DNA of 64,000 nt from an uncultured Candidatus Rokubacteria bacterium (GTDB lineage Bacteria; Methylomirabilota; Methylomirabilia; Rokubacteriales; CSP1-6), in NCBI GenBank assembly GCA_963789955.1, contig CAWBMV010000034.1, positions 672,001 through 736,000 of the forward strand, in the 5' to 3' direction. The notes beneath the pieces are model-generated. The model saw only the letters and a program-made list of their open reading frames with translations, had not been told where the DNA came from and made no database searches. Below are positions 1 to 64,000 of this stretch, one piece after another (position 1 is the stretch's first letter; every line of letters starts with the position of its first letter). A program made the position numbers and the translations under genes.

Positions 1-620
1 GCGGCCCGGGCGCGGGCCCGGTCGGCGTCAAGGCGCACCTCGAGCCGTTCCTGCCGGTGCCCGTCGTCACGAAGGACGGCGACGAGTACGCGCTCGACTG
101 GAAGCGGCCGCGGTCGATCGGCAAGCTGCAGGCCTTCTGGGGCAACTTCGGGATGCTCGTGCGCGCCTACACCTACATCCGCACGATGGGACCCGACGGG
201 CTCCGATCCGTCTCCGACAACGCGATCCTGAACGCGAACTACATCATGAAGCGGCTCGAGCAGGTTTACGATGTCGCGGTGCCCGGGCCCTGCATGCACG
301 AGTGCGTGCTGTCGGCGCGGCGTCAAAAGAAACTGGGAGTTACGGCGACCGATATTGCCAAGCGCCTCCTCGATCTCGGCTTCTACGCGCCGTCGACCTA
401 CTTTCCGCTGATCGTCGAGGAAGCGCTGATGATCGAGCCGACCGAGACCGAGGCGAAGGAGACGCTCGACGCGTTCTGCGACGCGATGATCCAGATCGCG
501 CGCGAGGCCGAGACGAACCCCGCGGTGATCCACGACGCGCCGGTCACCACGTCGGTGCGACGGCTCGATCAGACGAAGGCCGCGCGCGAGCCGAATCTGC
601 GCTGGACGCCTCGCGCCTAG
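1..620 (+). CDS. gcvPB: Glycine dehydrogenase (decarboxylating) subunit 2, 5'-truncated by the window edge
   Basis: Open frame from base 3: [11 protein letters not shown]...FWGNFG..RAYTYI...NANY...[34 protein letters not shown], the GcvPB C-terminal signature. Confidence 0.95.
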
Positions 621-637
621 CTCGCCGCCGGCATGGC

Positions 638-666
638 TTGCTGCCTTCTACGGCGGCGGCTATAGT
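638..666 (+). promoter_or_regulatory. Sigma70-like promoter TTGCTG-N17-TATAGT
   Basis: Near-consensus hexamers with 17-nt spacing upstream of the serine hydrolase; RBS GGAGG at 744-748. Confidence 0.55.
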
Positions 667-754
667 GCCCGCGATGACCGGACCGACTCGCCCGTCGCGA
701 GACCCGCGCGGTCGCCGGTCGAAATCCACCGAGTCGCGTGCCGGGAGGTGCGCC

Positions 755-2019
755 ATGCGCAGACGGGTGCTGCTTGCTCTCCTTCGTTCTGTTGCTCGTT
801 GCTCCCATCAGCGCGCGCGCGCTCCCGCCAGGGACTCCCGAGGAAGTCGGCCTGTCCAAGGAGCGACTGGCGCGAATCGGACAGATGCTGAACGGTCAGA
901 TCGAGATGCGCAGCTTTCCGGGCGCCGTCGCGCTTGTCGCGCGGAAGGGGCGCGTCGCGTACTTCGAAGCCGTCGGGCAGCTCGACCCGAAGACCGGCTC
1001 GCCGATGTCGAAGGACGCGATCTTCCGGCTCTACTCGATGACGAAGCCGTTCACGTCGGTGGCCGCGATGATCCTCGTCGAGGAGGGGCGCCTGCGCCTG
1101 ACCGATCCGGTCGGCACGTACCTGCCGAAGCTCCTGAAGCTGGACGTGGCGGCGCAGGGCACGGACTCGAACGGAAAGGCCACCTACACGGTCGTCCCGT
1201 CCGAGCGTCCGGTGACGGTCTACGATCTCATGCGCCACACCTCGGGGCTGGTCTATGCGGGATCCACGCGCAACGAATACGTGAAGGATCTGTACGCGAA
1301 GGAGAACGTCGGGTGGTCCGGCGTCACCCCGGCCGAGCAGGTCGAGGCGCTCGCCAAGGTTCCCCTGGCCCGTCAGCCCGGGACGATGTGGGAATATGGC
1401 CTTTCGACCGACGTGGTCGGACGCGTTGTCGAGTCGGTCGCGGGCATGCCGCTCGGGCGATTTCTCGACGAGCGCCTCTTTCGCCCGCTCGGGATGAAGG
1501 ATACGACGTTCCTCGTGCCGCCCGACAAGGTCAAGCGTCTGGCCCAGCCCCTCGCCGTCGATCGCGCGACGGGCAAGCCGATCACCCTGCACGACGTCAC
1601 GGTCGCGCCGAAGAACGACGCGGGCGGCGCCGGCGCCGCCGGGACCGCGATGGACTATGCGCGCTTCCTGCAGATGCTGGCGAACGGCGGCTATCTGGAC
1701 AGTAAGTGGATCCTCGCCGGGACGACCGTCCGTCTCATGACCGCGGATCACCTCGGCGACATCAAGCCCGCCATCCCGCTGCTCGCGCCGGGCTACGGCT
1801 TCGGTCTGGGCTTCGCGATCCGCCGCGCGGACGGTCTCGAACGGCGTCGCCGGCTCCGCCGGCGAATACAACTGGGGCGGAGCGGGCGGCACGATGTTCT
1901 GGGTGGATCCGAGAGAGCAGCTGGTCGCCGTGCTGATGACCCAGGCGCAGCCCGGACCCTGGCAGCGTGAGTTTCGCGAGCTGTTCCGCCAGCTCGTCTA
2001 CCAGGCCATCGTCGACTGA
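755..2019 (+). CDS. Secreted serine hydrolase, beta-lactamase class C/esterase family (two frameshifts, near 780 and 1840)
   Basis: SxxK motif FRLYSMTKP, LMRHTSGL, WEYGLSTD. The C-terminus YNWGGAGGTMFWVDP...LVYQAIVD* is in another frame. ATG 755 follows GGAGG. Confidence 0.85.
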
Positions 2020-2074
2020 CCGCCGCGCTCGAGAGCGCTGAGCGTCCATCACGGTCCCATGCGATGCTAGGGCC

Positions 2075-2878
2075 GTGACGGACACCTGGCGCCTGCTCGT
2101 GACCGAGCCCACCGATGGCGCCACGAACATGGCGATCGACGAAGCGGTGTGGCTCGGGCGGCGCGCGGGCTCCTCGCCGCCGACCGTGCGGTTCTTCGCG
2201 TGGGAGCCGCCCACCATCTCGCTCGGCTACGGCCAGCCGCTCGATCGCCACGTCGACCTCGCCGCGTGCCACCGCTTCGGAGTCGGCATCGTCCGGCGAC
2301 TCACCGGCGGGAGCGCCATCTACCACGACGGTCCCGAGCGCGAGCTGACGTACAGCGTCGTGGCATCCGCGGACGACATCGGCGGCGGCGCGCGCGACCT
2401 GCTGCACAGCTATCAGTGGATCGGCCGTGCGCTGGCCACCGGACTCCGAGCGCTCGGCGCCCCGGTCGAGATGGTCGGCGTCGCGCGCGGCGACGAGCCG
2501 ACCCCCGCGTTTTGCTTCGCGCGCACGGGAAGCTGCGAGATCGAGCTGGGCGGGCGCAAGCTCGTCGGCAGCGCGCAGCGGCGCTACGGCCAAACCTTTC
2601 TCCAGCACGGATCGATCCTGCTCGGCGTCGATGCGGCTCGCCTGGCCGCGGTCTTCCCGACGACCGCCGATCCGCTCGCGACCTTGACGACGCTCGAGGC
2701 GGCGCTCGGTCATCGACCCAAATTCGACGACGTGGCCGCCGCGCTCGCGGCGGCGTTCGAGCGCGAGCACGGCATCGACCTCCGGCCCGACGGACTCGAC
2801 GCGCAGGAGACCGCGACGGTCGAGCGCCTCGTGCGCGACAAGTACGCCACCGACGCCTGGCTCACGGGTCCGGCGTGA
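2075..2878 (+). CDS. lipM: Lipoate-protein ligase A family / LipM-like octanoyltransferase
   Basis: NMAIDEA, RRLTGGSAIYH, KLVGSAQRR, LQHGSI; catalytic domain only; near gcv genes. Confidence 0.8.
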   Translation: MTDTWRLLVTEPTDGATNMAIDEAVWLGRRAGSSPPTVRFFAWEPPTISLGYGQPLDRHVDLAACHRFGVGIVRRLTGGSAIYHDGPERELTYSVVASADDIGGGARDLLHSYQWIGRALATGLRALGAPVEMVGVARGDEPTPAFCFARTGSCEIELGGRKLVGSAQRRYGQTFLQHGSILLGVDAARLAAVFPTTADPLATLTTLEAALGHRPKFDDVAAALAAAFEREHGIDLRPDGLDAQETATVERLVRDKYATDAWLTGPA

Positions 2879-3315
2879 GCCGCGAGTATCCGGACTATCC
2901 GCGGGTCGGCGTCGGCGCCGTCATCCTCCACGAGGACAAGGTGCTGCTCGTGCGGCGCGGCAAGGCGCCGTCGTTCGGCAAGTGGAGCCTGCCCGGCGGT
3001 CTCGTCGAGCTCGGCGAGTCGACCAAGGAGGCCATCGAGCGCGAGATCCGCGAGGAGTGCGGGATCAAGATCCGCGTCGTCGACGTGGCGGGCGTCATCG
3101 ACCGCGTCGTGAAGGATGACGCGGGTCGCGTCCGCTATCATTACGTGCTGGTGGATTACCTGGCGTATCCCGATTCGCTGGACGTCGAGGCGGGCGACGA
3201 TGCCGCCGAGGCGCAATGGTTCGAGATCGGCCGCCTGGCCGAGCTCGACACCACCCAGGGCCTCCTGGACATGATCCGGCGAGCCGAGACGCTGAGAGGA
3301 GGAACGCGCGGGTGA
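2875..3315 (+). CDS. NUDIX hydrolase
   Basis: Nudix box GGLVELGESTKEAIEREIREECG; GTGA overlap with the upstream stop. Confidence 0.9.
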   Translation: MSREYPDYPRVGVGAVILHEDKVLLVRRGKAPSFGKWSLPGGLVELGESTKEAIEREIREECGIKIRVVDVAGVIDRVVKDDAGRVRYHYVLVDYLAYPDSLDVEAGDDAAEAQWFEIGRLAELDTTQGLLDMIRRAETLRGGTRG

Positions 3316-4797
3316 AAGTCGACATCGTCACCAAGCGACTCGAAGAGGTCCCGGCCGACGCGCTCGTGGTCGGTCTCCACGTCGGCGAAACGAAGCTGCC
3401 GGAGCGTCTGGCGCGCCTCGATCGCGCGGCGCAGGGGCAGCTCAAGCGGGTGCTCGACGCCGAGAAGTTCTCAGGGAAAGCCGGCCAGGTGACGCACGCG
3501 CACGCCGACGGACGGCGCATCGTCGTCGCCGGGCTCGGCCCGCGGGCCGAGGCGAGCTCCGAGGTTCTGCGCCGGGCGGCGGCGGCGGCGGTGCGCCGGG
3601 CCCGCGATCTCGGCGCGCGCACGGTGGCCGCCGAAGCTCCTCGGCGATCGGCTCACCGCGCGCCAGCGCGCGCAGGCCGTCGTGGAGGGCGCGATTCTCG
3701 GCACGTACCACTTCGACCGGTACAAGCGCGAGAAAGCCGAGAGGATCGTCACCGAGCTCCGCCTGGTCGAGCCCGACGCGCGCCGCGCGCGCGAGGCCAA
3801 GGACGGCATGCGACGAGGGGAGAGCTTCGCGCTGGCCACGGCGTTCGCGCGCGACCTGATCAACGCGCCCGCCAACGATCTGCACCCGACCGATCTCGCG
3901 CGCGCCGCCACCGAGCTGGGGAAAGAGTCGCGCATCGAGGTCAAGGTGTTCGAGCAGGCCGAGTGCCAGAAGATGGGGATGGGCGCGTTTCTCGGCGTGG
4001 CCGCCGGGAGCGAGCAGCCGCCGAAGTTCATTCACCTGACCTACAGCCCGTCCGGCCGGCCCGCCGCGGGGCGCAAGCGCAAGAAGATCGTGCTCATCGG
4101 CAAGGGCATCACGTTCGACTCCGGCGGGCTCGACCTCAAGCCCCCCGACGGCATGCTGCGCATGAAGTACGACATGGCCGGCGCCGCGGCCGTGCTCGGC
4201 ATCATGCACGCGCTGCCCGCGCTCAAGCCCGCCGCCGAGGTCCACGGACTGATCGCGGCGACCGAGAACATGCCGTCCGGCTCGGCCATTCGTCCGGGCG
4301 ATGTGCTGAGGGCCATGAACGGCACCACGATCGAGATCGGCAACACCGACGCCGAGGGGCGCCTGACCCTGGCCGACGGCCTGTGCTACGCGAACACGAA
4401 CATCCAGGCCGACGAGATCATCGACATGGCGACCTTGACCGGCGCCTGCGTCATCGCGCTCGGCCAGCTCTGCTCGGGGCTCATGGCGAACAACCAGCCG
4501 CTGGCGAATCGCCTCATGAAGGCGGCGGAAGCGGCCGGCGAGCGGCTCTGGCAGCTGCCGCTGATCGACGAGTATCGCGACAATCTCAAGAGCGAGGTGG
4601 CCGACCTCAACAACGTCGGTCCGCGCGGCGGCGGCGCCATCACGGCCGGGCTCTTTCTCAAGGAGTTCGCGGGCAAGACTCCGTGGGCGCACCTGGACAT
4701 CGCGGGGCCGGCCTTCACCGAGAAGGACCTGCCACTGGCGCCGAAGGGCGCGACCGGATTCGCGGTGCGTACGGTCCTCACGTACCTGAGCGACTGA
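3312..4797 (+). CDS. pepA: Leucyl aminopeptidase M17 (frameshift near 3640)
   Basis: GKGITFDSGG, MKYDMAGAA, NTDAEGRL, DMATLTGA, WAHLDIAG; N-terminal domain from GTG 3312 lies in another frame. Confidence 0.92.
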
Positions 4798-4800
4798 GCC

Positions 4801-5684
4801 GTGGCGGGCGCGGTCGATCTGCATTCGCATACGACCGCGTCCGACGGCACTCTGGCGCCGCGCGAGCTGGTACGGCTGGCCGCGCGCCACGGCGTCCGGG
4901 TCCTCGCCGTGACCGATCACGACTCCACCGGCGGCGTCCGGGAGGCCATGGACGAGGCGCGCAGCCTGCCGCCCCTCGAGATCGTCCCCGGCCTCGAGAT
5001 CAATTGCGACGTGCCCGGCGCCGAGATCCACGTGCTCGGCTACTGTGTCGACTGGGAAGCGCCGTGGTTCCAGGAATTTCTCGGCGCGCAGCGGGAGGAG
5101 CGACGGCAGCGCGTCTACCGGATCGCGGCGCGGCTCGGCGAGCTCGGCATGCCGATCGAGCCCGACGCGGTCTTCGCCCTCGTGAAGGAAGGCTCGGCCG
5201 GCCGCCCGCACGTGGCGCAGGCGATGGTCGACCGCGGCTACGTGAAGTCGATCCGCGAGGCGTTCGATCGCTACCTCTCGCTGAACGGTCCCGCGAACGT
5301 GCCGCGCCGGCGGCTCACACCCGTCGAAGCCGTCCGCATCATCCGACGCGCGCGCGGTGTGCCGGTGCTCGCTCACCCCGGGCTCGCGAATCGCGACGAG
5401 CTGATTCCCGAGCTGGTCGACGCCGGGCTCCTCGGGATCGAGGCGTTCTATCCGGAGCACTCGTCCGGGCAGATCACGATGTATCGCGAGATGTGCTCGC
5501 GGCTCGGCCTGGTCGCCACGGGAGGCTCCGACTTTCACGGCCCGCGCGTCGGCGGTGTCCGGCATCCCGGCGTCCAGCCGGTTCCGGACGACGCCTGGCA
5601 GGAATTGCGGCGCCGCCTCGCGCGGCTGGCCGAGGATGCGCCGAGCGCGCCCCCAGCGCCCCCGCGCCGAACCCGGCGCGATGA
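4801..5684 (+). CDS. PHP-domain phosphoesterase (TrpH/YciV-like); true stop probably TGA 5682-5684 after a 3' frameshift
   Basis: DLHSHTTASDG, AVTDHD, HVLGY, GRPHVA, LAHPG, GGSDFHG. Confidence 0.85.
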
Positions 5685-6064
5685 CCACGATCCAGGCGCA
5701 GATCTTCGGCTTCACGGATTGCCAGGACACGCGCAAGGCGCAGCGCTTCTTCAAGGAGCGCGGCGTCACCGTCCACTTCGTCGACCTGAAGGAGCGCCCG
5801 GCGGCGCGCGGCGAGCTCAGACGGTTCGCCGAGAAATTCGGCGCCGCGGCGCTGATCGATCGCGAGGGCGCGCGCTACAAAGCGCTCGGCCTGCGCGTCG
5901 CCCTCGACTCGCCCGAGCGCCTGCTCGAGCGCGCGTTGACCGAGCCGCGCCTGCTCCGGACTCCGCTCGTGCGGTGCGGAGGGCGCGTGGCGATCGGTCA
6001 CGCGCCCGACGTGTGGCAGGAGTGGCTGGAGACCGCGAAGCAGGGAGGGGGCAAGCCCGCATGA
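5681..6064 (+). CDS. ArsC/Spx family thioredoxin-fold protein
   Basis: GFTDCQDTRKAQRFFKERG...PRLLRTPLVR. Confidence 0.8.
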   Translation: MTTIQAQIFGFTDCQDTRKAQRFFKERGVTVHFVDLKERPAARGELRRFAEKFGAAALIDREGARYKALGLRVALDSPERLLERALTEPRLLRTPLVRCGGRVAIGHAPDVWQEWLETAKQGGGKPA

Positions 6065-7207
6065 CTCCGCGTCCGTTCACGATCAAGGTCGCCGACGAGG
6101 TGCTGGCCGATCTCCGCGCTCGGCTCGAGCGCGTGCGCTGGCCCGACGAGGCTCCGGACGCCGGCGTGGCGCTACGGCACGAGCGTCGCGTACATGAAGG
6201 AGCTGGTCGAGTACTGGCGCACGCGCTACGACTGGCGCGCGCACGAGTCGCGGCTGAACACCGTGCGGCAGTTCACGGTCGAGCTCGACGGGATCGACCT
6301 CCACTTCATCCACGAGCCCGGCGTGGGGCCCGCGCCGATGCCGCTCCTGCTCTCGCACGGGTGGCCCGGATCGATCGTGGAGTTCGAGCGGATCTTGCCG
6401 ATGCTGACCGATCCCGCGCGCTTCGGCGGCGATCCGGCGGACGCGTTCACCGTCGTCGCGCCGTCGCTGCCGGGCTACGGATTCTCCTTCCGCGCGAATC
6501 AGCCGCGCTTCGGCGTCGAGGAGATCGCCGACACGTTCGCGCGACTCATGACCGACGTCCTCGGCTACCGCCGCTTCGCCGCGCAGGGCGGCGACTGGGG
6601 CGCCTTCATCACGTCAAGGCTCGGTCTGCAGTACCCCGAGCGCCTGGCCGGTATCCACCTGAACCTGCTCGCGGTACGCCGCGACCCGACGCTGCCCGAC
6701 ACGCCGACCGCGGAGGAGCGCGCGTACATCAAGCAGCTCCAGACCTGGCAGCGCGAGGAAACGGGCTACCAGTGGATCCAGGGCACGCGGCCCCAGACCT
6801 TGGCCTACGGTCTCAGCGACTCCCCGGTCGGGCTGGCGGCGTGGATCGTCGAGAAGTTCCGGACGTGGAGCGACTGCGGCGGCGACGTCGAGCGCAGCTT
6901 CTCGAAGGACACTTTGCTCACCAACGTGACGGTCTACTGGGTCACCGGGGCCATCAACTCGTCGTTCTGGCCGTACTACGCGCGCTTCCACCGTCCGTGG
7001 CCGCTGCCGGACGGCAAGCGCATCACGGTGCCCACGGCGTACGCCGCGTTTCCGCGCGAGATCCTGCTGCCGCCGCGCGCGTGGGCCGAGCGCGCCTACA
7101 ACATCCAGCGCTGGACCACGATGCCGGCCGGCGGCCACTTCGCCGCCCTCGAACAACCCGAGGCGCTGGCCGCCGACATTCGCGCCTTCTTCCGCCCGCT
7201 CCGCTGA
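6061..7207 (+). CDS. Epoxide hydrolase with EHN domain (frameshift near 6165)
   Basis: PFTIKVADEVLADLRARL..RWPD, HGWPGS, PSLPGYGFS, QGGDWG, GGHFAALEQP. Confidence 0.9.
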
Positions 7208-7283
7208 TCGCGCAGAGTCGCCCGGAAGCTGGGCCAGGCCGGCGAGGCAGCCTGGCCCGCTTCCCGCTCGACTCGCCCCGATC
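7206..7283. terminator. Long interrupted hairpin between convergent genes
   Basis: Nested arms GATCG/CGATC, GAGTCG/CGACTC, GGAAGC/GCTTCC, GGGCCAGGC/GCCTGGCCC; no U-tract. Confidence 0.5.
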
Positions 7284-7669
7284 TAGCCGATGATTCGACG
7301 AGCCTTGGCGGGATTCGAGACCGTGATGATCACGGTCGCGCCGCCGCGCCCGGCGGTGGTCGCATAGGCCGATTTGATGTTGACGCCGCCGCGCGCGAGC
7401 TTGTCGGCGACTCGCGCGAGCGCCCCGGGCTTGTTGCTGACCCGCTTGGCGAACGCGACTTCTTCGGTGAAGCGCACGCGCGCCTTCCGCAGCGCACGCT
7501 TGGCGAGGGTCGGCTTGTTGACGACCATGCGAATCTTGCCCCGCCCCGCGGCCTCGGCCGCCGAGAGCGAGAGAATGTTGACCCTGGCGTCGGCCAGCGC
7601 GCGGCCGATTCCCGCGAGAACGCCTCTCTTGGACCGGAGCGTCAGGACGAGCTGACTCGTCTTGGGCAT
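7283..7669 (-). CDS. Tandem ACT-domain protein
   Basis: SKRGVLAGIGRALADARVNILSLS and NKPGALARVADKLARGGVNIKSAY; start MPKTSQ after a GGAG RBS. Confidence 0.85.
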   Translation of the reverse strand: MPKTSQLVLTLRSKRGVLAGIGRALADARVNILSLSAAEAAGRGKIRMVVNKPTLAKRALRKARVRFTEEVAFAKRVSNKPGALARVADKLARGGVNIKSAYATTAGRGGATVIITVSNPAKARRIIG

Positions 7670-7710
7670 CGTGCGTCTCCTTGGTCTCACTTCGGTGAGC
7701 TGCACGTCCG

Positions 7711-8560
7711 TCAGCGCGTGTAGGCGGGAAACACGCGCCGCACGCACTCCGGATCGTTCATTCCGAGCATCCCGCTGACGAGGCGGCGCGCGGCGCCGCG
7801 CACGACCACGAACGTGATGCGCGCCGTGGCGACGATCTGGTCGCCGGCGCGCGCGACGATCTCCGGTCTCTGGTAGCGCGCGATCGTCGTGGCGGGGGCG
7901 CACCGCGGCCCGGGCGCCGGTCACCGTGACGGGCGCCTCGTAGGAGGCGGGACGATGGAGCGATACGCGGAGCTCGGTCGTCATCCCCGATTCGCCGGTG
8001 GCGAGCGCGCCGAGCCAGAACGCGGCCTCGTCGAGCAGGGTGGTCAGCGCGGCGGGCGCCAGCGAGCCATCGGACCTCCGAAACGGCGCGCGCGGCTGCC
8101 ACGTCGCGCGCACCGCGTCGGCATCGAACGCCGAGCCGGGCGCGAAGCCCGAGCTCGTTGTCGGTCCCGCACGCAAAGCACGTCCGCGAGATCGGCAGCG
8201 GGTGGTCCGGTTGTCGTGCCCGTCGGCCGGAGCGCGCCGGTTTCGCGGGGCCGGCGAGGCCAGGGCGCGACGCGGCCGTCGACGAGCACACCGTCGGTCT
8301 GATCGGACAGCACGAAGGTCTCGGCCGAGGCTTCGCGGGCTCGCCGCAGGGTCAACGGCAGCGCCGAGGGGGACGCGGCGGCGATAGATCCCGGAGACTT
8401 CGCGCGGCGCGGTCGCACCCGCGAGCGTGTCGAACACCGCCAGCACCGAGCCGCCGTGCGCGGTCTCGGGGAGACCCTGCAGGGCGGGATCGAGCGTCAG
8501 GATCAGATCGGGGCCGCTGACCTCCAGAGCGTGACGTAGGGTGGCATCAATGGTGATCAT
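7711..8560 (-). CDS. Double hot-dog (PaaI-like) thioesterase, several frameshifts
   Basis: LQGLPETAHGGSVLAVFD; CFACGTDNELGL; LTTLLDEAAFW...GMTTELRVSLHRP, spread over three frames. Confidence 0.7.
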
Positions 8561-8574
8561 GCGATAATTTTCGA

Positions 8575-9756
8575 GTGTCGCCGCCCATTTTAGCCGACAA
8601 GGCTTTCGTCCGGGCGACGATCACCAACTTTTTCTTCTTCTTCAGCCTCAATTGCTTCATTCTCCTGCCGCTCTACATCGAGGGCATCGGCGGGAGCGAA
8701 GTCGAGATCGGGCTCGTGATGGGCGTCTACAACGCGATCGGCATCCTGTGCCAGCCCCTCGTGGGCCCGATGGTCGATGCGTTCGGACGGCGGCGGTTCA
8801 TGATGACCGGGGCGGGCCTGGTGATCGCGGCGGCGCTCCTGGCCACGACGACGCCGTCGATTCCGCTCCTGGCGCTCGTGCGCGCCCTTCAGGGGATCGG
8901 CTTCTCTGCGTTCTTCGTGGCGAACTATTCGTACGTGCTCGACCTGACTCCGCCCTCGCGTCGAGGCTGGGCGCTCGGGATCTACGGCGTCGCGGGGCTC
9001 GTGGCGACCGCCATCGCGCCGCTCGTCGGCGAGGCGGTGGTCCGCCGGATGGGCTTTCGCCCGCTCTTCATCCTGTCCACCGCGATGGCGATCGTCGCGG
9101 CCGGCTACGTGTGGAGCCTGCCCCGCGGGCGGCCGGGCACGCCGCTGCCGGTGGAGGGCTCGTTGTGGCAGCGCGGCGGACTCGACGAGCTCCGTCATCG
9201 CCACATGGTCGTGACACTCTTCTTCGGCCTCGGCGCCGGCACGATCTTCGTCTTCGTGCCCACCTTTGCCGATAGCCTCGGGATCGAGACACTGGCGCTC
9301 TTCTACACGGCATTCGCGGTGGCCGCGATCGGCGTGCGCGTCTTCGGGGGGCGTCTCATCGACACCCATGGGCGGCGCGCGGTGATCGTGCCGTCGATGT
9401 TCGTGCAGACCGGCGCGACCGCGCTGCTCGCGCTGCTCGGCTTCGTGGTCACCCGCACGAGCCTGACGCCGGTCGTCCCCGTGCTCGTCGTGATCGGGCT
9501 GATGTCGGGCAGCGCGCACGGTCTGCTCTATCCGGGGCTGGCGGCGATGGTGACCGATCATGCGCCGGAGACGCGGCGCGGGGTCATCGTCGCCATGTTC
9601 AGCGCCGTGTTCCTGGTCGGGCAGACGGCGGGCTCGTTCGCGTTCGGCTACGTCACGCACGCGATCGGCTACCGCTTCATGTGGATGATGCTCGCGTCGT
9701 TCTTGCTGCTCGGCGCCGCGCTCAGCATGCGGCTGGTCGAGCGTCGCGTCACCTGA
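8575..9756 (+). CDS. MFS transporter
   Basis: About 12 hydrophobic segments; motif A GPMVDAFGRRR and GRLIDTHGRR. Confidence 0.9.
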   Translation: MSPPILADKAFVRATITNFFFFFSLNCFILLPLYIEGIGGSEVEIGLVMGVYNAIGILCQPLVGPMVDAFGRRRFMMTGAGLVIAAALLATTTPSIPLLALVRALQGIGFSAFFVANYSYVLDLTPPSRRGWALGIYGVAGLVATAIAPLVGEAVVRRMGFRPLFILSTAMAIVAAGYVWSLPRGRPGTPLPVEGSLWQRGGLDELRHRHMVVTLFFGLGAGTIFVFVPTFADSLGIETLALFYTAFAVAAIGVRVFGGRLIDTHGRRAVIVPSMFVQTGATALLALLGFVVTRTSLTPVVPVLVVIGLMSGSAHGLLYPGLAAMVTDHAPETRRGVIVAMFSAVFLVGQTAGSFAFGYVTHAIGYRFMWMMLASFLLLGAALSMRLVERRVT

Positions 9757-9802
9757 CCGCCGGCGCTATACTGACTCCACCGTTTCGGGGACAGGAGCCG
9801 GC

Positions 9803-10342
9803 ATGAAGACCAAGGTCCGGATCGGCGTGATCATCCTGTTGATCTTCGCGGTGCTCGGCGTGCCCGAGCGCGCGTACGTGGCCCCGGAACGGCCGGACGT
9901 CGTGCCGCCGAAGCCGACCGGCGCGCAGGAGGTCGACGTCGTCGCGGTCATGGTCGATCAAGCCACGCAGCAGCCGACCGTCATGCTCCAGGGCAAGCGC
10001 GACAAACGCTCCGTCGCCCTCGCCATCGGGCTGGCCGAGGCGACCGGAATCGCCGTGCCGCTGCAGGGTGTGACGCCGCCGCGGCCGCTCACCCACGACC
10101 TCTTCCTGACATTGTTCGGCCGGCTCAAGGTGTCGCTCACGCGCGTCGTCATCACCGATCTGCGCGACGACATCTTCTACGCCATCATCTACCTCAACGC
10201 GGGCGGGCCCGAGTTCCAGCTCGACGCGCGCCCGTCGGACGCGATCGCGCTGGCGATCCGCGCGAAGGTGCCGGTGCTGGTCGAGGAGCGCGTCTTCGAG
10301 AAGGCCGGCACCACCGCGCCGCCACGCCGCCCGTCGATCTGA
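9803..10342 (+). CDS. Bifunctional nuclease (DUF151/BFN) domain protein with N-terminal hydrophobic segment
   Basis: IGLAEATGIA..L.G..PPRPLTHDL, DARPSDAIALAIRAKVPV; RBS AGGAG. Confidence 0.88.
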   Translation: MKTKVRIGVIILLIFAVLGVPERAYVAPERPDVVPPKPTGAQEVDVVAVMVDQATQQPTVMLQGKRDKRSVALAIGLAEATGIAVPLQGVTPPRPLTHDLFLTLFGRLKVSLTRVVITDLRDDIFYAIIYLNAGGPEFQLDARPSDAIALAIRAKVPVLVEERVFEKAGTTAPPRRPSI

Positions 10343-10346
10343 CGCC

Positions 10347-11288
10347 ATGGCCGAGTCCGAGCGAAACGAGAAGGAGTGGGCGCTCCAGCGGCGACTCGAG
10401 GACGTCTTCGTCAAGCTGGGGGAGAAGTACGGCGACCTGACCGGCCGCGTCGAGACGAAGATCAAGTCGACGATCACCTTCGACGACGTCGGCGGGCTCC
10501 GGCAGGCGAAGACCATCCTCAAAGGATTCGCGCTCGCGCTCAGCGAGCCCGACCTCTACCGGCAGTGGGGCATCGAGCCGCCGAAGGGGCTGCTCCTCTA
10601 CGGACCGCCGGGCACCGGGAAATCGAAGCTCGCGCAGGCGCTCGCCACGACGTCGGGCGCGATCTTCTATCACCTGAAGCTCATGAACCTCACCTCGAAG
10701 TTCGCCGCCAACACCGCCGATCTGCTGCAGGAGATCTTGAAGATCGCGATGGCCGAGGGACCCGCGGTGCTGTTCCTCGACGAGGCCGAGGCGCTCTCGC
10801 TCGAGCACCTGTTGCCGCCGCCCCAGGCGCGGGAAGCGAGCGCGCGGCTGGTCGCGGCGCTGTGCGAGAAGCTGGACGCGATGAGCACGACCGAGCGAAT
10901 CCTGGTCGTCGCGTCCACCACGCACACCGATGCGCTCGATCCCGCGCTGGTCGCGCCGGGACGCCTCGACCATCTCATCGAGATCCCGCCGCCCGATCCG
11001 GCGGCCCAGCGCGAAATCCTGGAGCTGATCCGTCTCCGCACGGAGAAGACCGCGGGGCGTCCGCTCTTCGAGAAGATCGACTACGACAAGATCCTGCCGG
11101 TCATGGGGGGCATGAGCGGCGCCGACCTTTCGGTGATCGTCCGGCGCGCCCTCGAGGTGAAGGTGCGCGCGGCGGCCGAGCGACCGGACGCGCCGCCCGT
11201 CTCGACCGACGACCTGCTGGACGCGATCGACAGCTACAAGGGCGTGCGGGGGGTCGTGGAGAAGATTCGCTACGGTCAGTATCTGTGA
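10347..11288 (+). CDS. Single-domain classical AAA+ ATPase ending in GQYL
   Basis: TFDDVGGL, Walker A GPPGTGKS, Walker B LFLDEAE, SRH-like DALDPALVAPGRLD, GMSGADL; ends KIRYGQYL*. Confidence 0.9.
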   Translation: MAESERNEKEWALQRRLEDVFVKLGEKYGDLTGRVETKIKSTITFDDVGGLRQAKTILKGFALALSEPDLYRQWGIEPPKGLLLYGPPGTGKSKLAQALATTSGAIFYHLKLMNLTSKFAANTADLLQEILKIAMAEGPAVLFLDEAEALSLEHLLPPPQAREASARLVAALCEKLDAMSTTERILVVASTTHTDALDPALVAPGRLDHLIEIPPPDPAAQREILELIRLRTEKTAGRPLFEKIDYDKILPVMGGMSGADLSVIVRRALEVKVRAAAERPDAPPVSTDDLLDAIDSYKGVRGVVEKIRYGQYL

Positions 11289-11692
11289 TCGCGTCGACGA
11301 AGATCCGCGTCCGCTACAAGGACACGGACTGCATGAAGGTCGTCTACTACGGCAACTACCTCACGTACTTCGAGGTCGGCCGGGTCGAGTTTCTCCGCCA
11401 GCAAGGGCTCGCGATGTCCCACGTGGATCGGCAGATCCATCTGCCCGTCGTCGAGGCCCTGGTCCGCTACCGCAAGCCGGCGCGACTCGACGATCTGCTG
11501 GAGGTGCGCTGCTGGGTGAGCGAGCGGCGGCGGGCGAGCTTTCGCTTCGCCTACGAGATCCGCAACGAAGAGGGCGAGCCGGTCGCCACGGGATCCACCC
11601 TGCATGCCTGCCTGGACCCGGCGACCAGCGAGATGGTCGCCGTGCCGGCCTGGCTCCTGGAGCGGATGCCGATCGTCGATCAGTCGAAGTAA
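11285..11692 (+). CDS. YbgC/FcbC-family acyl-CoA thioesterase
   Basis: RVRYKDTDCMKVVYYGNYLTYFEVGRVEF, YRKPARLDD; GTGA overlap. Confidence 0.88.
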   Translation: MIASTKIRVRYKDTDCMKVVYYGNYLTYFEVGRVEFLRQQGLAMSHVDRQIHLPVVEALVRYRKPARLDDLLEVRCWVSERRRASFRFAYEIRNEEGEPVATGSTLHACLDPATSEMVAVPAWLLERMPIVDQSK

Positions 11693-11727
11693 GCGGCCGA
11701 CCGTTGTATACTCCGTAACCGGCCTCG

Positions 11728-12708
11728 ATGATCGAAGTCGATCACCTAACCAAGAGCTACGGCCCCGTCGCCGCGATCCGCGACGTGTCGTTCAGTGTCT
11801 CCCCGGGCCAGATCGTTGGGTTCCTCGGACCCAACGGAGCTGGCAAGTCGACGACGATGCGGATCCTTGCCTGTTTCATGCCGGCCTCGAGCGGCGCCGC
11901 GAAGGTCGCGGGCTACGACGTCTTCGCCCAGTCGATGGAGGTCCGGCGCCGGATCGGCTACCTGCCCGAGAACGTGCCGCTCTACACCGACATGCGCGTG
12001 GCGGCGTACCTCGACTTCGTCGCCGAGGTGAAGGGGGTCGGACGGCTGGAGCGGCGGCGGCGTGTCGCCGACGTCATGGACCGCTGCATGGTGTCCGACG
12101 TGCAGAATCGACTGATCGCCAAGCTGTCCAAGGGCTATCGCCAGCGCGTGGGGCTCGCCCAGGCGATCGTGAGCGATCCCGACGTGCTCATCCTGGACGA
12201 GCCGACGATCGGGCTCGACCCGAAGCAGATCACGGAGATCCGCTCCCTCATCAAGTCGCTCGCCGGTCAGCACACGGTGATCCTGTCGACGCACATCCTG
12301 CCGGAAGTCTCGATGGTCTGCGACGCGGTGATCATCATCAACAAGGGAGCGATCGTCGCCCAGGGCCCCATCGACACCCTGGTCGAGCAGTTCTTCCCGA
12401 CCTCGCGGCTCGAGGTCGAGATCGTCGGCCCGTCGCCGGTGGTCCGCGAGCGGATCCGCGCCATCCCGGGCGTCCTGTCGGTCGAAGACCAGCCGCCCGC
12501 GAACGGCGTCGGCCGGTACACCGTCGAGGCGGCCCGCGATCGTGACGTGCGGGCCGAGATCTTCCAGCTGGCCGCGCAGCAGCGGTGGGATCTGCTCGAG
12601 CTCAAGCGCGTGGGGCTGACGCTCGAGGAGGTCTTCATCCGGGTCGTCGCCGGCGAGGAGTCCACCCAGGCTTCCGGCGAGGGCTCCGTGGAGGCACCGG
12701 CGCCGTGA
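11728..12708 (+). CDS. ABC-2 type ATP-binding protein (GldA-like)
   Basis: GPNGAGKST, LSKGYRQRVG, LILDEPT. Confidence 0.92.
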   Translation: MIEVDHLTKSYGPVAAIRDVSFSVSPGQIVGFLGPNGAGKSTTMRILACFMPASSGAAKVAGYDVFAQSMEVRRRIGYLPENVPLYTDMRVAAYLDFVAEVKGVGRLERRRRVADVMDRCMVSDVQNRLIAKLSKGYRQRVGLAQAIVSDPDVLILDEPTIGLDPKQITEIRSLIKSLAGQHTVILSTHILPEVSMVCDAVIIINKGAIVAQGPIDTLVEQFFPTSRLEVEIVGPSPVVRERIRAIPGVLSVEDQPPANGVGRYTVEAARDRDVRAEIFQLAAQQRWDLLELKRVGLTLEEVFIRVVAGEESTQASGEGSVEAPAP

Positions 12709-13472
12709 AGATCTGGGCGATCTTCAAGAAGGAGATGCGCCTCTACTTCACCTCGCCGGTGGCGTGGGTCGTGTTCACGATCTTCCTCCTGATCGCGGGC
12801 TACTTCTTCTACTCGATCTTCGCGTTCTTCACCTTGGCCTCGATGCAGTCGGCGATGAACCCGCAGATGGGCCGCGACCTGAACGTGACCGACAGCGTCA
12901 TGCGGCCGCTGTTCTCGAACATCAGCGTGATCCTGCTCCTGCTCATGCCGCTGGTGACGATGCGGCTCTTCGCCGAGGAGCGGCGCTCCGGCACCATCGA
13001 GCTGCTGCTCACGTACCCGGTGCGCGACGGGGCCGTGCTGGCCGGAAAATACCTCGCGGCGCTCGGCCTCTACGCGATCATGATCGGGCTCACCCTGCTC
13101 TATCCGGGCATCGTGGTGTACTTCGCGCGGCTCGAGTGGGGCCCGATCCTCACGGGGTATCTCGGGCTCCTCCTGATGGGGGCGACGTTCATCGCCGTCG
13201 GCGTCTTCGCCTCGTCCTTGACCGAGAACCAGATCGTGGCGGCGATCACCACCTTCGGAGCGCTCCTCATCTTCTGGATCCTCGGCTGGAGCGCGGACTA
13301 CGCCGGCGGGACGGCCGGCAAGGTGCTGCAGTTCCTGTCGATCCTGGAGCACAACGACAGCTTCTCGAAGGGCGTGCTCGACACGAAGGACGTCCTCTAC
13401 TATCTGAACTTCACGGTGCTCGCGCTGTTCCTGACCTTGCGCTCGCTCGAGGCCCGCCGATGGAAGGGATGA
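12705..13472 (+). CDS. ABC-2 permease (GldF-like)
   Basis: KKEMRLYFTSPVAW, MRLFAEERRSGTIELLLTYP, SSLTENQIVA. Confidence 0.9.
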   Translation: MKIWAIFKKEMRLYFTSPVAWVVFTIFLLIAGYFFYSIFAFFTLASMQSAMNPQMGRDLNVTDSVMRPLFSNISVILLLLMPLVTMRLFAEERRSGTIELLLTYPVRDGAVLAGKYLAALGLYAIMIGLTLLYPGIVVYFARLEWGPILTGYLGLLLMGATFIAVGVFASSLTENQIVAAITTFGALLIFWILGWSADYAGGTAGKVLQFLSILEHNDSFSKGVLDTKDVLYYLNFTVLALFLTLRSLEARRWKG

Positions 13473-14993
13473 TCCGGCGGCTGCTCGACTGGGGCGGCTA
13501 TCTCGGGATCGCCGTGCTGGCCTTCGGGGCGATCCTGCCGTTCGTGCGGCCGGAATGGAATCGGTTCCGGTGGATCTTCCTCGCCGTCGGCGTCCTGCTC
13601 GTCCTGGTGTCCTTGCTCGCCCGGGTCGAGGACTATCGCGGGCTCTTCGGCCGGCGCGCGATGAAGTACGGCCTGAACACCGCCGTCGCGGTTGCGCTGG
13701 TGCTGGGCGCGACGGTCGTCGTCCAGGCGCTCTCGTTCCGCCACAGCGCGCGCTGGGATCTCACCGAGAACAAGCGTTTCAGCCTGTCGCCGCAGACCAT
13801 CCAGCTGCTCGGCGGTCTCAAGACCGACGTGAGCGCGGTCGCGTTCTTCCGCAGCGATCAACCCGGCAAGCGGGTGGCCGAGGACCTCCTGAAGCAGTAC
13901 GCCCGCTATTCGAACGGCAAGTTCACCTGGAAGAGCGCCGACCCAGACCGTGAGCCCGGGCTGGCCCGGCGCTACGGCATCGAGTCCTACGGCACGATCG
14001 TGCTCGAGACCAAGGCCAAGTCGGAGAAGGTGCTCGACGCCGAGGAAGAAAAGCTGACGAACGGTCTCGTCAAGGTCACGCGCGAGGGCAAGCGCCTCGT
14101 CTACGTGGTCCAGGGGCACGGCGAGGCCGAGCTCGGGAGCACCGAGCGGCCGGGATTCAGCGAAGCGAAGTCGGCGATGGAAAAGGCCAACTACGACGTC
14201 AAGCCGCTCGTCCTGGCGCGCGCGGGCAAGGTCCCGGACGACGCGACCGTCGTCATCCTCGCCGGGCCGAAGAACGATCTGTTCCCGCCGGAGCTCGACG
14301 CCCTCGACGCGTACCTGGGCCGGGGCGGCAAGGTGCTGGCGATGATCAATCCGTTCCAGAACGAGGGGCTCAAGAAGCACCTCGTGAAGTACGGATTCCA
14401 GCTCGACGATGACCTGGTCGTGGAGCAGAACCCGATCGGGCGCCTCTTCGGAATCGGACCGGAGGTCCCGATCATCCAGCAGTACGACTCGCATCCGATC
14501 ACGCGGGACCTCGCCGGCATCACGACCCTGTTCCCGCTGACGCGCTCGATCACCGCGCTCAAGACCCCGCCGAAGGGCGTGACCGTGCAGACGCTCGCGA
14601 AGACCAGCCCCGACAGCTGGGGCGAGACCAATCGCGCGGATCTTCAGCGCGGCGTGGCGCAGCCCGATCGCTCAGGACTTGAAGGGCCCGCTGGCGGTCG
14701 CGGCGGTCGCGACGATGGACAAGGCGCGGATGGTCGTCTACGGCACGTCCAACCTCGCCGCGAATCAGTTCCTGAACATCCAGGGCAATCGCGACTTCTT
14801 CCTCAACACCGTGAGCTGGCTCGCCGAGGAAGAAGATCAGATCTCGGTCCGTCCCAAGGACGTGAAGCAGACCCCGGTGTTCATGAGCTCGAACCAGGCG
14901 CAGGCCGTCTTCCTCCTGCCCGTCGTGATCCTGCCCGCGCTCGTCCTCGCCGGCGGGATCGTCGCCGTCGTCCGCCGCCGCGCGGCGAACTAG
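13469..14993 (+). CDS. GldG-family ABC auxiliary component (frameshift near 14670)
   Basis: RWDLTENKRFSLSPQT, GHGE, GNRDFFLNTVSWL, C-terminal TM helix. Confidence 0.85.
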
Positions 14994-15005
14994 TCGGGCG
15001 GTACC

Positions 15006-16773
15006 ATGCGCTGGCAGACGACCGCAGCCCTGGCCGTCATCCTGATCGCCCTGGGCGCCTTCTACTACGTCTACGAAATCCGGCTGGGCCCTGAGCGCGA
15101 GAAGACCGAAGGGCGCAAGGGCCGCGTCTTCACGGTCGAGCCGGCCGACGTCGCGGAGGTGGAGCTCAAACGCGCCGATTCCACGGTCAAGCTCAAGCGC
15201 GCAGGACGACGGCTGGCAGATTCTCGAGCCGGTGAACGCGCGGGGCGACCGCGGCGCCGTCGACGAGACGGTGACCTCGATCGTGACGGCCCGCATGGAT
15301 CGCGAGATCGAGGCCGAGCCGAAAGCGCTCGGCGACTTCGGGCTCGACCGCCCGGCCGCCGAAGCGACGCTCAAGCTCAAGGACGGCAAGCAGATCGGTC
15401 TGGTCCTCGGCGCCAAGAGCCCGACCGGCGTGTGGGTGTACGCGCGCGAGGCGGGCAAGCCGGCGGTCTTCGTGGTCGGCGACTCGGTCCTGCGCGACAC
15501 GACGCGACCGGTCGCCGAGTTCCGCGACAAGACCGTGCTCGCGTTCGAGCAGAAGGACGTGACGGGGCTCGAGCTCGACATGCGCGACGAGAAGATCGCG
15601 CTCGAGCAGGCCGACGGCCGCTGGAAGGTGACGAAGCCGCGGCCGCTGCCGGCGGACGCCGACACGGTGCGCGACTTCCTCGACAAGCTCCGCGCGGCGC
15701 GCGTCAAGGAGTTCGCGGCCGACGCGCCCAAATCGCTGGAGCCGTTCGGCCTCGACAAGCCGGTGCGCCTCGACGTCCAGACGGGGCGCGAGAAGGACCG
15801 CGCGACGAAGACCTTGCTGATCGGGCGCGCCGACCCGGCCAAGAAGGGCGTCTACGCCATGCGGCCGGGCGAGTCGGCGGTGCTGCTGATCCCCGACGAG
15901 ACGTGGACGGCGGTGCCGAAGAACCTCGCGGTCCTGCGCGACAAGAGCGTCGTCGGATTCGATCGCGACAAGGTGACGAAGATCGAGATCGAGAGCCCGA
16001 AGGGCACGGTCACGATTGCCAAGGACGGCGACCGCTGGAAGATCACCGCGCCGCAGGCGCTGGCCGCCGATCAGGTCGAAGCCGGCGCGGTGCTCTTCAA
16101 GCTGCGCGACCTCCGGGCCCAGGCGTTCCTGACCGACGACGCCTCGGGGATCCCGCGCTATCTGGCCAAGCCCACGGTGCGGGTGAACATCACCGAGCAA
16201 GGCGCGTCGGCGCCGCGGACGGTGCTGCTGGCGCCCTCGACCGAGAAGCGCGGCGGCTCGCCCAGCGCCTACGCGGCGGTGGCGGGCCAGGGGCCGGTGG
16301 TGCTGGTCGACGGCAAGGCGCTCGAGGATCTGGGCCGATCGTCCGACGATCTGCGCGACCGCACGCTCATGTCCGGGCTCGAGCCGCGCGACATCAAGCG
16401 CATGCGCGTGCGCGCCGGCGGCCAGACCGTCGTGGTCGAGCGGAGCGGGGAGAGCGACTGGAAGCTGGTCGAGGGCGGAAGCGGCGCCGCGAAGTCCGCG
16501 ACCGTGGACAACCTGCTCTACTCGCTCCGGGCGCTGAAGTGGAAGACGATCGCGGCGCCGACCGGCGACGAGCCGGCCAAGTACGGGCTCGATGCGCCGA
16601 CCTTCGAGGTGACGCTCCTGAAAGCCGACGGCAGCGAGGCCGGCGCGCTGCTGGTCGGAAAGCGCGAGGGCGACCAGGCCTGGGTCAAGCTCAAGACCGC
16701 GCCGGCGATCTACACCGTGGACGTCAAGCAGCTCGGTGAGACGCCGAAGGTCCCGAACGACTTCAAGAGCTGA
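15006..16773 (+). CDS. DUF4340 repeat-containing periplasmic protein (frameshift near 15200)
   Basis: N-terminal TM anchor; repeated W...P...AD...V / FGLD.P modules; follows gldG-like gene. Confidence 0.8.
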
Positions 16774-17743
16774 TCAGTCGAGCAGGCCGAGCTCCCGGTA
16801 GCGCGGGGCGATCCGCTCCGAGATGAGCCCGAGCCGCTTCAGCCGCGGCATCAGATTCTCCTGGAACAGAAAGCTGTTGAACGACTTCGTCGTCTGGGAA
16901 TTTCGGATGGTATCGCGCCACAGCTCCTCACCGTCCCAGCCCATCTCGTTCCAGACGCTCTTCACCGACTGAAAGCCCGTCCGCTCGTCGCGCGCGTACA
17001 TGTGGTCGCACGCCCTGAAGGTGAAGTCCTCGAGGTACTCGCGCTTGGCCGGCTCCATGTTCGGGATCGACCGCCGCAGCGCGAAGTACCCGAAGTTCAC
17101 GTGACGCCCTTCGTCCTGCAGGACGTAGTCGAGCAGCTGCGCCGAGCGTCGGGTCGCCCGTCTGCTTGCGCATGAGATTGAAGGCCGCGATCGCGAGGCC
17201 CTCGACGATCATCTGCATGCCCAGGAGCTTGAGCTCCCAGAGGTTCGTGGCCAGGATCTCGTCGAGCAGCGCCTTGAGCAGCGGGTCGACCGGATAGATC
17301 TTGTGGAGCTTCTTGACGTAGCGCTCGAACACCTCGACGTGCCGGCCTTCGTCGACGACCTGGGTCGAGGCGTAGAGCTTGGCGTCGAGCTCGGGGATCG
17401 AGTTCACGAGCTGTCCGCACACCACGAGGGCGCCCTGTTCGCCGTGGAGGAACTGCGAGAGGCGCCAGGCGGAGACGCGGATCTCGACTTCCTTGCGCTC
17501 CTCGGCGGTGAGCTTGGGAAAGAAGTCGGTGCCCATGAACGCCATCTGCACGTTGAGCACGGGCCCTTCGGCGCCGACCGGGCGGTCCCAGTCGATCGCG
17601 ACCGAGCCGTTCCACTGGTTCTTCTTGGCGGTCTCGTACAGGGTCGCGAGCTCGTCGTGCGTCGGTACGTAGTCGTAGTCCCACAGGGTTTCCAGCTGGT
17701 AGGTCACCCGTCGGGCCGCGGCTGCTCCGTGTGTTGTCGTCAC
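16774..17743 (-). CDS. Ferritin-like di-iron protein, AurF/oxygenase-like (frameshift near 17145)
   Basis: LSQFLHGEQGAL, QVVDEGRHVEVF, MIVEGLAIA, QDEGRHVNFG (two ExxH motifs). Confidence 0.8.
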
Positions 17744-17871
17744 GCGCTCACCTCGGATTGGACTCCGAATCGATCAGGGTCCGACATTCTACCCCGCCGG
17801 TGCCGTGCGCGCTCGAATCGGGACGAAGTGCCGTTGTCGCCTGGCCCATGGACCTGGAGTAGGATGGTGCC

Positions 17872-18570
17872 GTGCCCGACGACGCGATCTACCTGGAGCA
17901 GATGGAGCTGGGGCCGATGCAGAACTTCGTCTATCTCATCGGCGACCCGCAGGCCCGCGAGTGCGTCGTGGTCGACCCGGCGTGGGAGATCGACACGATC
18001 GTCGAGACCGCCCAGGCCCGCGGCATGACGATCACGGGCGCGCTCGTCACCCACACCCACCAGGACCACGTGGGGGGCAGCCTCGAGTCCTGGGGGATGC
18101 CTGGGCGCATTCCGGGGATCGAGGACCTGCTGGAGCGCGTGAAGGCGAAGGTCTACGTCCACAAGGCCGAGCGCGAGTTCCTGAAGGGCTTCGGCTCCGA
18201 CCTCGTGAAGGTCGACAATCACTCGACCCTGGCGATCGGGCGACTCACCTTGACCTTCATGCACACGCCCGGACACACGCCGGGCTCGCAGTGCTTCCTG
18301 ATCGACGGCCGGCTCGTGTCGGGCGACACGCTCTTCATCGGCTCGTGCGGCCGGACCGATCTGCCGGGCAGCGATCCGAGCGAGATGTACTATTCGCTCA
18401 CGCAGCGGCTCGGCGCGCTGCCCGAATCCACGGTGCTGCTGCCCGGGCACAACTACGGCGGCGCGTCGTCGACGATCGGCGACGAGAAGCGCGGCAATCC
18501 CTTCATGCGCTTCCCGTCGCTCGGCGACTTCCTGCGCGTGATGGGCGGCGGCCGAACCGCCGGGCCCTGA
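17872..18570 (+). CDS. MBL-fold metallo-hydrolase (glyoxalase II-like)
   Basis: THTHQDHVGG, HTPGHTPGS, SGDTLF, GRTDLPG, PGHNYG. Confidence 0.9.
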   Translation: MPDDAIYLEQMELGPMQNFVYLIGDPQARECVVVDPAWEIDTIVETAQARGMTITGALVTHTHQDHVGGSLESWGMPGRIPGIEDLLERVKAKVYVHKAEREFLKGFGSDLVKVDNHSTLAIGRLTLTFMHTPGHTPGSQCFLIDGRLVSGDTLFIGSCGRTDLPGSDPSEMYYSLTQRLGALPESTVLLPGHNYGGASSTIGDEKRGNPFMRFPSLGDFLRVMGGGRTAGP

Positions 18571-18585
18571 CGCGGCGCGCCCCGC

Positions 18586-18925
18586 TCACGCGCCTTCACC
18601 GCCGTCCACTGCCAGGATCTGCCCGGTGATGTAGCGCGGGCAGGTGGCGAAGAACACGACGGCCGCCGCCAGCTCGTCGAGGCATGTGGGACGGGCGGAC
18701 CCCGCGGAGATTCAGATCGAGCAGTCGATCGTACTGCGCGAGCGATGTCGTCGCGAAGGGCGTGCACTCGAACCGCGCCGCGCGATCGGCGGCCACACGC
18801 CGCGCCGCGCGTCCCGATCGGTGATAGCCGATGGCCACGTCCATCCCCGCGCGGGCCAGCGCCAGCGCGATCGCGCGTCCGACGCGAATGGCGCCGTCCG
18901 TGACGAGCGCGCGCGGCCGTTGTCT
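18586..18925 (-). pseudogene. Internally deleted SDR oxidoreductase remnant (pteridine reductase-like)
   Basis: N-terminal RALVTDGAIRVGRAIALALARAGMDVAIGYHRS and C-terminal DELAAAVVFFATCPRYITGQILAVDGG* within about 340 bp; catalytic core missing. Confidence 0.75.
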
Positions 18926-18965
18926 GCCGGAACCGGTAGCGCGGGGTGCTATCCTCGAAGAGTCC

Positions 18966-19571
18966 ATGTCGAACGGTGTGCGGAACTGGCTCAAGGTCCG
19001 ATTCATCGCGGGTTTCTTCGTCACGGTTCCCGCCTTTCTCACCGCGTGGCTCCTCTGGATTTTCTGGAGCCGGATCGACGACGTGTTCGCTCCGATGTAT
19101 CAGCGGATTCTCGGGCGCGACCTCCCTGGACTCGGGTTCCTGACGGCCGTCGGCATCATTTTCATGATGGGCACGATCGCCCGGAACGTCGTCGGGCGCC
19201 GCGTGCTCGCCTGGGGCGACAAGCTTCTGCTCCGCGTGCCGATCTACCGGCGGCTCTATCCGTCGGTCAAGATGCTGATCGATTCGTTCTCGCCCGAGCG
19301 GCGGAGCGCCTTCGGCGCGGTGGTGCTGGTCGAGCATCCGCGCCAGGGCGAGTACGCGTTCGGCTTCGTCACCAGCCATGTCGTCGTCGAGACCCAGCAC
19401 GGCAAGCGTGAGATGGTGACCGTCTTCATCCCGACGAACAACCTCTATCTGGGCGACGTCGTCCTGGTTCCGCGCGACGACGTCGTGCCGACAGGTCTGC
19501 CGGTCGAGGAAGGCGTGCGCATCATCCTGTCGGCGGGCAATGCAACCCCGCGACAGCTCCCCAGAAGCTAG
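18966..19571 (+). CDS. DUF502 membrane protein
   Basis: FIAGFFVTVP, RVPIYRRLYPSVK, VVLVEHPR.G, VFIPTNNLYLG. Confidence 0.85.
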   Translation: MSNGVRNWLKVRFIAGFFVTVPAFLTAWLLWIFWSRIDDVFAPMYQRILGRDLPGLGFLTAVGIIFMMGTIARNVVGRRVLAWGDKLLLRVPIYRRLYPSVKMLIDSFSPERRSAFGAVVLVEHPRQGEYAFGFVTSHVVVETQHGKREMVTVFIPTNNLYLGDVVLVPRDDVVPTGLPVEEGVRIILSAGNATPRQLPRS

Positions 19572-20212
19572 CGCGCCCCGCGCCCCGTCGAAAGCTGCTG
19601 CGCCCACTCGGTCACCGCCTCGCCCAGCGGGAACAGCTTGCCGAAGAAGAAGTGATCGGCGCCTTCGATCGCGGCCGTCTTGATCCACGGCCGCGCTGCC
19701 GTGAACCGGGCGAACTCGTCGGGCGGACAGTACTGGTCTCGAGTGCCGGCGACCGCAAGGGTCGGAATCTTCCGGTCCTCGAGGAACCCGAAGTCGGACA
19801 TCGCCAGGGGCGGGGCGATCAACGCCATGCCGGCAATCCGACTATCTCGGCTGCCGACCAGCGCGGCGATCCTCGAGCCGAACGAATATCCGGCAATGGC
19901 GAGCGCGCTACTCCCGATCGCCTTGGCCAAGGTGTCGAGCGCGGCGATGGCGTCGTCTTGCTCGCCGACTCCACCCCCATGGGCACCGCCGGACGCGCCG
20001 ACTCCCCGGAAATTGAAGCGTAACGTGGCGAGACCGAGGCTCGAGCACACCTCCTGGACCCGCACGACGACAGGATTGTCCATGTCACCGCCGTAGAGTG
20101 GGTGAGGATGGCAGATCACGACACCAGCGGTAGGGGAGGCGGGTAGGGCCAGGAGAGCCTCGAGGCTCAAATCCCGTCCCACAGCCAGACTTACGGACTG
20201 TTCGGGTATCAT
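19568..20212 (-). CDS. Alpha/beta hydrolase (COG2945-like)
   Basis: CHPHPLYGGDMDN, RFNFRGVGAS, GYSFG nucleophile elbow, GADHFF. Confidence 0.9.
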   Translation of the reverse strand: MIPEQSVSLAVGRDLSLEALLALPASPTAGVVICHPHPLYGGDMDNPVVVRVQEVCSSLGLATLRFNFRGVGASGGAHGGGVGEQDDAIAALDTLAKAIGSSALAIAGYSFGSRIAALVGSRDSRIAGMALIAPPLAMSDFGFLEDRKIPTLAVAGTRDQYCPPDEFARFTAARPWIKTAAIEGADHFFFGKLFPLGEAVTEWAQQLSTGRGAR

Positions 20213-20252
20213 GTGCCGCCATGAGAATACGGGTGGGGGCTTCGCGCGTCCA

Positions 20253-20771
20253 ATGATCGTGTTGACCTGCCTGCTGACCCGCCGCCGCATCGGCGCCTAT
20301 CTCGATGGAGCGCTCGAGGACGGAAGCGCCAAATCCGTCGCCACACACCTGAGCGGATGCACACGGTGTCAGGGTGAAGCCGAGAATATCCGGAGAATCC
20401 GTGCTCTCCTCCATCGCACCTTGAGCCTCGGTCAGAACCGTGCCGAGCCCGCCGACTGGTCCGGCTTCTGGCCCGGGGTCGTCCGCGGAATCGAGGACGC
20501 CAAGCATCGCGGGGCGCCGGCTCCCGTGCCAGTCCCGCGAAGCTGGTGGTGGCGACCCCGATTGACGCTCGGCGGCGCGCTCGTCGCGGCCGTCCTCGCC
20601 TCGGTCACGCTCTGGCAGTTGACGTCCGGTCCTCTCGCTCCCGAAGCTCCCATCTTCGTCAGCTCGGCCCACACCGACGATCCGCGAGGGACCGTCGTGG
20701 TGTACTCGCCGCATGAGCAGCAGGATGTGGCGGTCGTGTGGGTGTTGGGGCTCGACGACTCTTCTGACTGA
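20253..20771 (+). CDS. Zinc-finger (zf-HC2) anti-sigma factor with one TM helix
   Basis: C...IGAYLDGAL.......VATHLSGCTRC (HxxxCxxC), then TM GGALVAAVLASVTLW. Confidence 0.8.
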   Translation: MIVLTCLLTRRRIGAYLDGALEDGSAKSVATHLSGCTRCQGEAENIRRIRALLHRTLSLGQNRAEPADWSGFWPGVVRGIEDAKHRGAPAPVPVPRSWWWRPRLTLGGALVAAVLASVTLWQLTSGPLAPEAPIFVSSAHTDDPRGTVVVYSPHEQQDVAVVWVLGLDDSSD

Positions 20772-20921
20772 TCGGCGCGGGGAGCGGGGGCGGGTGGGGC
20801 TGCCCGTGACCTGCGCGCCTCATGCGCTGCTAGCTTCTGCTGACACTGTGTACGTTCCGGGCAACCGTGCCTACACAGGTCACGGGCAGCCCCACCCGCC
20901 CCCGCTCCCCGCGCCGATCAG
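20768..20921. repeat. 46-bp perfect inverted repeat with 62-bp spacer (MITE/REP-like)
   Basis: 20768-20813 CTGATCGGCGCGGGGAGCGGGGGCGGGTGGGGCTGCCCGTGACCTG is the exact reverse complement of 20876-20921. Confidence 0.9.
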
Positions 20922-21111
20922 CCCTTTCGGGCTTAGGTCTGAAATCCAGGGAGGCTCTTGAACGTCGCGCTTCGGTTCATGCGCTTGGTGGCCGCTGCAT
21001 ATTGGTTGCGCTGCAGGTGGCGTTACTGCCAACGCCAGGGGTGGGTCGATTTAGCTCTGGGCGTGCTGGTTTGTTTCGGGAGTGGCGCGCGGGCTGCGCC
21101 GCTGGCGGGGG

Positions 21112-22045
21112 TTAGCGGGCTTTCAGGGTGGTGAGGCGTTCGCGGGCCAGGGATGTTTCTTCGGCGCGGGGGAAATTGTCGACGAGGTATTGGAGGCGGG
21201 CCTGGGCGAGCGCCGGCTGCTTCAGGTCGAGGAGCGCGAGCGCTTCCTTGTACAGAGCGGTCGGGACCTTGTCGGCGCGCGGGTAGTTGGCCTGGACCTT
21301 CTTGAATTCCTGCACGGCTTGCTCGAGTGACTCGGAGGCCTTGTCGTTCTGGCTCGCGTCGGTGAACCCGCGTGCGAGCGAGAGATAAGCCTCGCCGATC
21401 CAGTACTGGGCGCTGCCGGCGAGCTCATGATCGGGATAGCGCCGGAGGAACTCGCGGAATCCCGCGATCGCGAGCGAATAGCTTCCCTTGCTGAAGTCGA
21501 TGTACGCCGCCTGATAGATGTCCTGCGGCTGGAGCGCGCCGGTGGTCGGTCGAGGCGGCACAGCTGCGACCGCCCCCGGAGTCGATCCTGCCGATGTTCC
21601 GGCCGGTGCGCCAGAAGTAGGACCGGCGAGACGCTCCAGGCGGAGTGGCCACCGGAGGCCGAGGCGTTGTCGCGGCAGCGCCGGCCGCACCGGCTGCCGG
21701 AGCGGTCGCGCGCAGCTGCCGATTGACCGAGTCCAGCTTCGTGCTGAGCTCGTCAACGCGGCCCGACAGGCTCGTCACCGTATCATTGAGGCTGTCGATC
21801 TGGCGGTTGAGCGTCGCGACTTGCCGGTCGCGCTCGCCGGCTTGCTCGCGCACGCGCTTGTCGACTTGCGCGGAGATGGCGTCCGCGTCGACTCTGCCGC
21901 GCTGGGCCGATTGCTGGGCGGCCGCCATCTCCTGGCGGAGCTGCAGCAGATCCTGTTGGGTGGCGACGCCGGTCGCTTCCTGAACCTCGGCGCAGCCGGC
22001 CAGCGACAGGGCGAGGAGAAGCCCGAGCCCTCTCCCCGCCGACAG
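21112..22045 (-). CDS. cpoB: Tol-Pal protein CpoB/YbgF (frameshift in Pro/Ala linker near 21640; start uncertain)
   Basis: Lipobox LSLAGC, coiled coil, TPR region YQAAYIDFSKGSYSLAIAGFREFLRRYP...AQYWIGE...KVPTALYK; follows pal. Confidence 0.85.
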
Positions 22046-22059
22046 GACCTTACGCGGGC

Positions 22060-22642
22060 CTAGCGAGGCTTGACGAGGAAGTTCGCGCGGCGATTCTTCG
22101 CCCAACACGCCTCGGTCTTCTCGGTGCAAACCGGCCGCTCCTCGCCGTAGCTGATGATGGTGATGCGGTTGGCCTGGATGCCCTGGGACACGAGATAGTT
22201 CATCGTCGCTTTCGCGCGCCGCTCGCCGAGCGCCAGGTTGTACTCGTTGGTGCCGCGCTCGTCGCAGTGGCCTTCGATCAGCACGAGGTTGTCGCCGTTC
22301 GACTTCAGCCACGTTGCGTTGGCGTCGAGAGTCTTCGCGTCCTCGGGGCGGATGTCGTACTTGTCGAAATCGAAATAGACTTCTTTCAGCGCCGCGACGG
22401 CCATGAACTCCTTCGGCACGGGCCGCGGAGCCGGCGCCGGGGCCGCCGCAGCGGGAGCGGGCGGAGCCGGCGGCCGGCGAAGGCGCGCTCGGAGCCGGCG
22501 CCGGAGCCGGGCTCGGCGCGGCCGCCGGCGCCGGCGCGGCTGCCGATGCCGCCATCGTCGCGGGCCGCTTCGCGCAGCCGGTGATCATCAGCCCTGCCAG
22601 CAGCAGCGACATCAGCGTGACTTGCGCGGCGCGCGTAACCAT
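22060..22642 (-). CDS. pal: Peptidoglycan-associated lipoprotein (frameshift in linker near 22470)
   Basis: Lipobox MITGC; VYFDFDKYDI, IEGHCDERGTNEYNLALGERRA, ISYGEERP, KNRRA. Confidence 0.93.
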
Positions 22643-22695
22643 GACGCCTCCTTGAGCCTCCGCTCTAAACGCCCGTTGTTCAGCCACTGATGCTA

Positions 22696-24057
22696 TCACG
22701 GGAGGCGCGGCGACCATGAGGGACTTGTGGACTCCGCCGCGCCCGACGTGATCTGTGTCGTCGACGTGCCGTCGAGCAGCATGATGTACACCTGCCAACG
22801 ACCCGAGCGGTTCGACTGGAACGCGAGATGGCGTCCGTCGGGTGCCCACGCCGCGCCCTGATTGTCCCCTTGACCGGTCGTCAGCGGGCGCGCGTTCGTC
22901 CCGCCGGGGCTGATCGCCCAGAGGTTGTGCGTGCCCTCCCGCTGTGTGTAGACGATCGTGTCGCCTTTCGGCGACCACCGCGGCTGCGTGTGGAAGCCGC
23001 CGTTGGTCAGCTGCCGCACGTTCGAGCCGTCACGGTCCATCACGAAGATCCGCGGCTGACCGGCCCGATCGGACACGAACGCGATCTGCTGGCCGGTCGG
23101 TGACCACGACGGCTCCGTGTCGATCGAGGCGTGACGCGTGAGGCGCTGGAGCGCGCCGGTCGCGACCGTGAGGATGTAGATCTCCGGATTGCCGTCCTTC
23201 GAGAGCGTGAGCGCGAGAAATTGACCGTCGGGGCTCCAGGCCGGGGACGAGTTGATCCCGTGAAACGAGGAGAGCGTCTGGATGCCGCGTCGCGGCTCGA
23301 AGGGGAACAGGCGGAAGAGGTCGGGGTAGCCGTTCATGAACGACGTGAAGGCGATCGACCGAGCGTCCGGGCTCCACACGGGCGAGAGATTGATCGAGCC
23401 GTTGCGGGTCACCGGGCTCGTACCGACCCCGTCGTAGTCGGCGACGACGATCTCCTTCGCGCCGGACGGGCCGACGACGTACGAGATCTTCGTGTCGGCC
23501 ACGCCCTTCTCGCCGGTGAACTGCAGGACGATCTCGTCGGCGATCTTGTGGGCGAGTCGCCGGCGCCAGTCGGCGCCCGACGTCGGCGGCTGCGGCGCCG
23601 CGGCCTCGAACTTGCGCGACGCGATCAGGCGGAAATTCGGCGATGTCAGGTCGTAGAGCCGGACTTCGGCCTCGACGCGATCACCGCGGATCGTCAGGAG
23701 CCCATGGGCGCCGGCGTGAGCGCCGGCCGCCGCGAAATTGATCCAGGCTTGTTGGAGCGCCTCGGGGTTGTTCGCGGGAATGCGATCCGTTCCGGCCACG
23801 ACGCTGAACAGGCCGGAGAGCGTGAGGTCGTTGCCGGCGACCGTGGGGAGAAGCCGCGAGAGGCCCCCGGCGTCGGATCCGTTGACGATTGCGAAGTCGG
23901 GAAGCGCGATGTTGAGCTTCGTACTGCCGCCGCCGGTGACGTTGATGTAGACGTCCGGCGGGGCTTGAGCGCGCACCGGCGACGTCGGCGCCCAGAGGCC
24001 GACGGCCGTGAAGACCATGAACCCGGTGAGGAGCATGACGAGAGCGATACGTCGCAC
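22696..24057 (-). CDS. tolB: TolB beta-propeller protein
   Basis: Signal peptide, LAHKIADEIV..FTG, repeated SP.WSPDG (PD40) units. Confidence 0.93.
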   Translation of the reverse strand: MRRIALVMLLTGFMVFTAVGLWAPTSPVRAQAPPDVYINVTGGGSTKLNIALPDFAIVNGSDAGGLSRLLPTVAGNDLTLSGLFSVVAGTDRIPANNPEALQQAWINFAAAGAHAGAHGLLTIRGDRVEAEVRLYDLTSPNFRLIASRKFEAAAPQPPTSGADWRRRLAHKIADEIVLQFTGEKGVADTKISYVVGPSGAKEIVVADYDGVGTSPVTRNGSINLSPVWSPDARSIAFTSFMNGYPDLFRLFPFEPRRGIQTLSSFHGINSSPAWSPDGQFLALTLSKDGNPEIYILTVATGALQRLTRHASIDTEPSWSPTGQQIAFVSDRAGQPRIFVMDRDGSNVRQLTNGGFHTQPRWSPKGDTIVYTQREGTHNLWAISPGGTNARPLTTGQGDNQGAAWAPDGRHLAFQSNRSGRWQVYIMLLDGTSTTQITSGAAESTSPSWSPRLP

Positions 24058-24060
24058 CGG

Positions 24061-24929
24061 TTATCCCCCTGTCGGATCGAAGCCGAACTGCAGGCCGATC
24101 CTTAGTACGGGTTTCTTGAAATCGTCGGGCAACGGCGGAAACGGTCCGGCGTCGTTGAGCGCCCGGAGGGCGACCTGATCGTAGTACGCGTTGCCCGAGC
24201 TCTTCTCGATCGCGGCCAGGTTCAGCCGGCCGTCGCGCCGGATCTCGAACACGACGATGGGCTGCGAGCCGGGAATGGCTCGCCCGTTCCACTGCGCCCG
24301 AATCTTCTCGGTCACCTGGCGAAGGTAGTACGCGTACGGAAAGTCGGAGACGTTGAGCGTGAGCGGGCCGGCCCCCGACGCCGACCCTGTCGCCGCGCCG
24401 AGCGGTGGCGGCGGGGGGGCGCTGCTCTCGCGCCGAGCCGGTGCCGCGGTCGGCGTGGGCGTCGGTGTCGCGCTCGCCACCTTGGGCAGCTCCTTCTCAT
24501 CGGGCCGCGGCCGGGTTGGCGCCGAGGGCGGCGGACTACGGCGATCGGGGAGCCCGATCGAATCTCGCGCCGGCAGATCGCGCACCGGGAGGTCGCGGGA
24601 CGGGAGGTCGCGAGAGGGCAGATCGCGGGCGACCTCGCGCCGCGGCAGCTCGGCCGGGGGAGCCGGTTTGGGGGCCGGCGCCTCCTCGACCTTCGGAGGC
24701 GGAGGCATGGTGACGCCCTTGGGCGACCCGATGGCCGCGGTCGCCGGAGCGAGCACGACGTACACCGCGGCTTCGTTCGCCGGTCGCTCCACATCGAGGC
24801 GCCAAAGATCACCACCGCGAGCAGGATGACGTGCAGGATCGCGGAGACGAACGTCGGTCCCAGCGGCAGCCGAAGTCGGCCCAGCGCCGGCCCGATGTGG
24901 AACTGCATCCGGAGAGCCCCGGCAGGCAC
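24061..24929 (-). CDS. tolA: TolA/TonB-like energy transducer (frameshift near 24795)
   Basis: TM with SxxxH (VSAILHVILL), Pro-rich linker, C-terminal domain FEIRRDG...SSGN..YDQ.ALRAL...PFPPLP. Confidence 0.82.
24568..24627 (-). repeat. Four tandem 15-bp coding repeats (RDLPx) in the TolA linker
   Basis: RDLPS-RDLPS-RDLPV-RDLPA. Confidence 0.75.
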
Positions 24930-24942
24930 TGCCGTCGCGGTC

Positions 24943-25368
24943 TCAGCGCTCCCGAGCCGGCTCGGTGACCATTCCGAGTCGCTCGATGCCCGCGCGACGG
25001 ACGCGGTCCATCGTCTCCACGACCGCGCCGTACGAGAGCGCGGAGTCTGCCTTGAGGTAGAGCGTCTTGTCGTTGCGGTTGGCGAACGCCTGGCGAAGGG
25101 TCAGTTCGAGCCCGTTCGGCGGCACCCGCTTCTCGTTCAAGAAGAGCGTCTGGTCCTTGGTGACGGTGAGCACCATGCGCTCTTCGACGGCGGTGGGCTT
25201 CGACGCGGCCCTCGGAAGGTTGACGTCGATTCCGCGGTACATCATCGGCGCGGTCAGCATGAAGATCAGCAGCAGGACCAGCACGACGTCGACGAGCGGA
25301 ATGATGTTGATCTCGGCGAGGTTGGTGCCGATCCGGCGCGGGCCCTGGGACTCCTCGGCCTTGAACAT
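24943..25368 (-). CDS. tolR: TolR/ExbD
   Basis: EINIIPLVDVVLVLLLIFMLTAP, LKADSALSYG.V. Confidence 0.92.
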   Translation of the reverse strand: MFKAEESQGPRRIGTNLAEINIIPLVDVVLVLLLIFMLTAPMMYRGIDVNLPRAASKPTAVEERMVLTVTKDQTLFLNEKRVPPNGLELTLRQAFANRNDKTLYLKADSALSYGAVVETMDRVRRAGIERLGMVTEPARER

Positions 25369-25378
25369 CGCGGCCGGC

Positions 25379-26086
<708 letters not shown>

Positions 26087-26138
26087 GCACGCTCCTTTCG
26101 TTTGCGTTCCGCTTATCTACGGCATTATAACCACATCC

Positions 26139-26894
26139 GTGCGGCGCACCCTCCTCCTCCCGCTCGTGCTCGCCGCGCTCGGCGTGGGTACCCCGGAGGC
26201 GCGGGCCCAGGATGCACGGGCCGCGGTCGAGGCCTTCGTCGCCCGTGTGTCGGACGTCCAGATCAACGACCTCGTCATCGACCAGAACCTGACCCTGTAC
26301 CACCCCGACGGGCAGCGCCGCGTGTCGGGGGGCGAGCAGCGCATGCTGTTCAAGCTTCCGCAGCGCCAGCGCGTGGAGCAGACCGTCGAGGGGCAGCGCG
26401 AGATCCAGCTCACGGTCGGTGACCGCGTCTGGGTGCGGCGGGCCGACGGCAAGGTGTCGCAAGCCGCCGCCCCCGAGGCGACCCGCACGCTCACGCACGT
26501 GCTGGTTCCGGTGAAGCGGCGAGCCGCAGACCTGCTGGCGGATTGGCGTTCGCGGGGCATCCGAGACGATGTGAGTCATGTGACACGCGTGGGGGGCCGA
26601 CCGGTCACGGTGATCGGCGCGCGGCCGGGCGATCACGAGGTTCCGGCGGTGTGGCTCGACCCGGACTATGGCGTCGTGCGGATCGTCACGCGCGAGCGGC
26701 TCCCGAACGGCACGCGGCTGCTCGACCTGACGTTCTCCGAGCATCGGCCGCTGGTCGGTAAGCTCTACTTCCCGTATCGCCAGGAAGTCTTCGTCGACGG
26801 CAAGCTGCTGGTGCTGCTCACCGTGCGCTCGGTGGCGATCAACACCAATCCCGCCGATGCGCTGTTCGATCCCGCCAGCCTGAAGTCACCCTGA
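26139..26894 (+). CDS. Exported LolA-like / outer-membrane lipoprotein-sorting fold protein
   Basis: Signal peptide; beta-rich; VWLDPDYGVVR and C-terminal NTNPADALF typical of LolA-like folds. Confidence 0.6.
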   Translation: MRRTLLLPLVLAALGVGTPEARAQDARAAVEAFVARVSDVQINDLVIDQNLTLYHPDGQRRVSGGEQRMLFKLPQRQRVEQTVEGQREIQLTVGDRVWVRRADGKVSQAAAPEATRTLTHVLVPVKRRAADLLADWRSRGIRDDVSHVTRVGGRPVTVIGARPGDHEVPAVWLDPDYGVVRIVTRERLPNGTRLLDLTFSEHRPLVGKLYFPYRQEVFVDGKLLVLLTVRSVAINTNPADALFDPASLKSP

Positions 26895-27673
26895 TGCACT
26901 TCGCGTTCCTGGGGACATCGGCTTCGGTCCCGTCCGCCACGCGCGACACGACGTCGATCGTGGTCGTGGTGCCGGCCGGCGCGGTGCTGATCGATTGCGG
27001 CGGCAGCCCGATCCAGAAGCTCCAGCGCGCCGGTATCGATCCGCAGGCGCTCGCGGCGGTCGTCATCACCCACATTCACCCGGATCATTCGTACGGGCTC
27101 CCGGCGCTCGTCCGGAACTTCGGCGTGCTCGGACGTCAGGCGCCGCTGACGATCTACTGCCGGCCGGAGCACGTCGAGCCGCTGCGAAGCCTCCTCACCC
27201 TGTTCAACACGCTCCAGCGCCCCGGCATGTTCACGGTCATCGTGCGGCCCATCGATCTCACGGAGGGCGCCCACGCCTTCGACCTGGGACCCCTGACGGT
27301 CAGAACTTCGCCGAACGACCACGGCGGCATGCCCAACTTCGCCGTGCGGGTGGACGCGGCGCGGGCTCAGAGCCTCGTGTACTCGTCCGACACGCGGCCG
27401 TGTGACGCGGTGGTCGCGCTTGCCCGCGGGGCCGACACCTTGGTCCATGATTCGACGTACTCGGAGCGTCACCGCAGCCGCGCCGGCGGGCACGCGCACT
27501 CGACGGCCGCCGAGGCCGGCGACGTTGCCGCGCGCGCGGGGGTGCGGCGCCTGATCCTCACGCACATCGGCGCCGAGTACCACGACGACGTGGGAGCGCT
27601 GGCCGAAGAGGCCCGCGAGCGGTTCTCCGGCGACGTCGAGGTTGCGCGCGAGCTCGTTCCGTACCCGCTCTAG
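26894..27673 (+). CDS. rnz: Ribonuclease Z / MBL-fold hydrolase
   Basis: FLGTSASVP, LIDCG, THIHPDHSYG, YSSDTRP, HSTAAEAG, LILTH. Confidence 0.8.
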   Translation: MHFAFLGTSASVPSATRDTTSIVVVVPAGAVLIDCGGSPIQKLQRAGIDPQALAAVVITHIHPDHSYGLPALVRNFGVLGRQAPLTIYCRPEHVEPLRSLLTLFNTLQRPGMFTVIVRPIDLTEGAHAFDLGPLTVRTSPNDHGGMPNFAVRVDAARAQSLVYSSDTRPCDAVVALARGADTLVHDSTYSERHRSRAGGHAHSTAAEAGDVAARAGVRRLILTHIGAEYHDDVGALAEEARERFSGDVEVARELVPYPL

Positions 27674-27700
27674 CCTCTCGTCTCACCTCGTTCGCTCGCT

Positions 27701-27837
27701 CGAGGCGCCGCGCCCGGCGAGGGTCGCGGACACGCGACCGACGCCGTCTCCCGCTCGCCCGAATCGCGGCTCTTCGAGCCGCGGGCGGGCGGCACGGCGG
27801 TCACGTCCCGCGACCCTCGCCGGGCGCGGCGTCCTCG
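27701..27837. repeat. Long branched palindrome with 24-bp perfect arms between convergent genes
   Basis: 27706-27729 CGCCGCGCCCGGCGAGGGTCGCGG pairs with 27808-27831; apical GCGGCTC-TTC-GAGCCGC. Confidence 0.8.
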
Positions 27838-27891
27838 CGTGATCACGGCTGGGACACGACCGGCGCGGTGAGGATGCGATCTGTTTGGAGC

Positions 27892-28464
27892 TCAGCGGGA
27901 GGTGAAGGGGCTGCCGTGGATCCAGAAGCGGAGGCGGAGGTCCACGGCGCGGGTGATCCCGATGCGGGGGCCGGAAGCGATGCGGAAGTCGCGGGGACGG
28001 TCCGGAGGCTCGATCGTGAAGAGGCCGCGGGTAAGGTCGGCCCCGTTTTCGCGCGACGTGATGCCGAGAGCCCGCGTGAGATTGCCAGGTCCGCTGGCCA
28101 GTCGGCTCGAGTCCGCGTCGACTCCCCGCCGCCGCGCCATCGTCGCGAGCCCGGCGACCGGCTCCAGGGCGCGGATCAATACGCATCCCGGGCGGCCCGA
28201 CGCGCCGGCAATGGCGTTCAGGCAGTAGTGGATCCCGTAGTTCAGGTAGACGTACGCGAAGCCGCCCTCACCATAGAAGAGCCAATGGCTGCCGGGCCTG
28301 AACGCCGCGTGCGATGCGGCGTCCTCCGGCCCGAGATACGCTTCCGTCTCGACGATTCGGCCCGCGGTGAGCGAGCGGCCGCGCCGTGATACGACGACGC
28401 ACCCGAGGAGATCGCGCGCGACCGCGCGCGCCGGGCGCGCATAGAAGCGACGCGGCAGCGGCAC
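27892..28464 (-). CDS. mpg: DNA-3-methyladenine glycosylase (AAG/MPG)
   Basis: VARDLLG, GRIVETEAY, YVYLNYGIHYCLN, VLIRALEP, GPGNL, GPRIGI. Confidence 0.93.
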   Translation of the reverse strand: MPLPRRFYARPARAVARDLLGCVVVSRRGRSLTAGRIVETEAYLGPEDAASHAAFRPGSHWLFYGEGGFAYVYLNYGIHYCLNAIAGASGRPGCVLIRALEPVAGLATMARRRGVDADSSRLASGPGNLTRALGITSRENGADLTRGLFTIEPPDRPRDFRIASGPRIGITRAVDLRLRFWIHGSPFTSR

Positions 28465-29685
28465 CTAGGCGAGGCGCTCGGCGACGAGGCGTCTGAGCGA
28501 GTCGAAATCGAAGGCGACGCCCGTGCGGCTCGGCGGCTCGCCCTCGGTCTTGAGCCCCGTTTCGCTGATGATCGCGCAGATGGTCTGCTCCGGGTCGAGG
28601 CGCTTGTCCGCGAGCAGACGGGCGAGCACTGCCAGGGCGGCGACGCCGGTGGGCCCGGCCCAGACGCCCTCGACCGTGGCGAGCCGCCGCTGGGTCTCGA
28701 GGATCTCGTCGTCCTCGGCGTCGCCGGCCACGCCCTTGCCCTCGCGAAGAAGTCGCAGAACCCACTCGCCTTTCTTGCCGGGATCTCCGGCCGCGAGGCC
28801 TTCGGCGACGGTGTAGCCGATCTTGAGCGGCGTGATCGCCGTGCCGTCGCGAAACGCGCGGGTGACGGCGTTGGCGCGCCGGGCCTGCGCGGCGACCATC
28901 AGCGGCGCGCGCGCGATCCAGCCCGCCTCGCGCATCTCGCGGAAGCCGCGCGCCGTCGCGATGAACGTCTCGCCGACGGCCACGGGCGCGACCACCACGT
29001 CGGGCACCGCCCAGCCCGTCTGCTCGGCGATCTCGTAGGCGAGCGTCTTCTTGCCTTCCTGCTTGTAGGCGTTGCGCGAGGCGCCGCAATCGAAGAAGAG
29101 GTGGTCCTCGACGAGCCGATCCCAGATCTTGATGAGGTCGTCGTAGACACCTTTGTAGATGATGAGGTCCGTCGTCGTCGCGGCCATGTGCAGGAGCTTG
29201 GGCGCCGAGGCCCGCTCGTAGGCGAAGATCAGCGAGCGGAGCCCGGCACGCGCCGAGTAGGCGGCGATCGACGAGCCCGCGTTTCCCGAGCTGACGACGG
29301 ACGTCGCGCGATAGCCGAAGCGCAGCGCGGCGCCGATCGCCGTGGCCGACGAGCGGTCCTTGACGGTCCCGGTGGGGTTCGCGCCGTCGAACTTCAGCAG
29401 GAGCCGCCGCACCCCCAGCTCGCGGGCGAGCCGCGGGCAGTCGAGCAGCGGCGTGCCACCCTCGCCGAGCGTGACCCGATGGGCCGGATCCGCGATCGGA
29501 AGAACCGGTGCGTAGCGCCAGAGGCCCGAGCCCGCGAGCAGCCCCGGGCCGGCGGCGCGCATGCGGGCGATGTCGTAGCGGAGCTCGAGAAGGCCGCGGC
29601 ACGCGCTGCACTCGAGCCGGTAGGTCAGCGGATAGACCGCTCCGCAGTCGATGCAGGTCAGGTTCTCGGCCAGGGATTCGGTCAC
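28465..29685 (-). CDS. Threonine synthase-like PLP (fold type II) enzyme with N-terminal Zn ribbon
   Basis: CIDC/CSAC, LWRY, TLGEGGTPL, NPTGTVKDR, SSGNAG, EGKKTLAYEIAEQ. Confidence 0.85.
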   Translation of the reverse strand: MTESLAENLTCIDCGAVYPLTYRLECSACRGLLELRYDIARMRAAGPGLLAGSGLWRYAPVLPIADPAHRVTLGEGGTPLLDCPRLARELGVRRLLLKFDGANPTGTVKDRSSATAIGAALRFGYRATSVVSSGNAGSSIAAYSARAGLRSLIFAYERASAPKLLHMAATTTDLIIYKGVYDDLIKIWDRLVEDHLFFDCGASRNAYKQEGKKTLAYEIAEQTGWAVPDVVVAPVAVGETFIATARGFREMREAGWIARAPLMVAAQARRANAVTRAFRDGTAITPLKIGYTVAEGLAAGDPGKKGEWVLRLLREGKGVAGDAEDDEILETQRRLATVEGVWAGPTGVAALAVLARLLADKRLDPEQTICAIISETGLKTEGEPPSRTGVAFDFDSLRRLVAERLA

Positions 29686-30674
29686 GTGCGCTTGCCGAAC
29701 CGTTCTTCGACCATCGCCAGCATCGTCTCGATGCGGTGGCGCAGGGTGTGTTCCGCGAGCGCGCGGCGGCGCGCGTTGGCGCCGATCTCGCGCGCTTCGT
29801 CGGGGTGCTCGAGGTGCACGTCGAGCTGGCGGCGCAGCTCGCCCAGGTCGCGATAACCGACGATCTCCTCGCCGGGCTTGAAGAGCGGCAGCAGGTCGTC
29901 CTTCAGGTCGACGACCTGACAGGCGCCGGCGGCGGCGAGCTCGAAGGTCCGCGTGTTCACGCCGACGATGTCGTTCATCGGATGGTGGTGGTTGAGCGAC
30001 AGGCTCGACGCGGCGTACACGAGGAGCTTTTCGTTCCCGAACACGGGCGGCCCTGCGATCGCGCGCACCATCGGATCGTCCGCGGCCGTCCAGCCGCCGC
30101 CCCAGAGCTTCAGCGGGTAGTCGCGCAGCGCCCGGACGAAGCGCTCGCGGTACGGATAGCGGTTGCCGACGAACGAGATCTGCGCCCCGTAGCGCTTGGC
30201 CTCGTCCGGTGTCGGCGTCACCGGATGGTGCGCGGACGGCACGCAGTACATCGGCAGGTACGCGAGGTTGCGCAGCCCGACCTGCTCGAGGCTCCTCATC
30301 GCGTAGCGCTCTTTCGTGAAGAAGAGATCGTAGGCCTCGATCGCCTCGAACGGCATCATCCAGAGCGGATTGTCGGGAAAGAAGTTCAGGAAGAGCGCGT
30401 CGATCTTGCGCTTCACGCGCGCGATCAGCGCGGCGGTGATCGGTCCACCCTTGATGACCAGGACCAGACTCGGACGCCAGGCCAGGCACTCGCGCTCGAG
30501 CGATCGGAGCAGGAGCGCCTGGTACGCGCCCTTCGTGCCGCGATTCTTGTAGAGGGCGTTGTCCTTGCGGTATTCGAACGTGCGGACCTCGTGACCGAGC
30601 GCGCGCAGCTCGTCGGCGAAGTCCATCCCCATGAGCCCGGGCCGTTCAAAGGGGAGGACGACCAGCCAGCGCAC
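29682..30674 (-). CDS. CgeB-like glycosyltransferase (Glyco_trans_1_2)
   Basis: ISFVGN.YPYR, LKLWGGGW, VNTRTFELAAAG, HTLRHR; start may be up to 30710. Confidence 0.85.
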   Translation of the reverse strand: MRWLVVLPFERPGLMGMDFADELRALGHEVRTFEYRKDNALYKNRGTKGAYQALLLRSLERECLAWRPSLVLVIKGGPITAALIARVKRKIDALFLNFFPDNPLWMMPFEAIEAYDLFFTKERYAMRSLEQVGLRNLAYLPMYCVPSAHHPVTPTPDEAKRYGAQISFVGNRYPYRERFVRALRDYPLKLWGGGWTAADDPMVRAIAGPPVFGNEKLLVYAASSLSLNHHHPMNDIVGVNTRTFELAAAGACQVVDLKDDLLPLFKPGEEIVGYRDLGELRRQLDVHLEHPDEAREIGANARRRALAEHTLRHRIETMLAMVEERFGKRT

Positions 30675-30719
30675 GGCTCGTAGCGTAGCATACGGGCCGC
30701 GCTGTATCATGGCCGCGCC

Positions 30720-31478
30720 GTGAAGGTTCGAGCCCTGCAGCGACAGGTACCTTCGCTCCTGCTCTTCGCCGCGCTGCTCGTGATCTGGCAGGTGTTGCCG
30801 CCTGTCTTCGGGATTCGCGAATACCTGTTACCCGGTCCGGTGGCCGTGGTCCGCGCGGCGCTGAGCTTCTCGATCCCGTGGCATACGCACCTCTGGGTCA
30901 CGACGCTCGAGATCCTCGGCGGCTTCGTGCTGGCCGGCGTCGCCGGTGTCGCGCTGGGCGTCGCGATCGCGTGGTCGCCGACGATCGCGCGAGCGCTGGT
31001 GCCGTTCCTCGTGTTCGTGAACACCCTGCCCAAGGTCGCGGTCGCCCCGCTGTTCCTGCTGTGGCTCGGCTACGGCATCGTGCCGAACGTCCTCATCGCC
31101 GCGCTGATCGGCTTCTTCCCGGTCGTGATCAACACCGCGATGGGGCTCACCCAGGTCGACGACGAGATGCTCGACCTCGGCCGCGTGTTCGGCGCGCCGA
31201 CGTGGAAGGTCTTCCTGAAGATCCGCCTGCCGAACGCGCTCCCGTACGTGCTCTCGGCGCTGAAGATCACCGCGACCGCCGCGGTGGTGGGTGCGATCGT
31301 CGGCGAGTTCGTCGCCTCGCAGGCCGGCCTCGGGATGGTCATCGTCAACGCGCAGACGAACCTCAACACGCCGGTGGCATTCGCCGCGTTGCTCTGGATC
31401 TCGATCATCGGTCTCGCGCTCTACGGCGCCGTGGGCCTGGCGGCCCGCTGGTGGGCCCCCTGGGCCGACACGACCTGA
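30720..31478 (+). CDS. NitT/TauT family ABC permease
   Basis: LPGP..V, PKVAVAPL...W.G.G, KIRLPNALP, GAIVGEF. Confidence 0.9.
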   Translation: MKVRALQRQVPSLLLFAALLVIWQVLPPVFGIREYLLPGPVAVVRAALSFSIPWHTHLWVTTLEILGGFVLAGVAGVALGVAIAWSPTIARALVPFLVFVNTLPKVAVAPLFLLWLGYGIVPNVLIAALIGFFPVVINTAMGLTQVDDEMLDLGRVFGAPTWKVFLKIRLPNALPYVLSALKITATAAVVGAIVGEFVASQAGLGMVIVNAQTNLNTPVAFAALLWISIIGLALYGAVGLAARWWAPWADTT

Positions 31479-31510
31479 GAGCGTGGCGCCCACCCCAGGA
31501 GGACATGTCG

Positions 31511-32520
31511 ATGAAGCTGAATCGGACCGCGTATCTGATCGGCGCGACCTTGCTCGTCGCGGCGGCCGGGCTCGGCACGCCGCAGGCCCAGCCGGCACAG
31601 AAGGTCGTGTTCGCGCTGAACTGGTTCGCTGTCGGCGACCACGCCGCGTATTGGGTCGCGCTCGACCGCGGGTATTACCGCGCCAAGGGGCTCGACGTCG
31701 AGCTCCAGAACTCCAAGGGCTCCGGTGACTCCATCGCCAAGGTCGATACGGGCCGCGCCGACGTCGGCCTGGCCGACGCGGTCGTCGTCATCCCGCGCAT
31801 CGCGCAGGGGGCGAAGATCAAGGTCGTCGGGGCGGTGTTCGACAACACCCCGCTGAACATCTGGACGCGCAAGGACACAGGTATCGCCAAGCCGAAGGAC
31901 CTGGAGGGCAAGACGTTGGCGGCGCCGCCCGGTGACGCCCAGCGCCAGCTCTTCCCCGCGTTCGCGAAGATCAACGGCGTCGACGAGGCCAAGGTGAAGT
32001 GGGTCAACATCGAGCCCGCGGCCAAGTTCGTCGCGCTCGCCGAGAAGCGCGCCGATGCGGTCCCCGACTACACGACGGGGCAGCCCTTCTGGGAGAAGGC
32101 GGTCGGGGCCGAGAACCTCGTGCGCATGCCCTGGAGCCAGTTCGGCTTCGACACGTATTCGATGGCCATCTTCGCCAGTGACAAGACCATCAACGAGCGC
32201 CCGAAGGTCCTGCGCGACTTCGTCGCGGCGTCGTATCAGGGCTGGCACGACGTGATGGAGAACCCGAAGGCCGCGCTCGAGATCTTCAAGAAGCGCGTGC
32301 CCGACATCGACCTGGCGCTGATCGAGCCGAACATGATGCTCGGGCTCGATCTGATGAAGACCGACCGCTACGCGAAGAACGGGATCGGCTGGGTCGAGCG
32401 CGCCAAGATGTGCCGCACCGTGGAGCTGATCAACACCTACATGCCCGACATGCCCCGCAAGGTCGGCTGCGACGAGGTCTTCACCAACGAGTTCCTGACG
32501 AAGATCGAGCCGCCCAAGCG

Positions 32521-32524
<4 letters not shown>
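31511..32524 (+). CDS. NitT/TauT (NMT1/THI5-like) substrate-binding protein
   Basis: Signal peptide, LNWF..GDHA...VA..RGYY...GLDV, PKDLEGKT; RBS GGAGGA. Confidence 0.88.
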
Positions 32525-33282
<758 letters not shown>

Positions 33283-33310
33283 GCGCCGTGAGGCTCGGGC
33301 CGGCGCGGCG

Positions 33311-34360
33311 TCAGGCGACTTCGGCGGTGCGGATCTGGCGGAAGCGAGCGGCGAAGAGGGGGTCGAAAAGCGCGGCGGTCGCGACGAGCACCGCGTCCGC
33401 GCCCTCGCGCAGTACGTCTCGGGCGCGTTCCACCGTCGAGATACCGCCTACGGCGAGAATGGCCCGATCCCAGGCCCCGGCCTTCCTCCACGCCAGCATC
33501 TCGGCGACCTGGCGCGCCGCGACCGTGAAGGTCTGGGCGCCCACGACGTCGGCGCGCTCACGGCCGGCGCCCTCGAACGCTGGGCCACCCTTCTCGTCGA
33601 AGACCCGGCGGTTGATGCTGTGAACGAGCACATAGCCGTGAGCCCACGGCGCGAGACGGGTCGCTGTCTCGTGGAGCAGGCGCGGCGTCTTGAATGGTCC
33701 GAGCCTCGCCAGGACGGGCAGGCCGACCGATGTCCGTGTACGGTAGAGGATCCGCGCGGCGAGCGTCACGTTCTCGTAGATCATCTGAGGCTGCTCGGTG
33801 AACGGGTCCGGCGTCGCCAGCTGAACCTCGATCGCGTCGGCTCCGCTTTCGGCCGCCCAGGCGGCGCACTGTGCATAGTCCGCGCTGAGTGCCTCCGCGT
33901 CACCGCCGGGGCGAGGCGTGCCGATCACACTGGCGATCAAGACCTGACCGCGCCCGATGCGCTCCTTGGCCCGGCGAAGATCCTTGCGCCAGACGTCGGG
34001 CTCCATCGAGGGCTCGCCCAGCGAGACGGCGATGGTGGCGCCGCCGTTGTTGGCCGGGCGTGCGACGACTGCAGCCTGCTCGCGGTTATCCACATGACGG
34101 ATGTTGGGCAGAGCGTGGGCGGCCTGGAAGGCCGAACGAACGGTCGCGTACGTCAGGACGTCGAATCCAAGCCGAGCGTAGGCCTCCACCCACTTGGAGT
34201 TGAGCAGGGGCCCCGCGGCGATGCCGAGGCTCGAGTTCAGAGGACGGCCGAATAGCATCCCACCAGGGGCCGGGGGAAGACGACGCACCCTCGGCAGCAC
34301 GGGAGCATGCGAGTAGTTCCACTGATAAGAACGGTCGAGTCGATAGGCGCCTTGGGAAAT
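33311..34360 (-). CDS. Dihydroorotate dehydrogenase-like FMN TIM-barrel protein with degenerate active site (start uncertain, about 34300-34370)
   Basis: GIAAGPLLN, GFDVLTY, AVGGIST, GADAVLVATA; the frame extends upstream of GTG 34300 (YRLDRSYQWNY). Confidence 0.75.
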   Translation of the reverse strand: MSQGAYRLDRSYQWNYSHAPVLPRVRRLPPAPGGMLFGRPLNSSLGIAAGPLLNSKWVEAYARLGFDVLTYATVRSAFQAAHALPNIRHVDNREQAAVVARPANNGGATIAVSLGEPSMEPDVWRKDLRRAKERIGRGQVLIASVIGTPRPGGDAEALSADYAQCAAWAAESGADAIEVQLATPDPFTEQPQMIYENVTLAARILYRTRTSVGLPVLARLGPFKTPRLLHETATRLAPWAHGYVLVHSINRRVFDEKGGPAFEGAGRERADVVGAQTFTVAARQVAEMLAWRKAGAWDRAILAVGGISTVERARDVLREGADAVLVATAALFDPLFAARFRQIRTAEVA

Positions 34361-34431
34361 GGCTCAATCACTCCTTTTCCCCAGGAAGTACCTGGTAAGC
34401 GCCTAGTTTATCACATAGTTACACCTTTTGC

Positions 34432-35421
34432 TTACCGAAATGCGGGCGCAACCTCGGCTGCGATCAGCTGAAGCTCTCGCATGATGTGCGCGTGCGCCAT
34501 GCCCGGGAAGAAGGTTCGGCAGATCAGATGGGTCATTCCGTACTCTTCGGTGAAGCGACGGATCTGCGCGACGCACTGCTCAGGCCCGCCGATGATGAAC
34601 CGGTCGGCCATCAGCCGGTCCAGGTCGGTCGCGATCGAGGAGTCGATGAACGGGTGACGCCACCCGCCGGCGTACTCCTTCCGATACGCGATCATGATGT
34701 GCTCTTCCGCGAGCTCCCGCGCCTTCCGGTCGGTATCGGCAATGATCAGATCCCGGGTCAGCGGCCATTCGGCCACGGGCTGACTCCGCCCGGCAGCCCG
34801 GCGGTTGTCGAGGAAGCGTTTCTTCCCGGCGAGAAGGCGCTTGAGATCGGCGGTCGGGCCGGGGATCCAGTTGTCGGCGAGTGTCGCGGCCCGCTTGAGC
34901 GTGATGTCGCCCCAGCCGCCGATCCAGACGGGCGGGTGGGGCCTGGTCACGGGCTTGGGCTCGAGTCGTCCCTCGACGGTGTAGTAGGCGCCCTTGAAGC
35001 TGACTCGGTCCTGCGTCCAGAGCCCCTTGATGATCGCCAGCTGCTCCTCGAACCGTGCGCCGCGCTTCTCGAGATCGACGCCGTAGAGCGCGAACTCGTC
35101 GGGCTTGTAGCCGATGGCGATGCCGAGCGTGATCCGCCCCTGGGACATGACGTCGAGCATCGCGACGTCCTCGGCGAGCCGCACGGGGTGATGGAAGGCC
35201 GCCACGATGATGTCGGTGCCGAGCATCATGCGTGAGGTGCGCGTCGCGAAGCCGGCGAGCACCGTCAGCGGCGAAGGCCAGTAATGGTTCGTGACCGAGT
35301 GATGCTCCTCCATCCAGACCGAATCGAAGCCGAGCTCTTCGGCTCGCGTGACTTCTTCGAGCGCTTCCTTGTAGTACTCGCCGCCTTCGATGGGAATGAA
35401 TCCGATCTTGAGTCGCGCCAT
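34432..35421 (-). CDS. LLM-class flavin-dependent oxidoreductase
   Basis: AEELGFDSVWMEEHH, HPVRLAEDVAMLD.MS.GR, PKP...PHPPVWIGG. Confidence 0.92.
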   Translation of the reverse strand: MARLKIGFIPIEGGEYYKEALEEVTRAEELGFDSVWMEEHHSVTNHYWPSPLTVLAGFATRTSRMMLGTDIIVAAFHHPVRLAEDVAMLDVMSQGRITLGIAIGYKPDEFALYGVDLEKRGARFEEQLAIIKGLWTQDRVSFKGAYYTVEGRLEPKPVTRPHPPVWIGGWGDITLKRAATLADNWIPGPTADLKRLLAGKKRFLDNRRAAGRSQPVAEWPLTRDLIIADTDRKARELAEEHIMIAYRKEYAGGWRHPFIDSSIATDLDRLMADRFIIGGPEQCVAQIRRFTEEYGMTHLICRTFFPGMAHAHIMRELQLIAAEVAPAFR

Positions 35422-35458
35422 GGGGCGAGAGCCTAGCACGGGCCCGGAGTCGAGTCAC

Positions 35459-35487
35459 TTGACAGACCCTCGCGCGGCGATTACACG
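35459..35487 (+). promoter_or_regulatory. Sigma70-like promoter TTGACA-N17-TACACG
   Basis: Perfect -35 and 17-nt spacer upstream of the cupin gene; RBS AAGGAGG. Confidence 0.5.
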
Positions 35488-35519
35488 GATCCCAGGCTGA
35501 TCATCAAGGAGGCGACCGC

Positions 35520-35885
35520 ATGCCCAGCATGAAGGGCTATCACGCGCTGAAGAATCTTCCGGAGGAGAAGGTCACCGACAAGATCTCGCGCCGCGTCCTC
35601 GTGGGCGACCAGGAGATGGTCGTGTGGTGGTCGATGAAGGCCGGCGCGCACGCCGCGGCCCACCAGCACCCGCACGAGCAGATCTTCTGGATGATCTCGG
35701 GGAAGATGGAGTTCCGGCTCGGCACCGACCGGAGGGTGTGCGGGCCGGGTGATCTCGGCCTGATCCCGGGCGGCGTCGAGCACGAGGCGTGGTTCGTCGA
35801 GGACACTGAAGTCATCGACATCTTCGCGCCGCCTCGGGAGGACTTCCTGACGCCGGACGCCCCGTCGTACATGCGAAAGGGCTGA
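35520..35885 (+). CDS. Cupin domain protein
   Basis: HQHPHEQ..., IPGGVEH, DIFAPPREDF. Confidence 0.9.
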   Translation: MPSMKGYHALKNLPEEKVTDKISRRVLVGDQEMVVWWSMKAGAHAAAHQHPHEQIFWMISGKMEFRLGTDRRVCGPGDLGLIPGGVEHEAWFVEDTEVIDIFAPPREDFLTPDAPSYMRKG

Positions 35886-35889
35886 TCGG

Positions 35890-36147
35890 CTAGCCGCCGT
35901 AGCCCCAGTTCCAGCACGGACGGCGCTCGAGCCAGAACCAGTCGTCGCAGAGCTCTTGGGCGCAGCGATGCTTGCACTGGTCCTCGGTCTGGTCCGCGAC
36001 GCAGCGGAGCTCGCCGGCCGCCTTGCAGTAGCAAGATCCGGTGAACGTCCATCGACTCTGCTGAGCGTTCGCGCTCGTCAGACCGAGCGCCAGAAGCACG
36101 CCGAGCACGAACGGCGCGATGCGGCGCGCCCGGCCGCGGCCCGTCAT
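35890..36147 (-). CDS. Small secreted Cys/Trp-rich hypothetical protein
   Basis: Signal peptide ending ANA-QQ; 7 Cys in the mature part; fills the gap between two genes; GGAG RBS. Confidence 0.65.
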   Translation of the reverse strand: MTGRGRARRIAPFVLGVLLALGLTSANAQQSRWTFTGSCYCKAAGELRCVADQTEDQCKHRCAQELCDDWFWLERRPCWNWGYGG

Positions 36148-36183
36148 TGCCCCGGCTCCATGGCGCCGCTATAGTCTCACGAC

Positions 36184-37440
36184 ATGCGCCGAGCCTGCCT
36201 CGCGGCCGCCGTCGCGCTCTCCGTACTGCTGATGATTCGCGGGTCTCTCGGCGCGGATCCTTCCGGCATCCGGCGTATCGCCGTCACCGGGCAGGCCGCG
36301 CCGAACGGGGGCGTGTTCGATCGGTTCAGCGTCGAGTCGCTGCCGATCGTCGCGCCGATCAACGGCAAGGGCCAGGTGGCCTTCTTCGCCTCGGTTGTCC
36401 GGGGGCGCGCGAGCGAAGGGTTTTTCCTCTCCACGGGGACGCGAATCAGCAAGCTCGTCGCGGACGGCGACGCGGTTCCCGGCGGCGGCGTCTTCTCAGG
36501 GTTCGGCCGGCACCCGCTTCCGACCTTGAACGATGCCGGTGAGCTGGCGTTCGCTGCGACCATCACCGGCGCCAGGGCCGTCGAAGGCGTCTTCGTCGCT
36601 TCTCCGCGCGGCATCAGGGCGGTCGCGCTCGCGGGAGGCGCCGCTCCCGACATCTCGTCCGGGACCTTCGCGAATCTCGATACTCCATCGATCAACAACC
36701 GAGGTGAGGTCGCGTTTCTGGCGATCGTCCGCCGCGGACGCGAGAGCATCGAGGCGATCTACCTGCAGTCGGGCGGCAAGACTCGGAAGGTCGTCGCTCA
36801 AGGGGACCCGGCGCCGGCGGGAGGCACGTTCGCCGGCTTCGGTCCGCCGTCGCTGAACGGAAGCGGGCTGATCGGCTTCGCCGCCGTCGTGGAAGGACGC
36901 GCCGTCCCCGGTGGCGTCTTCGTGGCGAAGGCCGGCGCGATCAAGATGCTCGTCGGCGCCGGTGAGGACACTCCCGATGGCGGGATCTTCGCCAAGTTCT
37001 CGGAGCGCGTCGCCGTGAACGAAGCGGGCACCATCGCGTTCAACGCAATCCTCAAGGTGCTCCGCTCAGCGGAGCGATCTACATCGTCGATGATCGAGTG
37101 CGCAAGGTCGTGGGGCTCGGCGAAGTGGCGCCCGGCGGCGGCGTCTTTTCGCACTTCGGGCTCTGGCCTTCGCTGAGTGCCTCGGGCGCCGTCGTGTTCG
37201 CCGCGTCGGTCGACGGCGGGCCCGCGCCGGTCGCGGTGTTTCTCGCCGGCCGCGGCGCTACCTCGAAAGTCGCCGCGGTGGGTGACGCGCTTCCCGGAGG
37301 CGGGACGCTCGTGTCCTTCGGTCTCTATCCGTTCGCGGCGGCGAGCAGCTCGGGCGCGATCACGTTCGCGACCGCGCCCGATGCGGTCGGCGCCGGCGCC
37401 GAAGGGGTCTTCGCGATCGATTCCGCGTCTCGGCCGCTAG
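36184..37440 (+). CDS. Secreted NxxGxxAF tandem-repeat (beta-propeller-like) protein (frameshift near 37060)
   Basis: Repeats INGKGQVAF, LNDAGELAF, INNRGEVAF, LNGSGLIGF, VNEAGTIAF, each with G..AP.GG.F. Confidence 0.78.
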
Positions 37441-37448
37441 CGCTCAGC

Positions 37449-38510
37449 TCAGTTCATGTCGTAGGGCGGGTACTCGACGAAGATGTTCGCGGCCGTGATC
37501 AGGCGGTGGGGCGTCACTGTGCGCGGCGCGACGGTCTCGCCGCGAAGCATCCGCATCGCGATCGGCAGGACCTCGTAGCCGTACCGGTCCAGGTAGAACG
37601 CGACCGAGCCGATGACGATGCTGCCGCGGTTGTTCGGATCGATCTCCTTCCGGTCGTTCAAGCCGCCGTGCACCGAGCGATCGACGCCCTGTCCGACGAT
37701 GGCGCCATCGGAGAGCCGCCCGGCCGAATCGACCGCGCTCTTCGCCGCGAGCGCGGAGGCATCGTCCATCGCCGCGATCAGTACCTTGGTCGAGGGATGG
37801 CTCGCGAGGACCTTGGCGACGAGGGGGCCAACCTGGGCCGGGTTGCCCTGGGTGTCGAGCGCGGTGATCTTGAGCGCGGGAAGCTGACGCTTGAGGCCTT
37901 CGGTCGCGCCTTGCGCCCGGTCGGGGATGCGATGCTCCTGATCCCGGAGGTTGCCGATGACGACGCCGATCATCGGCAGGGCGCGCCAGTTCTTGGCGCC
38001 ATAGTCCGAGAGCGCCTCGCCGGCGATGCGCCCGGCGGCGCGATTGTCCAGTCGTGTAGAGCGGCGCGTCGGCCACCGGCGTGTTGATCGCGAGGACCCG
38101 GATCCCGGCGGCTCGCAGGCTCTGCCCGACCTTCACGTTCGTCGCCGCGTCCTCGAAGTACTGGATGTAGAGATCGACCTTTCGCTTGACCGCGTCCTCG
38201 ACGTTCGCGAGCGCCTTCTGCGGGATCTCGATGATTGTCGTAGAACACCAGGTCGATCGGATAGCGGCGTACCGCCAGCGCTGAAGCTCTCGCGAACCTC
38301 TCGTCCGGTGAACCCAGTGCCCTCGAGGGTGGCCCCCGGCTCTTCGGTCAGGTTCGCGAACGCGACGGTATAGCGCCGCTCCTGCGCCACGACGGCGAGC
38401 GGCGGCCCGCCGGCAAGCCACGGCCGCAGCAGGCACGAGGCGAGCGCGATCCACAGAAAGAAGCGCCGGCGCCCCTCTCGAGGCGCCGGCCTTCGTGCTG
38501 CGCGGTGCAC
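37449..38510 (-). CDS. Sugar-binding periplasmic protein (type I PBP), two or more frameshifts
   Basis: Fragments in three frames: YTVAFANL, ALANVEDAVKRKVDLYI..AGIRVLAINTP, DNR.AGR.AGEAL, AAMDDASALAA, SVAFYLDRYG. Confidence 0.7.
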
Positions 38511-38521
38511 TGCGGAGCTTT

Positions 38522-39541
38522 CTAGCGGATGCCCTCGATCGCGACGAAGTTACCGGTCAGGCCGACCGCCTTCGGCACGGTCATGTTGAAGAAGAACGTC
38601 GCCCGCTTGGTCCGATCGGCCTCGGCGGCCATCAGGTCGGTCCGTACGTTCTCCATGATGTGGATCCCGGCGTCGGTGAGCAGGATCTGATGGATCATGA
38701 ACGCTTCCTTCGGATCCTCGCCGGGAATCACCTCGACAGCCCAGGTGTCCGAGCCGACCGCGACGATCTTCTGTGACACGAGCCAGTGCGCGGCTTCCTT
38801 GCCGAGGCCGGGCTCGCCCGAGTTGTAGAGCGCGTTCTGCGCGGGATACTGCTCGAAGAGATCGCCCCATCCGGTGTGGATGATGACGATGTCGCCCTCG
38901 CGGAGGGTCACGTTGTACATCTTCAGGCCGGCCTCGAGATCGGCCTTCGTGATCACGGTGCCCTTGTCGAGGCATGGCTTCTTGCAGGTCGCGTTGGTCT
39001 TGAGCTTACCGGCCTGCTGATACACCTTGACCATGTCGACGATCACGCCGCGGGTCGCGAACGACTTCAGGTGCTCGAGACCGAGCTTGGTCATGTTGTT
39101 CTGCGTGATGAACTTCCCCATCGGCGTCTGGTTGTAGTAGCAGTCCTTGCGGCCGATGTGACCCAGGCCGTCGAGGTGCGTCCCCACGTGGCTCTGGCTG
39201 AGCCACGTGTCCTCCATGTAGGTCAGCTGGTTCTCGCCGAGGGCCGCGCCGGGGGCGAGCGTGATCGCGGTCAGGATCGTCTTCGTGAACCGCGTGCCGA
39301 AGAGGGGAATCCCATCGGCGAGCGGGTACGACATGGTGACGACCTTGCCTTCCTGGATCTCCGCGGCGGCGGCCTTGGTGACCGCTGGGGTCACCCGGTT
39401 GGTAGCGCCGGTCTGATCGTTCGGGCCCCACAGCGAGGCCGGGACGATCTTGCTGCAGTCGGACTGGGCCAGCGCGGCCGGTACCGACGCGACCAGGGCG
39501 GCGAGCATCACAGGCACCACGATCAAGGACTTGCGCATCAT
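38522..39541 (-). CDS. Exported cyclase family (kynurenine formamidase-like) metal hydrolase
   Basis: WGPNDQTGATN, HVGTHLDGLGH, GDIVIIHTGW, VGSDTW..E, H..LL...GI.IMEN; signal peptide. Confidence 0.88.
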   Translation of the reverse strand: MMRKSLIVVPVMLAALVASVPAALAQSDCSKIVPASLWGPNDQTGATNRVTPAVTKAAAAEIQEGKVVTMSYPLADGIPLFGTRFTKTILTAITLAPGAALGENQLTYMEDTWLSQSHVGTHLDGLGHIGRKDCYYNQTPMGKFITQNNMTKLGLEHLKSFATRGVIVDMVKVYQQAGKLKTNATCKKPCLDKGTVITKADLEAGLKMYNVTLREGDIVIIHTGWGDLFEQYPAQNALYNSGEPGLGKEAAHWLVSQKIVAVGSDTWAVEVIPGEDPKEAFMIHQILLTDAGIHIMENVRTDLMAAEADRTKRATFFFNMTVPKAVGLTGNFVAIEGIR

Positions 39542-39675
39542 GCGACGTACTCCTTTCGACGGTGAAGGGCACGGCACATCCAAGGCCGTAACGCCGGGAT
39601 GTTAGTCCCGATGCCCGGCGAATTTCAAGACGCTTTGCGGCGCGAATGTCGAACCCGGTGCTAAGATCGCGCAGG

Positions 39676-41292
39676 ATGGCCGAAGAGCTCGCCCGCGAGG
39701 AGCAGGCCGCCCTCGCTCCCTGCTTCACCAACCTCACCGGGCCGGTCTTTGCGCTGGTGAACCTGCCCGAGGTCGTCAAAGGCGCTCTGTTCGCCCGTTA
39801 CTCGCGCTCCCCCAAGTCGCTCCGGCGCCTCTTCCTCGACGAGTTCCTCGGCCCGGGCGGCCTGGAGGCGGCGAGCCTCGGCGGCGCGGCCGGCGACGCC
39901 GGCGCCCGGCGGGCCGAGCAGCTCTTCGAGCGCGTCTTCGTCGAGTACGGGGACGACTCCGTCGCCCAGCTCGGCGGCGTGCACCTGGCGTGCGAGGGCT
40001 CGTCGAACATCCTGACCAAGGTCCTCGAGTGGGGCCGGCTCATGGCCTATCTCGAGCAATCGACCCGCTACATCCCCTACGACGACCGACCTGACGGCCG
40101 GTATCGCTACCACGTGCCCGCGGAGCTGAGCGGCGCGCTCCGCGAGCGATACGTCGCGACGCTCGATCGGGCGTTCGATCTCTACCGGACCTGGCTCCCG
40201 AAGCTGCGCGCGTTCTTCGAGGCGAAGTTCCCGCGGGACGCGGCGGAATCCGAGACCGTCTACCGCATGACGATCCGCGCCAAGGCGCTCGACACCTTGC
40301 GCGGGATGCTGCCCGCCGCCACGACATCCAATGTCGGGATCTACGCCACCGGTCAGGCGTACGAGCAGCTCCTGCTCCGGATGCGCGCGCATCCGCTGCG
40401 CGAGGTGCGCGACTGCGCGGACCTGATGCTGGTCGAGCTGCGGAAGGTGATCCCCGCGTTCCTCAAGCGCGTGGACGTGCCCGAGCGCGGCGGCATCTGG
40501 TCGACGTACTTCGAGGAAACGCGCCGGGACACACGCGACGTGGCGCGGCGATTCGTGCCGCCCGAGCCGGCGGGCGGACAGCGCGACGCGGACCTTGGCC
40601 GCGCCGAAGAGGTCATGTTGACCGACTTCGATCCGGACGGCGAGGCGAAGGTCGTCGCGGCGGCGCTCTACGCAGCCTCGAGCCGACCGGACGCGGAGCT
40701 GCTCGAGATCGCGCGCCGCATGACACCGGACGAGCGAAGCGCGGTGCTGGCCGCGTACGTGGGCAAGCGGCTGAACCGCCGCCATCGGCCCGGCCGCGCC
40801 TTCGAGCGGACGTCGTATCGCTTCGACGTGCTGGGTGACTACGGCGCGTTTCGCGACCTGCAGCGGCATCGGCTGCTCACGCTCGAGTGGCAGCGTCTGA
40901 CGCCGCGACATGGGTCCGTCATGCCCGAGGCGATCGCCGACGCGGGCGCGGGAGACGACTGGCGTCGCGTGCTGGCGGAGTCGGCCGAGCTGCACGACGC
41001 GATCGAGGCGGCCGGGCTGCCCGAGGTCGCCTCGTACGCGGTCTCGATGGCCTATCGCGTCCGTTTCTACATGGACATGAACGCGCGCGAGGCGATGCAC
41101 GTGATCGAGCTGCGCACCACGCCGCAGGGCCATCCGTCGTACCGGCGGATCTGCCAGGCGATGCACCGGCTCATCGCCGAGCGCCATCCGGCCATCGCCG
41201 CTACCATGACCTTCGCCGATCATTCCTCGGTCGACCTCGAGCGGCTGGAAGCCGAGCGCGCGGCGGAGCGCCGCCGCAGCGGCTCGGCCTAG
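39676..41292 (+). CDS. thyX: Double-domain FAD-dependent thymidylate synthase
   Basis: KGALFARYSRS, YGDDSVAQLG, YLEQSTRY, ALDTLRGMLPAAT, FRDLQRHR, ELRTTPQGHPSYR. Confidence 0.85.
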   Translation: MAEELAREEQAALAPCFTNLTGPVFALVNLPEVVKGALFARYSRSPKSLRRLFLDEFLGPGGLEAASLGGAAGDAGARRAEQLFERVFVEYGDDSVAQLGGVHLACEGSSNILTKVLEWGRLMAYLEQSTRYIPYDDRPDGRYRYHVPAELSGALRERYVATLDRAFDLYRTWLPKLRAFFEAKFPRDAAESETVYRMTIRAKALDTLRGMLPAATTSNVGIYATGQAYEQLLLRMRAHPLREVRDCADLMLVELRKVIPAFLKRVDVPERGGIWSTYFEETRRDTRDVARRFVPPEPAGGQRDADLGRAEEVMLTDFDPDGEAKVVAAALYAASSRPDAELLEIARRMTPDERSAVLAAYVGKRLNRRHRPGRAFERTSYRFDVLGDYGAFRDLQRHRLLTLEWQRLTPRHGSVMPEAIADAGAGDDWRRVLAESAELHDAIEAAGLPEVASYAVSMAYRVRFYMDMNAREAMHVIELRTTPQGHPSYRRICQAMHRLIAERHPAIAATMTFADHSSVDLERLEAERAAERRRSGSA

Positions 41293-41325
41293 AACCCGAA
41301 GCGCCACCGCGTACCGCCTCGCCGC

Positions 41326-41366
41326 TTGACGGCGGCGGTCCGAGCAAAGATAATTGGTCGCCCAAT
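41326..41366 (+). promoter_or_regulatory. Promoter TTGACG-N17-GATAAT overlapped by palindromic operator ATTGG-TCGC-CCAAT
   Basis: Palindrome at 41353-41366 in an AT-rich patch upstream of the TetR gene; RBS AAAGGAG. Confidence 0.7.
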
Positions 41367-41382
41367 CAAATAAAGGAGCCGC

Positions 41383-41991
41383 ATGAGCCCCAAGCGCGGT
41401 GTGGCGCCGATCCGGCGCGCCGAGATCGTGCGCGCGACCATCCGGTGTCTCGCGCGCGACGGGTACTCGGGGCTCACGATGAAGAGGGTCGCGCGCGAAG
41501 CGAAGGTGAGCCAGGGCATCCTCCATTACTACTACACCGACAAGCGGGCGATTCTGGTGGCCGCGCTCGAGACGGTCACCGCCGATTTGGACCGCCGAGT
41601 CGCGGCCGCGCAGTCGCGGGAAGGGCGGGATGCGCGCGCCCGGCTCCTGGCGCTGGTCGGCGCCTGCTTGCGGCTGGCGGTCGAGGAACGCGCGTTCTGG
41701 ATCGTGTTCGTCGAGTTCTGGGGCGAGATGATGCACGACCGGCGACTGCGCGAGATCAACGCCGCGCTGTACGCGCGCATGCGGCGGCTCATCGGCGCCG
41801 TGGTGGCGCAGGGCATCCGGTCGGGCGCGTTTCGCCGGACCGACGTGCTGCGCGCCGCGGCGGTGATCCTCGGGCTCGTCGACGGCGTCTCGCTCCAGCT
41901 CGCGTTCGACCCGGCCGCGTTCCGCGTCGCCGAGGCGACCCGGTTCTGCGGCGATGCGGTGATGCGCTATCTGGCGCGGGAGGACTCATGA
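41383..41991 (+). CDS. TetR-family regulator, BetI-like
   Basis: PKRGVAPIRRAEIVRATI...TMKRVAREAKVSQGILHYYY.DK; C-terminal LVDG..L. Confidence 0.88.
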   Translation: MSPKRGVAPIRRAEIVRATIRCLARDGYSGLTMKRVAREAKVSQGILHYYYTDKRAILVAALETVTADLDRRVAAAQSREGRDARARLLALVGACLRLAVEERAFWIVFVEFWGEMMHDRRLREINAALYARMRRLIGAVVAQGIRSGAFRRTDVLRAAAVILGLVDGVSLQLAFDPAAFRVAEATRFCGDAVMRYLAREDS

Positions 41992-42570
41992 ACGCGGACG
42001 TGATCGCCCAGGCCAAGGAGAAGGCGCGGGACTATTTCAAGACGAAGGGCACCCTCGTCGCCGCTTCCGCGATCCACGAGCGGATCGGCGACGCCTTCGG
42101 CGCGCTCGAGACGTTCGCTGGAGCCGATCTCCGCCGCCACGGCCGCCCGCGTGGGCATTCCGGGTGAGTGGACGATCCAGGAGATCGTCGACCATCTGGT
42201 CGAGACACACCGGCCGGGGCTCGACGAGCTCTGGTGCTTGCTGGCCGGCCGCCGCCCTCCGGGCGATCCGATTCCGGCGAGCCTCCAGTCGAAGGCGCCG
42301 CTCCAGCGGCCGTGGCCCTGGCTCCTCGCCGAGCTCGCGCGCGTCCACGGCGATATCCTGAGAACGCTCGCGGCGGTGCCGCCGGACTTCGCGACCGACG
42401 CCCGCGCGCCGATCGTGATGGTGGTGAACGTGCCGGACGGGCCGGGCAAGGTCGTGCCGCTGCACTGGGTCGAGGATCTCGACTGGAAGGCGTACGCGAT
42501 CGTCTGGCGGCTCCACGTGATCGATCACCTGAAGCAGGCGAAGAAGGTGCACGCGGCCCTGGAGCGGTGA
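41988..42570 (+). CDS. DinB-like protein (frameshift near 42120)
   Basis: PGEWTIQEIVDHL and RLHVIDHLKQ; ATGA overlap with tetR. Confidence 0.7.
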
Positions 42571-42574
42571 GCCG

Positions 42575-43003
42575 ATGGCGCTCGCGGTGACCGAGGCGGA
42601 GCTTCAGCGCATCCTCGACGACGTCGCGTTCACCCGCTCCTACGGCTTCCGGCTGCAGGCGATCGGCGACGGCGAGTGCACCCTGGAGGTCCCGTTCCGG
42701 ACCGAGTTCGAGCGCCCCGGAGGGATCGTGAGCGGCCAGGTGTTCATGGCGGCCGCTGATGTCGCGATGTGGCTCGCGATCATGACTCGCCTCGGCGCGA
42801 CCGACGGCTCGGTGACCGCGGGCATGACGAGCGCGTTCCTGGGCGCGGCCCGCCGCGAGCCGTTTCGCTGCACCGCGCGGATCGTGAAGCTCGGGAGGCG
42901 GCTCGTCTACGGCGTCGCCGAGAGCGTGGGCGCCGGCGGCCGACTGCTCGCCCACCACTCCCTCACGTACGCCCGCGCCTCGCGCGCGGAACACCGCGAG
43001 TAG
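42575..43003 (+). CDS. PaaI-family thioesterase
   Basis: GGIVSG...MAAADVAM, ARIVKLGRRL. Confidence 0.85.
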   Translation: MALAVTEAELQRILDDVAFTRSYGFRLQAIGDGECTLEVPFRTEFERPGGIVSGQVFMAAADVAMWLAIMTRLGATDGSVTAGMTSAFLGAARREPFRCTARIVKLGRRLVYGVAESVGAGGRLLAHHSLTYARASRAEHRE

Positions 43004-43131
43004 CAGATTCGCGAGAAACGCCCAGCTGCGAGGCGGCGCCCGAAGGGCGCGCGCGAGGCGTACTCGCTGTACGTTGAGCGCGCGGACGAGGGCGCCGACG
43101 AAGCAGATGGGTGTTTCTCGCGGATCTGCTA
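43001..43131. mobile_element. 131-bp TA-bounded MITE-like element with 29-bp imperfect terminal inverted repeats
   Basis: TAGCAGATTCGCGAGAAACGCCCAGCTGC against reverse complement TAGCAGATCCGCGAGAAACACCCATCTGC (3 mismatches); both flanking TAG stops lie in its termini. Confidence 0.65.
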
Positions 43132-43893
43132 GCGCCGCTGGTGCATCTGCACCACGTGCCAGCCCGCGCGCTCGTCGTCCGTCGTTTCCGGCGCGCCTCC
43201 GCGCGAGGCGAGCCAGTAGGCGAGATCCCAGATCTCGTCGTCCTCGAGCACCTGGTAGTACGACGGCATCGGCGTCCCGTCGAGCCCGGTGAGCAGGGTG
43301 CGCACGATATCGCGCGCCGTCGGGCCGCTCTTGAGCGGGCGCCGCGTGAGGTCCGACGGCTTGATCGACAGATCCTTGGCCGACGGGCCGTCGCCGCGAG
43401 CGTCCTTGCCGTGGCACTCGGCGCACTCGCCCTTCACGTAGGCCTTCGCGCCGCGGGCCACCGCCTCCGGCGTCGTCGGCGGAGCGGTCGGGATCGCGAC
43501 GATCTTGGGCGACGGCATCGCGTCGAATCGTGGTGACAGGCTCTTGACGAACGCGATCACCGCCTGGACGTCGGCGTCGCTCAGGTGATTCTGCGGCACC
43601 ATGCCGGTGGAGGGGACGCCCTGGACGATCGTGCGGGCGAGATCGCCATCCGTCGGCACCTGACCGGAAGCCGTCGACCGGAACTTGAACCGTCCCTTGG
43701 TGAGATCGCGTGGCGGAGTCTTGAAGTGATTCGCCGCCATGCCCTGACCGTCGCCCGCGGCGCCGTGGCAGACCGCGCAGTTGTCGCGGAAGACGCGCTC
43801 GCCCACCGCGAGGTCGGGCGACTGTCCCGGGGCGCTCGCCGCCAGCCCGAAGACCGCGGCGACCAGGGCGAGCGCCCCGGGACGAACCGACAA
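43129..43893 (-). CDS. Periplasmic di-haem c-type cytochrome
   Basis: Signal peptide; CAVCH and CAECH, each followed by P.DLT and a distal Met (GMVP, PMPS). Confidence 0.88.
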   Translation of the reverse strand: MSVRPGALALVAAVFGLAASAPGQSPDLAVGERVFRDNCAVCHGAAGDGQGMAANHFKTPPRDLTKGRFKFRSTASGQVPTDGDLARTIVQGVPSTGMVPQNHLSDADVQAVIAFVKSLSPRFDAMPSPKIVAIPTAPPTTPEAVARGAKAYVKGECAECHGKDARGDGPSAKDLSIKPSDLTRRPLKSGPTARDIVRTLLTGLDGTPMPSYYQVLEDDEIWDLAYWLASRGGAPETTDDERAGWHVVQMHQRR

Positions 43894-43898
43894 AGGAG

Positions 43899-44243
43899 CT
43901 ACTCGAGGACGACGAGCTGACCGACCACGTGCGCCGGGTGCAGCTGGCACTTGATCGGGAAGATGCCGGCCTTGTCGGCAACGAACTTCACGTTCGACGT
44001 CTTCTCGCCGGGCACGACTTCCTTCACGCCGAACGCGGCGATCTCGAACCCGTGCTCGTCGGCATGACGGTTCACGAGCTGGAGCATCACGGTGTCACCC
44101 TTCTTGGCGGTGATCGACGTGGGCTCCCAGATTTTCACGTCCTGCGGCGTCACGACGTTGACGATGCGCAGCGAGATCTCGCCGGCTTGCGCCGCGGCGA
44201 GGCCGAGCACGACGATGACCAGGGCGATCGAGAGCGCTCTCAT
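43899..44243 (-). CDS. Cupredoxin, nitrosocyanin-like
   Basis: Signal peptide; EPTSITAKKGDTV, HGFEIAAFGVKEVV, ADKAGIFPIKCQLHPAH. Confidence 0.85.
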   Translation of the reverse strand: MRALSIALVIVVLGLAAAQAGEISLRIVNVVTPQDVKIWEPTSITAKKGDTVMLQLVNRHADEHGFEIAAFGVKEVVPGEKTSNVKFVADKAGIFPIKCQLHPAHVVGQLVVLE

Positions 44244-45421
44244 CGCTTGAAGTCCTCCTTGGCCGCCTTCAGTTTGGCGGGCGAGGCGAGCAGGTCGAGC
44301 GCCGTGAGGGCCAGCGCCTTGGCTCCCGCCACCATGCCCGCGCGCGCGATCGGCGAACGCGCCCACTCGGCGAACTCGCGCGAGTGTCCCGGCACGCCGT
44401 CAGGGGAGATCCGGATGTATGGATGGATCGTCGGCAGCGCCTGACTCACGTTGCCGCAATCGGTCGAGCCGTAGCCGGCGTCGCCCTCGTCGGGATCGAC
44501 CGGGAAGCCGATCACGCCGAGGTTCTGCTCGAAGAGATCCGCCATCGTCGGGTTCGGCTTGAGCGGATCGTGAATGGTCGCCTCGGCGGTCACCTCGGCC
44601 CGGCAGCCCGTCGCCGCCGCGGCGCCCTCGGCGCACGCTTTGAACCGCCGCAGCAGCTCCATGCAGTAGTCCTTCGTGAGCGCGCGCAGGTAGAAATCGG
44701 CCCGGGTGTACTCCGGGATGATGTTCGGCTGGTCACCGCCCTTGACGATGATGCCGTGCACGCGGGCGTCGGGCCGGAGCTGCTGGCGCATCTGGTCGAG
44801 ACCGACGAAGAGCTGGATGACCGCGTTCAGCGCGTTCACGCCGCGCCAGGGCCACGACGACGCGTGCGTCGCCTTGCCGTGGAACTCGGCCTTGACCTTG
44901 ACGATGCCGAGCGACGGCCGCCATACTTGCGTCCCGCTGCGTCCGTGGATCATCATCGCGGCGTCGACGTCACGGAATACGCCCGCCTCCATCAGCCGCA
45001 CCTTGCCGGCGCCGCCTTCCTCGGCCGGCGTGCCGATCACCTGGATCCGCCCCGCGAACGGCAGGGTGCCGAGCGCCACGGCGAGCGCGGCGCCGGCGCC
45101 GGTACCCGCGGTCGCGATCACGTTGTGGCCGCAGGCGTGGCCGATGGACGGCAGCGCGTCGTACTCGGCCATGATCGCGACGGTCGGGCCCGCGCCGGAG
45201 CCCTCGATCGTGGCCCGAAACGCCGTCGGCAGGCCGCCGACGCCCCGCTCGACCCTGGCGCCGTGCTTCTCGAGGAATTCGGTGAGCCAGGCGTGCGCCT
45301 TCTCCTCGTTGAAGCAGAGCTCCGGGTTGTCGTGAATCCTGTGCGACAGCGCTTCGAGGTCGTCGGCGAGCCGGTCGACCGCGCCCGCGACCTTGTGCTT
45401 CACGTCACCCGGCGCGCTCAC
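44240..45421 (-). CDS. M20D amidohydrolase (ACY1L2-like), copy 2
   Basis: IHDNPEL, AEYDALP.IGHACGHN, GTPAEEGG, GSTDCGNVS. Confidence 0.9.
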   Translation of the reverse strand: MSAPGDVKHKVAGAVDRLADDLEALSHRIHDNPELCFNEEKAHAWLTEFLEKHGARVERGVGGLPTAFRATIEGSGAGPTVAIMAEYDALPSIGHACGHNVIATAGTGAGAALAVALGTLPFAGRIQVIGTPAEEGGAGKVRLMEAGVFRDVDAAMMIHGRSGTQVWRPSLGIVKVKAEFHGKATHASSWPWRGVNALNAVIQLFVGLDQMRQQLRPDARVHGIIVKGGDQPNIIPEYTRADFYLRALTKDYCMELLRRFKACAEGAAAATGCRAEVTAEATIHDPLKPNPTMADLFEQNLGVIGFPVDPDEGDAGYGSTDCGNVSQALPTIHPYIRISPDGVPGHSREFAEWARSPIARAGMVAGAKALALTALDLLASPAKLKAAKEDFKR

Positions 45422-46590
45422 TTCGTCCTCTTGAACTCGTCCTGAGCGCGCTTGAGCAGACCCGGATCCGCCAGCAGGTCGAGGGTCGTCATGGCCATCG
45501 CCTTCGCCGCGGTGAGGGTACCGGTGCGCGCGAGCGGGGTCACCGCGGCCGCCTCGAAGGCGCGCGAGTGGATGGGCGTGTTGTCCGGCGCGATCTTCAT
45601 CAGCGGCTGGATCGTCGGGATGACCTGGCTCACGTTGCCCACGTCCGAGGATCCGAGCCGATCGACGAGGGGCGGCGCCTCGACGACGCCCAGCGACGTG
45701 ATGTTGGCGCGATAGGCGCCGAGCAGGGTCTCGTTGCGCTTCATCGGCTCGTAGACCGTGTCGTTGTGGGCGATCACCTTGACCGTGCAGCCGGTCGACT
45801 TCGCGGCGCCCTCGGCGCAGGCGATGACCTTCTTCTGCAGCTCCCACATGTAGTCGAGGTTCTTCGAGCGCACGTAGAACATGGCCGAGGCGAACTCCGG
45901 GATGATGTTCGGCGCCGCTCCGCCGTTCGTGATGATGCCGTGAATCCGCGCATCGGGGCGCACCTGCTGCCGGAGCATGCTGACGTTGTTGTACGTCTGG
46001 ATGGCGGCGTCGAGCGCGTTGACCCCTTCCCACGGATCGGCCGAGGCGTGCGCGGCCTTGCCGGTGAACTCGAAGCCGACCCGCACGATTCCGAGCAGAT
46101 CCATGTGGCCGACCCACTGATCGAAGCCGTGGACCATCATGGCCGCGTCCACGTCCTTGAACACGCCGGCCTGGATCAGCTTGACCTTGCCGCCTCCGCC
46201 CTCTTCGGCGGGCGTGCCGACCACGTGGATCCGTCCCTTCGGCAGCTTGTCGCGGACCGCGGCCAGCCCCGCGCCGGCCCCGGCTCCCGCGGTCGCGATC
46301 GCGTTGTGGCCGCACGCGTGGCCGATCGATGGCAGCGCGTCGTACTCGCACATGATCGCGATCGTCGGGCCCTCACCGGTTTCGATCGTCGCGCGAAACG
46401 CGGTCTCGACACCGGCCACGCCGCGCTCGACCTTGAACCCTTGTCCGGCGAGGAAGTCACCGAGCCAGCCGGCCGCCTTGACCTCCTGGTAGCAGAGTTC
46501 CGGATTGTCGTGGATCCGGTGAGAGAGCTTCTCGAGGTCGTCACCGAGGCGGTCGATCGCGGCGGCGATCGCGTCTTTGAGGGCGGTCAT
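45418..46590 (-). CDS. M20D amidohydrolase (ACY1L2-like), copy 1
   Basis: IHDNPEL, CEYDALP.IGHACGHN, GTPAEEGGGGK, GSSDVGNVS. Confidence 0.9.
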   Translation of the reverse strand: MTALKDAIAAAIDRLGDDLEKLSHRIHDNPELCYQEVKAAGWLGDFLAGQGFKVERGVAGVETAFRATIETGEGPTIAIMCEYDALPSIGHACGHNAIATAGAGAGAGLAAVRDKLPKGRIHVVGTPAEEGGGGKVKLIQAGVFKDVDAAMMVHGFDQWVGHMDLLGIVRVGFEFTGKAAHASADPWEGVNALDAAIQTYNNVSMLRQQVRPDARIHGIITNGGAAPNIIPEFASAMFYVRSKNLDYMWELQKKVIACAEGAAKSTGCTVKVIAHNDTVYEPMKRNETLLGAYRANITSLGVVEAPPLVDRLGSSDVGNVSQVIPTIQPLMKIAPDNTPIHSRAFEAAAVTPLARTGTLTAAKAMAMTTLDLLADPGLLKRAQDEFKRTK

Positions 46591-46694
46591 GTCAACTCTC
46601 CTGGCGAGCGGAATCGGGCCTGCCTGACAGGCGGTCAACTATACCACCGCCGATTCTGTTCGGCGGCCCGCCGGCCCCGCGCGGAAAGCTCGCG

Positions 46695-46991
46695 TCAGTC
46701 CTTCGCGAGTCCGGCGATCGGGACGGGTCGCATGGTCTCCAGCCCGATCCGGCGGCCCGTGACGTGTCGAACCTCACCGGCCACGGTGAACGAGCCGACC
46801 TCATCGCTCATGACGTCGATCCAGCAGACCTTGCCGCGCTTGAGCGCGGTCGTCGGCGCCACGGTCACCCAGAGACCGTTGCGGCTCGCGTCCCCGGCGC
46901 GCCCGAGAAGCGGCTCGTCGTCGACCCACAGACGCACGGGCCACGCGACGGGAATCCGGGGATGGCGTCGGCGCTCGGGCGTGGAGGTCAT
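46695..46991 (-). CDS. Stand-alone PilZ domain protein
   Basis: ERRRHPR (RxxxR) and DASRNG (DxSxxG), GEVRH...IGLE. Confidence 0.8.
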   Translation of the reverse strand: MTSTPERRRHPRIPVAWPVRLWVDDEPLLGRAGDASRNGLWVTVAPTTALKRGKVCWIDVMSDEVGSFTVAGEVRHVTGRRIGLETMRPVPIAGLAKD

Positions 46992-47162
46992 CGAATGGGT
47001 CGGGGGCGTCGGGTGAACGAGCGACGAGGCACGGTGTCCGTCGCGGGTGTACACGTTCCGTGCCACTGGCGAAGCGCTTGTCGCACAGGGGTTTCGGACG
47101 CGCCCGACGTGGCCGGCACGGCGAATCGTAAACTTCGTCGACGCTGTCATATACTGGGTTGA

Positions 47163-47549
47163 GTGACCAAGCGAGTCCTGATCGTCGACGACGAACCCCC
47201 GGTAGTCGAGGTCCTGAAGGATTTCTTCCGACAGTTCCGCCACGAGCACTCGTACGAGACCGAGTCGGCGAAGGATGGGGCGGAAGCGCTGATCGTTCTT
47301 CTGCGCGGGAGGTTCGATCTGATCCTTCTCGACATGCACATGCCTCGCATGGGCGGCCTGGAGCTCCTCAAGCAGATCCGCGGGCTCGGTGTGACCGTGC
47401 CGATCATCATGATCACTGCCAACGCGGACACGCGGGCCGCGGCCGAGGCGCTGGGCGGCGGCGTGTTCGCCTACATCCCGAAGCCGTTCGACATCCGCCA
47501 CCTCGACCACCTCGTCGCGCTCGCCATCTCGACCGCAACGCCGAAGTGA
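47163..47549 (+). CDS. Single-domain response regulator
   Basis: LIVDDE, DLILLDMHMP, IMITA, YIPKPF. Confidence 0.9.
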   Translation: MTKRVLIVDDEPPVVEVLKDFFRQFRHEHSYETESAKDGAEALIVLLRGRFDLILLDMHMPRMGGLELLKQIRGLGVTVPIIMITANADTRAAAEALGGGVFAYIPKPFDIRHLDHLVALAISTATPK

Positions 47550-47550
47550 A

Positions 47551-48453
47551 GTGACGGGCTCTCCGCGCCGCCGCGAGGCGCCGGGCGAGCGCTACGTGGT
47601 CATCGGCGCCACCGGCCAGCTCGGCTCCGATCTCGTCAGGACCTTCGACCGACCCGGCGAGCTCACGCCCCTCAGCACGCGCGACGTCGACATCCTCGAC
47701 CCTGCCGCCACGCGCTCGACGCTCGAGACGCTACGGCCGACCTGTGTCCTCAATACCGCGGCCTACAATCTGGTCGACCGCGCCGAGGAGGACGGGCGTA
47801 GCGCGTTCGCGCTGAATGCCGAGGCCGTCGGCTCGCTCGCCGACGTCTGCCAGTCGATCGGTGCGCGGCTCGTGCACTTCTCCACCGACTACGTGTTCGA
47901 CGGCGCCAAGCGCACGCCCTATCTCGAGACCGACCCGCCCCGGCCGCTGAGCGTCTACGGCGAGTCGAAGCTCGCGGGCGAGCGGCTGGCGCTCGAGCGT
48001 TGCGAGCGCGCGGTCGTCTTCCGCGTGTGCGGTCTGTTCGGCCTGGCCGGGTTCCTGGGCAAGGGAAAGGGCAACTTCGTCGAGACCATGCTGCGCGTCG
48101 GCCGCGAGGGACGACCGCTGCGCGTGGTCTCGGATCAGGTGCTGTGCCCGAGCTACACGCTCGATCTCGCGCGCAAGGTCTGGGCCGTGCTCCCGAAAGC
48201 GACCCACCCGGTGTACCACCTGACCAACGCCGGACAGACGAGCTGGTACGACTTCGCGCGGCGCAGTCTCGAGCTCGCGGGCGTGGCGGCCGATCTCACG
48301 CCGGTGACCGCGGCCGAGTACGGCGCCAGAGCTCGGCGGCCGGCCTACTCCGTGCTCGCCCACGCCAACCTCGCCGCGCTCGGCGAGGACGATCTGCGAC
48401 CCTGGGATCAGGCGCTGGTCGCCTACGTCGCCGAGCGGTCGTCGTCCCGGTAG
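47551..48453 (+). CDS. rfbD: dTDP-4-dehydrorhamnose reductase
   Basis: GATGQLG, NTAAYNLVDRAE, STDYVFDG, YGESK, ARRPAYSVL. Confidence 0.92.
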   Translation: MTGSPRRREAPGERYVVIGATGQLGSDLVRTFDRPGELTPLSTRDVDILDPAATRSTLETLRPTCVLNTAAYNLVDRAEEDGRSAFALNAEAVGSLADVCQSIGARLVHFSTDYVFDGAKRTPYLETDPPRPLSVYGESKLAGERLALERCERAVVFRVCGLFGLAGFLGKGKGNFVETMLRVGREGRPLRVVSDQVLCPSYTLDLARKVWAVLPKATHPVYHLTNAGQTSWYDFARRSLELAGVAADLTPVTAAEYGARARRPAYSVLAHANLAALGEDDLRPWDQALVAYVAERSSSR

Positions 48454-49307
48454 CGCTCCGCCAGCGCGAGCTGGGCCGTCACCCCGATCAGCTCGTTGAA
48501 GTCGCCGAACGGCATGTAGCGGTCGGCCAGCGCGCGGACGTCGTCGCGCGCCTTCGCCTGGGCGAGAAACGCGCGGATCGCCTGGACCGCGACGAGCAAG
48601 GTGTCGACCGGGAGCAGGATGATGGCGAACCCGAGCTCGCGAAGCCTCGCGAATGGCAGGAGCGGCGAGCGCCCGCCGGGCGCGTAGTTGTAGAGGAGCG
48701 GGGTCCGGAAGGCGCGCGCGACTTCCTCGACCTGGGCTTCGGTGCGGGGCGCCTCGATGAAGAGCACGTCCGCGCCGGCCTTCGCCGCCGCCTCGCCGCG
48801 CCGAAGCGCCTCGTCCAGGTCGACGGCGGAGATCGCGTCGGTGCGCGCGATGATCATCATGTTCGGATCGGTTCGCGCCTCGACCGCCGCGCGGATCTTG
48901 CCCACGAACTCGCTCCGCGGAACGATCTGGTGCCCGGACAGGTGGCCGCAGCGCTTCGGGGTGATCTGATCCTCGATGTGGAGCGCCGCCACGCCGGCCG
49001 CCTCGTACATCTGCACGGTGCGCCGGACGTTCAACGCGTTGCCGTAGCCGGTGTCCGCGTCGGCGATCAGCGGGACGTCGAGGATCGCGGCCAGGTTGCG
49101 CGCATGATCGGCCATCTCGCCGAGCCCGGCGAATCCGAGATCGGGGAGACCGAGCCGGGACGCCGCCGTGCCGTAGCCGGTCATGTACACGGCCGGGAAT
49201 CCGGCGTCCTGAACGAGCCGCGCCGAAATCCCGTCGTAGGCGCCCGGGACGACGAGCCCTTGCTTCTTGGACACGAGCTCGCGAAGCGCGGCCCGGCGAT
49301 CCGTCAT
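48423..49307 (-). CDS. Isocitrate lyase/PEP mutase family enzyme (methylisocitrate lyase-like)
   Basis: GAYDGISA, DADTGYG, IEDQITPKRCGH, IARTDA, GADVLFIEA. Confidence 0.9.
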   Translation of the reverse strand: MTDRRAALRELVSKKQGLVVPGAYDGISARLVQDAGFPAVYMTGYGTAASRLGLPDLGFAGLGEMADHARNLAAILDVPLIADADTGYGNALNVRRTVQMYEAAGVAALHIEDQITPKRCGHLSGHQIVPRSEFVGKIRAAVEARTDPNMMIIARTDAISAVDLDEALRRGEAAAKAGADVLFIEAPRTEAQVEEVARAFRTPLLYNYAPGGRSPLLPFARLRELGFAIILLPVDTLLVAVQAIRAFLAQAKARDDVRALADRYMPFGDFNELIGVTAQLALAERYRDDDRSAT

Positions 49308-50398
49308 GCGCGTCCTCCTCGCTCGGCGCGAGCGATCCGGCGCTCGAGCGCCGGGTGCGAATAGAGAAAGATCTCCTTGAGTCGGCTCGGGCGGCGCTCG
49401 GCGAGATTCAGTCCGCCGAGCCGCTCCATCGCCCCGATGAACGCGCGCGCGTTGCCGGTGGTGGCCAGCGCGAAGTCGTCGGCCTGTCGCTCGATCCAGC
49501 GTGAGAAGCCGTTCGCGAGCGGGAGCTGGACCAGGCCGAGCGCCATCACCACGAGCGCGAGCCACGGGAGCCCGGCCGGATCGGCCGGCCCGGAGAGGCC
49601 GAGGAGCGCGACGCCGAGGTCGAGCCCGAGCGCGGCGAGCCACATGGTGACGATCGTCAGCACGCTGTTGACCAGAAGCCCGCGGCGCATGTCGCCGTGC
49701 GCGTGGTGTCCCAGCTCGTGGGCGAGGACGGATTCGATCTCTTCGGGCCGAAACTCGGCGAGCAAGGTGTCGAAGAGAATGATCCGCCGCGTGCGGCCGA
49801 GCCCGACGACCGCGGCATTGGCGGTGCGGCTCTTCCTCGACTGGTCGGCGACGAAGACGCCGATCGCCGCCACCCCGGCCTGTCGCGCGAGCGCCAGCAG
49901 CCGATCGCGGAGGCCGCTGTCGGCGAGCGGCGTCAGACGATAGAAGAGCGGAACGATCCAGATCGGCACCAGCGCGGCCATCGCGATCTGCGCCGCGATG
50001 AAGATCGCCGCCGCGACGATCCACCAGAGCGGCGTCAGCGCGAGGAGCGTGTAGACGATCTCGACCGCCGCGAGCCCGAGCGCCCCGCCGATCAGCGCGG
50101 CCTTCAGGTGATCGGCGAGCCAGCCGCCGAGGGGCTGGTGGAGCAGCCCGAAGCGGCGCGGCAACCAGAACCCTCGGATCAGCTTCAGCGGAAGGGTGAG
50201 CACGCCTTGCCCGGCGCCGAGCGCGAGTGCGACCAGCGCGACCTGCCCCCAGCGCGCCGTCGTGACGCGCGCCGCCGCCCGCGCCAGGCTGTGACCTGCG
50301 TCCGTGAAGATCAGCGCGAGCAGGTACGCGATCGAGAGGCCGAGGCCGAGGAGCGACAGGAAGAGCTGGAGGCGATGGTAGCGATCGGCGTCGGCCAT
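49304..50398 (-). CDS. M48 (Ste24-like) membrane zinc protease
   Basis: TM helices, ANAAVVGLG.TRRIILFDTL, AHELGH, ERQADDFA, YSHP. Confidence 0.92.
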   Translation of the reverse strand: MADADRYHRLQLFLSLLGLGLSIAYLLALIFTDAGHSLARAAARVTTARWGQVALVALALGAGQGVLTLPLKLIRGFWLPRRFGLLHQPLGGWLADHLKAALIGGALGLAAVEIVYTLLALTPLWWIVAAAIFIAAQIAMAALVPIWIVPLFYRLTPLADSGLRDRLLALARQAGVAAIGVFVADQSRKSRTANAAVVGLGRTRRIILFDTLLAEFRPEEIESVLAHELGHHAHGDMRRGLLVNSVLTIVTMWLAALGLDLGVALLGLSGPADPAGLPWLALVVMALGLVQLPLANGFSRWIERQADDFALATTGNARAFIGAMERLGGLNLAERRPSRLKEIFLYSHPALERRIARAERGGRA

Positions 50399-50485
50399 GT
50401 GGCATTGTACACGTCCGGTCCGGCGGGCCTGGAGTCGGCGAAATGCCTGCTACAATGGCCGAAACTCGGGAGCAAGGGAGCCATC

Positions 50486-51394
50486 ATGTTCGAGTCCGTC
50501 GAGGAGGTCCAGAAGCGGTTCAGGGACGCGCGGTACATCGCGAGCCGCCGTGTGTCCACCGTCGTATTCCTGGCCGCGCGGATGGGTCGTCCGGTCCTCA
50601 TCGAGGGCCCGGCCGGAGTCGGCAAGACCGAGCTGGCGAAGACGCTGTCGGAGATCACGTCGCGACCGCTCATCCGTCTGCAATGCTACGAGGGACTCGA
50701 CGAGGGCAAGGCTCTCTACGAGTGGAAGTACGCCAAGCAGCTGCTCTACACGCAGCTCCTGCGCGAGCGTATCGGGGAGCTGATCGCCGACACGCCCTCG
50801 CTCCCGGACGCGGTGGCGAAGATCGCCGGCCAGGAGGACGCGTTCTTCTCGTTCCGGTTCCTCTCGCCGCGTCCGCTGCTCTCGGCGATCCAGGCCGATG
50901 AGCCGGTCGTCCTGCTCGTCGACGAGATCGATAAGGCCGAGCCCGAGTTCGAGGCGTTCTTGCTCGAGGTACTCTCGGACTTCCAGGTGTCGGTGCCCGA
51001 GCTCGGGACCGTGAAAGCCAAGCACATCCCGCTCGTCGTCCTCACCTCGAACAACGCACGCGAGCTCTCGGACGGGCTCAAGCGGCGGTGCCTGCACCTC
51101 TTCATCGACTTTCCGTCGGCGGCCGACGAGCTGCAGATCATCCGTTTGAAAGTTCCGGAGATCCCGGATCAGCTCGCGCGGGCCGTGGTCGCCGCGGTCC
51201 AGAAGATCCGCGCGATGGATCTTCGGAAGCTCCCGTCGGTCTCGGAGTCGCTGGATTGGGCGCGCTCGCTCGTGATCCTGAACGCGCGCGAGCTCGATCC
51301 GGGTATCGTCGAGTCGACTTTGACGATGCTGGTGAAGCACGAGAAGGACCTCGAGCGCGTCAAGGGCTCGCTCGACAAGGTCCTGGCGGAGTAG
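50486..51394 (+). CDS. MoxR/CoxD-like AAA+ ATPase
   Basis: EGPAGVGKT, RLQCYEGLD, LVDEIDKA, LTSN.ARELSDGLKRRC. Confidence 0.92.
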   Translation: MFESVEEVQKRFRDARYIASRRVSTVVFLAARMGRPVLIEGPAGVGKTELAKTLSEITSRPLIRLQCYEGLDEGKALYEWKYAKQLLYTQLLRERIGELIADTPSLPDAVAKIAGQEDAFFSFRFLSPRPLLSAIQADEPVVLLVDEIDKAEPEFEAFLLEVLSDFQVSVPELGTVKAKHIPLVVLTSNNARELSDGLKRRCLHLFIDFPSAADELQIIRLKVPEIPDQLARAVVAAVQKIRAMDLRKLPSVSESLDWARSLVILNARELDPGIVESTLTMLVKHEKDLERVKGSLDKVLAE

Positions 51395-51398
51395 CGCC

Positions 51399-52808
51399 CT
51401 GGACCAGCGAATCCTCGAGTTCATCGGCGACCTCCGGCGCGCCGAGATCCGGATCTCGCCGTCGGAAGCGCTCGATGCGCTCGCCGCGAGCGCCGAGGTG
51501 GGGCTCGCCGACCGCGAGACGTTCAAGGCGACGCTCGCGGCCACCCTGATCAAGGAATTCCGCGATCACCCGACCTTCGATCGACTGTTCAACCTGTACT
51601 TCCTCGACCTCGAGGCGCTCGGCGAAGGGCTCAAGAAGGCCCTCGGCCCCGAGGATCCGCGCGTGCAGGACATGCTCGACGAGCTCATGGCGGACGAGAA
51701 CATGGAGCTCGACGAGCTGACCGAGCTGCTCATGCGCGGGCAGGGCAGCGAGATGGAAATGGCCATCCGCTCCGGTGGCCAGAACGCCGGGCTCGAGCGG
51801 CTCATGTACTTCTTGCAGGTCGGCTTCTTCTCGCGCCGGATCTCGGACAAGTTCGACTGGTCGGCCATCGAGGGCGATCTCGAGCGGATCATGAAAGCGC
51901 TCGAGGCGAAAGGGCTCGACCCCGGCCAGCTGGCGCGGATCCGGAACTATCTCGAGCTCCGGCTCGAAGCGTTCAAGCGCATGATCCGCCAGCACGTCGA
52001 GCGCGAGCTGGAGCGGCGCGCGTACCGCCAGGGCGAGAAGCTCACGCGTGAGGTCCTCGCCGACAAGCCGCTCTTCGCCCTGACCCCGGACGAGATCGCG
52101 CAGATGAAGAACGTCGTCGCCCGGCTGGCGCGCAAGATCAAGGACGCGCTGGCGATGCGCCAGCGGCAGGAGCATAAGGGGCGCCTCGATTCGCGGCGGA
52201 CCACGCGCAAGAGCCTGCAGTACGGCGGCGTGCCGATGGAGATCTTCCTCAAGCGCCGGCATCGCGAGAAGCCGCGGCTGATCACGATCTGCGACGTGTC
52301 GGACTCGGTCCGCAACGCCTCGCGCTTCATGCTGCAGCTGGTCTGGAGTCTCCAGGAGTGCTTCAGTCGCGTGCGCTCGTATGTGTTCGTCTCCGAGATC
52401 GCGGAGGTCACCCAGGCGTTCAACACCTATCCGGTCGAGCGCGCCATCGAGTGGGCGCTCAAGGGCGCGCCGGTCGACTACCACTGCCGGTCGGACTTCG
52501 GCTTCGCCTTCAACCAGTTCACGAAGACGGAGCTCGAGTCGCTCGACCGCAAGACGACGATCCTCATGCTCGGCGACGCGCGCAACAACTACAACGATCC
52601 GCAGGCGTGGGCGTTGCGACTCATTCGCGAACGCGTGAAGGGCATCATCTGGCTGAATCCGGAAGGGCAGTGGGGCTGGGGCATCGGCGACAGCGTCATG
52701 CCGCTCTACGCGCCGTCGTGTGACTTCGTTCGCGAGTGTCGAACGATCGGCCAGCTCGGTGAGGTCGTCGACAACCTCGTGCACCACTGGTGGCGTCGAG
52801 GCCGCTAG
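51399..52808 (+). CDS. VWA/CoxE-like protein (apparent CTG start)
   Basis: LDQRILEFIGDLRRAEIRISPSE in frame from 51399; CDVSDS MIDAS, GDARNNY, WLNPE..WG.GDS. Confidence 0.88.
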   Translation: MDQRILEFIGDLRRAEIRISPSEALDALAASAEVGLADRETFKATLAATLIKEFRDHPTFDRLFNLYFLDLEALGEGLKKALGPEDPRVQDMLDELMADENMELDELTELLMRGQGSEMEMAIRSGGQNAGLERLMYFLQVGFFSRRISDKFDWSAIEGDLERIMKALEAKGLDPGQLARIRNYLELRLEAFKRMIRQHVERELERRAYRQGEKLTREVLADKPLFALTPDEIAQMKNVVARLARKIKDALAMRQRQEHKGRLDSRRTTRKSLQYGGVPMEIFLKRRHREKPRLITICDVSDSVRNASRFMLQLVWSLQECFSRVRSYVFVSEIAEVTQAFNTYPVERAIEWALKGAPVDYHCRSDFGFAFNQFTKTELESLDRKTTILMLGDARNNYNDPQAWALRLIRERVKGIIWLNPEGQWGWGIGDSVMPLYAPSCDFVRECRTIGQLGEVVDNLVHHWWRRGR

Positions 52809-52972
52809 CTCGAATCGAGCCAGCCCGAGATCAGTTCGTCGCCACTGGCCGTCTTTTTCCGGTTTTTCCGCTGACGAATTTCGCCAGTTCCTGCCGTTCA
52901 GTCGCGCCGATTTGACTCACGTACGCGGCTAAGTCCGCGTGTATGCCCCGATTCGGACGCGCTTCTCCTCGG

Positions 52973-52988
52973 TGGCATCGTCACTGCA
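52973..52988 (+). promoter_or_regulatory. Putative sigma54 -24/-12 promoter TGGCAT-N5-CTGCA
   Basis: GG-N10-GC spacing exact, just upstream of the surface-protein gene. Confidence 0.45.
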
Positions 52989-53001
52989 CTACGAGAGCGG
53001 C

Positions 53002-55353
53002 ATGAAGACTAAGTGCCCGCTCCCCAAGAGATTTTCCGGAACGCGACGCGTTTCCGGAATGCTGCTCAGCGTTCTGGCGCTGATGCTGATCGCGGCGACG
53101 GCCGCGGTGGCGGCGCCGTTCGCGTACATCTCGAACTTCGGTTCGGGGACCGTGTCGGTCATCGACGCGGGATCGGCGGCGTCGTGTGCGGGGACCGGGC
53201 AGGTGCCGCCGCCGCCTTGTGTCGTCGCGACGGTGCCGGTCGGGGCATTCCCCGGCGGCGTCGCGGTGAATCCGGCGGGCACGCTTGTCTACGTCGCCAA
53301 CCAGGACGACGGGACGGTGTCGGTGATTCGCACCTCGGACAACACCGTCGTGGGCGGCCCGATACCGGTCGGCGTGCAGCCGTGGGGTGTGGCGGTCAGC
53401 GCTGACAACTCGCTGGTCTACGTCGGCCTCGGGAACGGTGCCGTCGCGGTGATCGAAGCCAACAACGGCAACAACGTGAGCCAGATCCCCAATGTGGGCG
53501 GGTTGCTGAACGGCATTCTCTCGGTCGGCTCGCGCGTGTACGTGAGCGACGCCACGGCCGGCCAGGTCGTGGTGCTCCAGGGCACCAGCGTGATCGCGCG
53601 GGTCGACATCGGCTCGCCGCCCAATTCGCTTCCGATGGGGCTCGTCGCGAATCTCACGGGGACGCGCGTGTACGTGGTCGATCTCTTCCTCGATCCCATG
53701 TCGTTGGACTCGGTGCTGGAAGTCTCGGCGATCGATACCACGTCGAATCCGATCTCGCTCGCGGGAACGATCACGGTCGATCCTTCGACGATGGCCACGC
53801 CGGGCGGCATCGCCTTGAGCCCGGACGGCAGCAAGCTGTACCTCACGAGCGATGCCATCGATCGTCTCCACATCGTCACCTTGTCGAACGGGAACGTCGT
53901 GTCCGTCCGCACGGGTGATTCCCCGGTGGGTGTCGCGACCGATCCCGACGGCCGCATCTACGTCGGCAATGCCGGAGCGGGGACCGTGAGCGTGTTCGAT
54001 CCGACGTTCAATCCAGCCACCGGGCTGCCCGCCCCGAAGGCCGTTAAGGTCGGTGCGACTCCGTTCGTGTTCGGGGCGTTTACCACCGCCGGCCCGCCGC
54101 CCCCGCCCCCGCCGGCGCAGTTCGTCCTGAGCTTGTCGACGGTCGGCTTGGGGACGATCACGGCCAATCCGCTGCCGGTATCGGGGACCTATACCGACGG
54201 CACCGTCGTGACCCTGACGCCTAACCCGTCCACGAACTACCAGTTCACCGGCTGGGCCGGCGCCTGTACGGGGAGCGGCTCCTGCGTCGTGACGATGAAC
54301 GCAGCCAAGAGCGTGACAGCGACGTTCACCCTGAAGCAGTTCGTTCTGTCGATCGGAACGGTTGGCAACGGGACCGTTTCGGCCAGCCCGCTGCCGGTGG
54401 GTGGGACGTATGGCGCCGGCACCGTCGTGACCCTCACGGCCAACCCGGCTACGAACTACCAGTTCAGCGGCTGGTCCGGCGCCTGTTCGGGCAGCAGCTG
54501 CATCCTGACGATGGACGCGACCAAGAGCGTGACCGCGACGTTCACCTTGAAGCAGTTCGCGCTGACCTTGACGACGGTCGGAAACGGGTCGATCACGGCC
54601 ACCCCGGCGCCGGTGGGTGGGACGTACGGCGCTGGCACTGCGGTGGCCCTCACGGCCGTGCCGGGCGCAGGCTCTCAACTCAGCGGCTGGTCCGGCGCCT
54701 GCACGGGGACCGGTGCCTGCAACGTGACGATGGACGCGGCCAAGAGTGTGACCGCGACCTTCACGGCGGTGCCGCCTCCGCCGCCGGCGCAGTTCATACT
54801 CACGTTGACGACGGTCGGTGACGGAGCGATCACGCCCCAGCCCGGGCCTGTGGCGCCGGCAGTCAACGGGGCGAGCACCGCCCTGGCGGCCCCGGTGTCG
54901 GGTAAGTACAACGCCGGGACGGTCGTAACTCTCACGCCCACCCCGGCCGCCGGGTTCAAACTCAGCGGTTGGTCGGGCGCCTGCACGGGCACCAGCGGCT
55001 GCAGTGTGACGATGAACGCGGCCAAGAGTGTGACCGCGACCTTCGTCGCCCTGGCGCCGACGACGTGTGACGACAAGATCGTCGACCTTCAGAAGAAGGT
55101 GGCGGCCTTCAAGCACCCTTGGTGGCACGACCAGCAGCTGAAGGTGGCGCTCAAGATGTACGCGGAGAGCCTCGCCGAGCTCAATCGCGCCAAGGCGAAG
55201 GTGGCGAGCAGTGACAAGCGGTACGTCCACGCCAAGAAGGAGTTCGACAACGGCAAGGCTGCGCTCTGCCTCGGCCATTACTGGCGCGCCGACCACGAGT
55301 TCTGGGAGACGTTCGTGATCGCGCACGAGATCCTCAAGCACAACCGGCGCTAA
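53002..55353 (+). CDS. Secreted YVTN/YncE beta-propeller + 4 divergent InlB B-repeats + unknown helical C-terminal domain
   Basis: Signal peptide; YISN.GSGTVSVID, PVG.FP.GVAV repeats; four GTVVTLT.P.....F.GWSGAC.G...C.VTM.AAKSVTATF units; start may be 53059. Confidence 0.85.
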   Translation: MKTKCPLPKRFSGTRRVSGMLLSVLALMLIAATAAVAAPFAYISNFGSGTVSVIDAGSAASCAGTGQVPPPPCVVATVPVGAFPGGVAVNPAGTLVYVANQDDGTVSVIRTSDNTVVGGPIPVGVQPWGVAVSADNSLVYVGLGNGAVAVIEANNGNNVSQIPNVGGLLNGILSVGSRVYVSDATAGQVVVLQGTSVIARVDIGSPPNSLPMGLVANLTGTRVYVVDLFLDPMSLDSVLEVSAIDTTSNPISLAGTITVDPSTMATPGGIALSPDGSKLYLTSDAIDRLHIVTLSNGNVVSVRTGDSPVGVATDPDGRIYVGNAGAGTVSVFDPTFNPATGLPAPKAVKVGATPFVFGAFTTAGPPPPPPPAQFVLSLSTVGLGTITANPLPVSGTYTDGTVVTLTPNPSTNYQFTGWAGACTGSGSCVVTMNAAKSVTATFTLKQFVLSIGTVGNGTVSASPLPVGGTYGAGTVVTLTANPATNYQFSGWSGACSGSSCILTMDATKSVTATFTLKQFALTLTTVGNGSITATPAPVGGTYGAGTAVALTAVPGAGSQLSGWSGACTGTGACNVTMDAAKSVTATFTAVPPPPPAQFILTLTTVGDGAITPQPGPVAPAVNGASTALAAPVSGKYNAGTVVTLTPTPAAGFKLSGWSGACTGTSGCSVTMNAAKSVTATFVALAPTTCDDKIVDLQKKVAAFKHPWWHDQQLKVALKMYAESLAELNRAKAKVASSDKRYVHAKKEFDNGKAALCLGHYWRADHEFWETFVIAHEILKHNRR
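54118..55047 (+). repeat. Four coding repeats of about 210-270 bp (InlB B-repeat-like)
   Basis: Recurrent GGCTGG.CCGGCGCCTG and CCAAGAG.GTGAC.GCGAC.TTC. Confidence 0.85.
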
Positions 55354-55399
55354 CCGCCCCGGTACTCTCTCAGGGGTCGGCGTGTGCTAGCCTTCAGGC

Positions 55400-56131
55400 A
55401 TGGCACACGCCGACCCCGCGCCGTTTCACGACGGCCCCGCCGCCCGGCGGGTCGGAGCGCGATCCATCAGCCTACCGACCCTGATCGCGACTTGCCTCGT
55501 GCTCGCCGCTCTACCCGGTCGTCCCGAGGCCCAGTCCGACTGCCGCCCCATCGAGGACTTCTCGAAGGCCAAGGTCGGTGAGCTGCCGCCCGACTGGAAG
55601 CTCCGAAAGGACTCCGCCAAGGACGTGTATCGGGTCGCGGAGGAGTCGGGCATCAAGTTCCTGCACGCCGCCGCCAAGGGGCTCGGTGTCCAGGCCGCGA
55701 GAGAGTATGAGTGGGACCTCGGCACCTATCCGATGCTCGTGTGGTCCTGGCGGCCGCTCGAGTTTCCGAAAGGCGGGGACGAGCGCGACTCGAAGGCGAA
55801 CGACAGCGCCCTGGCGGTGTACCTGCTCGTGCCCTACTCGCGCATCAGAGGGCCGAAGGCGGTCAAATACATCTGGAGCGAGAAGGCCCCTGCCGGGACG
55901 AAGCTCGAGTCGAACATGGGCCTCACACAGGTCCGGGTGCTCCGGAGCGGCGCGCCGGAGAAAAAGGGTGAGTGGGTCGAGGAGCGGGTGAACGTGCTGG
56001 AAGACTACAAGAAGTACTTCGACGTGAAAGAGACGCCCAAGCCTGCCGGTATCGCGGTGCTGACCGACTCCGACGACACGAATTCCTCGGCACAAGGAGA
56101 CTACGCGAACTTCAGGGTCTGTCGCCAGTAG
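55400..56131 (+). CDS. DUF3047 family exported protein
   Basis: P.L.WSWR, DD/DS.ALAVY, KYIWS, WVEERVNVLEDYKKYF, IAVLTDSDDT. Confidence 0.82.
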   Translation: MAHADPAPFHDGPAARRVGARSISLPTLIATCLVLAALPGRPEAQSDCRPIEDFSKAKVGELPPDWKLRKDSAKDVYRVAEESGIKFLHAAAKGLGVQAAREYEWDLGTYPMLVWSWRPLEFPKGGDERDSKANDSALAVYLLVPYSRIRGPKAVKYIWSEKAPAGTKLESNMGLTQVRVLRSGAPEKKGEWVEERVNVLEDYKKYFDVKETPKPAGIAVLTDSDDTNSSAQGDYANFRVCRQ

Positions 56132-56134
56132 GCG

Positions 56135-56827
56135 ATGGCCCGCGAGGTTCTCGTAGTCGAAGACGAGCCGGATATCCGCCGGCTCGTCGTCCTGCACCTC
56201 GAGCGCGAGGGCTTCCGCTGCCGAACCGCCACCACCGGATCCGACGCGCTCCGTGAAGTGAAGGCGGCGGTTCCCGATCTGGTGGTCCTGGATCTCATGC
56301 TCCCCGAGGTCGACGGCCTGGAGGTGTGCCGCCGGCTGCGGCGCGATACGAGCACGGCGGCGATCCCGATCATCATGCTCACCGCCAAGTCCGACGAGGT
56401 CGACCGGATCGTCGGGCTCGAGATCGGGGCCGACGATTACATCGGCAAGCCGTTTTCTCCGAAAGAGCTCGTCGCGCGCGTCCGGGCGGTGCTGCGGCGC
56501 TCGCAGCCGAACCAGGCGACGCCGGTACTCACGGGGGGGCCGATCACGCTCGACGCGGCCCGCCACGCCGTGAGCTTGAACGGCCAGGCCATCGTCCTGA
56601 CGCCGAAGGAGTTCGACCTCCTCCAGGCGCTCCTCGAAGCGGCCGGCCGCGTGCTCTCGCGCGAGTTCCTCCTCAACCGCGTATGGGGTTACGCCCGCGC
56701 CGACGTGATCGAGTCGCGCACCGTCGACGTGCACGTCCGGCGCCTGCGCGCGAAGCTCGGCGATGCCGGGAGCCGGATCGCGACGGTCAAGTCGATCGGC
56801 TATCGCTTCGAGACTGATCCGCCATGA
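56135..56827 (+). CDS. phoB: PhoB/PhoP-type response regulator
   Basis: VVEDE, LDLMLP, IIMLTAK, GADDYI.KPFS, LTPKEFDLL, SRTVDVHVRRLRAKL; adjacent to PhoR and PhoA. Confidence 0.85.
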   Translation: MAREVLVVEDEPDIRRLVVLHLEREGFRCRTATTGSDALREVKAAVPDLVVLDLMLPEVDGLEVCRRLRRDTSTAAIPIIMLTAKSDEVDRIVGLEIGADDYIGKPFSPKELVARVRAVLRRSQPNQATPVLTGGPITLDAARHAVSLNGQAIVLTPKEFDLLQALLEAAGRVLSREFLLNRVWGYARADVIESRTVDVHVRRLRAKLGDAGSRIATVKSIGYRFETDPP

Positions 56828-58667
56828 TGCAGGCGTTCGTTCACTTCCTCCGCCGCAGCATCGCCCGCAAGCTCACGTTGACGCTCGTCGGCTTCGTCGC
56901 CGTCACCATGGTGGTGGCCGGCCTGTGCCTGAACCGCGCCCTCGAGGCATTCGCGGTGGACACGCTCGAGGCCCGCCTGGCCAGCACCGGGCGGCTCCTG
57001 CACGACGAGGCCCGCACGCTCGTGACGCGGCCCGCCTCGCCCGACGATTTCCATGCCTTCGCGGTGCGCGGCTCGCGGCCGACCGCCTCGCGGATCACCG
57101 TGATCGCCGCCGACGGCCGCGTGCTGGGGGATTCCGAGGTGCCCGTCGACGATCTGCCGCGCGTCGAAAACCACGGCCAGCGGCCGGAAGTGCTGGCGGC
57201 CTTCGCGGGCGGTGTCGGGCGCGACCGGAGGACCAGCGCGACGATCGGCGCGTCGCTCCTGTACGTCGCGCTCCCGATCGTCGACGGCGGGAAGGTGATC
57301 GGCGTGATCCGGGTGGCCCTGCCGGTGTCGGCGGTGACGTCGTCGTACGCGGCGATCCATCGGGTGATGCTCCTCGGAGGCCTGGTCGCGCTCGTCGTCG
57401 CGTTCGGGATCGGTCTCTTCGTGGCCCGGCGCGTGACCGAGCCGGTCGTGCAGATGCAGGCGATCGCCCATCAGATGAGCGAGGGCGATTTCACGGTGCG
57501 GGCGCCGATCCGCTCGCCGGACGAGATCGGCGCGCTCGGACGAGCGCTCAACGGCTTGGCCGCGCGGCTGCGGGAGAAGATCCACGACCTCGGGCACGAG
57601 CAGGCGAAGGCGACGGCGATCCTGGACGGCATGATCGAGGGCGTGATCGCGGTCGACGGGCGCGACGTCATCTTGCTGCTGAACGAGCGGGCGCGGTCGA
57701 TGTTCGGCCTCGACGCGACGCGCGGCGAGGGCAAGCCGTTCCTCGAAGTCATCCGGAACACGGAGCTGCACGAGGCGTTTCGCGAAGGCCGTGCGGCCGG
57801 CGAGGGCAACGTCTCGAATCGCGAGGTCAGGCTCGTGAGCCCGGTCGACCGGCGCGTGCAGGTGAACGCGGTGCCGCTGCGTCTGGGCGGCAACGAGATC
57901 GGCGTCGTCATGGTGCTCCACGACGTCACCGAGCTCCGGCGGCTGGAGCAGGTCCGCACGGAGTTCGTCGCCAACGTCTCGCACGAGCTGCGGACGCCGC
58001 TGACGGCGATCCAGGGCTATCTCGAAACGCTCCTCACCGGCGCGCTCGAAGAGCAGGAGAACGCCCGGCGGTTCCTGGAGATCGTGTTCCGCCACACCGA
58101 GCGGCTGGGCCGGCTGCTCAATGACCTGACCGATCTCTCGAACATCGAGCTGGGCCGCGTGTCGTTGAAGCTCGCGCCGACCCGGCTCGACGAGGCGGTC
58201 GACGCGGTGCTGGCGATCATGAGCGCCAAGGCGAAGAGCGGCAACGTCGCGCTGCGCAGCCAGGTCCCGCGCGAGCTGCCGCCGGTGCTGGCGGACCGCG
58301 ATCGGCTCGTTCAGATCCTGATCAATCTGGTCGACAACGCGATCAAGTACACTCCCGAGACGGCGGTCGCGTGACGGTTCGCGTCGAGGAGCCGGCCCAG
58401 GGCCACATCGAGATCGACGTGGTCGACACCGGCATCGGGATCCCGCCGGCTGACCTGCCGAGGATCACCGAGCGGTTCTATCGGGTCGACAAGGCGCGCT
58501 CGCGCGAGCTCGGTGGCACCGGGCTGGGGCTCGCGATCGTCAAGCATCTCGTGTTCGCGCACAACGGGCTCTTGCGTATCGAGAGCGAGCCGGGCCGCGG
58601 CACGACCGTGCGCGTGTGGCTCTCCTGCGCGGACGGCGCCGAGGCGAGGTCGACGCTCGAGGTGTAG
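56824..58667 (+). CDS. phoR: PhoR-type sensor kinase, HAMP-PAS-HisKA-HATPase (frameshift near 58360)
   Basis: ENHGQRPEV, EFVANVSHELRTPLT.IQGY.ETL, NLVDNAIKY, DTGIGI, RFYRVDKARSRELGGTGLGLAIVKH. Confidence 0.87.
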
Positions 58668-58674
58668 AGCGACC

Positions 58675-59160
58675 TTACGACCGGCCGGGCGCGGTGTCCC
58701 AGCCGAAGAAGTCGCGCGCCCACACGAACGTCCCCACGCCGGCCGCCATCGCCGCGTCGCGATCCTTCGCGGAGTCGCCGACGTGGGTCGAAGCGCTCAA
58801 GGCCACGTCGTGGAGGCGAGCCAGCTCGCGGAACATCCCCGGCTTGGGCTTGCGGCAGTCACAACCGTCGGCGTCCGTGTGCGGACACAGCCGCCATCCG
58901 GTGAACGGTCCTCCGAGCTGCTCGTTGGCCCATGCGAATCGCTTCGTCACCTCGGCCTCGGAAATCTCGCCCGTCGAGATCCGCGCCTGATTCGACACGA
59001 TGAAGCAGACGTCGAAGCGAGGACGCTCGCGGGCGAGCGTCGCCACGACGTTGTCCATGAGCACGGGGTGACCCGCTTCATCCACGACCGTCCGGCTGTG
59101 TCTGGTGAGGGCGAGCGTGCCGCCCCAGTCGATGAACAGCGCACGCTGCGAGCGCGACAT
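58675..59160 (-). CDS. HAD-IIIA (GmhB/HisB-N-like) phosphatase family protein
   Basis: FIDWGGTL, VSNQ, CPH..ADGCDCRKPKPGM, VGDS.KD..AA..AG. Confidence 0.82.
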   Translation of the reverse strand: MSRSQRALFIDWGGTLALTRHSRTVVDEAGHPVLMDNVVATLARERPRFDVCFIVSNQARISTGEISEAEVTKRFAWANEQLGGPFTGWRLCPHTDADGCDCRKPKPGMFRELARLHDVALSASTHVGDSAKDRDAAMAAGVGTFVWARDFFGWDTAPGRS

Positions 59161-59354
59161 CGCGCGACCGTAGCATGCCGCCGATCGCCGTCGCCACATA
59201 TTTGCCGAAACTTCATGGTATCGACACACGACCTGACCCTAGGCTCACGTCATGCCCGTGTCGCCGTCGCCCGTCCTCGACCGATCGAAGTGGCACGAGC
59301 TCGTCTAGCGACCGCCGAACACTCGTAAATCCCCGCCGCACCGGGCGCGTGGCC

Positions 59355-59394
59355 CGTCACTGAAACTTCACGCGGAGAGTGATAGACCGTTCAC
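59355..59394 (+). promoter_or_regulatory. Putative Pho-box-like direct repeats upstream of the PHP operon
   Basis: CGTCAC (59355), CTTCAC (59366), GTTCAC (59389); spacings 11 and 23 nt. Confidence 0.45.
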
Positions 59395-59418
59395 ACTCCG
59401 CCGCCAGACTCGTCTGCA

Positions 59419-60156
59419 ATGAGAACCAGTACGTACGGTCGCGCCGACCTGCACGTGCACACGCTGTGGAGCGACGGCGCCCAGCGTCCCGAGGCGATCG
59501 TGGAAGCCGCCCACGATCGTCAGGTCGACGTGGTGGCCATCACCGACCACGACGAGATCCGCGGGGCGCTGCGCGCGCGCGACTGGGCGCGCGAACATCC
59601 CGAGCTCGGCGTCGACGTCGTCGTCGGTGAAGAGATCAGCACGCTCAACGGCCACCTCCTCGGCCTGTTCCTCGAGGAGTGCGTGCCGCCCGGCCTCAGC
59701 GCGCTCGACACGATCGGCGAGATCCACGCGCAGGGCGGCCTCGCGGTCGCCGCCCACCCGTTTCATCCGCTCCGGGGTGTGAGCCGCGGCCACGTCTCGA
59801 TCGGGCGGATGATTCGCGATCTGCCGCTCGACGCGATCGAGGCGGTGAACAACGCCGGCGTGTTCTCGGCGCCCTACAACGCGTGGGCGGCGCTGCGCAA
59901 CCTGGAGCTCATGCTGCCGGTGACCGCCGGCAGCGACGCCCACGACGTCTGGTACGTCGGCAGCGCGGTCACCCGCTTCGAGGGACACGACTCGGCGGCG
60001 CTGCGCCGGGCCCTTCTGGCCGGCCGCACGCGCGCCCACGTCGACTGGTCGTGGACCGTCGGCAAGCTCCCCTTTCATCTGGCCGTGCAGGTCCGTGCCG
60101 CCTATCGATTTCTCCGGCGCGATCGGCAACGCATCAGCGTGGGAACTCTGCCGTGA
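59419..60156 (+). CDS. PHP-family metal-dependent phosphoesterase
   Basis: ADLHVHTLWSDG, AITDHD, GEEIST..GH, AAHPF, AGSDAH. Confidence 0.9.
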   Translation: MRTSTYGRADLHVHTLWSDGAQRPEAIVEAAHDRQVDVVAITDHDEIRGALRARDWAREHPELGVDVVVGEEISTLNGHLLGLFLEECVPPGLSALDTIGEIHAQGGLAVAAHPFHPLRGVSRGHVSIGRMIRDLPLDAIEAVNNAGVFSAPYNAWAALRNLELMLPVTAGSDAHDVWYVGSAVTRFEGHDSAALRRALLAGRTRAHVDWSWTVGKLPFHLAVQVRAAYRFLRRDRQRISVGTLP

Positions 60157-60184
60157 CGAGGCAGCGCTCTATGAGGAGGCCGAT

Positions 60185-60968
60185 ATGAGTACGCCAACCC
60201 ATACGCGATTTCGCTGGCTGGAGCGTGGCGTGGGCGAGCCCGTGCTGCTGCTGCACGGGCTGCTGGGCGAGATGGACCAGTGGGAGTCCACGCTCGAGAG
60301 CGCTGGGTCCGTTTCGCCGGCCGATCGCGCTCGAGCTGCCGATCTTCGATCCCGACCTGACCGAGGTGTCGGTGCCGGCTCTGGCCAGCTATGTGCGCCG
60401 CTTCATGGAAGCGATCGAGCTGCCGCCCGCGATCGTCTGCGGCAACTCACTCGGCGGCCACGTCGCGCTCGAGCTGGCGCTGTCGTGCCCGGGATGGGTC
60501 GACGGGCTGATTCTCACCGGCTCGTCCGGGCTGTTCGAGCGGACCTTCACGAGCCACGTGCCGCACGTGCCGACCCGCGCCTACGTGCGCGAGCGGATGG
60601 AAGAGATCTTCTACGATCCGAGCCTGGTCACGCCCGAGTGGGTGGAATCGATCCGCCGCATCGTCACCACGCGCCGCACCGCGCTGCGGGTACTTCAGGT
60701 GGCCCGCGCGGCCAAGCGCCACAATGTCGAGGAGCGGCTGAGCCAGATCCGTGTCCCGACCCTGCTCGTGTGGGGCAAGGACGACCGCATCACGCCGAGC
60801 GACGTCGCCGAGCGTTTCCACGCGCGCATCCGGGGCTCGCAGCTCGTGTACCTGCCCAACTGCGGCCACGCGCCGATGCTCGAGCGACCGGAGGCGTTCA
60901 ACGCGGCGGTCGGCGACTGGCTCGTCGAGACCCGTGCCCGCCGCGCGCTCCTCGGAGAACGCTCGTGA
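60185..60968 (+). CDS. Alpha/beta hydrolase (frameshift near 60300)
   Basis: LLHGLLG, GNSLGG nucleophile, LTGSSGLFE, WGKDD.ITP, CGHAPM; RBS GAGGAGG. Confidence 0.87.
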
Positions 60969-62527
60969 TCGAACGGGTCGGCGGCGCGGCGCTCCGCGTC
61001 TACCAGGCGCACCGCCGCCGCGCGCTCGAGGGTGTGGCGCGCGACGCCGAGCCGCGTGCAGGAGGCGACCCTGCTCGATCTGGTGAACTCGGCCCGCGGG
61101 ACCGCGTTCGGACGCTCGCATCGCTTCGAGCAAATCCGTTCCGTCGCCGACTATCAGGCGCGGACGCCGCTCGGCGACTATCTGCGCTTTCAGCCGCTCT
61201 GGACGCGGGCCATCAACGGCGAACGCGATCTCACCTGGCCGGGGCGGCCCCGCTACTGGGTGAAGACGTCGGGCACCACCGCGGGCGACAAGACGATTCC
61301 GGTGACCCCCGAGGCGTTCCGCGCTCATCGGAAGGGCGGCTGGGACGCGTTGTTGATCGCCGCCGAGCGCGGCGGCTTCGAGAGTATCGCGGGCGGGCCG
61401 CTGCTGTTTCTCGGCGGGTGCACGAGCCTGAAGCCGATCGGGCAGGGCTGCTGGGTCGGCGATCTCTCGGGCCTCATGGTGCAGGACCTGCCGCCCGGTT
61501 TCCGCTCGCGCTATTCGCCCGGGCGCGACATCGCGTCGATCCCGGACTGGGACCAGCGGATCGACGCCGTCGCCGAGCTGATCCAGCATCAGGACCTCCG
61601 ACTGATCTCCGGGATGCCGTCATGGCTCCTGATCCTCTTCGAGCGCGTCGCGCGCGCCCGGCGCGCGCGGGTCGGCCCGTGGCGAGCCTGGGTGAGTGCT
61701 GGCCGAACCTGAGCGCTCTCATCCACGGCGGCGTCTCGTTCGCACCGTACCGCGTGACCGTCGAGGAGTGGATGGGACGGCCGATCGAGTACGTCGAGGT
61801 GTATCCCGCCTCGGAAGGCTTCGTCGGGCTCCAGACCGAGCGCACGGGCGGGCTGACGCTCATGCTCGACTACGGAATCTTCTACGAGTTCGTGCCGGTC
61901 GAGGATCTGGGCCGCGCGCGGCCGCGGCGGCATACGGTCGCCGACGTCGAGCTCGACCGACCCTATGCGGTCGCGCTGACGACTTCCGCCGGGCTCTGGT
62001 CCTATCTGCTGGGCGACACGGTCCGCTTCACCGCGCGCGATCCGCTCCGTCTCGTGATCACCGGGCGCACGCGCCACTTCGTGAACGCGTTCGGCGAGAA
62101 CGTCATCATCGAGGAAGTGGAGCAGGCCCTGGTGGTCGCCTGCCGCCGGACGGGCGCCGAGCCGGGGGAGTTCACGGTCGCGCCGCGCTATCCGTCGGCC
62201 GGCGAGCCGCGTGGCGGCCACGAGTGGCTGGTCGAGTTCCGCATCCCGCCGCGTGACCGGGACGTCTTCGTGCGCGAGCTGGACGAGGCACTGGCCGCGC
62301 TCAACACCGATTACCGCACCAAGCGGACCGACGACGTCGGCATGATCGCCCCGCGGCTCGTCGAGATGCCGCAGGGCTCGTTCCATCGATGGATGCGTGA
62401 AGCCGGCAAGCTGGGCGACCAGCACAAGGTTCCTCGCGTCCTGAACGATCGCGCCGTCGTCGAGGCGCTGCTGGCCGCGACCGGCGCACGCGAGAGGGAG
62501 CCGCTCGTTCACTCGGTAGGCTCCTAA
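60965..62527 (+). CDS. GH3 family acyl-acid amido synthetase-like protein (frameshifts near 61030 and 61680)
   Basis: KTSGTTAG.K.IP (ANL P-loop), EVYPASEGF, YEFVP, GLWSY.LGDTV.F, GRT.HF.NAFGE, GDQHKVPRV. Confidence 0.85.
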   Translation: MIERVGGAALRVYQAHRRRALEGVARDAEPRAGGDPARSGELGPRDRVRTLASLRANPFRRRLSGADAARRLSALSAALDAGHQRRTRSHLAGAAPLLGEDVGHHRGRQDDSGDPRGVPRSSEGRLGRVVDRRRARRLREYRGRAAAVSRRVHEPEADRAGLLGRRSLGPHGAGPAARFPLALFARARHRVDPGLGPADRRRRRADPASGPPTDLRDAVMAPDPLRARRARPARAGRPVASLGECWPNLSALIHGGVSFAPYRVTVEEWMGRPIEYVEVYPASEGFVGLQTERTGGLTLMLDYGIFYEFVPVEDLGRARPRRHTVADVELDRPYAVALTTSAGLWSYLLGDTVRFTARDPLRLVITGRTRHFVNAFGENVIIEEVEQALVVACRRTGAEPGEFTVAPRYPSAGEPRGGHEWLVEFRIPPRDRDVFVRELDEALAALNTDYRTKRTDDVGMIAPRLVEMPQGSFHRWMREAGKLGDQHKVPRVLNDRAVVEALLAATGAREREPLVHSVGS

Positions 62528-62536
62528 GGGACGGCG

Positions 62537-62569
62537 CCGGGGGACGCGCCCTCCCGACGCGTCCTCCGG
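62537..62569 (+). terminator. GC-rich hairpin after the GH3 stop
   Basis: CCGGGGGACGCG / CGCGTCCTCCGG; no U-tract. Confidence 0.4.
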
Positions 62570-62604
62570 GCCGATCTCGTCGCTGCCTCGCGCAAGCGGT
62601 TGAA

Positions 62605-62633
62605 TCGTCACCCCGTCGTAATCAATCAGTAAC
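62605..62633 (+). promoter_or_regulatory. Pho box: three 11-bp-periodic half sites
   Basis: TCGTCAC, TCGTAAT, CAGTAAC at 62605, 62616, 62627, followed by -10-like TAGCGT; directly upstream of alkaline phosphatase. Confidence 0.7.
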
Positions 62634-62670
62634 GAAGCTCGTCTAGCGTCCGCTCACGGGAGGGCGCGAC

Positions 62671-64000
62671 ATGCTCGTGAAAATCCTTTGGTTGGGCCTG
62701 GCCCTGGCGGCGGCCGCGCTCGGCGCGGCGCCGGCCGGCGCGATCACGATCTACCCGATCGACCGGGCTCAGATCCTCGCCGGGTCGCGCTTCGATCTCA
62801 AGGTCGAGTTCGACGGCGTCGTCAAGGTGTCCGACACGAAAGTGACCATCGACGGCACGGAGCTCTCGGCGGCACTCGGCCGATCGGCCACGTTCGTGGA
62901 GCGCGAGAGCGGAGCGGCGGCGTCCGCTCTGCTCGTGCGCGATGTGTCGCTGACCAGACCCGGGCGGTACGCCATCGCCGTGAGCGACGGGAAGAGCTCG
63001 AAGACGGTGAGCTGGGAGGTGTACGCGACCGGACCCCGCAAGGCGCGTAACGTGATCCTCTTCATCGGCGACGGTATGGCGGGCGCACACCGAACGGCCG
63101 CGCGCATCCTGACGGCCGGCATCACCGAAGGGCGCTACCACGGCGGCCTGGCCATGGACGCGATGTCGAACATGGCGCTGCTGGGCACGGCCGGAGTCGA
63201 CTCGATCATCACCGACTCGGCGAACTCGGCCAGCGCCTACACGACCGGACACAAGTCGAGCGTGAACGCCCTCGGTGTCTATGCCGACCGTACGCCCGAC
63301 ACGCTCGACGATCCGAAGGTGGAGACCCTCACGAGCCTGATCAAGCGCACGCGCAGGATGGCGGTCGGCGTGGTCACGAATACCGAGGTGGAAGACGCCA
63401 CCCCGGCCGCGATGGTCGCCCACACGCGGCGGCGGAGCGACTACGACCCGATCGTCGGAATGTTCCACGAGAGCGGGGTCGACGTGCTGATGGGCGGCGG
63501 CGCCGCGCATTTCCTGCCGAAGTCGTCCCCGGGCTCCCGCCGGAAGGACGAGGTCGACTATATCGCCAAGTTTCGCGCGAGCGGCTACACGATCGCAACG
63601 AACGACCGCGAGATGAAATCGGCGACCGCCGATCCGGCGACACACAAGCTCCTGGGGCTGTTCCATCCCGGCAACATGGACGGCGTGCTCGACCGCAAAT
63701 TCCTCAAGCAGGGGACCGTCACGTCGTTCCCGGAGCAGCCCGATCTGGTCGATATGGTCAGGACGGCGCTCACGGTGCTGGCGCGGAACGACGACGGCTT
63801 CGTCCTGATGGTCGAGTCGGGGCTGATCGACAAGTACTCGCACCCGCTCGACTGGGAGCGCGCGGTCATGGACACGATCATGCTCGACCGCGCGGTCGCG
63901 GTCGCGAAGGAATTCGCCGGCGCGCGCGACGACACGCTCATTCTCGTGACGGCCGATCACACGCACGGGCTCTCGCTCATCGGCACCGTGGACGACACCG
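62671..64000 (+). CDS. phoA: Alkaline phosphatase (PhoA family) with N-terminal extra domain, 3'-truncated by the window; absent from the ORF track
   Basis: Signal peptide MLVKILWLG..., NVILFIGDGM, ITDSANSASA..TGHK, DATPAA, LMVESGLIDKYSH, TLILVTADHTH. Confidence 0.92.
   Translation, partial: MLVKILWLGLALAAAALGAAPAGAITIYPIDRAQILAGSRFDLKVEFDGVVKVSDTKVTIDGTELSAALGRSATFVERESGAAASALLVRDVSLTRPGRYAIAVSDGKSSKTVSWEVYATGPRKARNVILFIGDGMAGAHRTAARILTAGITEGRYHGGLAMDAMSNMALLGTAGVDSIITDSANSASAYTTGHKSSVNALGVYADRTPDTLDDPKVETLTSLIKRTRRMAVGVVTNTEVEDATPAAMVAHTRRRSDYDPIVGMFHESGVDVLMGGGAAHFLPKSSPGSRRKDEVDYIAKFRASGYTIATNDREMKSATADPATHKLLGLFHPGNMDGVLDRKFLKQGTVTSFPEQPDLVDMVRTALTVLARNDDGFVLMVESGLIDKYSHPLDWERAVMDTIMLDRAVAVAKEFAGARDDTLILVTADHTHGLSLIGTVDDT

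What the first reader, a model, noticed from the sequence alone, without database searches (positions are those of the whole stretch)
10347..11288. Minimal AAA+ ATPase ending in the proteasome-docking motif GQYL: candidate new 20S proteasome activator
Seen: a 313-aa protein with only about 40 residues before a single classical AAA module, ending KIRYGQYL*. The pore loop reads SKFAAN (usually K-aromatic-x-G-E). The SRH reads STTHTDALDPALVAPGRLD (usually ATNRxxxLDPALxRPGRxD), so sensor-1 Asn and the first Arg are replaced. Established: GQYL is the C-terminal HbYX-type motif by which actinobacterial Mpa/ARC and Bpa/PafE dock on the 20S core, and Mpa needs an N-terminal coiled coil and OB domains to capture pupylated substrates. 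Inference: this is a third type of GQYL cap that lacks the Pup-binding module. It could be a Pup/UBact-independent, adaptor-dependent or weakly active gate opener. No prcA/B, pup or pafA gene is in this window.
Basis: partly seen in the sequence, partly recalled or inferred. Interest (0 to 1): 0.8.

Follow-up and report, generated by a model that had tools for sequence, protein, structure and literature searches.

The report
Third GQYL-tailed proteasome cap family
A small ATPase-like protein found in most genomes of a soil and groundwater bacterial phylum ends in the same four residues that the cell's two known proteasome activators end in, so it is likely an undescribed proteasome cap whose motor parts have worn down in this lineage, though binding is untested.

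Summary
Observation confirmed: window 10347-11288(+) encodes a 313-aa single-domain classical AAA protein ending KIRYGQYL*. The host (Rokubacteriales, Methylomirabilota) carries arc, dop, prcB, prcA, pafA, pup and bpa elsewhere. Only 4 of its 69,754 open frames end GQYL: two arc tails, Bpa and this gene. The family is in 159 of 201 phylum genomes. The tail is kept in 50 of 50 loci not chosen by tail, down to 42% identity, while its codons vary. It is not a clipped ARC: trees place it with a 400-530-aa, catalytically intact AAA family that lacks GQYL (ARC clade rejected, p-AU 9e-9). Catalytic motifs decay along the tree: fully canonical in 8/8 sister proteins, 13/32 distant members, 0/89 Rokubacteriales-side members. 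Walker A Lys and the second Arg never change. Best reading: a nucleotide-binding, hydrolysis-poor, Pup-independent 20S cap (0.5; any tail-mediated 20S binding about 0.8). Against: binding untested, no within-phylum association with prcA, and a few carriers lack detectable prcA. Not found in ten literature searches. This scan noted the same family at least five times before on other DNA.

The parts
10347..11288 (+). Gene for the 313-aa minimal classical AAA protein with GQYL tail
   Evidence: AlphaFold2 model mean pLDDT 91.6; best Foldseek hits PAN/PAN-Rpt5 and p97 AAA domains
10353..10445 (+). Family-specific N-terminal amphipathic helix and turn (residues 3-33) in place of an N-domain; role unknown, candidate ring-stabilising or partner-binding element
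   Evidence: helix 3-28 predicted; R15 118/121, D19 112/121, G29 117/121, G33 121/121
10602..10625 (+). Walker A GPPGTGKS; K92 invariant
   Evidence: K92 in 121/121; position 93 is T/S in 67/89 Rokubacteriales-side and 32/32 distant members
10695..10712 (+). Pore loop 1 SKFAAN; K-aromatic kept, canonical Gly lost
   Evidence: Gly at 121 in 0/89, 11/32 and 8/8 sister proteins; canonical Ar-Hb-Gly per PMC8755798
10767..10784 (+). Walker B VLFLDE, intact here but often broken in orthologues
   Evidence: DE in 61/89 Rokubacteriales-side and 31/32 distant members
10914..10970 (+). Second region of homology: sensor-1 N to T192, first Arg to A203, second Arg R206 kept
   Evidence: R203 in 0/89 and 18/32; N192 in 13/89 and 22/32; R206 in 121/121
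11205..11270 (+). Last helix (residues 287-308) leading straight into the tail, with no beta-grasp domain or long linker
11262..11288 (+). C-terminal KIRYGQYL and stop (GQYL = 11274-11285), the predicted 20S docking tail
   Evidence: 50/50 loci not chosen by tail, with synonymous codon and stop-codon variation; mean pairwise identity 0.98 against 0.51-0.62 for other segments
9803..10342 (+). Upstream neighbour: BFN/DUF151 domain protein with a hydrophobic N-terminus; linked only in Rokubacteriales, functional link unproven
   Evidence: PF02577; directly upstream in 68/83 Rokubacteriales-side loci and 0/13 others
11285..11692 (+). Downstream neighbour: YbgC/FadM-family thioesterase whose start overlaps the stop; probably incidental
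   Evidence: TIGR00051 over cut-off; adjacent in 63/74 Rokubacteriales-side loci and 0/11 others

Best explanation
This gene encodes a minimal single-domain AAA protein with an invariant GQYL tail that likely forms a nucleotide-bound ring, likely docks by that tail on the host's 20S proteasome and, in Rokubacteriales, would act as a hydrolysis-poor, Pup-independent cap that opens or tunes the gate rather than as a pulling motor. Shown: gene, fold class, tail conservation, host proteasome system, PrcA R26/K52, origin outside ARC, graded motif decay. Inferred: a hexamer (from the classical AAA fold); nucleotide binding (K92 and R206 invariant); docking (tail identity with ARC and Bpa); weak hydrolysis and no threading (sensor-1, first Arg and pore Gly lost, Walker B free to change); Pup-independence (no coiled-coil/OB module). 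Substrates would be already unfolded proteins or peptides, as for Bpa. Members in the other orders, which keep most motifs, may still be working ATPases.
For: (1) In G000 the 4 of 69,754 frames ending GQYL are two arc tails, Bpa (PF10759, E 1.4e-49) and this gene. (2) Tail in 50/50 loci not chosen by tail, at 42-100% identity, with 4 Gly, 5 Leu and 3 stop codons in use; 69 of 70 family members in a second search. The two most divergent members change the flanking residues but keep G-x-Y-L: GAYL in P0325 and RIRTGQYL in L338. That matches the published result that only the Q is free (passages of PMC6017811 and PMC12288473). (3) Host has dop, prcB, prcA, pafA, arc and pup; its PrcA has R26 and K52, the residues that bind PafE GQYL (10.1101/249060 passages); K52 is invariant in 20 of 20 PrcA. 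(4) All 21 carriers assembled in at most 100 contigs have prcA; the carrier labelled Deltaproteobacteria, G201, has prcA and Pup-ligase genes on the same contig. (5) Sister AAA proteins lack GQYL (0/8) and 0 of 5 of their genomes show prcA. (6) Full catalytic set in 8/8, 13/32 and 0/89 along the tree; Walker B DE is broken in 28/89 and Walker A T/S in 22/89 while the tail stays 89/89. (7) Precedent: archaeal AMA and CDC48 were identified as proteasome regulators from their tails and then confirmed (PMC3493965 passages).
Against: Within the phylum the gene and prcA are not associated beyond chance: 127 both, 32 gene only, 31 prcA only, 11 neither, against about 125 expected (expectation by my arithmetic). 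G013 and G017 (93% and 100% complete, 130 and 240 contigs) carry it with Bpa but no prcA, arc or Pup ligase was found; G238 carries it with no prcA or Pup ligase found. The gene is not in the proteasome operon; the one arc adjacency (G124) is absent from three related loci. It is dispensable in family f6 (2/18 carry it, 16/18 have prcA). A PafE ring with six GQYL tails failed to activate the 20S core, so a hexamer without motor force may bind without opening. Eight tail residues are conserved, more than the pocket is known to need. Non-consensus Walker residues did not abolish ATPase in Msm0858 D1 (PMC5515868 passage), and this protein keeps K92, S93, D145, E146 and R206, so 'hydrolysis-poor' may overstate.
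Confidence: 0.5

Rival explanations
1. Active unfoldase that docks on the 20S core by GQYL and gets its substrates through an adaptor, for example the neighbouring BFN/DUF151 protein; most plausible for members outside Rokubacteriales.
For: 31/32 distant members keep K, T/S, DE and the second Arg, and 30/32 keep an aromatic pore residue. The query keeps K92, S93, DE and R206. A BFN/DUF151 gene lies directly upstream in 68/83 Rokubacteriales-side loci, and DUF151-UVR proteins were trapped on chloroplast CLPC1 (PMC8889267 passages).
Against: 0/89 Rokubacteriales-side members are canonical, Walker B E is replaced by Q, D, S or H in some, and the pore Gly is in 0/89. The BFN linkage exists only where the motor is most decayed (0/13 elsewhere). 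That BFN protein usually starts with a hydrophobic, signal-like segment (seen by eye), which suggests export or membrane anchoring.
Confidence: 0.17
2. Decoy or blocker: it occupies the alpha-ring pockets without opening the gate and so limits ARC- and Bpa-driven degradation.
For: Motor decay with a perfectly kept tail. Six GQYL tails on a PafE ring do not activate. Cpa competes with Mpa and inhibits degradation in vitro (PMC6017811 passage). It coexists with ARC and, in some genomes, Bpa.
Against: No sequence feature separates blocking from opening. Known GQYL/HbYX tails open the gate when they dock. The tail follows the last helix directly, and shortening the PafE linker raises activity.
Confidence: 0.15
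3. The tail serves a non-proteasomal partner or an intramolecular role, and the GQYL match is convergent or incidental.
For: Eight residues conserved rather than four; carriers without detectable prcA; no operon link; no within-phylum association.
Against: Chance about 6e-6 per gene, and every other GQYL-ending frame in the genome is a known activator. The divergent members vary exactly at Q and upstream. The codons vary, and the tail persists where the overlapping downstream gene is absent.
Confidence: 0.1
4. It co-assembles with ARC in mixed rings and supplies exposed GQYL tails, acting as the missing factor that helps ARC engage wild-type cores.
For: Mpa hides its tail and is thought to need a co-factor (PMC12288473; 10.1101/249060). 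The gene is tail-to-tail with an arc copy in G124.
Against: Only 33% identity to ARC over 200 residues, a separate origin, and no OB domain for co-assembly. The adjacency occurs in one genome.
Confidence: 0.06

Closest known systems
Mpa/ARC, bacterial proteasomal ATPase (NCBIfam TIGR03689)
   Same: Single classical AAA domain and C-terminal GQYL; same host genomes.
   Different: 94 bits against a cut-off of 504.75; no coiled coil, OB or beta-grasp domain; 313 aa against about 560-610; pore Gly, sensor-1 and first Arg lost; a clade with ARC is rejected (p-AU 8.5e-9); not in the operon.
Bpa/PafE (Pfam PF10759)
   Same: GQYL tail, no Pup-binding module, encoded apart from the operon; probably the nearest functional analogue.
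   Different: Unrelated fold (Bpa is an ATP-independent dodecamer with 12 tails). Bpa is over cut-off in 37/201 phylum genomes against 159/201 for this family, and both occur in G000.
PAN (TIGR01242/NF003069) and archaeal AMA / CDC48 network
   Same: Best profile and structural hits (176 bits; Foldseek TM about 0.9 by target). Same logic of several AAA caps sharing one docking tail (PMC3493965).
   Different: Far below the 500-bit cut-off; no N-domain; bacterial GQYL rather than HbYX; not grouped with PAN or CDC48 in the tree. AMA was not in my tree.
Cpa (Cdc48-like protein of actinobacteria)
   Same: An extra AAA interactor of the bacterial 20S core that competes with Mpa.
   Different: Cpa has an N-domain and two AAA domains and no penultimate-Tyr motif; this protein has one domain and the motif.
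Unnamed 400-530-aa AAA family, mostly ending near an IGF-like motif (P0239, P0332, P0335, P0336, P0341, P0343, P0346, P0348)
   Same: Nearest relatives in both trees (SH-aLRT 100).
   Different: Extra N-terminal region with no Pfam family, all catalytic motifs intact, no GQYL; found in 0.9-1.1 Mb genomes with no prcA detected. Itself undescribed as far as I found.

Membership tests
Classical AAA clade | AAA fold with Walker A/B, SRH and helical small domain | tested here: met
   PF00004 E 3e-27; model and Foldseek hits to PAN, p97 and FtsH
Classical AAA clade (active motor) | Sensor-1 Asn, two SRH arginines, Ar-Hb-Gly pore loop | tested here: not met
   T192, A203 and A121 in the query; 0/89 Rokubacteriales-side members canonical
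Classical AAA clade (active motor) | Hexamer formation and ATP hydrolysis | not testable with these tools
   needs biochemistry; no oligomer model was run
Mpa/ARC | Score above the TIGR03689 cut-off | tested here: not met
   94.2 against 504.75 bits; best E among 77 members 6.7e-35
Mpa/ARC | N-terminal coiled coil and OB domains (PF17758, PF16450) | tested here: not met
   absent; present in a true ARC from the same phylum
Mpa/ARC | Common descent with ARC | tested here: not met
   AU test rejects a family+ARC clade, 13+3 rows against 28, quick tree
Mpa/ARC and Bpa (GQYL activators) | C-terminal GQYL at a free C-terminus | tested here: met
Mpa/ARC and Bpa (GQYL activators) | Host encodes an actinobacterial-type 20S core with PrcA R26/K52 | tested here: met
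   residue roles. Position 26 is K in several other-order PrcA
Mpa/ARC and Bpa (GQYL activators) | Co-occurrence with 20S genes across genomes | tested here: inconclusive
   21/21 in low-fragment genomes, 127/159 overall, no excess over chance within the phylum; exceptions G013, G017, G238
Mpa/ARC and Bpa (GQYL activators) | Tail-dependent binding and gate opening | not testable with these tools
Bpa/PafE | PF10759 fold | tested here: not met
   no PF10759 hit; the host Bpa is a separate gene
PAN | TIGR01242/NF003069 cut-off, N-terminal CC/OB domain, clade with PAN | tested here: not met
   169-176 against 500 bits; separate clade
Cpa/CDC48 | N-domain plus two AAA domains | tested here: not met
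   one domain, 313 aa
AMA | Archaeal single-AAA protein with its own N-domain and HbYX tail; clade with AMA | not tested
   no AMA sequence in my trees; the query has no N-domain

The most novel reading that the evidence does not exclude
An unrelated AAA ATPase was recruited to the bacterial proteasome by gaining a GQYL tail and losing its N-domain, then decayed into a nucleotide-binding pseudo-ATPase cap in Rokubacteriales while staying active in other orders. That would be a new class of 20S regulator, an AAA ring that gates or guards the proteasome without pulling, with living intermediates of the motor-to-scaffold transition.
Probability: 0.45. Interest if true: 0.82.

Novelty: new variant of a known kind. 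Interest (0 to 1): 0.66.

Why it matters
Only two GQYL activators (Mpa/ARC and Bpa) and one tail-less interactor (Cpa) are described for bacterial proteasomes, all from actinobacteria, and a 2025 review says nothing is known about how activator association is regulated (PMC12288473 passage). A third GQYL family, near-universal in an abundant uncultured soil lineage and of separate origin, would show that bacteria too run a network of caps, as archaea do. It also offers a natural series (intact sister family, partly decayed members, fully decayed members) for asking what a cap needs in order to open the gate: six tails, nucleotide binding, or hydrolysis. All parts are small soluble proteins that can be expressed in E. 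coli.

Tried and rejected
Complex prediction (three PrcA copies with the last 34 residues) was not available, so there is no model of docking either way. The wide structural search never ran; only Foldseek against PDB did. Truncated or frameshifted gene: rejected (4-nt gap to the upstream gene, orthologues about 304-328 aa, no long form among the 120 best hits); the single 467-aa BFN fusion P0024 is one sequence on one contig and probably an error. Tail kept by overlap with the downstream gene: rejected (codons vary; tail kept where that gene is absent). Mini-ARC: rejected. Phylum-wide loss of ATPase motifs: rejected. Idea that the family replaces a missing Bpa: weakened, since G000 has both; the first Bpa search had no working control. 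Profile scan of genome contigs was swamped by Walker A matches and covered 1 of 64 parts; I used it only for outgroups. The tail-pattern scan covered 38 of 64 parts and selects for the tail, so it is not counted as evidence of conservation; 7 of its 117 loci gave no family member (5 with no in-frame match, 2 short unrelated frames). Several carriers titled as other taxa (Binatia, Verrucomicrobiia, Nitrosocosmicus and others) are 60-93% identical to the query and are probably Methylomirabilota under other labels (inference). RNA-library contigs from four studies cover the gene, but DNA carry-over was not excluded, so expression is not shown. Promoter scan: one weak site before the MFS gene, not informative. 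ESM Atlas: nearest clusters are the family itself. The careful tree did not finish; quick trees were used.

Full report
Observation. Window 10347-11288(+) translates to 313 aa ending KIRYGQYL*. It is one classical AAA domain (PF00004) preceded by about 40 residues. The quoted motifs are correct: Walker A GPPGTGKS, pore loop SKFAAN, Walker B LFLDE, SRH STTHTDALDPALVAPGRLD. Against VAT, T192 stands for the sensor-1 Asn, A203 for the first Arg, and R206 is the second Arg. No named family is reached: PAN 176 against a cut-off of 500 bits, ARC 94 against 505, CDC48 160 against 803. An AlphaFold2 model (mean pLDDT 91.6) shows an N-terminal helix 3-28, the AAA large and small domains, and a last helix 287-308 followed by a five-residue free tail. 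Its best structural matches are PAN and p97 AAA domains.

Host. Record titles of the close relatives place the window in Rokubacteriales, Methylomirabilota. The genome has arc-dop-prcB-prcA-pafA about 145 kb away on the same contig, a second arc, a second pafA-like gene, pup (PF05639, E 3e-20) and bpa (PF10759, E 1.4e-49). Both arc copies are frameshifted near the 3' end in this assembly. I read these as sequencing errors, because many window genes are broken the same way and three genomes of the same genus have whole arc matches. Of 69,754 stop-terminated frames of 50 codons or more, four end GQYL: two arc tails, Bpa and this gene; 0.03 are expected by composition. Host PrcA has R26 and K52, which bind the PafE tail (bioRxiv 10.1101/249060, passages); K52 is invariant in 20 of 20 aligned PrcA.

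Family and tail. The protein matches at E<=1e-40 in 159 of 201 sampled phylum genomes, nearly always once: 118/125 in the host's family, 2/18 in family f6. I read 50 of those loci (the 30 best and 20 picked across the lower scores; none chosen by tail). All 50 end K-I-R-Y-G-Q-Y-L-stop at 42-100% identity, using 4 Gly, 2 Gln, 2 Tyr, 5 Leu and 3 stop codons. A search from the most distant member returned 79 new proteins: 70 family members (69 RYGQYL, 1 GAYL), 7 sister-family proteins and 2 unrelated AAA. L338 ends RIRTGQYL. So G, Y and L never change, while Q and the upstream residues can. This is the pattern reported for Mpa and Bpa (PMC6017811 passages; PMC12288473, first quarter of the text and passages). 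Outside the phylum it is rare: 2 of 301 genomes in the phylum of G201.

Co-occurrence. prcA is over cut-off in 158 of the same 201 genomes: 127 have both, 32 the gene only, 31 prcA only, 11 neither. That is what chance gives (about 125), so it is compatible but not supporting. All 21 carriers with at most 100 contigs have prcA, and 86 of 95 at 90% completeness or more. By my reading, 15 of the 32 without prcA still show arc or bpa, which points to assembly gaps. The real exceptions to resolve are G013 and G017 (Bpa but no prcA, arc or ligase found) and G238 (no prcA or ligase found). G201 has the gene, prcA and ligases on one contig. These tallies include five genomes flagged unpublished (G029, G047, G058, G101, G152); three of the 50 tail loci come from G047, G058 and G152. 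No conclusion depends on them alone.

Origin. Two quick maximum-likelihood trees (97 and 44 rows, SH-aLRT only) make the family one clade (100) and join it (100) with eight 403-531-aa AAA proteins that lack GQYL, to the exclusion of ARC, PAN, CDC48 and FtsH. Forcing the family together with ARC is rejected (p-AU 8.5e-9; three ARC rows, no AMA rows). Five genomes carrying sister proteins are 0.9-1.1 Mb and show no prcA. The tail therefore most likely arose independently of ARC; the direction of events is inferred, as the trees are unrooted.

Catalysis. Among 121 members below 90% mutual identity (from 259; this set includes loci found by tail patterns), K92, R206, G310, Y312 and L313 are invariant. 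The full set K, T/S, DE, N, R, R is in 8/8 sister proteins, 13/32 members under 49% identity to the query and 0/89 above it; groups were cut by identity, which tracks order. In the 89, Walker B DE is kept in 61, Walker A T/S in 67, sensor-1 N in 13, the first Arg in 0 and the pore Gly in 0. Selection thus keeps nucleotide-contact residues and the tail but not hydrolysis or threading residues. The general roles of these motifs are from passages of PMC6862443, PMC5515868 and PMC8755798; the relative weight of the two arginines is recalled, not looked up. Caution: Msm0858 D1 is active despite non-consensus Walker residues.

Neighbourhood. In Rokubacteriales the gene sits between a BFN/DUF151 gene (68/83 loci) and a thioesterase (63/74); neither is adjacent in the other orders (0/13, 0/11). 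In G124 it is tail-to-tail with a full arc ending GHYL, an arrangement absent from three related loci. I treat the neighbours as incidental and the BFN gene as a weak adaptor lead (PMC8889267 passages).

Mechanism. Most likely the protein forms a nucleotide-bound ring whose exposed tails enter the pockets between PrcA subunits, holding R26 and K52 as PafE does, and acts as a Pup-independent cap with little motor activity in this lineage (0.5). Rivals: adaptor-fed motor (0.17), blocker (0.15), non-proteasomal role (0.10), ARC co-factor (0.06). Tail-mediated contact with the 20S core in some form is about 0.8. Binding, ring state and activity are untested.

Novelty. Ten full-text searches listed no paper on this family. 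The GQYL papers concern Mpa, Bpa and Cpa; the ProEnd paper has no occurrence of Rokubacteria or QYL in its main text. I did not see its database or any supplement, the library omits most subscription journals, and the UBact survey of non-actinobacterial proteasomes is recalled only; any of these could list the protein. Public annotations are generic ('ATP-binding protein', '26S proteasome regulatory subunit'). This scan flagged the same family at least five times on other genomes; those notes are not independent evidence. Verdict: a real, undescribed family that works like a GQYL proteasome cap by every sequence test available, but is not a member of ARC, Bpa, PAN or Cpa. New variant of a known kind; interest 0.66.

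Noticed in passing
G000:C34:827681-834178 and G000:C6:163005-163196: The proteasome operon (arc-dop-prcB-prcA-pafA) has no pup between dop and prcB; pup lies alone on another contig and ends GGE.
   Followed up: partly
G000:C20:32368-32943: A true Bpa/PafE gene ending GQYL outside actinobacteria; over cut-off in 37 of 201 Methylomirabilota genomes, almost all in one family.
   Followed up: partly
G000:C20:67817-69731 and G000:C16:2760-4730: Second arc copy next to an integrase-like frame and a second pafA-like gene; duplicated arc is seen in several other genomes.
   Followed up: no
L131:1184-2875 (G124) and L456 (G182): Full ARC proteins ending GHYL instead of GQYL; in G124 an arc copy lies tail-to-tail 110 bp from the GQYL-AAA gene.
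   Followed up: partly
L451:5184-8538 (G014); also L128, L133, L122, L459: A convergent operon beside the gene in several other-order genomes: a 578-codon AAA frame, a JAB-like frame (by eye), a ThiF/E1 gene and a small ubiquitin-like-looking frame. No ThiF homologue of it was found in G000. L122 and L133 are from genomes flagged unpublished.
   Followed up: partly
P0239, P0332, P0335, P0341, P0343, P0346, P0348; L371, L376: Sister AAA family in very small genomes mostly ends near I/L-G-F, which resembles the ClpP-docking loop of ClpX/ClpA (recalled); a tail swap between protease-docking motifs is possible.
   Followed up: no
window 9803-10342: The BFN/DUF151 protein has a hydrophobic, signal-peptide-like N-terminus in most orthologues viewed, unusual for a presumed cytoplasmic nuclease; a second BFN gene lies on contig C17.
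   Followed up: partly
window 738-1970, 3216-4797, 4801-7293, 14679-16773: Several ordinary genes (beta-lactamase-fold hydrolase, leucyl aminopeptidase, PHP hydrolase, ABC components) appear frameshifted, suggesting uncorrected assembly errors in this genome.
   Followed up: no
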